Assembly: GCA_964636965.1 (NCBI GenBank)
Contig: CAZWST010000002.1
Span: 12,344 to 76,343, forward strand
Length of the DNA stretch: 64,000 bases
Source of the DNA: an uncultured Muribaculaceae bacterium
GTDB taxonomy: Bacteria; Bacillota_I; Bacilli_A; RF39; UBA660
Direction of reading: 5' to 3'
Positions 1 through 64,000 of this stretch are shown here, piece after piece; position 1 is the first letter of the stretch; each line of letters opens with the position of its first letter. Made by a program: the position numbers and the translations under genes. A model generated the notes under the pieces. The model was not told where the DNA came from, did not search any database, and saw only the letters and a program-made list of their open reading frames with translations.

Positions 1-285
1 AGAAGATATACTACCAAACATTCTTCCATCTTTCCCAGTCTTAGCTTTAAACTTCACAGTAACATTAGCAAGTTTCTTCTTTAATTCTTCACACTCACTA
101 ATTAAAGCATCTTCTGCATCACTACGAGATTTTAAATCTCTTTCCAATTTATTTTTATTTTGAGTATTATAAGGAACAGCAAGACCTTTACTAATTAAGA
201 AATTATTAGCATATCCATCGGATACATCAATAACTTGATCTTTCTTTCCTTGTTTTTTTACATCTTGAAGTAAAATAACTTTCAT
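1..285 (-). CDS. rplI: 50S ribosomal protein L9, N-terminal part (3' end cut by the window edge)
   Basis: My own reverse translation from the ATG at 283-285 gives MKVILLQDVKKQGKKDQVIDVSDGYANNFLISKGLAVPYN..., the typical L9 N-terminus. This ORF is not in the ORF track. Confidence 0.85.
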   Translation of the reverse strand, partial: MKVILLQDVKKQGKKDQVIDVSDGYANNFLISKGLAVPYNTQNKNKLERDLKSRSDAEDALISECEELKKKLANVTVKFKAKTGKDGRMFGSISS

Positions 286-465
286 ATTATTTACCATCTC
301 CCATGTGTTTATATTATATCAAATATATCTTGTTTTTGCATTAAAAAAAGGAGATTTAAAACCAAACACCTACATAGATAAAACTTAAACTACCACACAT
401 ATTATGTTATTCTATATATAGATTAATATTTCATAAAGGAAATGGATAAAAAAAGAAGCTTACCT

Positions 466-948
466 TTAGTAAGCTATTTTTAATGTTTTTATTGAATGCC
501 AAGAATAATTATTTGCAATTAAAGAAATAATATTTCTTATATCATCTGATGAATATAAATCCTTTTTTTCTGAATCTATTAAGTATTTAGAAAATGGTTC
601 TAAATTCAAAACATGTTCATCTAATGATATATAGTTACCATCTACTTCATAAATAGTAGTAACCATTTCTTGATTCAAAACGTCTATTCCATCTTCAGTT
701 ACAACTCTCAATTCGCACTTCCCATCAGCCCCCTTAACTTCAACTAAAAACCAAGAGGATACAACACTATATTTAACATTACCCGTAACTAAACATTCAT
801 CATTAACGACTTCATAACTAAAACTTTTATTCTCATTAATTAAATCTATAAGTTCTGGAGTTTTTATTATTGCATTAGATATTGCATATGCAAGCAAAAC
901 TACACTAGCACTCGAAGCTGCGCCTGTTTTTTTATTCATCTCTATCAC
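466..948 (-). CDS. hypothetical protein (160 aa)
   Basis: Long ORF in the operon orientation. No motif recognised. Confidence 0.45.
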   Translation of the reverse strand: MIEMNKKTGAASSASVVLLAYAISNAIIKTPELIDLINENKSFSYEVVNDECLVTGNVKYSVVSSWFLVEVKGADGKCELRVVTEDGIDVLNQEMVTTIYEVDGNYISLDEHVLNLEPFSKYLIDSEKKDLYSSDDIRNIISLIANNYSWHSIKTLKIAY

Positions 949-1028
949 CTAAGTATAGTATAGCAGAAGAAAATAGCTTACAAATAATACCAAAACCTTA
1001 TATATCATATATCAAATTTGATATAACA

Positions 1029-1052
1029 TAAAAAAAGACACATAAGTGTCTT
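1029..1052 (-). terminator. intrinsic terminator after rpsR
   Basis: On the minus strand, AAGACAC-TTAT-GTGTCTT is followed by a T-run and overlaps the rpsR stop codon. Confidence 0.6.
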
Positions 1053-1266
1053 ATTTAACAAATGGTATTAAAGCCATAAATCTAGCTCTTTTAATTTGTT
1101 GAGCTATATGTCTTTGATGTTTAGCACATGCTCCAGTCATTCTTCTAGGCATTATTTTACCTTTTTCATTTATATATTTTGAAACAATAGCTACATCTTT
1201 ATAGTCTACGCTTTTACCAGCACACATTTGACAAATTTTCTTTTTCTTTCTGAAAAATTCAGCCAT
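1051..1266 (-). CDS. rpsR: 30S ribosomal protein S18
   Basis: 71 aa. Contains the motif ...[40 protein letters not shown]. Sits in the rpsF-ssb-rpsR synteny. Confidence 0.95.
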
Positions 1267-1281
1267 TAAACTTCTTCCTTT

Positions 1282-1737
1282 CTAAAATGGTAAATCATCA
1301 TCACTTAATACTACCTCAGAACCTAAATCCTTATAAGGATCTTCACTTAAGTCAGCACCATCTGATGGCATATCACCATTACTATAATCAGGCATGTTAT
1401 CAGCAAAATCCGAACCGCCACTATTTTTACTACTTAAAAATCTAACATTGTCAGCAACAACATCAGTAGTATATCTAGTAGTTCCATCTTGTGCTTGATA
1501 ACTACCAGTTTGGATTCTTCCAGTTATTCCAACTAATGAACCTTTCTTACAGTATTTAGAAACATTTTCAGCTTGATTTCTCCAAACTACAATATTGATA
1601 AAATCAGTATGTGGTTCCCCATTTGCACCAGGGCGACCATCAACTGCGATACTAAATCTGCAATTAGAAAGTCCACTAGAAGTTGTTCTTAATTCTGGAT
1701 CTCTTGTTAATCTTCCTACTAAACAAACATTATTCAT
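1282..1737 (-). CDS. ssb: single-stranded DNA-binding protein
   Basis: The OB-fold N-terminus reads MNNVCLVGRLTRDPELR...FINIVVWRNQAENV. The tail is acidic and ends in DDDLPF. Confidence 0.92.
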   Translation of the reverse strand: MNNVCLVGRLTRDPELRTTSSGLSNCRFSIAVDGRPGANGEPHTDFINIVVWRNQAENVSKYCKKGSLVGITGRIQTGSYQAQDGTTRYTTDVVADNVRFLSSKNSGGSDFADNMPDYSNGDMPSDGADLSEDPYKDLGSEVVLSDDDLPF

Positions 1738-1741
1738 AGGT

Positions 1742-2032
1742 TTACTCCTCGTCTAAACTAATTATCATATGTCTTATGATATTTTCATCGATTCTTGCTT
1801 TACGATCTAATTCATTAACAACATCATTAGTACCGTTAAAGTTAATTACATAATAAAAACCTGTAACTTCTTTGTTAATTGCATAAGCTAACTTTTTTTG
1901 TCCCATATCTTTTTCATCAGTAATTTCACCCTTCATAGAAGTAATTACAGACTTTAAGTTTTCAATAGAACTCTTAACAGTTGCCTCATCAATTGTAGTC
2001 TTTACTATGAACATCATTTCATACTTGTTCAT
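1742..2032 (-). CDS. rpsF: 30S ribosomal protein S6
   Basis: 96 aa starting MNKYEMMFIV..., with LAYAINK. It is the first gene of the rpsF-ssb-rpsR operon. Confidence 0.95.
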   Translation of the reverse strand: MNKYEMMFIVKTTIDEATVKSSIENLKSVITSMKGEITDEKDMGQKKLAYAINKEVTGFYYVINFNGTNDVVNELDRKARIDENIIRHMIISLDEE

Positions 2033-2099
2033 ACAACACCTCCTTATGGTCTATTCGGCTTTAGTTCATTCTAAAGCAAGGAGCTCTTCGCTCGAAAGT
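2033..2099 (-). promoter_or_regulatory. candidate structured rpsF 5' leader (S6:S18 autoregulatory type)
   Basis: In the transcript, CTCCTT (2078-2083) can pair with the SD AAGGAG (2040-2045). This pairing encloses the hairpin CTTTAG-AATGAA-CTAAAG. Confidence 0.35.
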
Positions 2100-2128
2100 A
2101 TTATAGCAAATAACAACCTTTATGTAAA
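2100..2128 (-). promoter_or_regulatory. sigma-A type promoter of the rpsF operon
   Basis: On the minus strand: -35 TTTACA (2123-2128), a 17-nt spacer, and -10 TATAAT (2100-2105). Confidence 0.5.
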
Positions 2129-2291
2129 TAATTAATTTAAAATTAGACTTTTTGGTTTAGTAAAATACTGTTCATTGAAGTTTTTACCTCTATATCATAT
2201 CCACTAAAATCATATGCATCAAGATTAATTTGAAAACTAGCATTTTTAAATGTTACAAAAAAATTTTAGACATTATAATTTTTTATAATAA

Positions 2292-2318
2292 CAAAAAATA
2301 GACTTTTTTTAGTCTATT
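2292..2318 (-). terminator. intrinsic terminator after ORF 2317..3030
   Basis: AATAGACT-AAAAAA-AGTCTATT is followed by a T-run on the minus strand. Confidence 0.55.
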
Positions 2319-3030
2319 AATCATCTTTATAAGGATATCTATAATAATAAGATTGATTCTTATCTTCCCTATGACTTTTTTTATCTTCGGGAAATGCCGG
2401 GATCTCTTCTACTTCTGGTACATCTTCTAAAAAGATTTTATATAAATCATCTAAACTATATTTAGATGTATCAAGAAGCAAAAATCGTATTGCTTCTGGA
2501 AATCTTTTCATACTTGAAAGTTTATGATAAACATACGAATAATCTGAAGTTTTAATAGCATCAATTTCAATTCTTTCTGCTACATATCTTAATGGACCAT
2601 CAAAAAAACTATCATAAATAATACTATCAGAACGCGTTTTATCACACTTATAAAATGCATCTAAACTTCCTTTAGTCATATTTGCAAGAACAATAGATTC
2701 AAGTGGATAAGATTTGTCATTATAAATTATATTGGTAAATAAAGCCTGCTTAGGTTCTCCATTTTTTATTATATATACCCCATTACCAGTTAGTTCCATA
2801 TCAATTGGCATAATGCCATTTTCTTTTAAATACTTATTTGATATCTTTGCTAGAATTTCATCTTTTATCGAAGCAAATAGTTGAAATTTATCCAAAAACT
2901 TTAATGTAAATGAATCAATCTCTGATAACGTACCAGTCTTTAATTCATGTAGATAAGGTTCATCACACCAGGGATATACATTTAAGCTCAACATTAATGA
3001 ACATTTCTCTTTCATTTTTAAAACCCCCAA
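2317..3030 (-). CDS. hypothetical protein (237 aa)
   Basis: Long ORF between ychF and rpsF. No motif recognised. Confidence 0.45.
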   Translation of the reverse strand: MGVLKMKEKCSLMLSLNVYPWCDEPYLHELKTGTLSEIDSFTLKFLDKFQLFASIKDEILAKISNKYLKENGIMPIDMELTGNGVYIIKNGEPKQALFTNIIYNDKSYPLESIVLANMTKGSLDAFYKCDKTRSDSIIYDSFFDGPLRYVAERIEIDAIKTSDYSYVYHKLSSMKRFPEAIRFLLLDTSKYSLDDLYKIFLEDVPEVEEIPAFPEDKKSHREDKNQSYYYRYPYKDD

Positions 3031-3034
3031 ATAT

Positions 3035-4141
3035 CTATTTAGTTACATTAAATCTAAAATAAACAATATCTCCATCTTGCATTAAATATTCTTTTCCTTC
3101 AAGGCGAACACGACCAGCTTCTTTAACTTTAAGTTCAGATCCATATGTCTTTAAATCATCAAAGCTCATTACTTCTGCTTTGATAAATCCTTTTTCAAAG
3201 TCTGTATGAATAATACCAGCACATTCAGGTGCTTTCATTCCTTTTCTGAATGTCCAAGCACGACATTCATCTGACCCACTTGTAAAAAATGTTTCAAGGC
3301 CAAGTAAATCGTATGTTGCAAATATCAATTTATCAAGACCTGAATTTGTTATACCCAAGTCTTCCATAAATGCTTTTCTTTCATCATCTTCAAGTGGTGC
3401 AAGTTCTGCTTCAATCTTAGCGGACATAACAATTACTCCAGCACCTTCCTTAGAAGCATACTCCATTACTTTATCAGTATATTCATTATGACCAACTGAT
3501 GCATTTTCTTCAGATACATTCGCAGCATAAATCATTGGTTTTAAAGTAATAAAAGAAAAATTCTTAAGAACTGCTAGTTCGGCATCATCAAATTCAACTC
3601 TTCTTAAAGGAATATTAGCTTCTAAAGCCTCAATACATTTTTTTAATGTATTAATCTCAAGTAACTCTTGTTTATCTTTTGTCATTGTAGCTTTCTTACC
3701 AATTTTATTTAAACGATTATTAATTATTTCCAAATCGGAAAATATTAGCTCAACATTAATAATCTCAATATCTCTAATTGGATCTACTCCACCTTCAACA
3801 TGTGTAATATCTTTATCATCAAAACATCTAACAACTTCTACAATTGCATCTACTTCTCTTACATGACTTAAGAATTTATTACCTAGGCCTTCGCCTTGGC
3901 TAGCACCTTTAACTAAACCAGCTATATCAATAAACTCATAAGCAGTAGGAACAATACTTTTTGGATTATACATTGATACTAAATAATCAAGTCTTGTATC
4001 TGGAACAGTTACTACTCCAACATTTGGATCAATTGTTGCAAATGGATAGTTAGCTGCTAAAATATTCTTTTTTGTAATCGCGTTAAATAAAGTGGATTTA
4101 CCAACATTAGGTAATCCAACAATACCAGCTTTTAATGCCAT
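3035..4141 (-). CDS. ychF: ribosome-binding ATPase YchF
   Basis: Starts MALKAGIVGLPNVGKSTLFNA (P-loop). The TGS-like C-terminus ends ...DGDIVYFRFNV. I moved the start to the ATG at 4141, which follows the RBS GGAAGAGGGA. Confidence 0.95.
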   Translation of the reverse strand: MALKAGIVGLPNVGKSTLFNAITKKNILAANYPFATIDPNVGVVTVPDTRLDYLVSMYNPKSIVPTAYEFIDIAGLVKGASQGEGLGNKFLSHVREVDAIVEVVRCFDDKDITHVEGGVDPIRDIEIINVELIFSDLEIINNRLNKIGKKATMTKDKQELLEINTLKKCIEALEANIPLRRVEFDDAELAVLKNFSFITLKPMIYAANVSEENASVGHNEYTDKVMEYASKEGAGVIVMSAKIEAELAPLEDDERKAFMEDLGITNSGLDKLIFATYDLLGLETFFTSGSDECRAWTFRKGMKAPECAGIIHTDFEKGFIKAEVMSFDDLKTYGSELKVKEAGRVRLEGKEYLMQDGDIVYFRFNVTK

Positions 4142-4231
4142 ATATATCCCTCTTCCTAAAAACAATTATAACATATTTAATCAATTCATTACATTATGAA
4201 TTAATATTTATTATTATTTAATAAATAATTG

Positions 4232-5551
4232 CTATTTTTGTTTAACAGTTAATGTTTTTTTCTTTTGTTTTTCTTCTAAATAAGTGTTTATTTTCTTATA
4301 AATACCTTCAATTTTTAAAAAGTCATCATCTCTTACGATTGGATAAGCATCACTTCTTAATCCTCTTCTATCATCATACACACTTTTCATACCTAAATTA
4401 ATCAAGTATCCTTTACTATTTTGAACTTCTAGATTAAATTCTTTATAATAAGGACTCCTTAAATTTATTCCATCATTATAAAAAGTCACTCTTGCTAATA
4501 TAAATTTTTCATAAAGAAATGCAACACTTATTCCATTTTCTAATCTCTCAAATCTAAGTCCACCAATATCTCGAATATTATCTCTTTTCATACGTTTTTT
4601 CATAATCCTTCGAGATAAGTGATCAATTTCATCAACAATTGTTAATCTTTCTCTTATTCCATCTGTTTCTTTTTCAAACTCTTCTCTGTAATTCATATAC
4701 TCTTTAAGTATTTCATTAAATGATTTATTATTCTTAAGTGTAATACCATCATTAAATTTAGAATATTCTTCCATTAAAACATCTAAAGTATACTGATAAA
4801 GTTTATTATAATCACGATGTGTATAAATAGTTTTTCTATTCAATTCTTTTGAACTAGTATCAGAAATATTTAACTGAGAAATATTAACATCATTTCCAGA
4901 AATCAAATTAAAATTAGCCAAGTAAATAAAACCACTTTCACCATTTAAACATTCAGCAAATTCTTCTGAAAAGCCAGTTAGATAATCATTAATCCCCGAT
5001 ATAACAATATCACTAGATAAAATACTTTTTAAAAAAGTTTCATCATGATAGTCAGATTCTTCATAACATTTTATTTCTCCAAAACCTTGTTTATTAAAAT
5101 AAGATTCAACGAAAGGAAACATTTCTTTCTTACCAATAAACATAACTCTCAAATCTTTATTATCTTTAGATATTATAGCTTCAGGCGCATTCCTTTCTTC
5201 AAACTTAAAAGAACTAATTATTGTAAATACATCTTTTTCTGATAAACTATTACGTGCAACTAATCTAGTTAAAAGCATATATTTATGATTGTCTATTTCA
5301 ATATATGGAATAGAATTCAAAAAAATATTTTTATATATTTTTTCATATACTTTTTCACTATTATTTCCCACATAGAAATTACTTTTTACAAAAGCTAAAT
5401 CAATAGTTTCGAACATATCAGGGTTATTCGAAAAATACGCTAAAACTTGAGGAGATGATTTAAACCATAGTATATTCTTATAACCATATTTAATTAGTAA
5501 ATTGTAATCTTCTTCTCTATTACTTAATAAAAATATTTTATGTTTTTTCAT
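4232..5551 (-). CDS. hypothetical protein (439 aa)
   Basis: Long ORF with no recognised family. Confidence 0.45.
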   Translation of the reverse strand: MKKHKIFLLSNREEDYNLLIKYGYKNILWFKSSPQVLAYFSNNPDMFETIDLAFVKSNFYVGNNSEKVYEKIYKNIFLNSIPYIEIDNHKYMLLTRLVARNSLSEKDVFTIISSFKFEERNAPEAIISKDNKDLRVMFIGKKEMFPFVESYFNKQGFGEIKCYEESDYHDETFLKSILSSDIVISGINDYLTGFSEEFAECLNGESGFIYLANFNLISGNDVNISQLNISDTSSKELNRKTIYTHRDYNKLYQYTLDVLMEEYSKFNDGITLKNNKSFNEILKEYMNYREEFEKETDGIRERLTIVDEIDHLSRRIMKKRMKRDNIRDIGGLRFERLENGISVAFLYEKFILARVTFYNDGINLRSPYYKEFNLEVQNSKGYLINLGMKSVYDDRRGLRSDAYPIVRDDDFLKIEGIYKKINTYLEEKQKKKTLTVKQK

Positions 5552-5614
5552 AGCTATCAGTCCTATCCTAGTTGAATTAATAATTATTATATCAAAAAAA
5601 GAACTAGTTTTAAA

Positions 5615-6781
5615 CTAATTCTTTAATGTTAATTCGCAAGTTTTTTCTTTACCATCTCTTAAGTAAGTGATTTTAACTTTATCACCTTTATTAGATTTAA
5701 ATAAATAGTATTTTAAATATTTAAAGTTGGTAATTTCATAGTCATCATATTTAATAATAACATCACCTGATTTTAATCCAGCGCGACTAGCATTTGAATC
5801 ATCTAGAACACTAACAACAACTGCACCATTTTTTACACTATCGGGTAAGTCAATATTATTAGCACTAGCACCAGCTACATCAGTCATAGTTAAGCCAAGT
5901 GATGGTTTATCATCAACACTTGAAGTTTTACCATTTTCTAAATTATTTGCAACTTCTAAAGCATCTTCAATTGGAATAGCAAACCCAATATTTTCAATAC
6001 TTGTTTGAGAAAAAGATGAAGATAATTTACTACTAGTTATACCTACAACTTCACCATTACAATTAGCAAGTGGGCCACCAGAATTACCTGAGTTAATTGA
6101 GGCATCTATTTGTAATAATTTTGCATACCATGAATCAGTACTCTTTTGTTCTCTACTACCGCCAAAGAAACTATAAGCACCAGATGAAGAACTATTCTTC
6201 ATTTCAACTAATCTGTCTTTACCGCTTAAAATACCTCTTGTAACAGTAAATGAATAATCTAAGCTAACAGGAGTTCCAATAGCAAAAACTGTATCACCAA
6301 CTCTTAAATTCTCTGATTTACCTATTTCTGCAACTTCAATAATTGAAGATGCATCTATTTTTAAAACAGCAACATCAGTAAATTGATCACTGCCTATTAA
6401 TGTAGCATCCGTAGATGTTCCATTACTCATTTCTACTGTAATCTTTTTAGTATCATCAACAACATGATGATTTGTTAATACATAAGCATCTTTATTATCC
6501 TTTTTATAAACAAAGCCGCTTCCCCATCCAGATAATGATTTTCCATCTTGAGATACTTTAACTATAACTGTTGCATCATATAATTTATCAACGGCATCAG
6601 CTATTCCTTCATCTGTTACAGTAACTTCCTTAGATACTTTTTCTTTTACAGTTGGTGTAGTATTAAATATATCACTTAAAGGAACATAATTTAATACGAC
6701 TCCAATCCCTGCTATTATAACTAAAATTATTATTGCCGTAATTACTAAAACTTGAATTCCATTTTTTTTATCTCTTTCCAT
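5615..6781 (-). CDS. htrA: HtrA/DegP-family serine protease with N-terminal TM anchor and C-terminal PDZ domain
   Basis: Trypsin-like catalytic motifs TNHHVV (His) and GNSGGPL (Ser). PDZ-like region GLKSGDVIIKYDD. Confidence 0.85.
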   Translation of the reverse strand: MERDKKNGIQVLVITAIIILVIIAGIGVVLNYVPLSDIFNTTPTVKEKVSKEVTVTDEGIADAVDKLYDATVIVKVSQDGKSLSGWGSGFVYKKDNKDAYVLTNHHVVDDTKKITVEMSNGTSTDATLIGSDQFTDVAVLKIDASSIIEVAEIGKSENLRVGDTVFAIGTPVSLDYSFTVTRGILSGKDRLVEMKNSSSSGAYSFFGGSREQKSTDSWYAKLLQIDASINSGNSGGPLANCNGEVVGITSSKLSSSFSQTSIENIGFAIPIEDALEVANNLENGKTSSVDDKPSLGLTMTDVAGASANNIDLPDSVKNGAVVVSVLDDSNASRAGLKSGDVIIKYDDYEITNFKYLKYYLFKSNKGDKVKITYLRDGKEKTCELTLKN

Positions 6782-6791
6782 ACTCTTCCTC

Positions 6792-7721
6792 CTAATCTTC
6801 TAAAAGCAATTTATAATTTGTTGGGAACCCCATTCTATCAAGCACCTTATCAATTGAAATAATAGATAACTTTCCAGAAAGTTTATCTATTTCATAAGAA
6901 ACTTCATTAATAAACATTCTAAAATCATCTTTTGACAACATATATTTAAATATTATGATAACTGAAAACAAATCTCCCTTACCATATATATATTCCTCAT
7001 TAATACGAGGAATATTTAATCTTTCATGATATTTATTATCAGGAATAAATTTTTGCGTTCTATGTTCAAATAAAATATCTTCGTGAGCACATAGATTACG
7101 ATAATTAGATAGTATTGGTAAGAACACTGCCAAACTTTCATTATCTACATTAAACTCTTTAGCAATTTCTTTCTGATCAGATAATTTCATTATCGTATAT
7201 AGTTCACTAGTAATACCAAATGATAGAACTTTAACTACAATCCAAAGAGGTATGTAGCCATAATTATTTATGTAATGCTTCGTGGCTTCATGTTGTCCAC
7301 CATTAACTCTAATTTGTCTTTTCATCTTTTTTAAAAGATCATTAACTTGTCTTTGCTTTTCTGGTGATTGATTATAATTAGATGGTCTTAAATAATCATT
7401 TTCTTTATAACCATACTTTTGTGATAAGGTATAGGAAAATATACTTTTACAGTTATTTTCTATAATTAAGATATTTTTAAATATTATATTTCTAAGTTGT
7501 CTATCAAAATAGAAAAGTGAATACAATTCTTTAAATGTAGTACCTTGTTTAAATAATTTATTGTTTTCATCATCCATGAATAAATGCCTGTAACCCATTA
7601 AGAAAAAATAATTTTCTCTCAATATTACACTCTTAGCATATTCAATATCATCAATAATTAAACCTTTACCATTTAAAATTTGGATCTGTTCATCTAAAGT
7701 CTTAAATATCTTAGTCCCCAT
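6792..7721 (-). CDS. Abi_2 (AbiD/AbiF-like) abortive infection family protein
   Basis: N-terminus reads F.TLDEQIQIL..KGLII.D...A...L...NYF.L.GY. The central motif is YRNLCAHEDILFEH (RN..AH), typical of Abi_2. Confidence 0.72.
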   Translation of the reverse strand: MGTKIFKTLDEQIQILNGKGLIIDDIEYAKSVILRENYFFLMGYRHLFMDDENNKLFKQGTTFKELYSLFYFDRQLRNIIFKNILIIENNCKSIFSYTLSQKYGYKENDYLRPSNYNQSPEKQRQVNDLLKKMKRQIRVNGGQHEATKHYINNYGYIPLWIVVKVLSFGITSELYTIMKLSDQKEIAKEFNVDNESLAVFLPILSNYRNLCAHEDILFEHRTQKFIPDNKYHERLNIPRINEEYIYGKGDLFSVIIIFKYMLSKDDFRMFINEVSYEIDKLSGKLSIISIDKVLDRMGFPTNYKLLLED

Positions 7722-7808
7722 ATATTATTCACCTATTATTGATTTTACCACACATCACATTAAAAATATATAACTTAAATATGAAATAACCGTGAAAAAA
7801 AGAAAAAA

Positions 7809-8201
7809 CTATGCAGCTTTTCCTTCTTCATTTGTTAAACTTAAATTTTTTCCTTTATTTACTTCATTAACAATATTATTAGCTTGAGCTTCTATAGCTT
7901 GTGGACTAGGTCCATTAGTTAAGCTTGCACTTTCCATTTCTAAATAAGCAGTTAGTGCTTCTTTATAATTTGAAAGCCTGATTACTTGTCCCTTTAATCT
8001 CTTAAGAAAATCTAAGGCAGATTGAGCTTGTCCAGATTTAACAATATCAACTATTGATAACTCACAAAACGTATTAAATATTCTATCACAATTGGCACAT
8101 AGCTTTTCAAAAACTGATACATTAGATTTACTTTCAAGTTTATCTAATACTAAGTCAACACCATCAAGTTCTTTTATAATTGAATCCAATTTTTCTTTCA
8201 T
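7809..8201 (-). CDS. hypothetical helical protein (130 aa)
   Basis: ORF in the same orientation, upstream of the Abi gene. No motif recognised. Confidence 0.4.
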   Translation of the reverse strand: MKEKLDSIIKELDGVDLVLDKLESKSNVSVFEKLCANCDRIFNTFCELSIVDIVKSGQAQSALDFLKRLKGQVIRLSNYKEALTAYLEMESASLTNGPSPQAIEAQANNIVNEVNKGKNLSLTNEEGKAA

Positions 8202-8295
8202 ATTTCCACCTCAGTTTATAATATTATAACAATTATTTTATTAGAAATTATAATATCTAAAGTTATTTGGCATTTAATTTACAAAGAAAAAAGAC

Positions 8296-8748
8296 TTATT
8301 TAAAACCTAGTTCATTAACCATTTCATTCATTAATTTAGTTTGATCTGCTGGAGATTCAATTGCAATATAAGAATCTTCTACCCAACCAACAAAGTAATA
8401 CTTTTCTGAATCAGTTACTACTAAATAAGTCCAGTTATCTCCACCCTTATCTTCTTTTTCATAATCATTTAAAACCTTGTTATAAACATTCTTACATTCA
8501 TCTAAAAATATTCCTTGAATATCATACTTCTTATTACCCTTAACATAGTTAACTTTAACTTGTCCCTTTATACCATATAAAGCCTTATCAGCATAGCCAA
8601 CTTGTTCAGTAGAATCAAATACCTCAAAGTGATATTTTTCTAAAATGCTTTGAATATCACTCGGACTTTTCGCATTTCTTGTTCCGCCACAGCCACATAG
8701 TAAAATTATTACTGCTAGCAACATTATTAAATATTTAATCTTTTTCAT
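8296..8748 (-). CDS. putative lipoprotein (150 aa)
   Basis: Signal peptide with the lipobox LLCGCGG. Confidence 0.6.
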   Translation of the reverse strand: MKKIKYLIMLLAVIILLCGCGGTRNAKSPSDIQSILEKYHFEVFDSTEQVGYADKALYGIKGQVKVNYVKGNKKYDIQGIFLDECKNVYNKVLNDYEKEDKGGDNWTYLVVTDSEKYYFVGWVEDSYIAIESPADQTKLMNEMVNELGFK

Positions 8749-8761
8749 ATCTTACTCCTAA

Positions 8762-9595
8762 CTAAAATGACTTTCTATTAACAACATCATATGTATCACA
8801 TATTGCTACAAATGCATTTGGATCAATTATTTTTATACCTTCTTTTAACTTATAATAATCTTTAGTATCAATAACTGTCAAAAATATTTGGTTTTTCTTC
8901 TTTGTAAAACCACCCTTAACATCAAGAACAGTAAGTTCATATTTTAAATCATGAATAATATAATGCTTTACTTCTTTATCTTTACTAGTAATTACATAAA
9001 ACATCTTTGAATCATTTATCCCAAATCTTGTTTTTGTAATCATATATTTAGATATAAATATAATAATCATTGAATAAAGAGTTATTTGATATCCAAATAA
9101 CACTAAAGAAACTGCAAGAAGTATAACATCAATTACCCAAGAATAAATCTTACTATGAAACTTAGTTAACTTACCTAACATTTCTTCAATTAAATATACA
9201 ACACTGGCACTTGCACCTTGTTTATATATAAAACTATAACCAAATCCTGTAATAAATCCTGCAACTATTATAACAAGAAGCATTTCTGGTAAAACTATAA
9301 TAAATGATTTTGCCAAAAAAGAGAATAAATATACAAATATTGGTATCATTATTGAAGGAAGCAAATATTCTTTTATTATAGAATAATCTAAGACAAACGA
9401 CGATATAAGAATACCAACTATATTTAAAAATAAAATATTTAACCCTGGATTAACACCATTAATATAATATAACATGGTTGCAATTCCATTAATACCAAAT
9501 GTAAATAAGTTATTAGGAATAACAATAAAGTCTATCGCGAATGCAATTAATGCACATCCTAATAAAATATTAATATATTTTATTAAAGTTTTCAT
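8762..9595 (-). CDS. YitT-family membrane protein (DUF2179 C-terminal domain)
   Basis: About 5 TM segments followed by a soluble C-terminal domain. The size and layout fit the YitT family. Confidence 0.6.
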   Translation of the reverse strand: MKTLIKYINILLGCALIAFAIDFIVIPNNLFTFGINGIATMLYYINGVNPGLNILFLNIVGILISSFVLDYSIIKEYLLPSIMIPIFVYLFSFLAKSFIIVLPEMLLVIIVAGFITGFGYSFIYKQGASASVVYLIEEMLGKLTKFHSKIYSWVIDVILLAVSLVLFGYQITLYSMIIIFISKYMITKTRFGINDSKMFYVITSKDKEVKHYIIHDLKYELTVLDVKGGFTKKKNQIFLTVIDTKDYYKLKEGIKIIDPNAFVAICDTYDVVNRKSF

Positions 9596-9599
9596 AATA

Positions 9600-10695
9600 T
9601 CACCTTTTCATTCTTAAAACTGATTCTATAAATGGATAAATATCACCATCTAATACATTTTTATAATTGCTATTTTCATATCCACTTCTTACATCCTTAA
9701 CTAAACTATAAGGTTCTAAAACATAGTTTCTAATTTGACTACCAAAATCTATATTGGCACTTCCCTTTAAACTATTTATTTCTTTATTTCTTTTTTCAAC
9801 TTCAATATTTTTTAATTTGTTTTTTAAAATACCTAAAGCAATTTCTTTATTCTTAATTTGACTTCTTTCATTTTGAACAGTAACTACTATACCTGTTGGT
9901 ATATGAGTTATTCTAACAGCTGAATCTGTTGTATTAACTCCTTGGCCACCATTACCACTACTTCTATAAACATCAACTCTAATATCGGTCTCATTAATTT
10001 CAATATCTTGGATACTATCAAACTCCGGAATAACATTAATAGCGGCAAAAGAAGTTTGTCTTTTACCTGCAGCATTAAATGGACTAATACGTACTAACCT
10101 ATGAACTCCAATTTCACATTTTAAATATCCATAAGCATAATCTCCAGTAACATAGACTAAGACACTTTTAATTCCTGCTTCATCACCTAAAGATTTTTCA
10201 ATAATGCTATATTTAAATCCAAATTTATCAAAAAACATTGTATACATTCGAAGTAACATGTTAGCCCAATCTTGTGCTTCCGTTCCACCAGCTCCAGGAT
10301 GAATTTCTAAATAACAATTACTATTATCAAATTCACCATCTAAAAGTGTATTAACTTCTAAGGTATCAAGTCTTTCTAATAATTCACCATACTCATGAAT
10401 TATATTATTTAGCACTTCATCATCACTTTCTTCTTTTAAAAGAGAAAGCAACTCCAAGCTATCTTTAATAGAATTACTTATATAATTATACTCATCTAAA
10501 ACTTTAGTAACACTTGCTAGTTCTTTATTAATACTATTAGCTTTATTTGTATCACTCCAAAAGTTAACATCTTGTGTCTTTCTTTCAAGTTCATCTTTCT
10601 TACTCTTTAAACTATCTAAGTCAAAGTGACCTCCCAATATCATTTAAAGAAACATTCAGATTATTAAGATTACTTTCTAATTCATTAATGTTCAT
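9600..10695 (-). CDS. prfB: peptide chain release factor 2, with programmed +1 frameshift
   Basis: Contains SPF (SPFNAAGKRQTS) and GGQ (SSGNGGQGVNTTDSAV). A 24-codon ORF0 (MNINELESNLNNLNVSLNDIGRSL) ends at CTT TGA C and continues in the +1 frame. Confidence 0.95.
10620..10635 (-). promoter_or_regulatory. RF2 +1 frameshift site (internal SD GGGAGG + CTT TGA C)
   Basis: The minus strand reads GGGAGG TCA CTT TGA C. The in-frame TGA is at 10621-10623. Confidence 0.9.
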
Positions 10696-10763
10696 ATCTA
10701 TTCACCTAATATTATTTTAACACGAAAAAATTACTAACAAAAGAAAAAAAACCATTATCTGGT

Positions 10764-11348
10764 TTATCTTCTTTCTAACTTTCTAACTGTACTTTCTAAA
10801 TAAGAATCATATTCACTTTTATTAAGTCCACTATTTCTAAAGTCAATTGGTTCTCCAAATGTAATGTTTAAAGAACTAAATGGAATATATGATCCATTTA
10901 TACCAAAAGGAACAAGTAAGGATTTTGATGTTGCAGCAATCTTTGCAACCCCAGGCTTAAATGGAACAGATGCAGTTATTTTATGTGTTTTACCTTCAGG
11001 AAATATTACTACCTTCTCCTCGTTTTTAAGTAAATTCATAGCATTTCTTACTGCCTCTATATCTAAATTATCTGGATCAATTGGAAAAGTTCCAAGTGTT
11101 TTAAAGAATTTTTCCCATGTTTTATATCTATATAATTTTTTATCAACCATAAATCTTAAATTTTCATCAGTCAACGCTAAAAGTAACCATGAATCTAAAA
11201 TATTCAAATGGTTTCCTGCAAGAATATACCCACCACTTTCAGGTATATTTTCTAGGCCACTAGCATTTATTTCATAAAAAGTATTCATAAACCATATAAC
11301 AAAGGCACGAAATTTTTTATAAAATTCAACGTTATATAACTCTCCCAT
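10764..11348 (-). CDS. 1-acyl-sn-glycerol-3-phosphate acyltransferase family (PlsC-like)
   Basis: HX4D motif NHLNILD and the motif FPEGK. I set the start at the ATG at 11348, which follows the RBS AAGGGGA. Confidence 0.72.
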   Translation of the reverse strand: MGELYNVEFYKKFRAFVIWFMNTFYEINASGLENIPESGGYILAGNHLNILDSWLLLALTDENLRFMVDKKLYRYKTWEKFFKTLGTFPIDPDNLDIEAVRNAMNLLKNEEKVVIFPEGKTHKITASVPFKPGVAKIAATSKSLLVPFGINGSYIPFSSLNITFGEPIDFRNSGLNKSEYDSYLESTVRKLERR

Positions 11349-11408
11349 ATTTATCCCCTTAATTGAGGACTTATTATAGCACATTTAAAAAATATTTCAA
11401 ATTTAATT

Positions 11409-12230
11409 TTATTTGATCAAATCATTTATCAAGACACTAATAATACTTTCTTTTGAAACTCTTGCATTTCCTTCATTGCTGACATCCATTTTCCACCTAA
11501 CTAAATTCATATGTCCGTGTTCAATTTCAATTGAAGTAATACCATTAGGATGTACGCAAGATCCAGTATTAGCATATAGTTGATTTTTAGAAAGTACTGG
11601 TTTATGTGTATGTCCTGAAATTATTATTATATTATTATCTTTTGAAAACTCCATAAGTTTATTATGAGTACGTGAAGCTAACTTATAATTAGTAGCTGCA
11701 CTTGTTGGATCATTTACCCCAAAACGTTCTAAATACTTCCACACATATTTAACTAAAAACCTTGAGATCCAGATAAACTTTGAATTAAAAATATCAACTT
11801 GATGACCATGTAGTAAAAATAGGTTTCTACCTTCATATTTTAAAATAAGTGATTCATGAACCTCGATATCCTTTAAATAATTCTTATAAAGTTTTTTATT
11901 AAGTTTAATTATATCATGATTACCAACTATCATATAAAGTCTACCTTGTTTATAGAAGTTATCTAATAATTTATAACTAGATTTATGAGAGGAAATAATT
12001 TTATCTATATTATCTACTTCCCAAAGTTCATCTCCATCACCAAGTTCAATATAAGTATAACCTTCATTAAAATATTTTTTTAATGCACCATTAAAAATAA
12101 CTTCATTTTTAGAAAAATTATCTTCATTATTTCCGTCTCCTCGATGGCAATCGCTCATTATAACAATCTTATCTTTTTTATCAATATCAATTATTTTGGA
12201 AGATAGATAGAGTTTATTAAGTTTATTCAT
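11409..12230 (-). CDS. calcineurin-like metallophosphoesterase
   Basis: Motifs DCHRGDG, GDGDELWE, GNHD and GHTH. The start was moved to MNKLNKLY. Confidence 0.75.
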   Translation of the reverse strand: MNKLNKLYLSSKIIDIDKKDKIVIMSDCHRGDGNNEDNFSKNEVIFNGALKKYFNEGYTYIELGDGDELWEVDNIDKIISSHKSSYKLLDNFYKQGRLYMIVGNHDIIKLNKKLYKNYLKDIEVHESLILKYEGRNLFLLHGHQVDIFNSKFIWISRFLVKYVWKYLERFGVNDPTSAATNYKLASRTHNKLMEFSKDNNIIIISGHTHKPVLSKNQLYANTGSCVHPNGITSIEIEHGHMNLVRWKMDVSNEGNARVSKESIISVLINDLIK

Positions 12231-13059
12231 AACTATCACCTGATGTATTATTAATAAACTTGGATAAAACAATATAATTACTACTTTTAGAATCATCTAT
12301 TCTATTTTCATCTAAATTTTTTTTTAAATAATCATTATATAATAAAACCATATTTTTATTATGTCTTTGCACAAAGTATTCTCTAATAGCATTTCTTGTA
12401 AAAACTTTTTTAGTCTTCGGTTTATTAAAATTTAAAATAAGTGTATTTCCTATTACTCTATATTCGTTCTCTTTATATCCAGTTTTATTTAATCCCCACA
12501 AAAATGACTTTAAAAAATCAGCATCGGGAAAAGTTATCCATATATGCATAGACAAATCCTCAGGTTTAGAAAATTCTCCTAACTTAAATGCAGCTAACCA
12601 ACAAGTTTTACCACTTACTTCAATTATTTTTTTATCCTTATCATAAAGAACAAAACTCATATTTATTGTATAGTCACACTTATCATATATAGTTCTTTTA
12701 TTAACTTTCATTAATTTAGTTCTATATATTCCAATCTCTCCACCTCTAGCAATGCCATATTGACCCTTCCAAAACGAGATTAAATAATTATAATCTTTAT
12801 ATTTAAAATGTATTGATTCAGTATCAATAATTATATTAACAAAAGGAGCAAGCAAATCATAAATGTATCCATAGCCAAAATTCCTTTGCCAAGAATTAGG
12901 CATAGTAATAAACATATTATTTTTAAAGTCATACTTAAATCCAGCAAATGTTAAACCATCATAGGAAATTTTGCCAAATCTTCTAACTAAAAAATAAAGA
13001 ATAATTTTCGATAAAACATATAATATATATATTGAAAGTAAAATAATAATAACTATCAT
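12223..13059 (-). CDS. membrane-anchored protein, DUF4474-like
   Basis: N-terminal TM segment. SWQRNFGYGYIYD and FWKGQYGIARGGEIGIY resemble DUF4474. The family name is from memory and needs an HMM check. Confidence 0.45.
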   Translation of the reverse strand: MIVIIILLSIYILYVLSKIILYFLVRRFGKISYDGLTFAGFKYDFKNNMFITMPNSWQRNFGYGYIYDLLAPFVNIIIDTESIHFKYKDYNYLISFWKGQYGIARGGEIGIYRTKLMKVNKRTIYDKCDYTINMSFVLYDKDKKIIEVSGKTCWLAAFKLGEFSKPEDLSMHIWITFPDADFLKSFLWGLNKTGYKENEYRVIGNTLILNFNKPKTKKVFTRNAIREYFVQRHNKNMVLLYNDYLKKNLDENRIDDSKSSNYIVLSKFINNTSGDSYE

Positions 13060-13109
13060 TTAAACCACCTCAATATATAATATGAATAATTATTTTTGTT
13101 GCTTAGGTC

Positions 13110-13135
13110 AAAAAAATGGATATATTTATATCCAT
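13110..13135 (-). terminator. intrinsic terminator after the small Cys-rich ORF
   Basis: A 9-bp stem ATGGATATA / TATATCCAT is followed by TTTTTTG on the minus strand. Confidence 0.6.
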
Positions 13136-13140
13136 TTAAA

Positions 13141-13275
13141 TTATTCTGAAGGCTCAGTGTCGTTTTCACTTTCTTGAACTTCTTCAGAATTACACTCATC
13201 ACATGTACATTCTTCACCATCTTCACAACCACAATCACAATCAAGTGAAGATTTATTTTTCTTTTCTTCGTCCAT
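13141..13275 (-). CDS. small acidic Cys-rich protein (44 aa), not in the ORF track
   Basis: My own translation is MDEEKKNKSSLDCDCGCEDGEECTCDECNSEEVQESENDTEPSE. RBS GAAAGGAGAAAATAA precedes the ATG. It has its own promoter and terminator. Confidence 0.55.
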   Translation of the reverse strand: MDEEKKNKSSLDCDCGCEDGEECTCDECNSEEVQESENDTEPSE

Positions 13276-13296
13276 TTATTTTCTCCTTTCATGCTT

Positions 13297-13325
13297 AGTA
13301 TAAAGTTTGAAAAAAGTATTGTAAA
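13297..13325 (-). promoter_or_regulatory. sigma-A type promoter for the small Cys-rich ORF
   Basis: -35 TTTACA (13320-13325), a 17-nt spacer, and -10 TATACT (13297-13302). Confidence 0.45.
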
Positions 13326-13400
13326 CACATCTCTTTTTCTTCGACAAAACTTTTAAAAAATCGCGATTTAATAAGAACAAAGAAATAACGCATAATATAA

Positions 13401-14144
13401 TTATTTTATATTAAATTCTGCAGTTATAAAGTGTTCAGTCCCTTCAGCCCTAAAATTAGTTGATTTAACAAGTCTATATTTACCAGAATTTAATCTACCA
13501 TAATATGCAAGCCAATTAATATCAAATTCTACTTTATGTTCTTCATTAGGATAAAAAGCCATTTCATTAAATGCCATAGGTGTTTTAGAATTTAGTTCTA
13601 CCCATTCATTATCTTTATATTTTTCTACTTTATAAAAAGACCCATATATATTTTCCCTATTGCTTGTATCAGTAATAACAACAGTTAAACCTTTATCAGA
13701 AAGAGTTCCTTTTTTTATTTCCATAGAAACACCTTCCAAATCATCAATTTTTAAAGTACATTTATTTGATAAATTATCTTTATTTTTTGCAATAAAAATA
13801 TCTTTAATACCACCTAGACTATTACAACTTAGTACATAATACGAGCTTATTCCAGAAAACTTTAAATCATCTTTATATTCATATAAAGTTGAACCACCAT
13901 CTTTAAGTGAGTCTACATAATGCAAACTCTTAAGATAATCATCAACAGCAATTTTTTCATCACGAAGTTGATCTAATAAAGATACATTATTATATTTTAC
14001 ATCAAAAGTTGATAGAACTTTTCTTCCATCACTTAATGTTGTCCCATTTTCAAATAACTCATCTTTTGGTACAGTTTCACGAACTAATGCACAACCTGAA
14101 ATCATTACAGCCGCAACTATAAGTAACAAACCCTTTTTTTGCAT
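13401..14144 (-). CDS. putative lipoprotein with beta-rich C-terminal domain (247 aa)
   Basis: Signal peptide with the lipobox MISGCA. Confidence 0.55.
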   Translation of the reverse strand: MQKKGLLLIVAAVMISGCALVRETVPKDELFENGTTLSDGRKVLSTFDVKYNNVSLLDQLRDEKIAVDDYLKSLHYVDSLKDGGSTLYEYKDDLKFSGISSYYVLSCNSLGGIKDIFIAKNKDNLSNKCTLKIDDLEGVSMEIKKGTLSDKGLTVVITDTSNRENIYGSFYKVEKYKDNEWVELNSKTPMAFNEMAFYPNEEHKVEFDINWLAYYGRLNSGKYRLVKSTNFRAEGTEHFITAEFNIK

Positions 14145-14195
14145 AATTAATCATCTACCTTTTATAGATTAATTATAGCATAAAGAAGTCTCTTT

Positions 14196-15665
14196 TTAAA
14201 CACATGGATGTGGACAATCATGACATTTATGTAATTCATTTTTTCTTAATACTTTAATTCCATTATCTTGGTTTATAAATACCGGCCTATTATTCTTTTC
14301 TGGTTCAATATCCGATAAATCATCACCGTTATTAGTCACCATTAAATGATTTCTAACAATATCATAGCCTTGCTCAGTCATTACATAAACTGGTATTTTT
14401 ACTCCGACCTGTGCTATCGCATTTGGTTCAATTTCTTCTAAAACATATTTAGAGGCACACGACCATATTACATCAGCATAATCCCTCATCGATACAGCGG
14501 TATCAAAGTCAATTCCTGTTGAACATAAACCAAACTTATAAATCTTAACTCCATATTCTTTTTCTAATGCAGCTAATTCTTTATGAAGATAATTATCAAA
14601 ACTTGCAACTGAAACAGCAATATTTTTATATCCTAATCTAATTGCTTTTTTTACACCATCGAGCTGATCAATTATACCAGTGTGAGGAAATACAGGAATA
14701 ATACCTTCTTTCTTGGCTTCACTAATTATTGTTTGATTTGTGGCTGTATGAAATAAACCGGTCATTCTTTTTACAGCACCTTGTGTATTAAATTCATTAG
14801 TTGTAATAATTGTACCTAAATTATTTGAAACAATAACTGCAGCATCTATTAAGCCTGTCTTAAATGCTGAAGACATAGTTTCACTTGCACCAAATGCTAC
14901 ATTAGCTTCACAAGAATTAAGCGGACGATTAGTATCAAAATAGCCGCCCTTAATTACTACTTCATTAATTAATTCACACATGGCCTCTCTTTGTTTTTTC
15001 TCATCATCATTACTTAAAGCATCAATTAATTTAGTTGCAGAGTCCCCACCAACTTCATGTAATAGTTTAACCATTAATGGGCAATATTTAATCGGTACTG
15101 GTGTTGCATATATAGCTTTTAAACTATCCTGATCTCTTACCAATAAGACATAGCTTCCAAACATTCTCGTTACATGTATTCCTAAAGTATCATAATATTT
15201 TCTAATATATTCAAGTATTCTATCTCCTACTCGTTTAATATTACTATCTAACTTTTTATTAAGTAAAGTAATACTTAAGTTTCCTTCGTTAGATATATGA
15301 ACATCATCATCTCTCTTATATAATCCTTCTTCAATTAAAATACTTTTAACTAAATCAATTAGTTTGTCATCTAAATATAAAATATCGTGAAAGTCTAGAT
15401 TAAAATACTTTTTACTATCTAGATTATTTAATCTAAATTCTATGTGAACTCCTTCAAATGAATATGAATATGTAAATGTATGATAATCACTTTCTGAAGT
15501 ACTTGAATGAAATTCTGTATAATAATATTCATCATTATCAATTTCATTTTTTTCACCATCAATCTCGATTGGAGACGAGATTAAACTATCATATCCTTCA
15601 AAATAATAATGTCCAACAATTGTCTTTCCTAAAACTCCTTTTACAATTAATTTATCTTTTAACAT
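14196..15665 (-). CDS. orphan protein with a DUF2099 (methanogenesis-marker-8)-like core and a C-terminal CHDCPHPC motif
   Basis: The core GTIITTNEFNTQGAVKRMTGLFHT...IIDQLDGVKKAIRLGYKNIAVSVA resembles DUF2099 (from memory). The start was moved to the ATG at 15665, after the RBS GAGGTG. Confidence 0.5.
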   Translation of the reverse strand: MLKDKLIVKGVLGKTIVGHYYFEGYDSLISSPIEIDGEKNEIDNDEYYYTEFHSSTSESDYHTFTYSYSFEGVHIEFRLNNLDSKKYFNLDFHDILYLDDKLIDLVKSILIEEGLYKRDDDVHISNEGNLSITLLNKKLDSNIKRVGDRILEYIRKYYDTLGIHVTRMFGSYVLLVRDQDSLKAIYATPVPIKYCPLMVKLLHEVGGDSATKLIDALSNDDEKKQREAMCELINEVVIKGGYFDTNRPLNSCEANVAFGASETMSSAFKTGLIDAAVIVSNNLGTIITTNEFNTQGAVKRMTGLFHTATNQTIISEAKKEGIIPVFPHTGIIDQLDGVKKAIRLGYKNIAVSVASFDNYLHKELAALEKEYGVKIYKFGLCSTGIDFDTAVSMRDYADVIWSCASKYVLEEIEPNAIAQVGVKIPVYVMTEQGYDIVRNHLMVTNNGDDLSDIEPEKNNRPVFINQDNGIKVLRKNELHKCHDCPHPCV

Positions 15666-15755
15666 ATATATCACCTCTTCTGCTTGTATTATAAAGAAAA
15701 TCATGATATAAGTATAATATATATTTTTTATATTAAATATAAAGGAGTTTTATAT

Positions 15756-16640
15756 ATGAATATTAACTATGAGTTATACAAAATATTTTATTACACTGCA
15801 TTAAACAAGAGTATTTCTAAAACAGCTGAATTACTTTTAATATCTCAACCTGCTGTATCTTATCAAATAAAAACTTTAGAAGAGGAATTAGGTATAACCC
15901 TTTTTGTTAGAACTAAAAAAGGAGTTACTTTAACAGATGAAGGCGAAGTTTTATTTAAATATATTAGTAAAGGAATCGAAGCATTCACGAATGGAGAAAA
16001 CGCTTTAACTAATCTAAAGAATTTAGATTATGGTAATATTAGAATCGGAGCAAGTACCACTGTAAGTAAACATGTTCTTATGCCTTATCTAAAAAAATTT
16101 CATGAGAAGTATCCAAACATTGAAATAAACATTACTAATACACTAACAGAGAACCTTCTTAAAGATTTAAGAAATGGAAATTTAGATATACTAATTTTAA
16201 ATATGCCAATGGAAGAAGCAAAAGATTTAAACATCAAAAAAGTTATGGATGTTCAAGATATATTTGTAACTAATGAAAAATATTATAAGGAACTAAATGG
16301 TAAGATAAACATAAAAGATTTAACTAAATTCCCATTATTATTTCAGAAGAAGCCATCAAACACTCGTGAGTTTTTAGATAAATACTTGAGTAACAACAAA
16401 ATAAATATCACACCTAAAATGGAAATTGTAAGCTACAACTTAATAATGGACTTTTTAAAAATTGGTTTTGGTATTGGATATGCCACAAAAGAATTTATCA
16501 AAGACGAACTTAAAAATAAAGAATTATATGAACTTGAATGCACTCCAAAAATACCAAAAAGATTTATAGGAATAGTTACACTCAAACAAACAATTCCAAA
16601 TTTCAGTGTTAATAAACTTATAGATATTATGACAAATTAA
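15756..16640 (+). CDS. LysR-family transcriptional regulator
   Basis: HTH region SISKTAELLLISQPAVSYQIKTLEEELGITLFVRTKKGVTLT. The start was moved to the ATG at 15756, after AAAGGAG. Confidence 0.85.
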   Translation: MNINYELYKIFYYTALNKSISKTAELLLISQPAVSYQIKTLEEELGITLFVRTKKGVTLTDEGEVLFKYISKGIEAFTNGENALTNLKNLDYGNIRIGASTTVSKHVLMPYLKKFHEKYPNIEINITNTLTENLLKDLRNGNLDILILNMPMEEAKDLNIKKVMDVQDIFVTNEKYYKELNGKINIKDLTKFPLLFQKKPSNTREFLDKYLSNNKINITPKMEIVSYNLIMDFLKIGFGIGYATKEFIKDELKNKELYELECTPKIPKRFIGIVTLKQTIPNFSVNKLIDIMTN

Positions 16641-16651
16641 AATAATGTGAT

Positions 16652-18127
16652 TTATTTCACATTATTTTTTATTCTATTTTTAACATTAATAATTCCTAAA
16701 GAGAAAGCTACTAGATATATTGGAAAATAACAATATAAATATCTAGCTCTAGCTTCAAATATAGTTAAAAATAAGCTTATACCAATTATAGATAAAATAA
16801 CTGCATACTCAAAACTATTATTATCTTTTTTCACAATAGATGGAATAAAGAAAAGAATCATTAACCAAAGCCATTGCACAATTAAATGATACTGTTTGTT
16901 ATACTTGCCATTAGGTAAAATAATATTTCTAATAAATAAAGTTAATTTATTATTGGATTCTTTAACATTCATAAAGAAAGCTCCTTCATGCCCCCAAGCA
17001 AAAGATCCATCATTATAATTAACTAAAGTCTTGCGCGCAAAGAAATTAATTTGTTTTTTGAATTCTCTTTTAAATAATCTATTAGTTACTTTTTCATAAT
17101 TTTGATTTATTCCTTCACTCATCGTGTCTCCAACATCATCACCATTATAAATACCATCAGTTTCTTCATTTAACCCCATCGCCATAAAATGAATTAATTT
17201 AAATTGAATAACATCAGGGACATCATAATATTCAAGGTAAATTTTACTAGCTGAATTAATAGATAAAACAACAAGAATTCCTAAAATACTTGCACCCACA
17301 TTTATAAAAATCTTCTTAATATCCCATTTTTTTATGTTTACTATTTTACTAATATTAAAAAGTATCTCCGTAATAACTATCGCGATTAAAATAATAATAA
17401 CAGTTGGTTTTATATAAAATCCTAAGAATGATAAAAAACAAATAAAGAAATAATCTCGATAATCCTTTTTTTCTTTAGTATAAATATATAAAACTATTAT
17501 CGGAAATAAAGAAGCAAATGTATCAGAATAATATACAAGTATCCAAGGACTTAATAAAAACATAGGAATTAAAAAAACATAAATAAATAAAGACATAAAA
17601 TTACTTTTAGTTAAATTTCTTACTGTTAAGCTAGTAAATATTCCAGCTACATTTACAATAACTGAATTGAATATTAATATAAGAAAATTACTGTTACCAA
17701 TTAATGGTATTGACCTAATAAGTATAAGTAAAAATGTAAGCATTGAATTATTTGGATATCTTGTCATATAAGCCATATCATCTATTCTTCCATATCTCGA
17801 AAAGAAATTAACTGTTCTAACTAAATGACCAGCATCCCAAGTTTGACAAAAGTATCCATAAGCTTGAAAAACAAGTTGCATTCCAAAAACAATAAATGAA
17901 ATAATAATTAAAAACTTATAATAACTCTTATTTGATAAATCCTTTTTTTTATTAAATAAAGAAAAAATTAAAAAAATAATTAAGATAAATGCCAAAGACC
18001 AAATATTATTAATCATATAATTTCTCTCATTAATATAACTCATATTAGAAAAGAAGAATAATAATCCTAAAATATATATAAACATAGCAATAAATATTAC
18101 ATTCACTGATTTCTTTAAAAATTTCAT
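16652..18127 (-). CDS. polytopic membrane protein, possibly a GT-C type (ArnT/PMT-like) glycosyltransferase
   Basis: About 12 predicted TM helices plus a large loop. The function is inferred only from architecture. Confidence 0.4.
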   Translation of the reverse strand: MKFLKKSVNVIFIAMFIYILGLLFFFSNMSYINERNYMINNIWSLAFILIIFLIFSLFNKKKDLSNKSYYKFLIIISFIVFGMQLVFQAYGYFCQTWDAGHLVRTVNFFSRYGRIDDMAYMTRYPNNSMLTFLLILIRSIPLIGNSNFLILIFNSVIVNVAGIFTSLTVRNLTKSNFMSLFIYVFLIPMFLLSPWILVYYSDTFASLFPIIVLYIYTKEKKDYRDYFFICFLSFLGFYIKPTVIIILIAIVITEILFNISKIVNIKKWDIKKIFINVGASILGILVVLSINSASKIYLEYYDVPDVIQFKLIHFMAMGLNEETDGIYNGDDVGDTMSEGINQNYEKVTNRLFKREFKKQINFFARKTLVNYNDGSFAWGHEGAFFMNVKESNNKLTLFIRNIILPNGKYNKQYHLIVQWLWLMILFFIPSIVKKDNNSFEYAVILSIIGISLFLTIFEARARYLYCYFPIYLVAFSLGIINVKNRIKNNVK

Positions 18128-18263
18128 ATGCTCACCCTATACTTTAAACTATTATCATTATACAAAATATAGAAGTTTCTTACAAGACAATTAAAAATTA
18201 ATAAAATTTATCTATATTTATTATATTAAATAGTTTATAATTTAATTGAAAGGTTTTGATAAA

Positions 18264-19121
18264 ATGGAAACAAAATCAAAAATAAAACAAAGACTTATAA
18301 ATCATAAAAATATTTTTAATAAAGATATATATGACTATTTAAATTCATTATTAGAATTAGAAATATCGGCAGTTAAAGAATCTTTAAATGAAAATGAAAA
18401 GAGAGTATTAAATAACTTCCCAATATATCAACAAATTGCAATTTATAATATTTATAATCGTGCATTAAAAATAATAAGTGAATTGGATTTAGGGATACCA
18501 ATTAAAAAGAATAGAGACGAATTATCTATATCAACTTCTATCGGTAAATTAGAGTTACCATTATTCTCTTTTGCGATTAACGATGATGATTTATTAGGTA
18601 CTATTGATTTATATAAAAGAGTATTTGATAAAGATATAAATGAAAAACTTTTAGAAAATACGAAAGAAAAATTAACAATATTATATAGTGAAAAATGTCC
18701 ATATCATGAAAATGAAGGTATTGATGATCCATTAGAAATTGTCTATGGTGGTCCTAGTTCAATATGGTTAGGAGAATATAATGATAAAGTAAGACATCTT
18801 CAGGAGTTATTAACAAGATTAAACGTTAGAAAAGAATTAACCAAAGACGAAAGTGATTCAATATACTATACTGAAGAAATACAAAGATCACTTCTTGAAG
18901 ATTATGGATTAAATGAAACTAACCTAGTTTGTGAAGAAGAACAAGAATTAGAAAGTATAGAAAAGATAGAAGATGAAAAAGAAAAAGCATATGCTTTATT
19001 GGCACACGCGATGAAAACTTATAATTCTTCTTGTGGAATTCAACCAAAAGAAGACGAAAAAACTCTTTCTAAAAAATTACCATTAGTAGTAATAAATAGC
19101 AACATTAAATATATTATCTAA
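18264..19121 (+). CDS. hypothetical protein (~285 aa)
   Basis: Long ORF. I prefer the ATG at 18264 (after GAAAGG) over the TTG at 18246. Confidence 0.45.
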   Translation: METKSKIKQRLINHKNIFNKDIYDYLNSLLELEISAVKESLNENEKRVLNNFPIYQQIAIYNIYNRALKIISELDLGIPIKKNRDELSISTSIGKLELPLFSFAINDDDLLGTIDLYKRVFDKDINEKLLENTKEKLTILYSEKCPYHENEGIDDPLEIVYGGPSSIWLGEYNDKVRHLQELLTRLNVRKELTKDESDSIYYTEEIQRSLLEDYGLNETNLVCEEEQELESIEKIEDEKEKAYALLAHAMKTYNSSCGIQPKEDEKTLSKKLPLVVINSNIKYII

Positions 19122-19161
19122 CCTTAAATAAAAAAGTTCAAATTAAAATTCTTGAACTTTT

Positions 19162-19461
19162 TTATTTGATTTGCACTTTGTACTTACCTAAGTCAACCTT
19201 ATAATTTATAACAATTATGTCATCTTTCTCCAGATATTCTTTTTGTTTCTCTATCCCTCCAAATGCAAAATTTCTTGATAAATTCCCTTTACTATCAACA
19301 ACTTTATAGCACGGATATTTTTCTTTATCTGGATTATTATGCAGAATGTTTCCAACAACCCTTGCTAATTTTTTATTTCCTAAATATTCTGCTATTTGCC
19401 CATAAGTTACTACTTTGCCTTTAGGAATTGTTCTTAAAAATTTATATACTTCCTCTTTCAT
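19162..19461 (-). CDS. MGMT-family protein (stand-alone methylated-DNA-protein-cysteine methyltransferase DNA-binding domain)
   Basis: VTYGQIA...ARVVGNILHNNP...PCYKVV corresponds to the PCHRV active-site region. Confidence 0.72.
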   Translation of the reverse strand: MKEEVYKFLRTIPKGKVVTYGQIAEYLGNKKLARVVGNILHNNPDKEKYPCYKVVDSKGNLSRNFAFGGIEKQKEYLEKDDIIVINYKVDLGKYKVQIK

Positions 19462-19629
19462 TATTTTCTCCTCTAAAAATCACAATTTATCCATTAGTTC
19501 AATTAGATCATATTTAAATGTATTTTATTAACTTTATAATTAAAGTTAATATTTAATTATAATTAGTTAAAATAGTAATTAAAATTGTCAAAATACTTTT
19601 CAATATCTTTTCAAAATATTCTTTTAATA

Positions 19630-19667
19630 ATAAAAAAGCCTTGTAAATCATCTATTCACAAAGGCTT
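19630..19667 (-). terminator. intrinsic terminator after secA
   Basis: AAGCCTTTGT...ACAAGGCTT is followed by a T-run on the minus strand. Confidence 0.6.
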
Positions 19668-19672
19668 CATTA

Positions 19673-22171
19673 TTATTTACCACAACAATTTTTGTACTTT
19701 TTGCCCGAGCCGCAAGGACACTTGTCATTACGACCAATTTTAGCATCATTCTTTATTGTCTTTTTTACTTTTTCTTTTCCATCTCCAGCGTTTCCTTCCA
19801 TTTGTCTAGCGCCAAAGTTTTGTTTTATTTCCATTTTAAGTAGGAATGTAGCAATTGATGCATCAATGTTATCTTGCATTGCTTCAAACATTTCATAACC
19901 TTCTAATGCATATGCTTGCAATGGATTATTTTGACCATATCCACGAAGACCAATTCCTTCTCTTAATTGATCCATATCTGCAATATGTTTAACCCATGCT
20001 TCATCTATAACTCTTAAAGAAATATGTTTTTCAAAATCTGTTACAATTTCTTCAGGAACTACTTCAATCTTTTCTTCATAATCAGCAATTACTCTTTCGC
20101 TTAAGATATCGAATACATCATCTTCCTTTTTACCATATAGATCTTCAGGTCTGATTTTTTCTTTCTTAATTAAGTTATGATTAATTGTGTCACATATTCC
20201 TTCCATATCGGCATTAGTTAGATATCCTTCTGGTGCAATATGAGCATCTATAATTTCATCAATATAATCACATATAATATCACGAATAATTTGATGAATA
20301 TCTTCAGAATCTAAGATTTCATTTCTTCTTTCATAAATAATCTTTCTTTGTTCAGAAACTATATTATCATAGTCAAGTAAGTTCTTACGCATATCATAGT
20401 TGTTTCCTTCAACTTTCTTTTGAGCAGATTCAACAGATTTAGTAAACATCTTACTTCTTACTTGTTGCATATCATCTAATCCTAAAGATTGAACCATATT
20501 TTTTACTTTATCAGCACCAAATCTGTGCATTAATTCATCTTCAAATGAGATGAAAAATTGAGAATATCCAGGATCTCCTTGACGTCCAGCACGACCACGT
20601 AACTGATTATCAATACGACGAGATTCATGTCTTTCAGTACCAATTACACATAAACCACCAAGTTCAGCTACACCTTCACCTAACTTAATATCTGTACCAC
20701 GACCAGCCATATTAGTTGCTATAGTAACAGCACCTTTTTCACCAGCCTTAGCAATAATCTCAGCTTCTCTTGCATGATTCTTTGCATTTAATACTTCATG
20801 CTTAATTCCTGCTTTTTCAAGCATTCTCGATAATCTTTCATTGTTTTCAACAGATATTGTACCAACTAGTATTGGTTGTCCAGTTTCATGTACTTGCTTT
20901 ATGAATTCAACAATATTTTTAAATTTAGCTGATTCAGTAGCATACATGATATCTGACATATCTTTTCTTATACAAGGTTTATTTGTAGGAATTTGAATAA
21001 CATACATGTTATAAATATCCCTAAATTCTTCTTCTTCAGTTTTAGCTGTACCTGTCATACCAGATATTTTTGCATACATTCTGAATAAATTTTGGAATGT
21101 TATTGTAGCCATAGTGCGAGTTTCTTCATTAATCTTAACTCCCTCTTTAGCTTCAATAGCTTGATGTAATCCATCACTAAATTGTCTTCCTTGCATTAAA
21201 CGACCTGTAAATGGGTCAACTATAACAATTTTTTGCTCTCCATCAACAACATAGTCAACATCAAGTTTCATTCCATAATTTGCTTTTAGTGCTTGATTGA
21301 TATGGTGCACTAGTGCAGTATTACCTTCATCATATAAGTTATTCAACTTAAAGAACTTTTCAATCTTCTTAGAACCATCTTCAGTTAACATAACTGATTT
21401 AGTCTTAGCATCAACTGTATAGTCATCTTCTTCTGTTAAAGATTTAACAGCTTTATCAGCTTCACGATAAAGATTAGCTGAATTAACTTTACCACCACTT
21501 ATAATTAAAGGAGTACGAGCTTCATCTATTAAAATTGAGTCTACCTCGTCTAGAATAACATAGTTAAGTTTTCTTAAAACTCTGTCTTCTTTTCTTACAA
21601 CCATGTTATCTCTTAGATAGTCAAAACCAACTTCATTATTAGTTGAGTAAGTTATATCACATGCATACACTTTTCTCTTTTCTTCTGGAGCCATTTCATG
21701 TAAGTTAACTCCTACAGTTAAACCTAAGAATTCATAGATTGGTCTCATCCATTCAGCATTACGTTCAGTTAAGTATTCATTAACCGTAACAACATGAACA
21801 CCTTTGCCAGTTAAAGCATTTAAATACGCAGGTAATATAGTTGTTAAAGTTTTACCTTCACCAGTTTTTAACTCAGCAATATTACCGTAGTGTAATGCTA
21901 AACCACCTAATAATTGAACATAGTAAGGTTTTTCACCTATTTGTCTATAAGCAACCTCTCTAGCTGCAGCAAAAGCAGTAACAATTATTTCTTCATCATT
22001 AATAGTCTTCCCAGCTTCTAGTTGTGCTTTTAACTTATCTGTAGTAGCAGCTAAATCTTCATCACTCATAGAAGTGTATTTATCATCTAAAGCTACTATC
22101 TTATCAGCTATTTTTTTAAATCTTTTTAATTCTTTATATTCAGTATCTACTAAATTTTTTAATAATCCCAT
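19673..22171 (-). CDS. secA: preprotein translocase ATPase SecA
   Basis: 832 aa. Walker A region ELKTGEGKTL, DEAD-like DEVDSILIDEARTPLIISG, and a C-terminal zinc motif CPCGSGKKYKNCCG. Confidence 0.97.
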   Translation of the reverse strand: MGLLKNLVDTEYKELKRFKKIADKIVALDDKYTSMSDEDLAATTDKLKAQLEAGKTINDEEIIVTAFAAAREVAYRQIGEKPYYVQLLGGLALHYGNIAELKTGEGKTLTTILPAYLNALTGKGVHVVTVNEYLTERNAEWMRPIYEFLGLTVGVNLHEMAPEEKRKVYACDITYSTNNEVGFDYLRDNMVVRKEDRVLRKLNYVILDEVDSILIDEARTPLIISGGKVNSANLYREADKAVKSLTEEDDYTVDAKTKSVMLTEDGSKKIEKFFKLNNLYDEGNTALVHHINQALKANYGMKLDVDYVVDGEQKIVIVDPFTGRLMQGRQFSDGLHQAIEAKEGVKINEETRTMATITFQNLFRMYAKISGMTGTAKTEEEEFRDIYNMYVIQIPTNKPCIRKDMSDIMYATESAKFKNIVEFIKQVHETGQPILVGTISVENNERLSRMLEKAGIKHEVLNAKNHAREAEIIAKAGEKGAVTIATNMAGRGTDIKLGEGVAELGGLCVIGTERHESRRIDNQLRGRAGRQGDPGYSQFFISFEDELMHRFGADKVKNMVQSLGLDDMQQVRSKMFTKSVESAQKKVEGNNYDMRKNLLDYDNIVSEQRKIIYERRNEILDSEDIHQIIRDIICDYIDEIIDAHIAPEGYLTNADMEGICDTINHNLIKKEKIRPEDLYGKKEDDVFDILSERVIADYEEKIEVVPEEIVTDFEKHISLRVIDEAWVKHIADMDQLREGIGLRGYGQNNPLQAYALEGYEMFEAMQDNIDASIATFLLKMEIKQNFGARQMEGNAGDGKEKVKKTIKNDAKIGRNDKCPCGSGKKYKNCCGK

Positions 22172-22254
22172 AGTATTTACCCTCCGTATATAACATTATA
22201 ACATAAAACATGTAAAAAAAGCCATAAATTATACATATTATGGTGAAAAATATC

Positions 22255-23403
22255 CTATTTATTAGGTACTTTTTCTAAAGTTTCTTTCTTAATTAACTTT
22301 TTTTCATATTTAGTAAGCATTTTACCTTGGTCCTTCAAGTCTACATTCTTTTTTATTTCATCCCATAAAAGAAGTATTCTTTCTCTTTCAGCAGCTAAAA
22401 ATGATTCTTTTAAAATAAGTGATTCGTAAAATAGATTCCCTGGTGCGCGTCTTTCATTTTCTTCAATTAAACGACCATTTGTAATTTTGTAATTATAAAC
22501 AGAATAAGCAGATTTTCTAGAATAATAACCAAAAGCAACATAAATACAGTAAGCAAGCACTAATACAGAATAGATTATTTTAGCATTGAAAAGTTTTTTA
22601 GATAAAACAACATCAATATCTTCCGGATTTTCATATTTAATTATTGTAATTAAAACTTCTTTTTTTTGAGATGCATCTAATGAAGATAAAATATCTCTAT
22701 CGTTTTTTGTAAGTAATCTTGAATCATTTAATGTTTTAATTAGTCTATCATATAGTTCTACATATTCTTGATTATCATCTATCTCTTCAAATTCTTCGGT
22801 ATCTCCATTATCTTTAGGAATATAATTGGAAACAGATGAAAAAGACTTAGCTTGAAGTTCTCCATCTTCTTTTCTAACTAACGATGCTTCTAAATAGGTA
22901 TCATCAGTATTTATTTTAATTTCATATGTATCATTAATATCAACTCTACTAACTGCACATAAACCATCAGGTTCACTAACAGTACAATTTAAAAGATCTT
23001 CTAAATCATTTAAAACACAAACATAATCGCTTGTTTTACATTCACCATTATCTGGATTATATAAAGTTGTTTCCTTAGTATATCTAGGTACTTTTTTATC
23101 AAACTTAATATCTTTTAAAGTGGTATAAGAATAAAGAGAAGAAGATATAAGAATTGCTGGCAAACTAACAAATAAGAATCTATACTTACGAATGCTTAAA
23201 TAATTAGGAAGAAAGACAGATAAATTTGAAGTTCTCACATTTTCTTCTAATTGATCTATTTTAATTCTAGAACCTTTATCATAAACAACATTATTTGTAT
23301 CCTCTTTAGTATCACTAATTCTTTTCAAGTTTACTCTATCACGATTTTTTAAATAGTTGTATTTTCTTTTATTATTAATAACAGCTTTTAATGTTGATAA
23401 CAT
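22255..23403 (-). CDS. 2-TM membrane protein, paralog 1 of a tandem triplet (unknown family)
   Basis: It shares MLSTLKAVINN...LKNRDRV at the N-terminus and KESFLAAERERILLL...LTKYEKKLIKK at the C-terminus with the two neighbouring genes. Confidence 0.6.
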   Translation of the reverse strand: MLSTLKAVINNKRKYNYLKNRDRVNLKRISDTKEDTNNVVYDKGSRIKIDQLEENVRTSNLSVFLPNYLSIRKYRFLFVSLPAILISSSLYSYTTLKDIKFDKKVPRYTKETTLYNPDNGECKTSDYVCVLNDLEDLLNCTVSEPDGLCAVSRVDINDTYEIKINTDDTYLEASLVRKEDGELQAKSFSSVSNYIPKDNGDTEEFEEIDDNQEYVELYDRLIKTLNDSRLLTKNDRDILSSLDASQKKEVLITIIKYENPEDIDVVLSKKLFNAKIIYSVLVLAYCIYVAFGYYSRKSAYSVYNYKITNGRLIEENERRAPGNLFYESLILKESFLAAERERILLLWDEIKKNVDLKDQGKMLTKYEKKLIKKETLEKVPNK

Positions 23404-23477
23404 AATAACACCTCATTACAAAAAGTTATTCTACCTAAAATACTATAAATATGCAAGAAAAAAGACAGATGAGTTAA

Positions 23478-24602
23478 TTATCTGTCTAATTTTTTCCCTG
23501 CTTTTTTTATTAATTTTTTTTCATATGAAGTTAATAATTTATTACGATCCGATTCTCTAACGTTTTCCACAATTTCCTTATTCAATAACAATATTCTTTC
23601 TTTTTCAGCTGCTAAAAATGCTTCTTTCATTTTTAATGCCGAGAACCAAACACTGCCATCATATACATCTCTTTCTGTAACAAGGGTTCCATTTTTGTGG
23701 TCTAAACAAGTTGTTCCAAACTCTTCTTTTCTATAATTATATGAAGCAATAAGTAAAACATCATAGATAAATGCAATAAGTCCTAAAATAACCTTTCTAG
23801 GAATTCTAGTTTTTGAAAGTATTACTTCAACATTTCCTTTATCTTGATAAGTAACTATATTTAAAATAATACTCTGCTTTTCACTATTTGTAATTGAGTC
23901 CAATAGTTCTTTTTCGTCCTTGCTTAATGATGATGATTCCTCAATAATTGCAAGAGCACGATCAAATAAAGATACATATTCATCATCATTTTCATCTTGA
24001 AAATTTAAACCATCATTATTGTTAATATCAATATAGTTATTAACAACATCAGCTGATGAAACAGTCATTTCACCATTACCATCAATTTTTAAATCAGCAG
24101 TTAAACACTTTTCACCATTATGATATTCAATTAAAATCTTATTACTAGCATAAGTAATTACTTCCCCATTTTCTGGCTGCACTAATTGATGCCCAAAAAA
24201 TTCACCAGAATCGCCTAAATCATAAGTATCTTTTATAGTAGTACTAACACCAGCATCAGAATCATAAATAGTTTCATTTCTAACATAATAATGCGCAGTA
24301 TCATTTTTATCAACTCTAGAAGGAGTTTGTACAAGCCAAATAGCTGCAGCAGATAATAAAGCAGGAAGAGTAACTACAACAAATCTATATGCTCTTAAAG
24401 TAAAATAATTACCTGCAAAAGTTTTAAGATTACTAACTCTCATATCTCCTTGCAATTTCATTATTTTGTCTTTTGATCCACTCTCATTAACTATATTATT
24501 AGTTTCAGTACTCGTTTCCTTTTCAAGAGTAACTCTATCAATATTTTTTAGAAATTTAAACTGATTTAAATTATTTATAATTGTTTTTGTTGTATCTAAC
24601 AT
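23478..24602 (-). CDS. 2-TM membrane protein, paralog 2 of a tandem triplet (unknown family)
   Basis: MLDTTKTIINNLNQFKFLKNIDRV at the N-terminus and KEAFLAAEKERILLLNKEI...LTSYEKKLIKK at the C-terminus. Confidence 0.6.
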   Translation of the reverse strand: MLDTTKTIINNLNQFKFLKNIDRVTLEKETSTETNNIVNESGSKDKIMKLQGDMRVSNLKTFAGNYFTLRAYRFVVVTLPALLSAAAIWLVQTPSRVDKNDTAHYYVRNETIYDSDAGVSTTIKDTYDLGDSGEFFGHQLVQPENGEVITYASNKILIEYHNGEKCLTADLKIDGNGEMTVSSADVVNNYIDINNNDGLNFQDENDDEYVSLFDRALAIIEESSSLSKDEKELLDSITNSEKQSIILNIVTYQDKGNVEVILSKTRIPRKVILGLIAFIYDVLLIASYNYRKEEFGTTCLDHKNGTLVTERDVYDGSVWFSALKMKEAFLAAEKERILLLNKEIVENVRESDRNKLLTSYEKKLIKKAGKKLDR

Positions 24603-24622
24603 AAAATACCACCTTTTCTAGC

Positions 24623-25765
24623 TTAGTTCTTTCCCATATACATACTAGCTCGTGCATCTTCAACTTTAGCTCGCTTAATTAATTTTTTTTCATAACCTGT
24701 AAGCAATTTAGAAGATTCATTTGAAGCAACATTTTCATTTATTTCTTTATTTAATAAAAGAATTCTTTCTCTTTCAGCAGCTAAAAAAGCTTCTTTATAT
24801 TTAACAGCTTGAAAGAACAAATTTACTGTTCTATTATACTCTTCATAAAGCCTTCCATTTTCATGTAAAAGAGTAACGAACTCAAAGGCTTTTTCTTTCT
24901 TATCATCATAATAAAAGATATCAACTATTCCACTAATTACTAACATAAAGATAACAATTACTTTAAACAGTGTTTTTGACTTGGTAACTCCAACTTTAAT
25001 ATCACCTAAATCAATATACTTTTCAATTTCTATGATAACTGTTTTTTTATCATCTTCATTTAAATTTTCTAGCATCTCTAAGCCATCTTCAGATAACCAA
25101 GATGAATCTTTAACTAGTTTAACTAATTTATCATATAAAGCATCATAATTATTTCCAGCATCAGTAAAATTCATCTCCGTATAATCTATAAAATCATAAT
25201 GATCCCCAGTATAAATTTCATTAACAGAAAGTAAATCTTTAGAATTAATATCAATTAAAGCATTTATATAATCATCTTCATTATATATCTGCAATCTAAT
25301 TGTATCTTTAATACTGTCATTTTTTAAGGCCTGTTTATCATCTTTTAAAACATAAGTCCCAATTCCTTTATCAACAACATAGCCAGTGCTTCTTTCTTCT
25401 ACTTCTCCATAATTAGAATTATAAGTAGTACATACCTTTTCGTATGCTGGTAATTCTTTCGTAGTTGGAATCCTTTTTGGCGGAAAAAAAGACGCAATAG
25501 ATAAAACAGATAACATTGCTGGTAAAGAAATAAACCAAAATCTTCTCCATCTAAGTTTAGCATAATTCTTTATAAACACATGTAAGTTACTAACTCTATT
25601 ATCCGTCTCTAAATAATTAATTCTATTTAAAGTACCATCAGTTGTTCTAATATTATTGCTTTCCCCATCACTAACTTCGATTTTTTTTAAATGAACACGA
25701 TCTCTATTTTTTAAATATTTAAACTGATTAAGATTATTAATTACACACTTCGTTGTATCTAACAT
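24623..25765 (-). CDS. 2-TM membrane protein, paralog 3 of a tandem triplet (unknown family)
   Basis: MLDTTKCVINNLNQFKYLKNRDRV at the N-terminus and KEAFLAAERERILLLNKEI...LTGYEKKLIKR at the C-terminus. Confidence 0.6.
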   Translation of the reverse strand: MLDTTKCVINNLNQFKYLKNRDRVHLKKIEVSDGESNNIRTTDGTLNRINYLETDNRVSNLHVFIKNYAKLRWRRFWFISLPAMLSVLSIASFFPPKRIPTTKELPAYEKVCTTYNSNYGEVEERSTGYVVDKGIGTYVLKDDKQALKNDSIKDTIRLQIYNEDDYINALIDINSKDLLSVNEIYTGDHYDFIDYTEMNFTDAGNNYDALYDKLVKLVKDSSWLSEDGLEMLENLNEDDKKTVIIEIEKYIDLGDIKVGVTKSKTLFKVIVIFMLVISGIVDIFYYDDKKEKAFEFVTLLHENGRLYEEYNRTVNLFFQAVKYKEAFLAAERERILLLNKEINENVASNESSKLLTGYEKKLIKRAKVEDARASMYMGKN

Positions 25766-25844
25766 ATTAAAGACTCCTTCTTGAGTACATATTCTAAACT
25801 ATAATGCCTTAAAACACAAGAAAAAAAGAGCTAATGCTCTTAGT

Positions 25845-26369
25845 TTATCTACTATTAATGATTCCGTAGTTTCCTTCTTTTCTCTTATAGATTAAAGAAA
25901 TACATTCTTCATCAACATTTTTAAATAAGAAAAAGTCATGTCCTAATAAATCCATTTGTAAAATAGCTTCTTCTTCACTCATAGGTTTAGAAGAAATATC
26001 TTTTCTTTTAACTATTACATCAGTTGATTCTTCATCATCACTTTCAATAGTTGCAAAACCAAATGGTTCTTCATTTCTTTTTTTATTTAACTTTGTTTTA
26101 TTCTTTCTGATTTGTCTTTCTAAAACATCTATAACTAAATCGATAGCAGCATATAAATCTTCATTTTTTTCTTCTGCTCTTAATGTATATTTACCTGTAG
26201 GTATAGTAACTTCAATTACTTCAATTCCATTTCTCACGCGAATTAAGACATGAGCATCAATTGAACTTGGTTCATCAAAGTATTTATCTAAACGATCTAA
26301 TTTCTCCTTAACATAATTTTTAATTGAATCTGTAACTTCAATTTTGTCTCCACGAATATTAATATTCAC
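25845..26369 (-). CDS. hpf: ribosome hibernation promoting factor (long HPF)
   Basis: NINIRGDKIEVTDSIKNYVKEKL at the N-terminus, with a C-terminal dimerisation domain EEAILQMDLLGHDFFLFKN. The likely start is the GTG at 26369, 8 nt after GGAAGG. Confidence 0.9.
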   Translation of the reverse strand: MNINIRGDKIEVTDSIKNYVKEKLDRLDKYFDEPSSIDAHVLIRVRNGIEVIEVTIPTGKYTLRAEEKNEDLYAAIDLVIDVLERQIRKNKTKLNKKRNEEPFGFATIESDDEESTDVIVKRKDISSKPMSEEEAILQMDLLGHDFFLFKNVDEECISLIYKRKEGNYGIINSR

Positions 26370-26426
26370 GAATATCACCTTCCTAGCTTTATTATATCAA
26401 GGAATAACTAACTAGTTCAAGCAAAA

Positions 26427-26642
26427 TTACATTGAATATTCAGCAACTTTAGCTACAACTTCAATTGCTTGAAGACCTTTTATTGTTTCAATAAGTTTAA
26501 AAGATACTTCATCACCTTGATTTAATGTTTTAAATCCATCCATGCTTATTGCAGAATAATGAACAAAAATATCATCTAGGTTAGGGCATTCAATGAAACC
26601 ATAACCTTTTTCATTGTTAAACCATTTAACTTTACCAGTCAT
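26427..26642 (-). CDS. csp: cold-shock protein (CspA family)
   Basis: Begins MTGKVKWFNNEKGYGFIE, with the RNP motifs. Confidence 0.92.
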   Translation of the reverse strand: MTGKVKWFNNEKGYGFIECPNLDDIFVHYSAISMDGFKTLNQGDEVSFKLIETIKGLQAIEVVAKVAEYSM

Positions 26643-26755
26643 ATTTACACCTCTTTTCCTTCAAAATACAAGCCCATTATAAAACACTAAAAGATAAAAA
26701 TTTGTCGAATCGTGTCGTATACCTAAAATTTTTTTCAAAATAATAAAAAAAGACA

Positions 26756-27187
26756 TTAATAAATGTCTTTTCTTGCTCTTGATAAATCTCTTTCCTTAAT
26801 AGTTTCTCTTTTATCATATAATTTCTTACCCTTACATAATCCTAAGAGAACTTTTACCTTATCTTTTTTAAAATACATCTTTAAGGGAACTAATGAATAA
26901 CCATTTAGCTTTATCTCTTCAGCTAACTTTTTTATTTCTTTTTTATGAAGCAAAAGTTTCCTACTTCTTCTTTCATCATGATTAAATCTATTGCCTTCTT
27001 CGTACTTTGCTATATACATATTGATAACATAAACTTCATCATTCTTAATTCGGGCGAATGTATCTTTTAAATTAGCACTACCTTTTCTAATAGATTTTAT
27101 TTCTGTGCCTTTTAAAACTATACCTGTTTCGATTTCCTTTAATACAAAATAATCAAAGTAAGCTTTTTTATTTCTTATTTCTACCAT
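26756..27187 (-). CDS. smpB: SsrA-binding protein SmpB
   Basis: [10 protein letters not shown]...GTEIKSIR...[15 protein letters not shown]. Confidence 0.95.
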
Positions 27188-29357
27188 TTTTCTTCCTTCT
27201 TGTTGTTTCTTTTTCTTCTTGTTCTTTATTATCTTCTTTTACAAGTTCAAAGTCAACTGTTGATGCAGCTTTACTTGCGCCTATACATCTAACCTTCAAA
27301 TAATCTCCCAATTTATAACATTTCTTTGATTTTGGATCAACAAGTGAACTAGTCTCTTCAACATACTGAAAATTATGCCCATCAAGGAAGTCAATTGATA
27401 CAAGTCCTTCAACTAGATTATCAAGTTGAACAAAAACACCATAACCAGTGACACCCGAGATAATTGCTTCGTACTCTTCACCAACATGACTTTCCATATA
27501 TTCAGCCATCTTCATCTTATCAACAGCTCTTTCAGCTTCAACTGCTGCAAGTTCACGATTACTTGCTTGATCGCATAAACCTGGAAGTTGTGAAGCCCAG
27601 TAACTCTTAGTATCGCTATCTGTTTTTCCATTAATTAAGTAAGTCCATACTAATCTATGAATTAAAAGATCTGGATAACGCCTAATTGGAGAAGTAAAAT
27701 GTGTATAAGATGTATGTGGAGGAACAACAGCTAAACCAAAATGCCCAATATTATCAGGACCATAAAAGGCTTTAGGCATACTTCTTAAAGCCAAAGACTT
27801 AATAATATTATTTTGTTTTTCATCAACATTAATTTGATTTAATAAACTTTGAAACATTTTAGGATTAGTAATATCACTAAATTTACCCTTTATTTGAATT
27901 CCAAAATTACGGCAGAAATTAACAAATGATTGAACTTTTTCTGCAACAGGAGTACCATGAACACGATAAACAGAAGGTAAATCCATTTTAAATAAAGTAC
28001 CAGCTACTGTTTCATTAGCTTTTACCATGAAGTCTTCAATTAGTTTTTCTCCCTCTCCGCGATATACCTTTAAAACATCTATTGCTTTTCCAGTATCATC
28101 ACATTTAATCTTTATTTCATCCATGTCAAAATCAGATGCACCTCTTCCTACTCTTTCAGCACGTATAATATGAGCAAGTTCTTGCATTAATTTTAAATTA
28201 TCAGCGTAATCTTCATACCCTGGATCAATAATATCATTTTCAAGCACATGATTTACTGAGTCATAATTCATCTTTTTAGAAGACTTAATAATAGATGGAA
28301 ATATACTAGATTCCACTACATTACCTTTTTTATTGATATACATTTCACAAGTTAATGCAAGACGATTAACATTTGGATTTAAAGAACATATACCATTAGA
28401 TAATTTATGAGGAAGCATTGGTAAAACTGAATAAGCAAGATAAGAAGAAGTTCCTCTTCTTAAAGCTTCTAAATCTAAAGGAGAACCCTCTTTAACATAA
28501 AAAGATACATCAGCAATTGAAACACGTAAACGATACAAATCATCGACTTTTGCAACTGAAATAGCATCATCTATATCTTTAGTATCTACTCCATCTATTG
28601 TTACAATTACATCATCTCTTAAATCATGACGATATTTAAGTTCTCTTTCTAAAGTTTCTTCATCTAATTCATCCGGTAAATCATTAGCTTCCTTAATCAC
28701 CTCATCAGGAAAATCAGAATATATTTCATAATTTGCAGCAATCGTCAAAATATCAACAGCAGGATCATCTTTATGACAAATGTGTCTACTAACTTCTCCA
28801 ATATATCTATTTTTTCCCAAATCATCAACAAGTGATACAACGACAATTTCTCCTTCAACACAAGACTTTAAACTATTAGCATCTACTGTTAAATTAATAT
28901 TTAACTTCTTATCCTCCGGCTCAAAATAAATACTAGTTCCATCACTTTTAATAATACCTACTATATTATTAATATCTCTCTTTAAAATTTTTATTACCAT
29001 ACCTTCTCTTTTTTTACCATTATTAGAAAGTATTTTAACTAAAACAATATCACCATTTAAAGCATATCCTACATTATCTCTATCAATAAAAATATCATCT
29101 TCATCATCTAGTATTAAAAAACCATTTCCGCTTTTATTGATTTGCATTTTACCTTTTTTAAAATCAGGACATTTGCTATATAAGATATATCTATTTTTAT
29201 TAGTTAAATAAACAATTTGTTCTTTAACTAATAAATCTAGTTCATATTCTAAATCTCTTAACTCATCAACTGTAGTTAACTCAAGTTTATCATTAATAGT
29301 CATTACATCAAGTGCACTAAATTCCCCTTCAAGTAATTCAAGTATTTTATCTCTCAT
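27168..29357 (-). CDS. rnr: ribonuclease R
   Basis: The RNB domain contains [14 protein letters not shown] and HFGL...[14 protein letters not shown]. There is a C-terminal S1 domain and a lysine-rich tail. It overlaps smpB by 20 nt. Confidence 0.95.
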
Positions 29358-29445
29358 TATTCTTCACCATAATTATTATAACATTTAAAAGTTTATAAAA
29401 AATAAAAAAGTACATAAAAATGTACTTCCTATACTTAATTTAACA

Positions 29446-29673
29446 TTATTTTAAGTATAATACTAAAGATATTACAAAGAATAAAATTCCTAATATTAAA
29501 GTAATTCTACTTATAAGTAACTCTGCTCCTCTTTCTTTTTGGTTTTGAAATAACTCAGCGTTACCTCCTGAAATTATTTGTCCACCTGCTTGAGCCTTAT
29601 TACTTTGAAGTAATACTAATACAATTATAAGAACAGATACAACAATTAAAATAGTTTCTAACATAAAAGTCAC
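29446..29673 (-). CDS. secG: preprotein translocase subunit SecG
   Basis: A 75-aa protein with 2 TM segments and a central Gly-rich loop, sitting in the secG-rnr-smpB synteny. Confidence 0.8.
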   Translation of the reverse strand: MTFMLETILIVVSVLIIVLVLLQSNKAQAGGQIISGGNAELFQNQKERGAELLISRITLILGILFFVISLVLYLK

Positions 29674-29853
29674 CTGATTTCTAGTCCATAATTTACCATA
29701 TATTTATAATATTTTCAAGTAATTTACATAAAGTACTTAAAAATCAACATAATTATAAGTATAAAACAATTGTAAAAAATAGGCAAGTATAAATAAAATA
29801 GGTTAATTTAAAAATAATTTATGTTATAATTTTCATAGTAAGGAGGGGCCAAA

Positions 29854-31092
29854 ATGAAAATAGTTGAATTAAGTAATATTGAATTTGATGAATACGCTAA
29901 AGCACATCCACTTAGTAATTATTGTGAAGCAAGTAAATATGCCTTAGTTATGACAGATTATGGTTATTCATATGATTATATCGGAATGATTGATGATAGT
30001 AACAGAATTCAAGCAGCAGCACTTATATTAACTAAAGGGATTAAGGGAAATATAAAATATGGCTATTCTCCTAAAGGATTCTTAATCAATTACTATGATA
30101 AAGAATTATTAAAAACTTTTTTAGAATTATTAACTGATTATTATAAGAAAAAAGATTTTATATTTATTAAATTTAACCCTGAAATAATAATTGGAGAAAC
30201 AACTTTAAATAATAAACTTGTCATGAATTATAATGGAAATGTACGTATTATAGATGATTTGAAAGCTTATAATGTAAAAAGAAGAGTTGAATTAAAAGAA
30301 TTTAACTTAATGATGCCAAAATTTAATGCTTATATAAATCTAAAACAATTTAATCTTGCAAATGTTAATAGGAATTTTAGAAAAAAAATAAATAAGGGAT
30401 TAAAAAGAGGATTATACCTAACTGTAGGTAATGCTAAAGATATAAATACATTATATGATTTTACAAAGAACAAATCCAAAAGACCTATTTCCTACTACAG
30501 GAATATGTATCAAGTATTTTCAAAAGATAATTCAATAGATTTAGTCTTCTTAAAAATAGATTTTCAAAAATATTTAAATAATGTAAGAAAACAATATGAT
30601 GAAGAAGAAGTTATTAATGATTATTGGAAAAGAATGTTACAAGAAAATCCAGGAGAAAGAAGATTTGTTGCAGCAAAAATGAATTCTGACAGAAAAGCTG
30701 AAAGCTTAAAATCAAGAATTATTTATGCAACGGAAGAATTAAAAAAACATCCTGAAGTAAGTATTGCAGGTGCTCTAGTTGTAAAACACAGAAATCGTGT
30801 ATCAATTATAGCAAGTGGATATGATAATAATTATAAAAAAGAAAATCCAAATCACTTATTACACTACTTAATAATAGAGAGATATAAAGAATTTTTCTCA
30901 TTCTGTGATATTGGCGGTGTTACTGGTGTTTTTGATGAAACTTCAAACTATCAAGGATTAAATTATTTTAAAACTCGCTTCGATACAAAAATATATGAAT
31001 ACATTGGAGAATTTGATTTGATCTGTAGTGAAAGAATATTTAAAAAACTTATTAAAACAAGTTTCATTGAAGATGAATTTAATAAAGAATAA
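29854..31092 (+). CDS. FemAB-family peptidoglycan interpeptide-bridge aminoacyltransferase
   Basis: 412 aa. The overall layout (acyltransferase halves around a coiled-coil insert, FIKFNPE, NPNHLLHY) is typical of FemA/FemX/MurM. Confidence 0.65.
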   Translation: MKIVELSNIEFDEYAKAHPLSNYCEASKYALVMTDYGYSYDYIGMIDDSNRIQAAALILTKGIKGNIKYGYSPKGFLINYYDKELLKTFLELLTDYYKKKDFIFIKFNPEIIIGETTLNNKLVMNYNGNVRIIDDLKAYNVKRRVELKEFNLMMPKFNAYINLKQFNLANVNRNFRKKINKGLKRGLYLTVGNAKDINTLYDFTKNKSKRPISYYRNMYQVFSKDNSIDLVFLKIDFQKYLNNVRKQYDEEEVINDYWKRMLQENPGERRFVAAKMNSDRKAESLKSRIIYATEELKKHPEVSIAGALVVKHRNRVSIIASGYDNNYKKENPNHLLHYLIIERYKEFFSFCDIGGVTGVFDETSNYQGLNYFKTRFDTKIYEYIGEFDLICSERIFKKLIKTSFIEDEFNKE

Positions 31093-31129
31093 AGAGTATA
31101 AATAAATACTCTTTTTTATATACTTTAAT

Positions 31130-31459
31130 ATGAAATATGACTCATTCCTTTATAATTCTAAAACATATACACTAGCAGCATTAATAATTGGTTATATCTT
31201 AATAGAAGAACTATCTGTAGATGATCAAAACGCTGTAGGAAACTGGTTAATGACAATTGGACAAATACTTGATGGTAATGCAGCAATTGCTCAAGCTATT
31301 CAAAACAAAATAGAGGCAAACTCGAATAACAACAATAATTCCTCAAATAACAATAATGACGTCATAATTAATTGCATTAAGGAAGATAAAAAAACAATTC
31401 AAGAATTAAAAGACATGATAAAAAAACTAGAAGATAGATTAGATGATCTCTCTAGATAA
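31130..31459 (+). CDS. small hypothetical protein with poly-Asn tract (109 aa)
   Basis: ORF with a hydrophobic N-terminus and a NNNNNSSNNNN tract. Confidence 0.4.
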   Translation: MKYDSFLYNSKTYTLAALIIGYILIEELSVDDQNAVGNWLMTIGQILDGNAAIAQAIQNKIEANSNNNNNSSNNNNDVIINCIKEDKKTIQELKDMIKKLEDRLDDLSR

Positions 31460-31963
31460 CTTTAAAGTCTTTACTTCACTTAATGTATCTAAATCATCAA
31501 CCAAATAAACGTCTCCTTTTTGAACATAAAAAGTATATTCAGATACCCTTGTAGTTATTAATATATAAGCACCTTCCTTATATACTTTTTTTAATAAAGT
31601 TAAGGGCATATCATCATAAAGCATAAAATTCTTTGGTACTATTTCTATTTTTTGAATGTCTGCTACTAAATCATTTTCAGAGTCCATTCTTGATAATTCT
31701 TTTGCTATATTAAAATCATTTATATTTACTCGATGTCTAATGGCAAGAATACAAGTAATTATCACTAAATTAAATAATCTTAATGATTCATACAAATTAT
31801 AAAAGAAAGGAAGACCAGTAAACGTAGATATAATAAAAGAAAAAGCATTTAAACTAACTCCTAAACAAAATGCAATTTTACTAAAAAAAAGGCATTTAAA
31901 ATGCACTAATTCGTTAAACAATACATCTTTAAAAAAAGTTATGTTAAAATTTAACTTCTTCAT
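31439..31963 (-). CDS. hypothetical membrane protein (174 aa)
   Basis: ORF with 2-3 TM segments. Confidence 0.4.
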   Translation of the reverse strand: MKKLNFNITFFKDVLFNELVHFKCLFFSKIAFCLGVSLNAFSFIISTFTGLPFFYNLYESLRLFNLVIITCILAIRHRVNINDFNIAKELSRMDSENDLVADIQKIEIVPKNFMLYDDMPLTLLKKVYKEGAYILITTRVSEYTFYVQKGDVYLVDDLDTLSEVKTLKLSREII

Positions 31964-32015
31964 ACTATACCTCTATAATAAATATATCATAAAAAACAAG
32001 TATAGATAAAGTGAT

Positions 32016-32600
32016 TTATCGCATTTTTTGATACCCTATTTTATTAATAAATGTATCTATCTCAGATTTATATTCCGGATTGTCTCTATAGTCTACTCCA
32101 TTTAAAACAATGGTTAAAATTGCATCTAATTGATCTTTTAAAGCTGGATCGGTTTTAAAATCATCAAAACTTTTTTCTCTACAGTATTTAATAAAACCCA
32201 AACCATCAAGTTCTTCTCGAGTAATGATATCTACATTCCTTATGTTATTTAATTTGTAATATACTTCTTTATCATATTCAAATAAACTAGTAGGATCATA
32301 ACATACACCATCACACTCAACCCAATAATGAATACCAATATCAGCTGCATCTCCATAAGCAACATATGAATTTGGTATCGCTGTACTTAAAATAAAAGAT
32401 CTTTCCATACAATTGCCTGGAGGAGTTAATGGTCGATTATATTTAATATAAATTATAGAAGGCAAAACAACATAAATGCTATTACGTAAATTATCATAAA
32501 TAGCTGGATCAAACTCCCTTATCTTATTTTCGGTTTCTGCACTATTAAATAAAACTTCTCTTTTATATTTTTTTAATGCTGTAACTATATTTTTTCTCAT
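32016..32600 (-). CDS. hypothetical protein with papain/transglutaminase-like Cys...His...Asp signature
   Basis: GNCMERSF ... GIHYWVECDGVCYDPTS. The pattern is shared with ORF 49852..50541. Confidence 0.4.
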   Translation of the reverse strand: MRKNIVTALKKYKREVLFNSAETENKIREFDPAIYDNLRNSIYVVLPSIIYIKYNRPLTPPGNCMERSFILSTAIPNSYVAYGDAADIGIHYWVECDGVCYDPTSLFEYDKEVYYKLNNIRNVDIITREELDGLGFIKYCREKSFDDFKTDPALKDQLDAILTIVLNGVDYRDNPEYKSEIDTFINKIGYQKMR

Positions 32601-32625
32601 ATAAAACTTCCTTTTAAAATATTAT

Positions 32626-33150
32626 TTATCTTTCTTGTTTAATAGATGAACTTCCATTCTTTATAGTTGATTTTATTACATCGATATTAGATAACATCCC
32701 TAAAAGCACTCTTTCTACTTCATCTTCATCTACACCAATTTGTTCAGAAAAATATGTCTTATTATCAAGTAAGGTTTTAAACATTCTTGCCATTCTAACA
32801 TCACTAGGTGTATTTGCTTCAATTATGGTAATTAAGGTCTCTAAAATTCTTACTAGATAATTATAATTAGCTTCCCCATTTTTTATAAGTGTAGCAATCT
32901 CCGTAACATTAGAAATACTGGATCTAAAACGAGTATAGGAGTTTTTAAAATTACTCTCATTAGAAAAATCAATGTCTTCACTAAAAACTGCAAACTCAAC
33001 AAGAAGTCTATTACATACTTCTTTAATATAATTCCACACGTTGTCTTCATTAACAATTCCTTTTAAACCTCGATGTGCATCTCCGCATATTCCTAGCATA
33101 TAATCCAATTTACCATAAAAGTCCATTTTTATAAATTCAACTTGATTCAT
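32626..33150 (-). CDS. hypothetical helical protein (174 aa)
   Basis: ORF with no recognised motif. Confidence 0.4.
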   Translation of the reverse strand: MNQVEFIKMDFYGKLDYMLGICGDAHRGLKGIVNEDNVWNYIKEVCNRLLVEFAVFSEDIDFSNESNFKNSYTRFRSSISNVTEIATLIKNGEANYNYLVRILETLITIIEANTPSDVRMARMFKTLLDNKTYFSEQIGVDEDEVERVLLGMLSNIDVIKSTIKNGSSSIKQER

Positions 33151-33209
33151 AATAAATCCTCTTCTTAATGAGTGCTATTCTAGCAAAAAAAATAGAAAAT
33201 AGCAAATTA

Positions 33210-35018
33210 CTATTTTCTATTAATTCTAAATCTTTCATTTGGATCAAGAATAGCTTTTCTAAGTCTAATATCATCTGGTGTAATTTCAACATATTCATCA
33301 TCTTCAATGAATTCTAAAGCTTCTTCAAGAGTAAATGTTCTAGGTTTAATTAAAGCTATTGCATCATCAGAACCTGATGCACGAGTATTTGTAAGTTGTT
33401 TATTCTTACATGGATTAACATTTAAATCATTATCACGATTGTGAATACCAATAATCATACCAACATAAACGTCAACTGCAGGTCCAACAATCATTTGACC
33501 TCTATCTTGTAAGTTATATAAAGAGAATCCTAAAGTCTTACCAGATTCCATAGATACAAGTACACCATTTTTACGAGTTGTAAGTTCACCGGCATATGGC
33601 TTATATTGATCAAAAGATCTAACCATTATACCTTCACCCTTAGTATTAGTTATAAAAGCCGAACGATAACCAATTAGTCCTCTAGTTGGTGCACTAAACT
33701 CTAGATGAGTATAATTATCATCACCTGAAACCATACTCATAAGTAGTCCTTTTCTTTCTTGTAAATCAGATATAATAGTTGAAGCGTATTCACTTGGCGT
33801 ATTAATTATAACTGTTTCAAATGGTTCACATTTTTTACCATCAATTTCTTGCATTAAAACAGTTGGTTTAGATACACATAATTCGTATCCTTCACGTCTC
33901 ATATTTTCAAGTAAAATGGATAAATGTAATTCTCCTCTACCGGATACTTTAAATCCATCACTTCCAGGAAGCTCTTCAACTTCAAGTCCAACATTAGTCT
34001 CTAACTCTTTTTCAAGTCTTTCTTTAATATGACGAGTAGTTAAGAATTTACCACTCTTACCAGCAAAAGGTCCATTATTAACAAGGAAGTTCATTGATAA
34101 TGTTGGATGTTCAATCTCAATTGGAGGAAGTGGGTTTGGTTTACCGTGTGTACAAATTGTGTCACCAATTGAAATATGATTACAGCCTGCAACAGTAACT
34201 ATATCTCCATAATAAGCTTCATTCTTTTCACGCTTTTCTAATCCTTCATTAACAAATAATTTACTAATTTTAAATGTTGTTTCTTCTCCATTATTTTTAA
34301 CTAATGTTACCATTTCATTATTTTTAATTTTACCCTTTGTAATTCTACCAATACCTAATCTACCAATATATTCATCATATGCAAGATTTGATATTTGTAA
34401 TTGTAAATCATCAGATTCGTTACCTTCATAAGGTCTAACTTGTGAAAGTATAGTTTCAAGTAATGGTTTAATGTTTTCTTCTCCTAAATCAGTTGGATCA
34501 AGTGTTGCAATTCCTTGTTTTGCTATACCATAAACAATTGGGAAATCTAATTGTTCATCAGTTGCATTAAGTTCAACAAAACAATCAAAAGTCATATTTA
34601 CTACTTCTTCAATACGAGCATCTTTTTTATCTATTTTATTAATAAAAAGAATTGGTCTTAAATTTTGCTCTAAAGCTTTTTTAAGTACAAATCTAGTTTG
34701 TGGCATTACTCCTTCAACTGAATCAACTAGTAAAACTACTGTATCAACAGTTTTAATAACTCTTTCAACTTCTGATGAAAAATCAGCATGTCCAGGAGTA
34801 TCAACAATATTAATTTTATAATCTTTATAACGAATTGCACAATTCTTTGAATAAATTGTGATTCCTCTTTCTCTTTCTATATCATTTGAATCCATCACTT
34901 GTTCTACTACTTCATCATGTTCATTAAACACACCATTTTGTTGAAGTAGTGCATCTACTAAAGTTGATTTACCAGCATCAACGTGAGCTACTACTGCTAT
35001 GTTAATTATTTTATCCAT
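33210..35018 (-). CDS. typA: translational GTPase TypA/BipA
   Basis: IINIAVVAHVDAGKSTLVDALL and DTPGHADF. The start was moved to the ATG at 35018. The 65-codon upstream extension in the ORF track looks spurious. Confidence 0.95.
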   Translation of the reverse strand: MDKIINIAVVAHVDAGKSTLVDALLQQNGVFNEHDEVVEQVMDSNDIERERGITIYSKNCAIRYKDYKINIVDTPGHADFSSEVERVIKTVDTVVLLVDSVEGVMPQTRFVLKKALEQNLRPILFINKIDKKDARIEEVVNMTFDCFVELNATDEQLDFPIVYGIAKQGIATLDPTDLGEENIKPLLETILSQVRPYEGNESDDLQLQISNLAYDEYIGRLGIGRITKGKIKNNEMVTLVKNNGEETTFKISKLFVNEGLEKREKNEAYYGDIVTVAGCNHISIGDTICTHGKPNPLPPIEIEHPTLSMNFLVNNGPFAGKSGKFLTTRHIKERLEKELETNVGLEVEELPGSDGFKVSGRGELHLSILLENMRREGYELCVSKPTVLMQEIDGKKCEPFETVIINTPSEYASTIISDLQERKGLLMSMVSGDDNYTHLEFSAPTRGLIGYRSAFITNTKGEGIMVRSFDQYKPYAGELTTRKNGVLVSMESGKTLGFSLYNLQDRGQMIVGPAVDVYVGMIIGIHNRDNDLNVNPCKNKQLTNTRASGSDDAIALIKPRTFTLEEALEFIEDDEYVEITPDDIRLRKAILDPNERFRINRK

Positions 35019-35246
35019 AATTTCACTTCCCTTTTCAATAACTACTAAATAATACACCATATTTAACGATTTTGCAAGAAAAAATCTAAAGTAGGAATAA
35101 TTAACAACATTACATATTACATATTCAAGTAATTTAATATAAATATTTTGCTCTTTTTGATTAAATATACACCTAAAACAAAATATAAAAAGAAAAAATA
35201 AAGCAATTGTCAAAAATATCTTGTATAATATAATAAAGGTGAAGTT

Positions 35247-37829
35247 ATGAAAGAGAAAATTATAAATAAATTTAAAAACAATAAACTATACATATGTACA
35301 TTTTTAATTGCACTAATAGTAATAAGTGTCTTATATAAATTAAATAATGTAACTCCTTTTGGGAATAGATCTCTTTTATGTGTAGATTTTTATCATCAAT
35401 ATGGCCCAATGATGGGAGAACTTTTCGATAGAATCCATAATCATAGTAATTTTATTTATTCATTTAATATGGCAATGGGCTTACCTTTCTTTAGAAATTT
35501 CTTAAATTATTTATCAAGTCCTTTTAATATAATAATGTTACTTTTTACTAAAGAAGGAGTTCTTACATCTTTTTCAGTTATTATTGGTCTTAAAGCAGTT
35601 GCTTCTGCAGTATCTTGTGTCTATTACTTAAGTAAAAAATTTAAAACAAAAGAGTTATTCTTAATACCTCTCAGTATTATTTACGCTTTTCAAGCTTATT
35701 TTTCAGCATATTATTGGAATATAATGTGGCTAGATGGGTTAGTATTCTTACCCTTAATTACTTTAGGTATTGAAAACATAGTTAATAAACAAAAATGGAA
35801 AAGTTATACTATCTTATTAAGCATTATGTTAATTGCAAATTACTTTATTGGTTACATGATTTGTATATTTGCAGTAGTATATTTTTTAATTTATAATACC
35901 TATAAAATGAAACTAAAAAAAGGATGTATAAAAGAAGAAATTACCAAATGGATTAAAAATTCCTTAACATTTGGCTGTGCATCTCTCTTAGGAGGAATGC
36001 TCACTTTCTTCTTACTTATTCCAATGTTTTCATCAATGTCTTCAATCTCTGCTACTGGTGGAACTATTCCAACAAGTCAATACTATGACTTTGAGCCAAT
36101 CGACTTTTTAAAAGGACATTTAACAGGCGTTCATACAACTGTATTTGCAAGTGATGATATTACTAACCCAAATGTTTCTTGCGGAATATTAAGTATAGCT
36201 CTCTTACTTGCTTATTTAATTAACTTAGAAATACCTATGAAAAATAAAATTACTTATATAATACTAATAGGTGTTTTAGCTTCCGCTTTCTTTATACCTC
36301 AACTTGATTATATACTGCATGCATTCCATGTTCCAAATGACTTACCATATAGATATTCATTCCTATATTCATTTGCACTTGTTATAATAGCTGCTTATGG
36401 ACTTATTAATATAAAGAAAATAAAATTTCCAATACTTGCTTTAGCATATTTATTTTTAATGATACTTCTTCTATCAATATCTCAAGACGATTGGGCGGAT
36501 TTATCAACAAATATGATTTATATAAATATGATAATCTTAACTTTATATTTTATTTTCTATTCTGGAATTTATTTCCTTAATAATATGAAAACATTATTCT
36601 ATCTAGCCTTATGTGCAGTAGCATGTATCGATGTTATAGTTTCTATAAATTATAACTGGGATATAACTCAAGATATGAATCTATTCTATTCAGATTATAA
36701 TGATACTGTAGCACTTTTAAATGCTGTATCTTCTCAAGATGACGAATTATTTTATCGAATAGAAAATACCAATATGATGACTCTTAATGATTCAAGTTGG
36801 TATAACTATTATGGAGTTACATCATTCTCATCAATGGCTTATGAATCAATGGCAATATTACAAAATAATTTAGGTATACCAGGGAATGAAATTAATAGTT
36901 ATTCTTATGTTCAATCTACACCAATATATGACTTAATGTTTGATATAAAATATTTCATTGGTGATACAAATGATTATAAAAGATATATTGAAGTTAAAAC
37001 AATTGAAGAAACAGCTAATGAATTCACTTATAATGTTGGCTTAGGTTTTGGAGTAAATAAAGATGTAAATAATTGGAATCATTCTCACTCAAATCCATTC
37101 ATTGTCCAAAATGATTTCATCGAAAAAACTACTGGAATAAAAGATGTCCTCAAAGAAGCACACTTAAATAGTGTTGATGAAATCTATAATGATGGTGAAA
37201 CTTCTATTTTAAAATATAAATTTGAAAACCCAGGAGATAATTTATACTATTACTCAAGAGACTACACAGTAGACTCAATGATTGTCGGAGATTGTTTATA
37301 CTATAAAGATTCTGAAGATATAGATTTCTCACAATATCCAGAAGAAGTAAACTATACTTATATGGATTCTTATGAAGAAAGAAAAGTTATTAACATTAAT
37401 TCAGGAGAAGACGAAATAACTTTTTATGTTATTTATAAAAATTACTATTCTAAAGGATTTAACCTTTATTACATTGATCATGATAGTTTTAGTAAGTCAG
37501 TTTCAATACTTAAAAATAATAAACTAGATATAACATCATTTAAAGAACATACAATTGAGGGAAATATTTACTTAGAAGATAACATGGATATATATACATC
37601 AATTCCATACGATGAGGGATGGCATGTTTATATAGATGGAAAAGAAGCCAAAACTTATGCGTTAGCTGATGCCTTACTTTCAATAAAAGGAGAGAAAGGA
37701 AATCACAAAATTAAATTCGTCTATAAAATTCCACATTTTAAAATCGGCTGCTTATGTTCAATAATTGCATTGCTAATTTTAATAACTCCACCTATAATTA
37801 AATATATAAAGAGAAAAAAGACTGATTAA
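35247..37829 (+). CDS. yfhO: YfhO-family polytopic membrane protein (glycopolymer glycosylation)
   Basis: 860 aa. The N-terminus PFGNRSLLCVDFYHQYGPM, many TM segments and a large C-terminal ectodomain are typical of YfhO. Confidence 0.78.
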   Translation: MKEKIINKFKNNKLYICTFLIALIVISVLYKLNNVTPFGNRSLLCVDFYHQYGPMMGELFDRIHNHSNFIYSFNMAMGLPFFRNFLNYLSSPFNIIMLLFTKEGVLTSFSVIIGLKAVASAVSCVYYLSKKFKTKELFLIPLSIIYAFQAYFSAYYWNIMWLDGLVFLPLITLGIENIVNKQKWKSYTILLSIMLIANYFIGYMICIFAVVYFLIYNTYKMKLKKGCIKEEITKWIKNSLTFGCASLLGGMLTFFLLIPMFSSMSSISATGGTIPTSQYYDFEPIDFLKGHLTGVHTTVFASDDITNPNVSCGILSIALLLAYLINLEIPMKNKITYIILIGVLASAFFIPQLDYILHAFHVPNDLPYRYSFLYSFALVIIAAYGLINIKKIKFPILALAYLFLMILLLSISQDDWADLSTNMIYINMIILTLYFIFYSGIYFLNNMKTLFYLALCAVACIDVIVSINYNWDITQDMNLFYSDYNDTVALLNAVSSQDDELFYRIENTNMMTLNDSSWYNYYGVTSFSSMAYESMAILQNNLGIPGNEINSYSYVQSTPIYDLMFDIKYFIGDTNDYKRYIEVKTIEETANEFTYNVGLGFGVNKDVNNWNHSHSNPFIVQNDFIEKTTGIKDVLKEAHLNSVDEIYNDGETSILKYKFENPGDNLYYYSRDYTVDSMIVGDCLYYKDSEDIDFSQYPEEVNYTYMDSYEERKVININSGEDEITFYVIYKNYYSKGFNLYYIDHDSFSKSVSILKNNKLDITSFKEHTIEGNIYLEDNMDIYTSIPYDEGWHVYIDGKEAKTYALADALLSIKGEKGNHKIKFVYKIPHFKIGCLCSIIALLILITPPIIKYIKRKKTD

Positions 37830-37840
37830 TCAGTCTTTTT
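37815..37840. terminator. bidirectional terminator: 26-nt perfect palindrome spanning both convergent stop codons
   Basis: The sequence is AAAAAGACTGATTAATCAGTCTTTTT. Confidence 0.6.
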
Positions 37841-38755
37841 ATTTACAAACAACTTACGTATATTAGATTTAGGAATTAATATTTGAACATTTATTTCGTT
37901 TTTAATATCAAATATTTTTGTTCTAATTTCAAGCTTTTCACCATCTACACACCAAGCATTTCTCGGATACTTTTCAAATTTAATTTTAATATGATCAGTT
38001 CTATAAGATTCAAAACCATCTACATGCTCTGCATCTGTCGCTATTAACATTGCCATTGCTCTTAGAATATCTATTTTTCTTGTGTAAGTACAAAATAGAA
38101 CTTCAAAAGTATCATCATCTAATTTAACATCTTTATAGAAGTTATTAAATCCAGCAATACGGGTTGCAGAAGAAATAAGCATAAAAGAATATAATCCATT
38201 TTTCTTTTCACCATTTACTTCATACTCTATCATATAGTTTTTTGTACGAGAAAAGAAGTCTCTTGCTCCACCCAATATATATGCTAAATGTCCATACTTC
38301 TTTTTTAAATCTCTTGGAGTGTCATATGGAATATTCATAAATTTTCCAAATCCAGCGACATATACAAATGGTCTTCCATTTATTAGAGGTATATCCATTC
38401 CTCTTACTTCTCCAGTTAAGCATAGATGAATATTTTTTTCGATATCTTTTCCATAGCCAAACATTACCCCAACATCATTAGTTGTACCAACTGGAATATG
38501 TGCAAGAACCAATCTTTTTTTACGGGATAAATTTCCATGAACTATTTCATTAAAAGTACCGTCTCCACCCATAGAAATAACTAAATCAACATACCCAATA
38601 TGGCTTACAATTTCTTTAGCATGTCCTCTGTATTCTGTACCAATAAAAGACACTGAATAGCCATAGTTTTCAATAATTGATTTATACTTTTTTATGTTTC
38701 TCTTTTTTATCGTATGCCCGCTATTGGGGTTATAAATAACTACACAGGTCTTCAT
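37826..38755 (-). CDS. dagK: diacylglycerol/lipid kinase (DagK/YegS family)
   Basis: VVIYNPNSGH, GGDGTFNE and PVGTTND. Confidence 0.85.
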   Translation of the reverse strand: MKTCVVIYNPNSGHTIKKRNIKKYKSIIENYGYSVSFIGTEYRGHAKEIVSHIGYVDLVISMGGDGTFNEIVHGNLSRKKRLVLAHIPVGTTNDVGVMFGYGKDIEKNIHLCLTGEVRGMDIPLINGRPFVYVAGFGKFMNIPYDTPRDLKKKYGHLAYILGGARDFFSRTKNYMIEYEVNGEKKNGLYSFMLISSATRIAGFNNFYKDVKLDDDTFEVLFCTYTRKIDILRAMAMLIATDAEHVDGFESYRTDHIKIKFEKYPRNAWCVDGEKLEIRTKIFDIKNEINVQILIPKSNIRKLFVNKKTD

Positions 38756-38807
38756 AAATACTTTCCTTTCACAAGAGATTATAGTCTAAGCACATTTTTT
38801 TGTCAAT

Positions 38808-39695
38808 TTAGATATTCTCTTTTAAGAGTTCTATTAATTTATTTGTAGCAAAAGAAGGAATAATATCATTCTTAGTAATCAAACCAATATATCTACTAGG
38901 AATTTTAGGATTAGTTTTAACTTCTATTAGTTCACCACTTTTAAGTTCATCCTTAACGAATTCCTTAACTACGTATCCAACACCAAAACCAATCTTTGTC
39001 ATATCTTGAACCAAACCATAACTAGCTAGAGTCATTTCTGGTTCTAAATACACATCATATTGGCTAACTATCGAATCTAAATAATCTCTCGTATTTGTGC
39101 CCTTAGGTTGCAAAATCAAAGATAATTTATTTAAATCTTTTAAATCTATAATCTTACTTTCTAATTTATAGTTTTTATTAACTACAAAAATATCTTGTAT
39201 TTTCTTTAAATTATAAACATCTGTATCTTTATACCTTTTAACTGGTAAATTAGCAATAACTAAATCAATTAATCCATTCCTTAGCTGAGGTATTAATTCA
39301 GAAGCTTTGTTAGTATAAATTTCTATTTTAATATTTGGATAATTATTATGAAATTCTTCTAAATATGGAAGTAAATATTCTTTTACTAAAGTTCTTGAAA
39401 TACCAATACGTATAAGTCCAGTATTAAGATTAATCATGTCAGTAAACTTATTTTCAGCATTCCTAATATGTTCAATTGCAAGTTTTATATAGTTATGTAA
39501 TTCCTTACCTTCCTCTGTTAACGTAACACCTCTTTTTGTTCTAACAAATAAAGCACCACCCAATTGACTTTCCAAAGATTTAATTGACTTAGAAACCGCA
39601 GGTTGAGATATATGAAGTTTTTCAGCTGCTGCTGTAATATTCTCCGTATTAGCAACCTCATTAAATACACGATAAAGTTCAAAATCGATATTCAT
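38808..39695 (-). CDS. LysR-family transcriptional regulator (paralog of 15756..16640)
   Basis: ITAAAEKLHISQPAVSKSIKSLESQLGGALFVRTKRGVTLT. The start was moved to the ATG at 39695. Confidence 0.85.
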   Translation of the reverse strand: MNIDFELYRVFNEVANTENITAAAEKLHISQPAVSKSIKSLESQLGGALFVRTKRGVTLTEEGKELHNYIKLAIEHIRNAENKFTDMINLNTGLIRIGISRTLVKEYLLPYLEEFHNNYPNIKIEIYTNKASELIPQLRNGLIDLVIANLPVKRYKDTDVYNLKKIQDIFVVNKNYKLESKIIDLKDLNKLSLILQPKGTNTRDYLDSIVSQYDVYLEPEMTLASYGLVQDMTKIGFGVGYVVKEFVKDELKSGELIEVKTNPKIPSRYIGLITKNDIIPSFATNKLIELLKENI

Positions 39696-39817
39696 TTCAA
39701 TACTCCTATCTAATATAACTAACAATTATGTCAGCCATTACAAATATATATTTTTATTATATCATAAAATTTGGTATATTGAAAATGCAAGAGATATAAA
39801 GGAAGTAAGGTGTAATT

Positions 39818-41161
39818 ATGGTAATTAATGTTGGTGACATAATAAAATATGACAGAGTCACAAAAAAAGCAAGATTAGTATCGATTAAAGATAATAAAAT
39901 CTTAATAGCGAACTATAATGGTTACTTTATGTTGCCAGGAGGAAAAGTTGATGGAGAAGAAACTTTCGAAGAAACTTTAAAAAGAGAGATTGAGGAAGAA
40001 TTAGGAATATCATTACATAATGTAAATGAATTAGTAACTGTTAATACATATGCTAAAAATTATTCGAGTAGACTTGATGATAAAGTTCTAGATAAGAAAA
40101 TTCAGACTGTTTATTTCACAACAGAAGAAGAAATTGACATAAATATAAAAAGAAAAAAACTCTCAGAAAAGGAAAAAGAAGGAAGATTTATTATTGGTTA
40201 TATAGATATAAATGAACTAATTGATAAAATCCAAAAAGCTGATTTAAACGATAAACAAAGAATATATGCAAATGAAGTACTAAATGTAATAAACTTTTAT
40301 TTAAAAAATGATAGACTTATAGATTTGCATACTCATACAAATAACTCAGATGGACAATATTCCCCAAATGAAGTAATTGAAAAAGCTATAAACAAAAATA
40401 TTAAAGCAATCGCGATTACTGATCATGATACAGTAAAAGGATTAAGTAACATTAACTATGACGATGAACGAATTAAAATAATTCCCGGAATTGAAATATC
40501 AGTAAAAAGGGAAAAAGGAAGAATGCATATTTTAGGACTTGGAATTGATTATAAAAATGAAAGTCTGCTTAATTTCTTAAAAGAGATGAAAGAAATAAAC
40601 AAATATAATTTAATGAATATAATAAATTATTTATTAAATAATGGAATATATTTTAATCGAGAAGATATAGATAATATTATGCATTTAGATAAAAATGTTG
40701 GAAGACCAGATGTTGCTAAACTTCTAATAAAAGAAGGATATGTAGAAGGTGTTCAAGAAGCATTTGATAAATATTTAATCGAAGCATTTATTAATTCAAG
40801 ACATTTAAATAAAGGTCATAATTATAATGATGTATTAAAAGTCATTACAGAAGCCCAAGGTATTCCTGTACTTGCACATCCAAATTCACTAGAACTTTCA
40901 CATAAAGACTTTGAAGAGTTAATTGATGACATGGTTAAAAATAATTTAAAAGGATTAGAAATATTTCATCCAAATTTAAGTGAAGAAGAAAGAGAATACT
41001 ATAAAGGTGTTGCAGACTACTATAACTTATTTATATCAGGTGGTACAGATTATCACGGAGAAAAAGTTAAACCAACTATTGATCTAGGAACAGGAAATGA
41101 TAACATTTATATTACTGAATTACCAATATTAAGAGAACTATCAAAAAGAACTTATAAATAA
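39818..41161 (+). CDS. NUDIX hydrolase fused to a PHP (TrpH/YciV-like) phosphoesterase domain
   Basis: The NUDIX box is GGKVDGEETFEETLKREIEEELG. The PHP motifs are IDLHTHTNNSDGQYSP, AITDHD and GGTDYHG. Confidence 0.75.
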   Translation: MVINVGDIIKYDRVTKKARLVSIKDNKILIANYNGYFMLPGGKVDGEETFEETLKREIEEELGISLHNVNELVTVNTYAKNYSSRLDDKVLDKKIQTVYFTTEEEIDINIKRKKLSEKEKEGRFIIGYIDINELIDKIQKADLNDKQRIYANEVLNVINFYLKNDRLIDLHTHTNNSDGQYSPNEVIEKAINKNIKAIAITDHDTVKGLSNINYDDERIKIIPGIEISVKREKGRMHILGLGIDYKNESLLNFLKEMKEINKYNLMNIINYLLNNGIYFNREDIDNIMHLDKNVGRPDVAKLLIKEGYVEGVQEAFDKYLIEAFINSRHLNKGHNYNDVLKVITEAQGIPVLAHPNSLELSHKDFEELIDDMVKNNLKGLEIFHPNLSEEEREYYKGVADYYNLFISGGTDYHGEKVKPTIDLGTGNDNIYITELPILRELSKRTYK

Positions 41162-41219
41162 ATAAGTTCTTTTTTTCTATATTTTTAATAGACTATAATA
41201 TAAATATAAAAATAATTCA

Positions 41220-41248
41220 TTGACAAGAAGAAGTTATTAATGTACAAT
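41220..41248 (+). promoter_or_regulatory. consensus sigma-A promoter with extended -10 for tRNA-Cys
   Basis: TTGACA, a 17-nt spacer ending in TG, then TACAAT. Confidence 0.6.
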
Positions 41249-41284
41249 TAAAAAGTGAAAAACGAAATAATATAGTTAATGAAT

Positions 41285-41358
41285 GGGTCTATAGCCAAGT
41301 GGTAAGGCATGGGACTGCAACTCCCTGATCGTTGGTTCAAATCCGACTAGGCCCTCCA
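41285..41358 (+). tRNA. tRNA-Cys (anticodon GCA), CCA encoded
   Basis: I folded the cloverleaf by hand. The acceptor stem is GGGTCTA/TAGGCCC, the T-arm is GTTGG-TTCAAAT-CCGAC, and the anticodon loop is CTGCAAC. Confidence 0.9.
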
Positions 41359-41369
41359 AATAAAAATTC

Positions 41370-41391
41370 GCCCGTTTTATGGGCTTTTTTA
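41370..41391 (+). terminator. intrinsic terminator after tRNA-Cys
   Basis: GCCC-GTTTTAT-GGGC is followed by TTTTTT. Confidence 0.55.
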
Positions 41392-41467
41392 TTTCTTAAA
41401 AAGTTAAAAAACAAACAATAATTGAGACTTAAACTATTTGTCCAATAATATATGACTGTTGGTAGAG

Positions 41468-42064
41468 TTATTGTGTAACTCCTTTATAAAAGTCTTTTAT
41501 TTTAATATTTATTATTTTTATTTTTCCATAATGTATAGTATATTTATTGTTTTCCATCTGTCCTCTTGTATAGATACTATATCCTAGTCCAATAAATTTT
41601 TTTTCAATATAAGCAGCATTGTCATTTTGAATTTTATTAGATTTAGTTGTAATTGAAAATATAGGTTCTGAAAAATATTTAGTAACACAAATATAATCAA
41701 TTACATAAAAAGATATCCAAGCAATAAAAATACACAATATAACTTTTATCCATTTTGGAATTGTAAATTTTTTTTGAAATATTGATTTTGATTTTCTTAG
41801 TGTTTCAACTACTATTTCATTTTCACTCAAAATGTTTTTTGAATTAATATCAGTATTCCGTTCTCCTTTAAGTAGTTCTAAAACTGATATAGAAAATAAT
41901 TCTGCTATGGGAATCAATAACTCTATGTCAGGAAAACTTAGACCACGCTCCCATTTACTAACTGCTTTGTCGGTTACATAAATCTTATCGGCGAATTCCT
42001 GTTGTGTCCATCCTTTTTCTTTTCTTAATTGAAGAATAAGACTACCGAATTTTTTATTATCCAT
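41468..42064 (-). CDS. XRE-family HTH regulator with a membrane-spanning segment
   Basis: HTH region LRKEKGWTQQEFADKIYVTDKAVSKWERG, with a central TM helix. Confidence 0.75.
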   Translation of the reverse strand: MDNKKFGSLILQLRKEKGWTQQEFADKIYVTDKAVSKWERGLSFPDIELLIPIAELFSISVLELLKGERNTDINSKNILSENEIVVETLRKSKSIFQKKFTIPKWIKVILCIFIAWISFYVIDYICVTKYFSEPIFSITTKSNKIQNDNAAYIEKKFIGLGYSIYTRGQMENNKYTIHYGKIKIINIKIKDFYKGVTQ

Positions 42065-42340
42065 AAATTCATTCCTTTCTTTAAATTTATTATACTATAT
42101 AAACAACAAAAAATTTCTCTACTTTCAGTTTATTTTATAAAATAAGAATGACGATGATATAGACGATAATGAAGAAAGTCAAAATGTTAAAATTGAATCA
42201 TTAAAGAAGTTTAGCAAAAATGAATAAATTAAAATTCTAAAAGAAAAGTATATTTCAATACAAAGGTTTTAATTTTCTTGAATAAAATTTAATTCAATAT
42301 GCCAAGAATTATGATAAAATATTATTAGATTGGTGATTTT

Positions 42341-42865
42341 ATGGAACTTATAGATATTGTAGATAAAAATGGAATTCCAACTGGTGAAGTAATGGATAAA
42401 GATGATGTTCATAACAAAAATTTTTTACATAACGAAATTGGAGTATTTATAATAAATAATAATGGAGAGATTTTATTAGAGAAAAGAAGTCCTAACAAAA
42501 GATATAGTCCAAACAAATGGGGATTATGTGCTGGACATGTTGATACGGGTGAAACATTAATAGAAGCAGCTATTAGAGAAATACATGAGGAAATTGGAAT
42601 TGATGTTTTAGAAAGTGATCTAACACCTTTTGGAAACTTTGAAACATTTATAGACGATACTAACTCACATTTAACTCATTTTTATTATCTAAAATGTAAT
42701 AAAAAAGCTTCCGAGTTTATTACCCAAAAAGAAGAATTAACCGAAGTTAAATGGTTTAAAATAGATGATATTATAAACATGATAAACAATAATGATACAT
42801 CAACTGTATTTACTTCATCCCGTTTAAACTTATTTGAAGAATTAAAAAATATCACTTTAAAATAG
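42341..42865 (+). CDS. NUDIX hydrolase
   Basis: NUDIX box GHVDTGETLIEAAIREIHEEIGI. Confidence 0.8.
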   Translation: MELIDIVDKNGIPTGEVMDKDDVHNKNFLHNEIGVFIINNNGEILLEKRSPNKRYSPNKWGLCAGHVDTGETLIEAAIREIHEEIGIDVLESDLTPFGNFETFIDDTNSHLTHFYYLKCNKKASEFITQKEELTEVKWFKIDDIINMINNNDTSTVFTSSRLNLFEELKNITLK

Positions 42866-42877
42866 AAGTGATATTTT

Positions 42878-44488
42878 TTATGTTAAACTCTTATTTAATA
42901 AAGGTACTTCAAACTTATTATCTCTAAATTCAAATAGTAATGATATGGAAGATGCATTAACTAAATTTCTATCCATCGTGATAAATATCTTACCTTCAAC
43001 ATCACTATTGGCAACAACATTAGCTTTAATGCTATAGTCCCTATTAAATACTTTATATTTTACAGTACAATAATTTTCAAATATTTTATTATAAGTATTA
43101 AATGTTTTAGTAAATTTAGCATCATCATACATTGTTCCCTTATAATCAATTACTAGCATAGTTTCGCTATTGGATCTAACAGGTCTAATCACATTTGATA
43201 AAGGATTACAGGCATTTAAACTTTTACAAACAATATATCTATTATCAAATGAATCAAGAATAGAATATCCTGTAATAGTTAAATTGAAAGGATTTTGCGA
43301 TACAACATTTGTATTAATTGTTTCATTTATATTAGTTTTAATTAACGTTGAATCCTTATCAACTTCTGTCGTACTCACATCAAATTTTCTATATTTTGTT
43401 AAAACCTTACTTCCTGATGTATCAAGTCCATATTGAACTCGTAATGCAAAGTTTCTAGTATTCGTACTTCTTGGAATTTCAAAAGCAATTGTTGCGTCTT
43501 TACTTACCTGTGGAAAAAGCAAATCGCCTTCATTATATGGAGATCCAAAATCATAAAACTTTTGATTTCGCGTTAATACCGGATAATAAACAAGACTCCC
43601 GTTAGCTAATGTAATATTATCCAAATTTAAAGTTTTATTCTCAGTAGTGTTATTATATAAAGTCAAATCAACTACAACATATTTATAAATATCACTTAGT
43701 TCTATTCCATTAAAATCCTTAGTAGTCACATAACTATCTCTTACTGTATAAGCTATTCCATCAATTATATTTGTTTCTTCCTTTGAAGTTTTCTTTAAAT
43801 AAGTATTGTAATAATATACTCCGTATCCTGCAAAAAATAATAAGACGCCGCAAGCAAAAATACTAATACTAAATTTATTTTCAAGCACATAATATTTAAG
43901 TTCCCTTATCGTCCTTCTAATAAATCTAAAATATTTATAATTATTTTGCCCTATTAATACTTCAAATTCTGCAGAATCAACATCAGCAATCTCTAACTCC
44001 TCAACATCTTTACTAAAATTAAATTGTTTTAAATTAAATCCAATACCTCGAATAAAACAAATCCCCATTAAAAAATAATTGGGAAGTAAACATATTGTTG
44101 ATATATCTCTACCTAATATTAATTTATCAGACTCAACAACATTCTCTTGTAAAACTCCAAGTAGATTAAATTCATAGTAGAATAAAAATATTTGAACTAT
44201 TCCATAAATAATTAAAAATAAATATAACTTAGTTGGTTTTTTCTTTTCCCTTAGTAACCAAAACACTACTCCTGAAAGAAATAAAAAAATTAACAAAATA
44301 TAATATACACTTTTATTTATGTAAGCATCAGCACCAGCATAAATAAAAGTACTACTAGCTTGAAGAGATGCAAATAATTTATTTATATCTCTTGCTATCA
44401 TTAAAAGGTAAGCTAAACAAGCAAGCATCATTAAATGAATTAATCTAAAATGCTTAATAATAAACGCATAAGGTTTTTTTAAAATCAT
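42878..44488 (-). CDS. hypothetical membrane protein with a large beta-rich ectodomain (536 aa)
   Basis: About 6 N-terminal TM helices followed by a roughly 300-aa soluble region. Confidence 0.45.
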   Translation of the reverse strand: MILKKPYAFIIKHFRLIHLMMLACLAYLLMIARDINKLFASLQASSTFIYAGADAYINKSVYYILLIFLFLSGVVFWLLREKKKPTKLYLFLIIYGIVQIFLFYYEFNLLGVLQENVVESDKLILGRDISTICLLPNYFLMGICFIRGIGFNLKQFNFSKDVEELEIADVDSAEFEVLIGQNNYKYFRFIRRTIRELKYYVLENKFSISIFACGVLLFFAGYGVYYYNTYLKKTSKEETNIIDGIAYTVRDSYVTTKDFNGIELSDIYKYVVVDLTLYNNTTENKTLNLDNITLANGSLVYYPVLTRNQKFYDFGSPYNEGDLLFPQVSKDATIAFEIPRSTNTRNFALRVQYGLDTSGSKVLTKYRKFDVSTTEVDKDSTLIKTNINETINTNVVSQNPFNLTITGYSILDSFDNRYIVCKSLNACNPLSNVIRPVRSNSETMLVIDYKGTMYDDAKFTKTFNTYNKIFENYCTVKYKVFNRDYSIKANVVANSDVEGKIFITMDRNLVNASSISLLFEFRDNKFEVPLLNKSLT

Positions 44489-44554
44489 TAAATGACACCT
44501 CCCTATTATTCACATAAATTATAACATAAAAAAAAGAAAAAATATATTACTACA

Positions 44555-44878
44555 TTAATTCTTTTTATTTACGAGCATCTGTCCTTCAAGCAAATAAATT
44601 GTCTTATTATCATCTAATAATTTTTTAGTTGATACATTAAATGTCTTACTTACCATATCAATAGTATCACCATCTTTAGTTATATAATAACTATAGCTTT
44701 TATTAGGAACTAATAATACTTGTCCAGGATATATATAATCATTTAGATCAAGCCCATTTAAACTAGCTAATAAATTTGGATTAATATTATACTTTTTACT
44801 TATTTGGTAAAGATTATCTCCTTTATCAATTGTATAATAATCAAAGTAGGTTTCTTTATTTAAATCTCTAAAATACAT
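44555..44878 (-). CDS. LysM-repeat protein (two LysM domains)
   Basis: YTIDKGDNLYQISKKYNINPNLLASLNGL...PGQVLLVP and YITKDGDTIDMVSKTFNV. The ATG at 44878 follows the RBS AGGAG. Confidence 0.72.
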   Translation of the reverse strand: MYFRDLNKETYFDYYTIDKGDNLYQISKKYNINPNLLASLNGLDLNDYIYPGQVLLVPNKSYSYYITKDGDTIDMVSKTFNVSTKKLLDDNKTIYLLEGQMLVNKKN

Positions 44879-44925
44879 ACACTTCACTCCTACTATAGAG
44901 TATGTATTTTTGACTAATATGTTAA

Positions 44926-45999
44926 TTAAAAAATAAATATTTTATTGCTAAATGAGAAATTCCATTCAAAATAACTTAATAATTTAGTCTTACCAGAATT
45001 AGTATTATATTTATATAAAGTATCTCCCTTTAAATAAAAGGCATCACTTCCATTAATTAATACATAAGCACTAATATTATCATGATCAAATAAGATTTTT
45101 TTATTACTATTAATATAATTATAATAGACATTATTATCCTTAATAGAATAATTAACTAAATTAGTGTGTTCAAAATTAGTATTATTATATACTAGTTTAT
45201 TTATACCAATAAGATCCCATTTATCTTTATATATTAAAGCTGCCTCTGCATCACTTGTTGTATTTATAGTTTTCTTATCAATATTAATTTTATACTGAAT
45301 TTTATTCTTTTTATCAAATAAATAAATATTGTTATCCATATCTCCCATAAAATATGAATTAAAAGATATCTTGTCTTCAAAATTCCACTCAGAAATAGAT
45401 TTATCTTCACTATTAAATATATAGAATTTACTAAACTCACGTGTTGCATCATAATCACCAATAATTAAATATTTACCTAATTGATAAGATAAATTATTAT
45501 CATACGACTCTTTTTTTAAAAAATTATATTTTTCATCACTAATTATATTAGTTAAACCATATCCATTCCAAATATAGTAATTATAATCATCATTATAAAT
45601 ATTTATCTTATTTACAGTTTTAATTGGGGTACTTGCATCACTATTATCATTTAATAAAGAATACCCATCAACATACTTGCTACCATCACTACAGATATAT
45701 TGAGTATTATAATCAAACACTTTTATACTTACACATTTATAATTATTCTTATCTTCTTCATTTAATTTATTAATGATTTTTCTTTTTTTAGAATATTTAT
45801 GTTCAATAACAAAGTCATAAGAATATTTATCTTTTTCTAAAGTAAAATAGTAATTGCCTTCTTCTTTTACATATTTTTCATTAATATTAAATCCATTATA
45901 TTCATAATTCACTTCATAATCTTTAGTCCTAAAAGAGAAGAATAAGAATAAAACTATAAGTAGTATTACAAATACACAAAAACCGATTAATCTTTTCAT
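44926..45999 (-). CDS. hypothetical membrane-anchored protein, Tyr/Asn-rich beta ectodomain (357 aa)
   Basis: N-terminal TM segment, then repetitive beta-strand-like sequence. Confidence 0.45.
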   Translation of the reverse strand: MKRLIGFCVFVILLIVLFLFFSFRTKDYEVNYEYNGFNINEKYVKEEGNYYFTLEKDKYSYDFVIEHKYSKKRKIINKLNEEDKNNYKCVSIKVFDYNTQYICSDGSKYVDGYSLLNDNSDASTPIKTVNKINIYNDDYNYYIWNGYGLTNIISDEKYNFLKKESYDNNLSYQLGKYLIIGDYDATREFSKFYIFNSEDKSISEWNFEDKISFNSYFMGDMDNNIYLFDKKNKIQYKINIDKKTINTTSDAEAALIYKDKWDLIGINKLVYNNTNFEHTNLVNYSIKDNNVYYNYINSNKKILFDHDNISAYVLINGSDAFYLKGDTLYKYNTNSGKTKLLSYFEWNFSFSNKIFIF

Positions 46000-46028
46000 A
46001 GTTACCTCCTACATAAGAAAAATGAATC

Positions 46029-46499
46029 CTATGATTCATTTTCTGGTGAATTATTATATTGTTTTTTTGCATCAGACATGAACATAGTAATAGAAGTTTC
46101 AATCTCTGGTAAACTATCCTTATCTAAATCTGAAACATATATTTTTTCTTTAACTGTGTCAATACATAAAGTCCCCCAGAAGATACCACAATCAACTTGC
46201 ATATCATTATATAAATCAGGTGTAATAGACGAAAACTTATATCCTACTAAAAGTCTATTTTGTGCAACTAAAATTCTCTTATTTGTAATAGCAAGAACCC
46301 CAGTATTAAAAAACGAAAATGGTTCTTGATCTAATTGTCCTGCAATTATAAAATCAACAGATTCACCTGGATTTAAATGTTTATCAATTATTTCACAATG
46401 TTTTTTTAATCTAAACCAAGTAACACAATGGGGAAACTTAGCTTTAAATGCTTTTAACTTTTCATAACAGCCTTCATTCATAATTCTACTCCTTAACAA
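46029..46499 (-). CDS. bacterial PH-domain (YokE-like) protein
   Basis: GVLAITNKRILVAQNRLLVGYKFSSI...WGTLCIDT resembles bPH domains. Confidence 0.45.
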   Translation of the reverse strand: MLRSRIMNEGCYEKLKAFKAKFPHCVTWFRLKKHCEIIDKHLNPGESVDFIIAGQLDQEPFSFFNTGVLAITNKRILVAQNRLLVGYKFSSITPDLYNDMQVDCGIFWGTLCIDTVKEKIYVSDLDKDSLPEIETSITMFMSDAKKQYNNSPENES

Positions 46500-47289
46500 T
46501 TTTATATTGTTTTAACATATCCAAAACATTATCCTCTGTAACATAGCCTTTTATACAATCTACAAACTTTCCTTCTTTTGTAATAATTGTCATAGGTTTA
46601 GGAAATGATTTATTCATACTTGTTGAATATCCTGTAGTATTACATTTTGCAGGTATTTCAAAATCAAGTGCCATTATTTTTTCATATTCATCTTCGTCAT
46701 ATTCATCACGATTAAAATAATAAATATTCAAATTCTTTTCTTTTGCAATTTTATTAATGATTAATAAATATAAATCACAATAAGTACAATCTTTTTTACC
46801 AAATACAGCAACAGTGTAATCTTTGCTATTAACTTTCTTAATATATTGATCAGCTGTTGATAAAGTTTGATAAGCTCTTTCGCTCTCAGGAATAATGTTG
46901 TATAAATGTTTTTCTATTAATTCGATAATTTTATTATCATCACTTGCATCAACTACCTCAACAGGTTCTCCATTCATAAATAGAATAAATACATTATCAG
47001 TTGAGGAAGATAATTCATAATCATCTAACAGACTATTAATATCAGATAAAGTCATTTCAGTTACATAACCCTGAATACGATATTCCTTATTATAAGATTT
47101 CATCTTTTTTCTAATAGATGGAGTTAATTTTTTTGTATAAAGTAACGAAGCTCCAGATTTATCTATTTCTGATAAAACATTTTTATTTTCAATTTCAATA
47201 ATAGTAAAAGCTTTTTTAGATATTAAAAGTACAAGTAAAAGTACAACTATAATGGCAAATGTAACAATTAATAATACGTTCTTTTTCAC
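46486..47289 (-). CDS. membrane-anchored thioredoxin-fold protein
   Basis: N-terminal TM segment and a CxxC motif (KKDCTYCDLY). Confidence 0.5.
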   Translation of the reverse strand: MKKNVLLIVTFAIIVVLLLVLLISKKAFTIIEIENKNVLSEIDKSGASLLYTKKLTPSIRKKMKSYNKEYRIQGYVTEMTLSDINSLLDDYELSSSTDNVFILFMNGEPVEVVDASDDNKIIELIEKHLYNIIPESERAYQTLSTADQYIKKVNSKDYTVAVFGKKDCTYCDLYLLIINKIAKEKNLNIYYFNRDEYDEDEYEKIMALDFEIPAKCNTTGYSTSMNKSFPKPMTIITKEGKFVDCIKGYVTEDNVLDMLKQYKIVKE

Positions 47290-47336
47290 GATGTTCCTCC
47301 TTTAATTATTTTATAATAATTATACAAAAATAGCAA

Positions 47337-48212
47337 TTAACTATTAATATAATTAATACAGTTTGTAGCAGCTAATACTCCATCACTAGATGCCGTAATA
47401 AGCTGACGCACATTTTTTTCTCTAATATCTCCTGCAACAAATATATTTGGCACATTAGTTTTTGTATCACTACTAATAACAAAACCAGATTCATCACACT
47501 CAATTATGTCATCCAAATATTTACTTTCAGGTATTAATCCAATTGCAACAAATAAACCAGATACATCTAATTTATCTCCATTATCAAGCTCAATAGATGA
47601 AAGTGTATTTTCACCAAAAAGTTTATTTATATTTCTGTTTAATACTAATTCTATGTTTGATTTACTTTTAACTTTTTCCAAAGTATGAGCACTACCTCTA
47701 AAATCACTTCTTCTATGAATTAAATAAACTTTATTTGCAATATTTGATAAATAAAGTGCATCTTCTAAAGCTGTATTACCTCCACCTACAACGGCTACAT
47801 CTTTATTCCTAAAAAAAGCTCCATCACAAGTAGCACAAAATGAAACACCAGAACCTATAAAATATTCTTCTATTCCTAAAGTTCTTCTTGAAAGTCCACT
47901 AGCAATTATTGCAGTTTTAAAACCATATTCACTATGACTAGTTGTAACCTTATCTCTATCTAGCTTAACTGCTTCATCATCAACAATTTCTACTCCTAAA
48001 TCAATAACTTGTGATTTAATATTTTCAATTAAATCATAACCACTAATAGATTTAAACCCCGGATAATTTTCAACATTAAGAGAATTTACAATTTGGCCAC
48101 CAACTTGACCTTTTTCAATTATTAAAGTGTTTAGTCCAGCACGAGCAGTATAAATTGCTGCAGTAAGCCCTGCAATACCTCCACCTATAATTACACAATC
48201 ATAAGTATTCAT
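47337..48212 (-). CDS. trxB: thioredoxin-disulfide reductase
   Basis: YDCVIIGGGIAG, redox-active CATCDG, and GGGNTALEDA. The start is at the second ATG (48212). Confidence 0.9.
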   Translation of the reverse strand: MNTYDCVIIGGGIAGLTAAIYTARAGLNTLIIEKGQVGGQIVNSLNVENYPGFKSISGYDLIENIKSQVIDLGVEIVDDEAVKLDRDKVTTSHSEYGFKTAIIASGLSRRTLGIEEYFIGSGVSFCATCDGAFFRNKDVAVVGGGNTALEDALYLSNIANKVYLIHRRSDFRGSAHTLEKVKSKSNIELVLNRNINKLFGENTLSSIELDNGDKLDVSGLFVAIGLIPESKYLDDIIECDESGFVISSDTKTNVPNIFVAGDIREKNVRQLITASSDGVLAATNCINYINS

Positions 48213-48279
48213 ATCATCACCTAAATTCATTATATCATTATTCTGTGAAAATCTTTAGAAAACTATCAAGATTTAATTG

Positions 48280-48897
48280 TTAATAATTTCTTAAAGAAGC
48301 CCCAATAGTAAATTCATCATCTGGTATTATTCCCTCAATTGCTAGATGTTTTAACTTAACAACTTGTTCAACTGCAATATTTCTATATACACTATTACTA
48401 ATTAATACGTCATAGGAAAATGCTGATTCATCGGGATAATCATAAATTAAATCCAATCCAGAATTAATCTGTTTAAACATTCCCGATAACTTTTTAATAT
48501 GAAATTGATTAGAAACGAGTAATATTTTTTTATCAATTAAATCTTTTTCTTTTAATATCTGAATACAATTTATAACATTTTCTAGTGAATTTTTTGATTT
48601 GTTTTCAACAATGATATTATTAGTCACACCATTTTCTTTTAAAAATGAAGACATATAAACTGACTCATCAAAATCTCCTTTTTCGCCAACTCCACCAGAT
48701 AATATAATCATACTAACTCTCTTACTTTTTAAAACATTTAATGCTTTTAATAATCTTTCATCCAATAACTGTTTTATATGGCAACCAAAAATTATCATTA
48801 CATCTGCATAATCATAGTTAGTCTTTACTTCACTAAATAATACACTACGTATTATTTCATCAGTAATATTGTTTTCATCTAATTCACTTAATTTCAT
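48280..48897 (-). CDS. YdcF/DUF218-family protein
   Basis: The layout is typical of the family (ILSGG...S.NS.EN). The start is at the ATG at 48897, after AGGTGA. Confidence 0.6.
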   Translation of the reverse strand: MKLSELDENNITDEIIRSVLFSEVKTNYDYADVMIIFGCHIKQLLDERLLKALNVLKSKRVSMIILSGGVGEKGDFDESVYMSSFLKENGVTNNIIVENKSKNSLENVINCIQILKEKDLIDKKILLVSNQFHIKKLSGMFKQINSGLDLIYDYPDESAFSYDVLISNSVYRNIAVEQVVKLKHLAIEGIIPDDEFTIGASLRNY

Positions 48898-48970
48898 AAT
48901 GATCACCTAAATATATTATATCATAATGTTCAATTTGAATAAAAATGTTATAATAATTTTAGGTGATTAT

Positions 48971-49855
48971 ATGAAAAGTTATAAAATAAGCTCATTAGAA
49001 AACTATATAAAAGATACAAGCATAGTTAATATAAGTAATTCATTTAAAATACGTATGAATAATGAAGAGCTTAATGATTATAATAATCATTTATATGACA
49101 TAAGAATAAAAGCTATGAAAGAAAGAATAGATAAAATTAAATCTTTAGACATTAAATATCCATATAACTCCAATCCTACATTTTATCTTTATATAGTCCC
49201 AAAAGAAAATTTTAGAGAACTATTAGATTTCCCATCTTATATAAAATCTGAATGGGGAGGAAAACCTGTTAGAAGTTTTGATATAGACGGATTTAAAGAT
49301 GCTTATGCTCAAAGTAATAATATACTTTTATGGAATCATCCTGTATCAATAAATGAAGATGCCAATAGTGTTCATGAACTTGCTCATTTAGTTCATGGAA
49401 TGTTTTTTAATAATACAAAATTTTTATGTGAAGGATTTGCTGATGCAATAACATTTTATATACTTGACTATGAAAAAGAAGTTGATGGATATAAAGAATT
49501 ATTATTAAACATAAAAGAGGAAGATATTTTAAATGCTAATCAATTAATTGAAGCCGAAGATAATAATACATTTAATTCAATTCCTTTAGTTCCCAATAAA
49601 TGGTGTTCATTTTCAAAATACTATATATCATCATACTTATTTGTACGATCTTGTATTGAGAAAATAGAAAAAGATAAAGGACTCACTAAAAAAGAGGCAT
49701 TACAAGAATTACTAAATATTATGTACAATAATCATTCTATAAAACAATATCAAGTATTTAGAATAGCTGATGAACTAAATATAGATAAAGATACACTTCT
49801 TAATAGTATAGAATTACAAATTAAAACACTTAACAAGATAAAAGGAACTAACTAA
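48971..49855 (+). CDS. hypothetical protein with HExxH zinc-peptidase motif
   Basis: Contains HELAHLVH. The start is at the ATG at 48971, after AGGTGA. Confidence 0.45.
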   Translation: MKSYKISSLENYIKDTSIVNISNSFKIRMNNEELNDYNNHLYDIRIKAMKERIDKIKSLDIKYPYNSNPTFYLYIVPKENFRELLDFPSYIKSEWGGKPVRSFDIDGFKDAYAQSNNILLWNHPVSINEDANSVHELAHLVHGMFFNNTKFLCEGFADAITFYILDYEKEVDGYKELLLNIKEEDILNANQLIEAEDNNTFNSIPLVPNKWCSFSKYYISSYLFVRSCIEKIEKDKGLTKKEALQELLNIMYNNHSIKQYQVFRIADELNIDKDTLLNSIELQIKTLNKIKGTN

Positions 49856-50541
49856 GTAGTTCCTTTTCTTATATTTTCATTTTCCTTTATTATTTGATCA
49901 ATATTAAATTTTTCTTTTAAAATTCTTACTTCTTCGTTAAATGCATCTATATAAAAAGGTTGAATAAGTTCCATATTTGTTTCAATTGTTTCAAGCAATA
50001 TTGGTAATAAAAATAAATCATCACCTAAATCACTTCTAACCGGACACTCTTGATGAATAAAATTAATTGTTGATTCTTTATTATTAACTTTTCTAATTTT
50101 GGGGTTTTCAATCATACAAAACAAACATTCTTCAAAAACAAGACCCAAAGATGTATCATAAACCCACTTGCTTCCATCAACTAATGTTCTTTCAATATAG
50201 CAGTGTTCTCCATATAAATCATCTATTTTTCCACTACGATAATCATCAATATTCTTAATATCATAATTCAAACTATTAACCTTAGCATCTATACATATAA
50301 AGTCGTCATCTAAAAATCCATAGGCTGATAAAGGAGCTCGATAATAACAAAAGCCATCACAAAAGTTCTTTAATAAAAATAAAAGGGATAAAGGAATCGG
50401 CCCATAATAAATATTTCTAAGACTACTTAAAAAACTAGTGTCATAAGATAATATCCTCTTTGTTTTTATTCCGTACCAAAATAAAATATCTCTTTTTATT
50501 TGAAATAAATTCCAACGCATACGTTCACGTAAAGTAGCCAT
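49852..50541 (-). CDS. hypothetical protein with Cys...His...Asp papain-like signature (229 aa)
   Basis: FCDGFCYY ... GEHCYIER ... KWVYDTS. Compare ORF 32016..32600. Confidence 0.4.
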   Translation of the reverse strand: MATLRERMRWNLFQIKRDILFWYGIKTKRILSYDTSFLSSLRNIYYGPIPLSLLFLLKNFCDGFCYYRAPLSAYGFLDDDFICIDAKVNSLNYDIKNIDDYRSGKIDDLYGEHCYIERTLVDGSKWVYDTSLGLVFEECLFCMIENPKIRKVNNKESTINFIHQECPVRSDLGDDLFLLPILLETIETNMELIQPFYIDAFNEEVRILKEKFNIDQIIKENENIRKGTT

Positions 50542-50656
50542 AATATCCCCCCAAAAATAAATTGGTTATATTTTAACACTTTTTTTAATATTACACAAAT
50601 ACACATCCTCCTTAAAAATAATATAATATGTTATAATGTTGATATGGAGGAGTTAT

Positions 50657-51073
50657 ATGATAAAAGAATTTAAAGAATTTATTTCAAGGGGTAATGTTGT
50701 TGATTTAGCAGTAGGTGTTATCATCGGAGGAGCATTTTCTACAATTGTATCTTCATTAGTTAATGATATCTTAATGCCAATAATTGGAATGATTTTAGGA
50801 GGTATTAATTTTTCTAATTTATCTATCACTATTGGAGAAGCAAAAATAATGTATGGTTCATTTATCCAAAACATAATTGACTTCTTGATTGTTGCATTCT
50901 GTGTATTTATATTTGTTAAATTTATAAATGAATTATCACGTATAGGTCATAGAAAGAATAAAAAAGAGGAAGAAAAAGTAGAAGTTGTTGAAACAGAACT
51001 TGACGTGTTAAAAGATATAAGAAATCAATTAAAAGAAAAACCAACAAGAAAGACAAAAAAGGCTGATAAATAA
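50657..51073 (+). CDS. mscL: large-conductance mechanosensitive channel
   Basis: [27 protein letters not shown]. The start is at the ATG at 50657, after GGAGGAG. Confidence 0.92.
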
Positions 51074-51087
51074 TAATTATCAGTCTT

Positions 51088-51579
51088 TTAATTTAAAGTT
51101 CTTTTCTTTTCATACATGGCATCTCTAACTAATGGATCAACATAAGAATCTATCTTTTTATCTAAATAGAAGGCTTCTTTTACAGCTGTTGATGATATAA
51201 ATTGATAGTCTTTATCAGCAAATAAAAATATAGTATTCATATTTCCATCAGAGAAATCTTTATTAAGTTGTCTTAGTTGTACCTCATAATCATAATCACT
51301 AAGCCCTCTAAGCCCACGCACAATTGCATCGCATTCATACAACAAAGCTAAGTCAACTGTTGCACCACTACCCATAACTACTTTAACTTTTTCATTATAT
51401 TCATATAATTTTTGAATTAACTTTAGTCTTTCTTCAAACGTAAAGAAAGGCGTTTTTTTACTCGGATTGCTCATAATAGCGATAATTACTTCATCAAATA
51501 ATTCACTAGCTTGATCAACAATATTCATGTGTCCTTTCGTAATTGGATCAAAACTTCCTGGATATATAACTCTTTTCAT
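51088..51579 (-). CDS. coaD: phosphopantetheine adenylyltransferase
   Basis: VIYPGSFDPITKGHMNIV and ISSTAVKE. Confidence 0.92.
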   Translation of the reverse strand: MKRVIYPGSFDPITKGHMNIVDQASELFDEVIIAIMSNPSKKTPFFTFEERLKLIQKLYEYNEKVKVVMGSGATVDLALLYECDAIVRGLRGLSDYDYEVQLRQLNKDFSDGNMNTIFLFADKDYQFISSTAVKEAFYLDKKIDSYVDPLVRDAMYEKKRTLN

Positions 51580-52133
51580 AATAATCTCATAACTCCTTTT
51601 ATTGATTCTTTTTCATTGTCTTTTAAAACAATGTCAAAGTCATTTTCATCGTATTCTATACTTGAATCATCTCTTAATTTAAATTCCTCTTCTGTAATAC
51701 CATCTCTTTTTAAAGCACGATTTAATCTAATCTCATATGGTATATCAAATAAAACCTTTAAATCACACATATTTGCAAATTTAGTTTTAGGTAAAAGCAA
51801 CCAGTCAAGAATAATGATTTTTCCATTATTTAAATTAATAAATTCATCAATTAAATTTTCCATATAAGACCATGTAATTTCTGTAAGTTTGCTCATCTCA
51901 TCACGTGATGTAAAAACAATATCTCCAAGCTTTTTCCTACTAACTAATCCCTCATTAAGTATCGAAGGCCCAAAGCAATTTACAAGTTCAGCTTGCACTT
52001 CAGGTATTTCTAAAACTTTATGTCCTATCTTGTCTATTTCTAAATATGCAGATTTATCTTTATATACTTCAATCAAATAATTAGAAAGTGTACTTTTCCC
52101 CGAACATGATTTACCACATATACCTATTATCAT
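51576..52133 (-). CDS. coaE: dephospho-CoA kinase-like P-loop kinase
   Basis: P-loop GICGKSCSGKST. The pattern D.IGH.VL......L...FG..IL.....SRKKLG.IVF is CoaE-like. There is a 4-nt overlap with coaD. Confidence 0.65.
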   Translation of the reverse strand: MIIGICGKSCSGKSTLSNYLIEVYKDKSAYLEIDKIGHKVLEIPEVQAELVNCFGPSILNEGLVSRKKLGDIVFTSRDEMSKLTEITWSYMENLIDEFINLNNGKIIILDWLLLPKTKFANMCDLKVLFDIPYEIRLNRALKRDGITEEEFKLRDDSSIEYDENDFDIVLKDNEKESIKGVMRLL

Positions 52134-52244
52134 ATTATTCCTCCTTGTCTGAAATTAGTATACGAGGAAATTAGACATAAATAAAATACATATATGTCAT
52201 ATCTATTAATAACCACTAGTTATATTAAAACAATAAAAAAAGAC

Positions 52245-52808
52245 TCATTGAGTCTCCTTAATATATTTAATAAAATCACACACTTGATCCTCTATATCAA
52301 GTGTCGTATCAATGACGAAATCAACTAATTCATCAGGTACTAATGGAATAGTACTCTTCATTCTTAAATATGTCTCAAATGGTGCAGCAGAAAAATTAAC
52401 CCCATCCAATTTCCTTTTACTAACACGAGATTTTATAACATCTTCCGGACATTTAAGCCTTATTACATAATATTTAAAGCCAAGATCTTTAATATATTTC
52501 AATTTAGTTTCATAATTATGAGAAAAAGAACAATCCCATATACAATTATTATGATGCTTATAAAGAAGTTTTAATCTCATATATTGAAGTTCATCTTTTA
52601 GGTTTGTATTGTCGTGTATATCATCAATATAACGTCTCACTTCATCATTGTTTAAAATAACAACATCTAAATGTTCAGCAATTATGAGTGAAACAGTACT
52701 CTTTCCCATACCAGAATAAGCATCAAATAATATTATATAAGGTTTATCTGAAGTACCTTCAGGTATTGGAAATTTTGTTAAAAAATCATTTTTAATATCT
52801 TCAGTCAA
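52245..52808 (-). CDS. P-loop ATPase/kinase (AAA_33 or zeta-like)
   Basis: Walker A motif YSGMGKST. Confidence 0.5.
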   Translation of the reverse strand: MTEDIKNDFLTKFPIPEGTSDKPYIILFDAYSGMGKSTVSLIIAEHLDVVILNNDEVRRYIDDIHDNTNLKDELQYMRLKLLYKHHNNCIWDCSFSHNYETKLKYIKDLGFKYYVIRLKCPEDVIKSRVSKRKLDGVNFSAAPFETYLRMKSTIPLVPDELVDFVIDTTLDIEDQVCDFIKYIKETQ

Positions 52809-52809
52809 A

Positions 52810-53430
52810 TCAATTCTTCTTTCTTAAATAATAAACTAGTTGTTCATTTCCAAGTTCTGTATCAGCATCTTCAACAATTGTACTTGATGATATTATGTTC
52901 AACCCAGTTTTATAGAATACCTCTTCAATTTCTTTCTTCGTATAAAAGTTAACAAATTCTTTTATAGAAGGTTCTAATGGTTCTAAAACATATTTTTCTC
53001 CATCGCCCTCTAGAAGTATTATAAATATTACGCCATCATCTTTTAACAATCTAGAAACATTTTTAAATAGTTCTAGCATATTCTTTTTTTCAATATGAAT
53101 AGTTGAATTAATAAACATTATTCCATCGTACTTTTTATTTATTTTTAAATCAAGCATATCCATCACTTGAAAATTAACATTAGGTACTTTTGATTTAGCA
53201 ATATTAATAAATTCAGACGAGATATCAATTCCATCAACATTAAATCCTTTATCACTTATATACTTAGTAAAACTTCCCATAGCACAACCAATATCTAAAA
53301 CGTCTTCCCCCCTAATTAAAGAAGCAAATTTGTCCATTTCTTCATTGTAAGGCATATCTGTCCATAAAGCTCCATCATATAAATGAGCTATTTTATTATA
53401 TACATCTTTAATTTCTTCACTTACACTCAT
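52810..53430 (-). CDS. class I SAM-dependent methyltransferase
   Basis: Motif I VLDIGCAMGSF, with the downstream acidic residue DGIDIS. Confidence 0.8.
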   Translation of the reverse strand: MSVSEEIKDVYNKIAHLYDGALWTDMPYNEEMDKFASLIRGEDVLDIGCAMGSFTKYISDKGFNVDGIDISSEFINIAKSKVPNVNFQVMDMLDLKINKKYDGIMFINSTIHIEKKNMLELFKNVSRLLKDDGVIFIILLEGDGEKYVLEPLEPSIKEFVNFYTKKEIEEVFYKTGLNIISSSTIVEDADTELGNEQLVYYLRKKN

Positions 53431-53431
53431 A

Positions 53432-54031
53432 TTATTCTCCTTTTATAATATCCATATCTTTTATTTTATTAAATATAGGAACATTTTCTTTATAGCTCTT
53501 TGGTGAGATGGGACTAGGGTGATATATAGGTAGTACACTAAAATCATTTACCTTATATATGTTCCCAACTACTTCAGAAAACTTATCAAACTTAAAATCA
53601 AGTATAGATCTAGTTGGTGCATCTCCTAACGTAATAATAAGTTTAGGCTTTAATATTTCTAGTTGACGCATCATAAAACATTTACAATTCTTAGAACAAA
53701 TCTTTAAATTATTTCTTTTAATCGGATAGCATTTAACTGCTTCAATAAATGTTATATCAAAAATACTTTTACCAATAAAGTCAAAAAGCTTCTGTAATAC
53801 TTTTCCACTCGGTAAAACTTTACCATTAACATCTTTCCATAACATATGACTTTTTCTCCATCCATTATTTGCTGGAGCTTCACCTATTAATACAATATCA
53901 TTATTACTTCCTAAATATACTGTTCTATCATTTAAAAACTTTTCAACTAGGTCATTGCATAAATTACAGTTATATATTTCATTATCAATTATTTTTAACA
54001 ACTGGTAATTATCCATGTTACATCTCTCCAT
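53432..54031 (-). CDS. uracil-DNA glycosylase superfamily protein (family 4-like)
   Basis: CNLCNDL, LIGEAPANNGW, VKCYP, ITLGDAP and IYHPSP. Confidence 0.65.
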   Translation of the reverse strand: MERCNMDNYQLLKIIDNEIYNCNLCNDLVEKFLNDRTVYLGSNNDIVLIGEAPANNGWRKSHMLWKDVNGKVLPSGKVLQKLFDFIGKSIFDITFIEAVKCYPIKRNNLKICSKNCKCFMMRQLEILKPKLIITLGDAPTRSILDFKFDKFSEVVGNIYKVNDFSVLPIYHPSPISPKSYKENVPIFNKIKDMDIIKGE

Positions 54032-54061
54032 ATAACTATTAAAAGTATATCAAAATAAATA

Positions 54062-54418
54062 CTAAATATCATCTTTATTTATAAAATTAACTCCAATATA
54101 ACATACATTATCTAAAGATGAGAAATTAACAATAAGATTTCTGTGTCCATAAGAAGCAGTAACAACTGGAAGAGATTTTTGTTCATCAGTTAATTCACCA
54201 AATATACATCCCTGAATATTACCAGTTTCTTTAATACTAGTAAAAGAAAGACATTCATGACATTTTAAAACATTATAATAATTTATTCTATTATTTAAAA
54301 GTGTAACTTTCAAAAGACAATGCTCACTAAAACTACACTTATGTTTTCTTTTTCCTTTTTGAATCCAGGTTGTTTCGTTTTTATATATTTTTCTTAATGC
54401 AAGATTCCCACTTCCCAT
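54062..54418 (-). CDS. hypothetical Cys-rich protein (118 aa)
   Basis: ORF only. Confidence 0.35.
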   Translation of the reverse strand: MGSGNLALRKIYKNETTWIQKGKRKHKCSFSEHCLLKVTLLNNRINYYNVLKCHECLSFTSIKETGNIQGCIFGELTDEQKSLPVVTASYGHRNLIVNFSSLDNVCYIGVNFINKDDI

Positions 54419-54541
54419 AAATATCTTCTTTCTATTTTTTCTTTTTTTGATATATTCTCAACTACCCATAATTATAACAAATTTAAATAGTTATTTAAAT
54501 GTTGGACAAGGATATTTAATTTAGAGATGTTTTTATCTAAT

Positions 54542-54567
54542 AAAAAATCAGCCTTATTTCGGGCTGA
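54542..54567 (-). terminator. intrinsic terminator after ssrA
   Basis: TCAGCC-CGAAATAA-GGCTGA is followed by TTTTTT on the minus strand. Confidence 0.55.
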
Positions 54568-54610
54568 ATATATATATATATAATTCGAATATCTCGATTA
54601 AAATCATAAA

Positions 54611-54968
54611 TGGTGGAGACGAGCGGAGTCGAACCGCTGTCCAAGTTACTCTTCTAAATAGCGTCTACAAGTTTAGTTAGAAATTAATTGTTCATAAATG
54701 ATATAAGCTTCTAACAAACAAATCATTTACTATCTTATTAGTATTCATCTACATCATATAAGAACTAATATAGATATATTCCATATATATGAACCGAATA
54801 TTTTAACTATGGAAGAATTAAAACATCAGCTCTCCTTGCTAATTATTAAGCAAATACTGGAGAAAAATTAAATTTATTGTCAGTTAATTTTAAATTTTTG
54901 CTACTTAGGGTTTGCTACCACTTGCAACTAAGTCAAGACTATAACCTGTCGAAACCAATTACGTCCCC
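54611..54968 (-). ncRNA. ssrA: tmRNA (SsrA), 358 nt
   Basis: The 5' end is GGGGACGTAATTGGTTTCGACAGG and the 3' end is GGTTCGACTCCGCTCGTCTCCACCA. The candidate tag reading frame at 54846-54881 encodes DNKFNFSPVFA followed by a stop. Confidence 0.9.
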
Positions 54969-54981
54969 ATTTACATAGTTA

Positions 54982-55010
54982 ATAATAACATAATTTAAGT
55001 TTATTCGCAA
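54982..55010 (-). promoter_or_regulatory. candidate ssrA promoter
   Basis: -35 TTGCGA, a 17-nt spacer ending in TGT, and -10 TATTAT. It lies 13 nt upstream of the mature 5' end. Confidence 0.4.
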
Positions 55011-55039
55011 GAAAGCTAAAATAAAAAAAGAATAGATAA

Positions 55040-55327
55040 CTATTCTTCCTCATCTCCCATATCTATTATTAATTCACCATCTTTAGTAAATAAATACTTT
55101 TCACGTGCATACTTAGCAACATACTCAGGATCTTGTAACTTTACAACTTGTCCTTCCAAAGATTCTTCATTTTCAAGTAATTCATTATATTTTTCTTCTA
55201 AATCATTTTTGGTCTTTCTATTATTTAAAATCTGTTTCCATGTGCCAAAGCATGATAAAGATAAAACTGCACCTATACTAATTAAAAGTCCTAAATAAAT
55301 AAGTAATCTAAGTCTATATTTTTTCAT
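55040..55327 (-). CDS. divIC: septum formation initiator (DivIC/FtsB family)
   Basis: 95 aa. N-terminal TM segment, a coiled coil, and DPEYVAKYAREKY. Sits in the yabP-yabQ-divIC synteny. Confidence 0.75.
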   Translation of the reverse strand: MKKYRLRLLIYLGLLISIGAVLSLSCFGTWKQILNNRKTKNDLEEKYNELLENEESLEGQVVKLQDPEYVAKYAREKYLFTKDGELIIDMGDEEE

Positions 55328-55362
55328 AGCCTAGCATCTCCTTTATAATAGTATACTAAACT

Positions 55363-55635
55363 TTATTTATCTTTACACTTGTTTTTCTTATTTAACCTTT
55401 TATTTACATGTATTTTTACAACATATGCTATGTAAACAGAATATAAAACATCTAAAATAACATATTCATTAAAAATAAAATAATTATAAATATAACAAAC
55501 ATATGAAAATATTAAAGAAAAAATAATTATTAAGAGTAACTTTATAATTGGACCTCGATTATTATTTACCATAAAAAACAAAGATAGTACAAAAGAAATA
55601 ATAAATATTAAAACTAAATATATTAATTGGTTCAT
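55363..55635 (-). CDS. yabQ: spore cortex biosynthesis membrane protein YabQ-like
   Basis: Small protein with 3 TM segments between yabP and divIC. The call rests mainly on synteny. Confidence 0.5.
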   Translation of the reverse strand: MNQLIYLVLIFIISFVLSLFFMVNNNRGPIIKLLLIIIFSLIFSYVCYIYNYFIFNEYVILDVLYSVYIAYVVKIHVNKRLNKKNKCKDK

Positions 55636-55898
55636 TTAAATAATTTGGTGATCAATGACTCGTTTGATTTAATATTAGAATAGCTAATTGAATCAATAGA
55701 TCCTTTTATAGAAACATTTCCATCTATCGTATCTAGTTTAATCATTTCTAATTCTTCACCTTTAATTATAATATCGCCCATATTAGATTCTAATGCAAAT
55801 TGTTTATCATCAAAATTAATAATTCTTTTTATCCCGCTTATAATAATACTTTTTCTATCTACCATTTTTACAACATGATTCATACTTTGTGTTTCCAT
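55632..55898 (-). CDS. yabP: sporulation protein YabP
   Basis: ...ISGIKRIINFDDKQFALESNMGDIIIKGEELEMIKLD...VSIKG...ITKLFK matches the YabP family, including the KLFK end. Confidence 0.85.
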   Translation of the reverse strand: METQSMNHVVKMVDRKSIIISGIKRIINFDDKQFALESNMGDIIIKGEELEMIKLDTIDGNVSIKGSIDSISYSNIKSNESLITKLFK

Positions 55899-55956
55899 AA
55901 CATCCTCCTAATAAAATAGTATTACTATTCCAAAAAAAAATTCACGAAATCGTGAA

Positions 55957-56235
55957 TTATTCAGAAACTTCTGCGTTTTTTAACTCTTTTTCATATTCAG
56001 TTAAAATTGCATCAGTAAATATTTGACGTGCTTCTGGGTTAATTGGATGAGCTATATCTCTATATTCTCCAGGAGCAGTTTGTTTACTTGGCATTGCTAA
56101 GAATAAACCATTGTCTCCCTCAAGTATTCTTATATCATGTACAACAAATTGATTATCTATTGTCACAGATGCGAATCCTCTCATTTTGGAATTTTCCTTT
56201 TCAACTACACGTACACGTACATTTGTAATCTCCAT
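55957..56235 (-). CDS. spoVG: septation protein SpoVG
   Basis: MEITNVRVRVVEKENSKMRGFASVTIDNQFVVHDIRILEGDNGLFLAMPS. Confidence 0.95.
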   Translation of the reverse strand: MEITNVRVRVVEKENSKMRGFASVTIDNQFVVHDIRILEGDNGLFLAMPSKQTAPGEYRDIAHPINPEARQIFTDAILTEYEKELKNAEVSE

Positions 56236-56304
56236 CCTGTGTCACCTCTCTACTATAATATATTTTAATACATTTAAAATATAATTGCAATAAATTTTAT
56301 TTTT

Positions 56305-56838
56305 TTATCTAGGATAACCTACATACATCATCCCAGTTCCTAAAATGCCTCCTATTCCACTTTTTCCATATTTTGTTTTTGAAAGTAGTTCTTTTATGTC
56401 TATTTTTTTATCCCTTTCAGTTAAAGAAATATTAACAGCAATAACTGCGGGATCTAACGCATGTATATTAACTCTTTTTGGACTTGAAGCAAAATTTGCA
56501 CCACTCCTGATTAAATCTTCATAATCACTTTGACATGCTCCAGCAATAATTACTAATTTTTCATGGGATTTTTCATATTCACGAGCTTTTAAAATTGTAT
56601 CTCTAAAGTATTTAGAATTCTTATAATTATTGATATTGGTTTCATCACCGTTTTTTGAATCATATGCATCATGACCTGTAATAACCAAAATATCTGGTCT
56701 TGTTTCATTAAGAAGATCTTTAATTTTATCAGGCATTAAAGATTCTGGTAATTGTTTCCCTATTGCTAAGCAGTCACATTCTTTATAAAAATCTAAAGAT
56801 TTATTTAAATAATCAACATCACCATCTGCTGTCTTTTT
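56305..56838 (-). pseudogene. yabG: 3' segment of sporulation-specific protease gene yabG (peptidase U57), lacking its 5' third and any start codon
   Basis: RPDILVITGHDAY, IIAGACQS, ANFASSPKRVNIHALDP. The frame stays open and YabG-like (ADGDVDYLNKSLDFYK...) for 34 codons upstream of the track's ATG. It then hits a stop at 56839-56841 with no ATG, GTG or TTG in between. Confidence 0.75.
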
Positions 56839-56855
56839 TTATGTAACAAAAAAAG
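56833..56855. other. A/T palindrome at the yabG breakpoint; candidate serine-recombinase att junction
   Basis: CTTTTTTT-ATGTAAC-AAAAAAAG lies exactly where the YabG homology ends. Confidence 0.35.
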
Positions 56856-56914
56856 AAAAAATATAAAGATTTATTTTAACTTATATGCTATAATAAATAA
56901 AAGAAGGTGTTAGT

Positions 56915-57976
56915 GTGAAGAATTTAAAGGAGTTAATCGACGATAATAAGCCTGTAGCAATACTATCAATACTAACAATTATTGCAATTATTATCGGATT
57001 AGTATGTTTTGGAACTAAAACTATTGAAAAAACAACTGAAAAGAAAGTTTTAATGGATCAATCATACACAATGTATTTTAAGGAAAGTGCTGTAGTAAAA
57101 TTAACAATAAGGGAAAGTTACTATAAGTGTGGTAAAAATGTCTGCAGTGATTATGAAGATACAATATCTAGTTTTGATTTCATTAATGACGAAGCTAAAA
57201 ACATCTACGCAAACATTAATATTAAAAATAAAGATTTAGATGAAGCAATAAGCCTATTACTAAATGAAGCTAAAACTAAAAATCATAATATAGAGTCTTT
57301 AAGACTAATAAGTAACTGGAAAACAAGATATAGTGAAGAAGAGTTTAAAAAACTATTAAATAAATACCTAGGTGAAACACCTGCATTCCCAATCGTATTC
57401 GAATATCAAGAAAAAGTTGATGATCAAAGTGTTTTACAAGCAAATCCAGTTAAAACATATACTATAACTTTTGACAGTAATTTAGGAACTGCTGTTGATA
57501 CTCAAATAGTTAATGAAAATGAACTTGCAGTTGAACCAAACATTCCAACTAGAGAAGGTTACGACTTTGTAAGATGGCAATATAATGGTAGACCATTTAG
57601 TTTTGATACACCGATCACTAAAGACTATACATTAAGAGCCTCATGGAAGAAAAAACCTACTGTTTCAACAAAAACATCTACAACATCTACAACAAAAAAA
57701 CCTAATCAAAATAACAATAATAACGGAAATAATAACAACAACAATAATAATAACAATAACAACAATAATAACAATGGCAATGACAATAATGGTAATAACG
57801 GCGGAAGTGGTTCATCTGAACCTGAAAAACCTAGTGAGCCTGAAAAGCCAACTGAGCCTGCAAAACCAGCCGAACCTGAAAAACCTACAAAACCAGTAGA
57901 TAATGATAATAATGATGATAATGATGATAATCCAACTCCAGAAGATAGTGGAAATGATCAAAATGAAGCAAACTAA
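56915..57976 (+). CDS. membrane-anchored exported protein with a Listeria-Bacteroides (Flg_new) repeat domain, a poly-Asn tract and (EPEKP)n repeats
   Basis: GTG start after the RBS AAGGTG. TM segment near the N-terminus. YTITFDSNLGTAVDTQIV...EGYDFVRWQYNGRPF...TKDYTLRASW. Confidence 0.6.
   Translation: MKNLKELIDDNKPVAILSILTIIAIIIGLVCFGTKTIEKTTEKKVLMDQSYTMYFKESAVVKLTIRESYYKCGKNVCSDYEDTISSFDFINDEAKNIYANINIKNKDLDEAISLLLNEAKTKNHNIESLRLISNWKTRYSEEEFKKLLNKYLGETPAFPIVFEYQEKVDDQSVLQANPVKTYTITFDSNLGTAVDTQIVNENELAVEPNIPTREGYDFVRWQYNGRPFSFDTPITKDYTLRASWKKKPTVSTKTSTTSTTKKPNQNNNNNGNNNNNNNNNNNNNNNNGNDNNGNNGGSGSSEPEKPSEPEKPTEPAKPAEPEKPTKPVDNDNNDDNDDNPTPEDSGNDQNEAN
57704..57800 (+). repeat. AAY trinucleotide-rich tract encoding poly-Asn
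   Basis: Encodes NQNNNNNGNNNNNNNNNNNNNNNGNDNNGNN. Confidence 0.8.
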
Positions 57977-58000
57977 AAAGGCTATTTAAAAGCCTTTTTT
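57975..58000. terminator. bidirectional hairpin between the convergent gene 56915..57976 and the recombinase gene
   Basis: AAAGGCT-ATTTAAA-AGCCTTT is flanked by A and T runs. Confidence 0.5.
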
Positions 58001-59361
58001 ATATTATAATAAATTTTAATCGAATCAAATATTTCTACTCTCTTAATACAATTAATCTCAAAAATATTGAAAGAATAACTACTAATTGCAGTTCTAACAT
58101 CAAAAGAGTTTAAATATTTAATCACACTATCATTTATATTATATGTACGATTTAATTTATCAAGATTCTTATAGAATAATTCTAAAGAAATAGCATAAGA
58201 ACATTTTTTCTTATATAGTTCTTTATATTTTAATATATAATTATTTTTACTCTCTATAAATAATTTTAATTTATCATTTATATACTCAATTAATCTAGTT
58301 TCAGTATTTTCTTTAATCATATTAATTTTTTCTTCATTTAATATTAAATAAAAATTATAACTAATTAAATTTTTTAATTTAGAAAAAGTAATTGTCTTAT
58401 TACAATTAATACATTTATAATAAAACTGACATTTATTATTCTTGAATCGCTTATAAAATTTCATTTCTAATTTACATTTACTACAACAAACAGGAAACGT
58501 TAATTTTTTTTCACACTTTATTAAGTCATGTTCTTGATAACTTTTTAACATAGAATTAGCGATTAAAAAATCATCTTCGCTTATTATTGCAGGAAAGACA
58601 TTATTAATATATTCGTAATTTCTCTCTCTTATATATTTACGCGATTTATCTTTATAACTATTCTTTATTGACTTTCTAACTATTAAATCACCTTTATATA
58701 GAGCATTTTTAAGCGTTTTACGAACCTTTTTATAATTCCATAATGAAATATGCGGATTATTTAAATAATCTTCTATTTCATTTAAATGATTAACAATTGA
58801 AGTAATAGAATTACCACTAATAAATTTCTTAAATATTAATCTTATTATCGAGGCTTCTTTTTCATTAATTATTAAAGTTCTTATGGAATCAATATATACA
58901 ATATTATAACCAAAAGGCGCTTTTGGACCAATATATTCGTGATTAACAGTCTTTAAATAGGAAATATTCTTTCTCTTAATAGATGCATCTTTTACATACA
59001 ATTCATTAATTAATGTTTTAATATGCATAATAGATTCACTATAATTATCTTCAATCGAGATTAGTTTTATATTATATTTACTAAATAACTCCTCAATATA
59101 ATAACATGTTTCAAAAAAAGATCTTCCCAAACGAGAAATATCTTTAACAATTATTATTCTAACCATTTTATTAAGTATATATTCTTTTAATTCGTTAAAT
59201 GCTTTTCTATTATAAGTAATACCACTTACTCCATCATCAATAAATATACGGTCTAACTTATAATTATTATTAATACAATAGCTTTTTATTAAATTTATTT
59301 GATTTATAATACTTAAACTTTTATTTTCTTTAACGCTTATTCTTACATATCCAACTATCAT
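57982..59361 (-). CDS. large serine recombinase (459 aa)
   Basis: Resolvase catalytic domain GYVRISV...IINQ...DDGVSG...VKDISRLGRSF. Cys-rich zinc-ribbon region CCSKCK...CINCNK. Confidence 0.9.
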   Translation of the reverse strand: MIVGYVRISVKENKSLSIINQINLIKSYCINNNYKLDRIFIDDGVSGITYNRKAFNELKEYILNKMVRIIIVKDISRLGRSFFETCYYIEELFSKYNIKLISIEDNYSESIMHIKTLINELYVKDASIKRKNISYLKTVNHEYIGPKAPFGYNIVYIDSIRTLIINEKEASIIRLIFKKFISGNSITSIVNHLNEIEDYLNNPHISLWNYKKVRKTLKNALYKGDLIVRKSIKNSYKDKSRKYIRERNYEYINNVFPAIISEDDFLIANSMLKSYQEHDLIKCEKKLTFPVCCSKCKLEMKFYKRFKNNKCQFYYKCINCNKTITFSKLKNLISYNFYLILNEEKINMIKENTETRLIEYINDKLKLFIESKNNYILKYKELYKKKCSYAISLELFYKNLDKLNRTYNINDSVIKYLNSFDVRTAISSYSFNIFEINCIKRVEIFDSIKIYYNIKKAFK

Positions 59362-60827
59362 TGAAAATAAAACCTATAATAAATATATACATTTTTATGT
59401 TTATCAATGGATATCTTATTAATAAGTGAAGAGTATATATATTTATCATCCAAATTCATAAATTTATTATAAATAAAATCCATTTTATTTATTAATGAAT
59501 CTTTCACTTTTTTCATTTTATTTAATTTATACTTCTTTTCTTTTATTTCTTCTTCAATACTACTTCTTAATAAGAGATAATCATTATCAGTTATAATCCC
59601 ATTTATTTTATCTTTATATAATGAAACTAACAATTCTTTTTCATCTTCTAACAAAGAGTTAGACTTAAAAACATCTTCACTCATTAACTTTTCTTCTATA
59701 ATTTTATTAAGAATCTTAAAGAATGTAGTTTTATTTAAAAAACTTGATAAGGATGTTTTTATCAATTCATTAAGTTTATCTTCTCTAAAATAATGCATTG
59801 AACATTTTTTACCATTATTCTTAGCATAAGTACTACAACAATATATAACTCCTGATTTAGTTTTCCTTACAAACATATTTTTATTACAATCTCTACATTT
59901 TACTAATCCTTTCAAAAGATAATCATATTTCTTATGTCTTATAATTTCATTTTTTTTATTAACACTTTTAAAGAGATCCTCATCAATAATAGCTGGATGA
60001 TTATCTGATATCTGTATCCATTCTTTTTCATCTAAAAGTTTTCTTTTAATAGACTTCAAGCTTACTCTTTCATATCTTCTTTGACGCATTAGACCAACGT
60101 ATACAGGATTTCTTAAAATATAATTTATAGATGAAGATGTCCAAGAAGATTTATTTATTTTTCCTCTATTATTATAAATATTGGGAGGTGCTATTTTTCT
60201 TTTAGTTAAAGCTCTCGCAATTAAAGATGCATTCATTCCACTATTGGACATCCTAAATATATCTTTCACTACAAAAGAAGCATTATTATCTATTTCTAAT
60301 ACTCTCGAATCTTTTAAACTTCTTTTATACCCATATGGTACAGTACTCCCCATAAAATACCCTTTTCGCATTAGCTCATGCCTAGATGATTTAATTTTTG
60401 TAGAAATATCTTTTAAGTACATATCATTTAAAACTGTTTTAAAAGGTATTATATCGTCACTTATCGATGGTATATATGAATCATACTGATCAAGTATAGC
60501 GATATATCTTACGTTATTTTCAGGAAACACTTTATATATATAATTGCTTGTACCAAGAAAGTCTCTACCTAGTCTTGATATATCTTTTGTAATAACTAAA
60601 TTAATAATATGTGCATCAATATCAGCAAGCATTCTTTTAAAAGCCGGACGATTAAAATTACCACCTGAATAACCATCATCCACATAATACTTAACTATTT
60701 CAATATTATTCTTTATACAATAATCATTTATTACATTCTTTTGATTTATAATACTTGTGCTATCTTCATTGCTCTTACTTTCAGAAACAGAAATACGTGC
60801 ATATACACCAGCCTTAAATATTTCCAT
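59358..60827 (-). CDS. large serine recombinase (489 aa)
   Basis: VYARISV...IINQ...DDGYSGGNFNRPAF...TKDISRLGRDF. Zinc ribbon CRDCNK...CCS...C. The stop overlaps the next recombinase start (ATGA). Confidence 0.9.
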   Translation of the reverse strand: MEIFKAGVYARISVSESKSNEDSTSIINQKNVINDYCIKNNIEIVKYYVDDGYSGGNFNRPAFKRMLADIDAHIINLVITKDISRLGRDFLGTSNYIYKVFPENNVRYIAILDQYDSYIPSISDDIIPFKTVLNDMYLKDISTKIKSSRHELMRKGYFMGSTVPYGYKRSLKDSRVLEIDNNASFVVKDIFRMSNSGMNASLIARALTKRKIAPPNIYNNRGKINKSSWTSSSINYILRNPVYVGLMRQRRYERVSLKSIKRKLLDEKEWIQISDNHPAIIDEDLFKSVNKKNEIIRHKKYDYLLKGLVKCRDCNKNMFVRKTKSGVIYCCSTYAKNNGKKCSMHYFREDKLNELIKTSLSSFLNKTTFFKILNKIIEEKLMSEDVFKSNSLLEDEKELLVSLYKDKINGIITDNDYLLLRSSIEEEIKEKKYKLNKMKKVKDSLINKMDFIYNKFMNLDDKYIYSSLINKISIDKHKNVYIYYRFYFQ

Positions 60828-60936
60828 TATCTATTTTTTCCCTTATATAATTATAAAGTATCTCTTCAATCAATTCCTCAAGGCTTTTTCCATCTTCATT
60901 AAATATATTTATAACTTCTGACTTTTTATTTTTCAT
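60814..60936 (-). CDS. 40-codon ORF overlapping the recombinase start (possible accessory or directionality factor)
   Basis: My own translation is MKNKKSEVINIFNEDGKSLEELIEEILYNYIREKIDNGNI. RBS GAGGA. Its stop overlaps the ATG of the 489-aa recombinase. Confidence 0.4.
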   Translation of the reverse strand: MKNKKSEVINIFNEDGKSLEELIEEILYNYIREKIDNGNI

Positions 60937-60981
60937 AAATATCCTCACAAATATATATGAATTAACGAACAATTTAAGAAT

Positions 60982-61010
60982 AAAAAAACTAGTTAGAATA
61001 ATCTAACTAG
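60982..61010 (-). terminator. intrinsic terminator after the repeat surface-protein gene
   Basis: CTAGTTAG-ATTATT-CTAACTAG is followed by TTTTTTT on the minus strand. Confidence 0.6.
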
Positions 61011-61016
61011 CTTCTT

Positions 61017-64000
61017 TTATTTTCTAACATACAATTTAACTAAAACTGCTACGAAGAATAAGAATACTACTAGACATCCAAGAATAATCTTATAATTAAT
61101 TCCTGCACTTGTCTTTTCTTCCTTTTCTTCATCTTCTGGAACTTTTATTTCTTCCATTTGTTTAGTTGTTGTAGTTGTTGTATCATCCTCAACTTTACTT
61201 GTAGTTGTAGTAGTATTTTCAGTAGTATGTGAAGGAGTAGTACTTGTATTTCCCGAAGTAATACCAGTATTATTTCCAACACTTGTACTTCCACCACCGT
61301 TATTTGGTTTAGTAGGTTTTGGATTTACAGGTTTGGAAGGCTCTGTAGGTTTTGTTTCATCTGGTTTTACTGGATCCTTTGGCTCTTCTGGATTAGAAGG
61401 CTTAGGATCTTCTGGTTTTGGATCTATAGGTTTAGGATCATCAGGTTCTGTTGGCTCTTCGGTTATCCAACTCACAATTGCTTCTGCAGTTCCTTTATTT
61501 CCTGCCTTATCTACAAATTCAAACACAAAGCGTCCATTCTTAGTAAATACGTAAGTACTCTTACCATTGTTATTTGTTATAGTAACGTCTTCATTTGTTC
61601 TTAATGTAACTATTACACTTTCAAAAGTAGGTTCAGTAATAGAATATACTATTCTACCAACTGGAGCTTCTTTATCAATCCAATTAACAATTGCTACTGC
61701 ACTTCCTTTATTTCCTAATTCATCGATAAACTCAAATACGAAACTTCCGTTTTCTGTAAATACATAAGTATTCTTGCCACCATTATTTGTGATTGTTACT
61801 CCTGCATCAACACTTAATGTTGCTGTTACATCTTTGTTTGTTAAATCCTTAACATTATATGTTACTTGTCCTTGTGGAGCAGTTTTATCAATCCAATCTA
61901 CTTTGGCTTCTACAGTTCCTTTGTTTCCTGCTTTATCAACGAACTCAAATACAAAGCTTCCATTTTCTGTAAATACATAAGTAGAAGAACCATTATTATT
62001 TAGTATTGTTACTTCTTCATTAGTTTCTAATGTTGCAATAACTTCACCTGATGTAACAGTAGTTAAACTATAATTAATACTTCCAATAGGTGATTCTTTA
62101 TCAATCCAATCTACTTTAGCATGTACTTTTTTAGTATTGCCATAAGCATCTCCGATTATAAAATCAAATTCTCCATTGTTAGTAAATGTATAAGTGTTAT
62201 TACCACCATTATTAATAATTCTAATACCTTCATTTACCTCTAATGTTACTATTACATCTTTGTTTGTAGCAGAGGATTCACTATAAACTAATTTACCAAA
62301 CAGATTTGGGTTGACGATCCAATCTACTTTAGCTTTAATGCTTCCTTTATTTCCTGCTTTGTCAACAAACTCAAATGTAAATTCTCCATTATGAGTAAAT
62401 GTATATTTATTAGAGCCACCATTGTTAGTTATTGTAACCTCTTCATCAAATCCTAATGTTGCAGTTACACTATCTTCGGTTTCCTCACTTATGTCATATG
62501 TTATTTTGCCTTTTGGAGCAACCTTATCTATCCAGTTAACAGTTGCTGTAGCACTACCTTTATTTCCTGCCATATCTTCAAATTCAAATGTAAATGAGCC
62601 ATTCTTATCAAATGTATAGATTTTAGAACCATTGTTATTTGTAACAATTATTCCATCTTCCACATTTAATGTAGCTGTTACATTCTTATTTGTTAAGCAT
62701 GGTATATCATAAGTTATTGTGCCTTCTGGCGCATTCTTATTTATCCAATCTACTTTAGCCGTTGCAGTCCCTTTATTTCCTGCCATATCCACAAATTCAA
62801 AAGTAAACTCTCCATTTTTTGTGAATGTGTATGTTGTTGAACCATTATTATTTGTTACTCTTACTCCATCAGCAAGTTTTAATGTAGCTATTACATCTTT
62901 GTTTGTTATAGAAGTAATATCATAACTTATTGTTCCAATTGGAGCATTCTTATTTATCCAATCTACTTTAGCTTTAACACTACCCGTATTTCCAGCCTCA
63001 TCTACAAATTCAAAAATGAACTCTCCATTTTCTGTAAATGTATATTTAGTAGAACCACCATTGTTTGTTATAGTAACTGGCTCACTAGTTATAAGAGTTG
63101 CTATAACTTCTTTATTTGTGATGTCTCTTATTGAATAATTAACTTCACCTGTTGGAGCAATTTTATCAATCCAATCAACCGTTGCTGTTGCACTACCTTT
63201 ATTTCCGGCTTCATCAACAAATTCAAATGTGAATGATCCATTCTTATCAAATACGTATGTTTTTGATGCACCATTATTAGTTACTTTGATTCCATCTCTA
63301 ACCTCTAATGTTGCTGTTACATTCTGATTAGTCTTTGTTGTTCTATCAAAACTTATTGTTCCAATTGGAGCATTTTTATTTATCCAATCAACTTTAGCTG
63401 TTATACTTCCAGTATTTCCAGCAATATCTCTAAATTCAAATGTAAACTCTCCATTTTCTGTAAACGTATAAGTTTTGCTTCCATTATTATTTATAACTGT
63501 AGTTATTTTATCAGTAATTAATGAAACAACTACATTTTTATTTGTTATATCTTTTGTACTATAAGCAAGTGCTCCTTTAGGTGCTACTCTATCAATCCAA
63601 TTAACCTTAGCTGTTGCAGTACCTCTGTTTCCAGCTTGATCAACAAATTCAAATGTAAATTCGCCATTATCTTTAAATGTATATTTATTAGAGCCACCAT
63701 TATTTGTAATTGTTACTCCGTTTGCTACAGATAAAGTTGCAACAACATTATTATTTGTCAATTTAGTTGTATCATATTTAATAGTTCCTGATGGAGCCTT
63801 TTTATTAATCCAAGTTATTTCTGCAGTTGCAGTTCCTTTATTTCCGGCTGCATCTACAAATTCAAATGTAAATTCTCCATTCTCTGTAAATGTATATGTA
63901 GGAGAACCATTATTATTTGTTATTGTTACTTCTTCACTTGGAACTAAAGTAACATCAACATCTTGATTAGTAACGTCTCTTGTTTCATATTCAATAGTAC
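61017..64000 (-). CDS. very large surface protein of tandem 71-aa Ig-like repeats, with a Pro/Thr-rich stalk and a C-terminal TM anchor (5' end outside the window)
   Basis: The frame stays open upstream of the track's TTG at 63761 (...TFEFVDAAGNKGTATAEITWINKKAPSGTIKYDTTKL...). At least 12 repeats follow the pattern TNK.V.ATL.....V.ITNNGGS..YTF..NGEFTFEFVD.AGN.G...A.VDWIDK.AP.G. Confidence 0.8.
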   Translation of the reverse strand, partial: TIEYETRDVTNQDVDVTLVPSEEVTITNNNGSPTYTFTENGEFTFEFVDAAGNKGTATAEITWINKKAPSGTIKYDTTKLTNNNVVATLSVANGVTITNNGGSNKYTFKDNGEFTFEFVDQAGNRGTATAKVNWIDRVAPKGALAYSTKDITNKNVVVSLITDKITTVINNNGSKTYTFTENGEFTFEFRDIAGNTGSITAKVDWINKNAPIGTISFDRTTKTNQNVTATLEVRDGIKVTNNGASKTYVFDKNGSFTFEFVDEAGNKGSATATVDWIDKIAPTGEVNYSIRDITNKEVIATLITSEPVTITNNGGSTKYTFTENGEFIFEFVDEAGNTGSVKAKVDWINKNAPIGTISYDITSITNKDVIATLKLADGVRVTNNNGSTTYTFTKNGEFTFEFVDMAGNKGTATAKVDWINKNAPEGTITYDIPCLTNKNVTATLNVEDGIIVTNNNGSKIYTFDKNGSFTFEFEDMAGNKGSATATVNWIDKVAPKGKITYDISEETEDSVTATLGFDEEVTITNNGGSNKYTFTHNGEFTFEFVDKAGNKGSIKAKVDWIVNPNLFGKLVYSESSATNKDVIVTLEVNEGIRIINNGGNNTYTFTNNGEFDFIIGDAYGNTKKVHAKVDWIDKESPIGSINYSLTTVTSGEVIATLETNEEVTILNNNGSSTYVFTENGSFVFEFVDKAGNKGTVEAKVDWIDKTAPQGQVTYNVKDLTNKDVTATLSVDAGVTITNNGGKNTYVFTENGSFVFEFIDELGNKGSAVAIVNWIDKEAPVGRIVYSITEPTFESVIVTLRTNEDVTITNNNGKSTYVFTKNGRFVFEFVDKAGNKGTAEAIVSWITEEPTEPDDPKPIDPKPEDPKPSNPEEPKDPVKPDETKPTEPSKPVNPKPTKPNNGGGSTSVGNNTGITSGNTSTTPSHTTENTTTTTSKVEDDTTTTTTKQMEEIKVPEDEEKEEKTSAGINYKIILGCLVVFLFFVAVLVKLYVRK
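61420..64000 (-). repeat. about 213-nt (71-codon) tandem coding repeats, diverged copies
   Basis: The WID/WIN motif recurs every 71 aa: 11 times in 61420..63761 and at least once more before the window end. Confidence 0.8.

Follow-up and report, generated by a model that had tools for sequence, protein, structure and literature searches.

The end of the window (the whole stretch of DNA that was analysed, 64,000 nucleotides) raises the question of why the mother-cell sporulation gene yabG should be left there with only its 3′ part, directly beside a pair of recombinase genes, and whether the gene could be made whole again. The features concerned are listed below by position in the window.

56305..56826, minus strand: yabG 3′ segment, D80 to R252 plus stop, with the catalytic His (TGHDAY) and Cys (AGACQS)
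56800..56850, minus strand: attR, recognised by its sequence and by an arm pattern common to 20 loci
56827..64000, no strand assigned: part of the putative intervening element that lies in the window, continuing beyond 64000
56915..57976, plus strand: cargo, encoding an exported protein (transmembrane segment at the N-terminus, Flg_new repeat, Asn/Pro-rich tail)
57975..57999, no strand assigned: bidirectional terminator-like hairpin between Rec2 and the Flg_new gene, from sequence
57982..59361, minus strand: Rec2, large serine recombinase (LSR) of 459 aa, Resolvase and Recombinase domains
59358..60827, minus strand: Rec1, large serine recombinase of 489 aa, Resolvase, Recombinase and Zn_ribbon_recom domains
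60814..60936, minus strand: conserved small ORF of 40 aa, MKNKKSEVINIFNEDGKSLEELIEEILYNYIREKIDNGNI, overlapping the start of Rec1
60952..60980, minus strand: promoter-like region of the small-ORF/Rec1/Rec2 operon, from sequence and relatives
60982..61010, minus strand: terminator-like hairpin with T-run, 3′ of the giant gene, from sequence, with equivalents in relatives
61017..64000, minus strand: cargo, 3′ part of a giant repeat surface protein gene, the ORF being open at the window end

The initial annotation had read the 143-aa ORF at 56305-56736 (minus strand) as the catalytic part of YabG, and this ORF does contain RPDILVITGHDAY, AGACQS and FASSPKRVNIHALDP. As also reported there, the frame stays open upstream for 34 further codons (56737-56838) until TAA at 56841-56839 closes it, and ATG, GTG and TTG are absent among these codons. 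All 34 had been described as YabG-like; the first four (K K T A) are in fact attR element sequence, and the description holds for the remainder. The profile search that had been suggested matched the 177-aa translation to Pfam Peptidase_U57 with 222 bits (cutoff 25), over profile positions 109-280 of 280. With a score above gathering and both catalytic motifs present (TGHDAY and AGACQS are invariant in the YabG alignment), the 3′ segment belongs to the YabG peptidase family (PF05582, MEROPS U57). The missing N-terminus is shorter than the 110-130 codons first estimated: homology to intact 252-aa YabG begins at D80 (56826), which leaves approximately 79 codons. YabG in the host lineage, uncultured low-GC gut Bacilli/Erysipelotrichales, is 252-257 aa long, and the closest intact homologues have 252 aa. 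The first possible start is M at 56736, with none in frame earlier; the segment has no usable start codon and is abutted by an attR-type site of a large serine recombinase. The Peptidase_U57 coverage and the alignment of intact homologues from D80 onwards show that the coding sequence of a mother-cell sporulation gene is interrupted here. CATAnnnTA is found upstream of yabG itself, and in B. subtilis the gene depends on sigma-K (literature cited in PMC10747680).

A tblastn search with N-terminal sequences of close intact homologues gave no match to the yabG 5′ part in the 64-kb window. The window ends inside the element and includes attR as its only att site; attL and the 5′ half of this genome lie past the window end, and the 5′ half is therefore found only in relatives of the same layout. 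Their loci run from rsmA and the yabG 5′ half through attL and variable cargo to a small ORF of ~40 aa, Rec1 and Rec2, and then on to attR, the yabG 3′ half and spoVG, with the small ORF and both recombinase genes oriented as yabG. In L010 and L037, two of the relatives, rsmA and the 5′ half of yabG are followed by a gene for a giant surface protein and by Rec1 and Rec2; L010 ends right after Rec2, and L037 goes on to the Flg_new gene, the 3′ half of yabG and spoVG. The small ORF, Rec1 and Rec2 adjoin attR in at least 19 species-representative genomes. A comparison with relatives lacking the insertion, as had been proposed, yielded the empty site: an Erysipelotrichales MAG (L040) carries rsmA, an intact 252-aa yabG, spoVG, yabP and divIC. 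Among N-terminal YabG fragments, 74 clusters out of the best 120 bear the attL signature, and one of these 74 occurs on at least 1000 contigs.

The element-side arm of the window attR consists of GTTACATAA (56847-56839), a 7-nt spacer and CAGCA (56831-56827), followed by a central GA at 56826-56825 and a yabG-side arm that begins TGGTGAT. An arm of the form GTTAC(A/T)TAA-N7-8-CAGCA-GA was found in 20 loci, and the window attR is alike. In three loci (L037, L019 and L020) the attR arm pairs with a reverse-complementary attL arm, the element-side arms forming an imperfect palindrome around GA. Changes in the arms are paired and lineage-specific, with GTTACATAA/TTATGTA versus GTTACTTAA/TTAAGTAA and AGACAGCA/TGCTGTCT versus GTCAGCA/TGCTGA, such that the arms are conserved and covary between lineages. 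The insertion point lies between codons H78-I79 and D80-G81-D82 of yabG. When attL and attR of the same three loci were joined in silico at the central GA, an intact YabG with GKILHIDGD resulted in each case (254 aa, with removal of an 11,715-bp element, in L037; 257 aa and 11,326 bp in L019; 257 aa and 5,402 bp in L020). The expectation that the halves would join into one ORF was thus borne out in three relatives, at a length of 254-257 aa and not the ~290 aa foreseen. Some loci, L057 among them, have a duplicate of 1068 bp (99.7% identity) that stops exactly at the att core and then runs on as intact yabG; we read these loci as a natural product with a restored junction. The attP junction that excision is predicted to form was also looked for by pattern search among metagenome contigs of IMG/VR and JGI, which gave chance matches only, and no excision product was observed.

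If the insertion had simply inactivated yabG, the 3′ fragment would be a pseudogene remnant, for which its missing start codon, the absence of a 5′ fragment from the window and the lack of yabG in some spore-forming Erysipelotrichaceae (Galperin et al.) might be cited. The pattern of substitution, however, strongly disfavours such decay. The yabG 3′ half has a dN/dS of 0.02-0.05 against relatives at dS ~1, and constraint extends over the 33 start-less codons (dN 0.012-0.013, dS 0.65-2.5). The 5′ halves of split carriers are likewise conserved (dN 0.095, dS 2.45) and are kept at their native rsmA-proximal position; the frame is intact in 21/21 carriers compared, and conserved, covarying att arms would not be expected of a remnant. 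Strong purifying selection on both halves indicates that regular, reliable reconstitution is needed. Reconstitution would be superfluous if the N-terminal 79-aa and C-terminal catalytic pieces were translated apart as two subunits with no DNA rearrangement. Gene callers do annotate separate 5′ (89-113 aa) and 3′ (143-181 aa) ORFs, and in some relatives (P0001) the V/M position close to the junction is a GTG. We nevertheless consider a permanent split extremely improbable: ahead of M35 the window shows neither a start codon nor a ribosome-binding site, yet purifying selection acts on the 33 codons there, and the conserved palindromic att arms and two intact recombinases would be left unexplained.

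The genes past the breakpoint are those originally described, namely an exported Flg_new protein, two large serine recombinases and a giant repeat protein that runs to the window end. Rec1 and Rec2 both have the domains that define large serine recombinases (resolvase with catalytic Ser, recombinase and zinc ribbon), the zinc ribbon of Rec2 being visible as CxxC...CxxC motifs in its sequence with no Pfam match. Both retain the YxRxS and SRLGR catalytic motifs, and the end of the Rec1 gene and the beginning of Rec2 share 4 nt. Rec1 has a dN/dS of 0.16-0.30 and Rec2, which evolves fast, of 0.29-0.56; their distance matrices correlate with r = 0.99, and the two are thus co-evolving. An exact look-up of Rec1 gave no match, and its best genome match is only 64% identical. 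A two-recombinase arrangement had been called unusual for elements of this kind. Multi-recombinase precedents exist (gin, ccrAB and ICE triplets, see below), and what remains unusual is a co-evolving pair as the sole recombinase content.

Upstream of Rec1, the small ORF is present in 24/26 loci examined and is under purifying selection (dN/dS 0.07-0.18). Its family comprises at least 160 protein clusters, none of them annotated, and profile searches of the Pfam and NCBIfam type gave no similarity to any annotated family. In a structure model (pLDDT 84), the N-terminal part is extended and residues 19-36 form a helix. We regard the small ORF as a candidate recombination directionality factor (RDF). 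The promoter-like region of the operon consists of TTCTTAAAT (60980-60972), a spacer and CATATATA (60959-60952). CATAnnnT occurs 23-27 nt 5′ of the small-ORF ATG in 21/24 loci (shuffled sequences: mean 1, maximum 6), and the −10 element of the window, CATATATA, is one base away from it. By comparison with consensus sequences of the literature, the putative operon promoter resembles sigma-E/sigma-K −10 elements of the CATA type. CATA-type promoters are used in the sporulating mother cell. The terminator-like hairpin at 60982..61010 would insulate the recombinase operon from transcription of the cargo.

Taking L037 (11,715 bp) as a model, we predict a total length of ~11.5-12 kb for the element and infer a layout of attL, variable cargo, terminator, CATA-type promoter, small ORF, Rec1, Rec2, optional cargo and attR. 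The product of 56915..57976 matches Flg_new, the Listeria-Bacteroides repeat (PF09479, 46 bits), and its homologues are limited to the window lineage of elements (L001-L008, L017 and L037). The giant surface protein gene contains tandem repeats of 213 bp and encodes Big_3_2-like units and, at the C-terminus, a membrane anchor; full-length homologues in L010 and L037 are 2225-2460 aa long with NPCBM, F5/8-type-C and Big_3_2 domains. Across elements the cargo varies between surface adhesin-like proteins, a TelA/VWA cluster and AAA ATPases. No phage, transfer or replication genes were found in the gene content of the window element or of its relatives.

Taken together, we think it likely, with a probability of roughly 0.7, that the window contains the right-hand (attR) end of a compact non-phage element in yabG which would be excised in sporulation to rebuild the gene. 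The earlier proposal of an intervening element that must be excised thus stands to the extent that both halves, att sites, restoration of the ORF, an empty site in relatives and selection all point to it. In the sporulating mother cell, the recombinase operon would be turned on, probably by sigma-E; timing, cell type and sigma factor are those suggested by the promoter. Rec1 and Rec2 would then act jointly, probably as a heteromeric complex, with the small protein as directionality factor. Recombination of attL with attR at the central GA dinucleotide would release the element as a circle and restore an intact yabG of 252-257 aa, to be expressed from its own sigma-K-like promoter. The forespore chromosome would keep the element, which would thus be inherited.

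Programmed excision from sporulation genes is a classic and sparsely sampled phenomenon, known for sigK, spsM, spoVFB, gerE and, since 2023, yabG. Examples are skin in sigK with SpoIVCA, the C. difficile skin with CD1231 and CD1234, and SPbeta in spsM with SprA and SprB. Like these, the element is proposed to be excised by large serine recombinases in the mother cell, rebuilding a late sporulation gene, with timing set by a sporulation-controlled recombinase or directionality factor; the directionality factor of C. difficile skin is under sigma-E control (PMC5025042). Unlike the window element, skin and SPbeta have a single recombinase, a prophage-derived backbone and other target genes.

The statement that yabG was not among the characterised targets proved incorrect. 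In C. botulinum V73, yin (yabG-inserting element) interrupts yabG, and its excision and the restoration of the gene have been shown experimentally (Douillard et al. 2023, PMC10747680); its authors found no other yabG insertion in public genomes (PMC10747680). The two elements share the interrupted gene and the use of a large serine recombinase, and the intact yabG and circle demonstrated for yin are predicted here likewise from sequence. An assignment of the window element to the yin type was rejected, given its lack of phage genes, its two recombinases and their position on the side of the 3′ half. Whereas yin is prophage-like (Caudoviricetes), has one recombinase beside the yabG 5′ half and a 72-aa candidate directionality factor, and is known from a single strain, the elements described here are without phage genes, carry two tandem recombinases and the ~40-aa ORF beside the 3′ half, measure 5.4-11.7 kb and occur in at least 19 species-representative genomes of a different host lineage. 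Judging by its non-phage gene content, paired recombinases and small ORF, this is a different and much larger family.

In C. botulinum, yin was integrated and excised at all time points (PMC10747680), and since the excised form was seen in every growth phase, excision need not be tied strictly to development. The window element could accordingly be an ordinary integrative element or cassette with yabG as attB, excised sporadically in any cell type under no developmental programme, in which case yabG would be restored only in the excised subpopulation. The variable, accessory cargo, the intact yabG of closely related species and the GC content of the recombinase genes (19.8%, far below that of the surroundings) all agree with this. 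So does the moderate congruence of yabG and Rec1 distances (r = 0.50), which makes some horizontal exchange likely, as with an ordinary mobile element. An ordinary element nonetheless appears unlikely to us: transfer, replication and phage genes are absent, and the conserved promoter is of the CATA type, not TATAAT, and is placed behind a terminator. Moreover, for window-like species only the split state is seen (in all three of the most similar clusters, at 89-94% identity), and both halves of the gene are under strong purifying selection.

If excision in sporulation does take place as we propose, yabG would be a recurrent target of developmental DNA rearrangement, the truncated or missing yabG in automatic annotations of these gut spore-formers would be explained, and the family would offer a compact natural set of att sites and recombinase pairs, with covariation built in, for studying paired serine recombinases together with their directionality factors. 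More tentatively, and with some doubt, one may envisage a domesticated, largely vertical 'yabG switch' that is widespread in uncultured gut Bacilli, with an obligate heteromeric recombinase pair, a directionality factor of ~40 aa and sigma-E control. Were this so, it would be the first case of a recombinase pair carrying out a programmed developmental rearrangement of DNA, and a tractable natural model of CcrAB-type paired serine recombinases dividing att half-sites.

A further precedent is gin, in gerE of Bacillus cereus ATCC 10987, which carries a girAB operon and girC (Abe et al. 2017, PMC5595907). GirC acts in excision with the 42-aa GirX, while girAB is dispensable and not expressed (PMC5595907). 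Like the window element, gin is non-phage, targets a mother-cell sporulation gene and encodes several serine recombinases, two of them in one operon, and GirX is a tiny directionality factor with no recognisable motif, comparable to the ~40-aa candidate here. In gin, however, GirC excises as a single recombinase, whereas here the tandem pair is the sole recombinase content, universally conserved and co-evolving (r = 0.99). The target also differs (gerE versus yabG), the Gir proteins being compared by description.

The ccrAB operon encodes the recombinases of SCC (staphylococcal cassette chromosome), which targets rlmH. Triplets of serine integrases occur in streptococcal ICEs (PMC4701971). These systems resemble the window element in that one element end encodes several adjacent large serine recombinases, all full-length, in the same orientation relative to the target gene and with phylogenetic clustering by position; they have other targets (rlmH, mutT, hsdM or traG), and the elements themselves have no link to sporulation. 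Membership of the Ccr proteins was rejected for Rec1 and Rec2 as CcrB (96 and 52 bits, respectively, against an NCBIfam cutoff of 900) and for Rec1 as CcrC (91 bits, cutoff 900); Rec1 is not a Ccr protein because its CcrB score lies so far below the cutoff. Its closest characterised relatives are TnpX and TndX, at ~33% identity.

The truncation of yabG, a spore-coat protease gene, was confirmed. Its 3' part lies on the minus strand of the window, where the reading frame continues upstream of the first methionine without a start codon until it is closed by a TAA at 56841-56839. This fragment and the element features beyond it are as follows.

Features of the yabG fragment and the adjoining element
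56305-56736, minus strand, yabG 3' ORF, 143 aa, motifs RPDILVITGHDAY, AGACQS and FASSPKRVNIHALDP
56737-56838, minus strand, start-less open-frame extension of the yabG fragment, 34 codons, none of them ATG, GTG or TTG
56915-57976, plus strand, exported protein with Listeria-Bacteroides (Flg_new) repeat
57975-57999, bidirectional terminator
57982-59361, minus strand, large serine recombinase Rec2, Resolvase and Recombinase domains
59358-60827, minus strand, large serine recombinase Rec1, Resolvase, Recombinase and Zn_ribbon_recom domains, stop overlapping the Rec2 start
60814-60936, minus strand, small ORF, 40 aa, overlapping the start of Rec1
~60982-61010, minus strand, terminator hairpin
61017-64000, minus strand, 3' part of the gene for a giant repeat protein, tandem repeats of 213 bp, membrane anchor at the C-terminus, running past the window end

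The 177-aa translation of the fragment matched the Pfam profile Peptidase_U57 at 222 bits, as the initial annotation had anticipated, and did so over profile positions 109-280 of 280 only. The nearest intact YabG homologues, one of which is labelled Erysipelotrichales, are 252 aa long and 87% identical to the window. Homology begins at D80 of these proteins (window position 56826, tblastn); at this junction their sequence is ...EYFYLPGKILH-IDGDIDYLNKSL... and that of the window KKTA-DGDVDYLNKSL. No match to the N-terminal part of YabG was found by tblastn within the whole 64-kb window. The gene is therefore truncated by ~79 codons, rather than the 110-130 first estimated. Downstream of the fragment are spoVG, yabP, yabQ, divIC and a tmRNA gene (ssrA, 54611-54968, minus strand, Rfam RF00023 at 123 bits). 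The last of these accounts for a stretch of 392 nt with 94% identity to relatives, compared with only 74-84% for the flanking genes. GC content is 19.8% in the recombinase genes (window 58000-60000), 26-29% in neighbouring host genes and 30-33% in the giant cargo gene.

The proteins closest to the C-terminal YabG part are also truncated (170, 181 and 143-148 aa), and their contigs have a window-like gene order and are broken inside the repetitive giant gene. Its 213-bp (71-aa) tandem repeats break all short-read assemblies of relatives at the same place (L001-L008), so that the two yabG halves are rarely found on one contig; this is probably how the split was overlooked. A profile of the N-terminal 82 YabG residues retrieved many fragments of 84-143 aa. 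A scan for Rec1 across one genome per species returned 23 loci, most labelled 'uncultured Bacilli', the best match being 64% identical to the window Rec1. In 19 of these 23, Rec1 and Rec2 lie immediately upstream of the yabG 3' part, which is followed by spoVG. Across all loci found, 21 have the two recombinases together with the yabG 3' part. One of the N-terminal fragments is carried by L010, where rsmA and the yabG 5' half precede the gene for a giant protein of 2225 aa, followed by Rec1 and Rec2; three loci (L037, L019 and L020) contain both yabG halves. Comparison with an insertion-free relative, suggested in the initial annotation, was provided by an Erysipelotrichales metagenome-assembled genome (L040), in which an intact yabG (252 aa) lies between rsmA and spoVG, followed by yabP and divIC. 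Intact yabG also occurs in close relatives, so that its state is polymorphic across species; in window-like species only split forms were found.

The ends of the element carry matching sites. The site at the yabG 3' half, attR, has the form GTTAC(A/T)TAA-N7-8-CAGCA-GA-TGGTGAT, and that at the 5' half, attL, the form CAT-AT(T/A)-GA-TGCTG(A/T)C-N-TTA(A/T)GTAA. Their element-side arms are mutual reverse complements around the central GA, a layout that is that of a large serine recombinase attP. The arm pairs covary between lineages: the window and L037 type has ACATAA/TTATGT with AGACAGCA/TGCTGTCT, and the L019 and L020 type has ACTTAA/TTAAGT with GTCAGCA/TGCTGA. The window attR (56850-56825) is identical in arm and core to the type seen in relatives. 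Joining attL and attR in silico at the GA gave intact ORFs, each containing GKILHIDGD, in all three loci with both halves.

YabG restored by in silico excision
L037, restored YabG 254 aa, element 11,715 bp
L019, restored YabG 257 aa, element 11,326 bp
L020, restored YabG 257 aa, element 5,402 bp

Since the cargo order of L037 is that of the window, a length of ~11.5-12 kb is predicted for the window element. Past coordinate 64000, another ~4-4.5 kb of the giant gene would be expected, and after it an attL of the form CAY-ATH-GA-TGCTGTCT, ~8-nt spacer, TTATGTA, adjoining 79 yabG codons that end in GKILH and lie next to rsmA on its downstream side. An attL-type tail directly follows GKILHID in 74 of the best 120 N-terminal fragment clusters, typical tails being AVYDLCSKFIN, ADNLLSNNL and TDIYLSNNLL, in which translation of the TTA(A/T)GTAA arm yields the L-S/C-N residues. 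One cluster with the L037-type tail (P0134) occurs on 1000 or more contigs. Samples with relatives include SRR21707386 and SRR30814285, and the L037 type is present in mouse-gut samples. Some N-terminal fragments (P0150, P0176, P0184, P0186 and P0233) read ...HID-GD-N(L/R)LSN... instead of ...HID-A(D/V)...; in these elements either the identical core of attP and attB is longer (GATGGTGAT) or the crossover point is shifted 3' by a few bases.

Taken together, the reading of an intervening element in yabG, put forward in the initial annotation, is well supported by comparison with relatives, but the predicted junction of the excised circle (GTTACNTAR-N7-8-CNGCAGATRCTG) was not found by pattern search of IMG/VR and JGI metagenome contigs. 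The 13 pattern matches were attributed to chance: none is accompanied by a recombinase or a right arm, and none has a suitable GC content.

A restored chromosomal junction was observed in a relic form of the locus (L054, L055, L057 and L058). Here rsmA, a yabG 5' half with attL tail, cargo and the small ORF are followed by what is left of Rec1 (aa 1-159), then by a partial rsmA and a complete yabG (253 aa), and finally by veg and spoVG. The repeated part of rsmA and yabG 5' half form a 1068-bp duplicate (L057 3341-4408 and 10687-11754) that is 99.7% identical, with three mismatches, and stops exactly at the att core, CATATTGAT. Past this point the attL arm follows in the left copy, and GGTGA..., the restored attB, in the right one. 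The simplest reading is that an element-integrated chromosome underwent unequal exchange with an element-excised one and that the product became fixed; alternatively, a tandem duplication may have come first, followed by a deletion. Unequal exchange, if it took place, would mean that precise recombination between attL and attR has occurred in nature. The relic arrangement is common, with its small ORF indexed in 43-50 collection blocks, and one contig that carries it is 1.68 Mb long.

Both yabG halves are under purifying selection, which excludes simple decay of the gene. Between the window and split-carrying relatives, dN/dS of the 3' part is 0.02-0.05 (dS ~1), and the 5' halves of split carriers have a dN of 0.095 against a dS of 2.45. 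The 3' piece might instead be translated separately from M35; the conservation of the 33 start-less codons (dN 0.012-0.013 versus dS 0.65-2.5) argues against this.

Cargo differs among elements and is in no case phage- or conjugation-related. It comprises a giant surface protein (domains NPCBM, discoidin and Big_3), a TelA, XpaC-like, VWA and AAA gene cluster, an AAA_14/DUF4143 ATPase or a DUF975 protein. The three-gene module of small ORF, Rec1 and Rec2 is constant across elements; it adjoins attR and runs in the same direction as yabG. Every copy of both recombinases keeps the YxRxS, SIxNQ, DDGxSG and SRLGR motifs, and selection on them is purifying but relaxed (dN/dS 0.16-0.30 for Rec1, 0.29-0.56 for Rec2). 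The pairwise distance matrices of Rec1 and Rec2 are correlated at r=0.99, showing that the pair evolves as a unit. The correlation between yabG and Rec1 distances is r=0.50 (p=2e-4), which suggests that the pair is partly co-inherited with yabG and partly exchanged. Among characterised proteins, TnpX and TndX come closest (~33% identity). A phage or plasmid origin was rejected, as the best matches reach only ~33-34% identity, with TndX of Tn5397 as the top named one. Membership of CcrB was also rejected (Rec1 96 bits and Rec2 52 bits, cutoff 900), as was that of CcrC and XisF, with scores far under the cutoffs.

The small ORF (consensus M..KELVICVYDDNAPSI.EKILEAFE.YLKSTL) has a dN/dS of 0.07-0.18, and its family numbers at least 160 clusters, all unannotated; its structure model consists of an extended N-terminal part and one helix. 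By position and size it is an obvious candidate for a directionality factor.

In most loci TTCATTAAA-N13-14-(T)CATAnnnT lies upstream of the small ORF, behind the terminator hairpin. CATAnnnT was found 23-27 nt before the small-ORF ATG in 21 of 24 loci (mean 1, maximum 6 in shuffled sequences), a count that is not independent because the loci are related. The window variant, CATATATA, is one base off. The B. subtilis consensus is ATA...CATACA-T for sigma-E and AC...CATA---TA for sigma-K, and the putative promoter of the small-ORF operon looks like the mother-cell type, closer to sigma-E. Upstream of yabG itself (L040 5960-6000, L010, L015 and L037), where the spacer from rsmA is only ~40 nt, CATAnnnTA is found ~12-20 nt before the ribosome-binding site and looks like a sigma-K-like -10 element. 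This fits the sigma-K dependence of yabG known from B. subtilis (PMC10747680). The recombinase operon would thus be turned on first and yabG expressed later, an order paralleled by skin of C. difficile, in which the directionality factor, CD1234, depends on sigma-E (PMC5025042).

The initial annotation had regarded yabG as an uncharacterised target. However, the target gene and the excision principle are already published: yin, a prophage of C. botulinum V73 described in 2023, interrupts yabG, and its excision and circularisation were demonstrated (PMC10747680). In public genomes the authors of that study found no further insertion into yabG (PMC10747680). Whereas yin has one recombinase adjoining the yabG 5' half (PMC10747680), the present element has two, adjoining the 3' half. 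A literature search found no paper describing elements of the present family. The non-phage element gin, in gerE, carries three serine recombinases, of which only GirC is needed together with GirX (PMC5595907); GirX is 42 aa long, and the small ORF here 40 aa. Paired recombinases (ccrAB) are used by SCC elements, and serine integrases occur in triplets in some streptococcal ICEs (PMC4701971). For the present element we infer developmental excision, the sigma factor, heteromeric action of the two recombinases and what the small ORF does.

Lastly, several loci depart from the common arrangement. L001 has an IS605-family OrfB/TnpB gene (9579-10733; OrfB_IS605, Cas12f1-like_TNB) between the divIC-side genes and a NUDIX gene, which is absent from the equivalent place in L002 and the window. 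A 51-kb contig (L056) encodes a 47-aa small-ORF homologue (1057-1200), with no recombinase or yabG homologue found nearby in the 10 kb retrieved, and the small-ORF family may not be restricted to the yabG element. L025 has the small ORF and both recombinases (854-4034), followed by exported-protein, signal-peptidase-like and other genes, and neither a yabG 3' part nor an attR-like site was found up to 8 kb downstream; this locus has either extra cargo between Rec2 and attR or another target.
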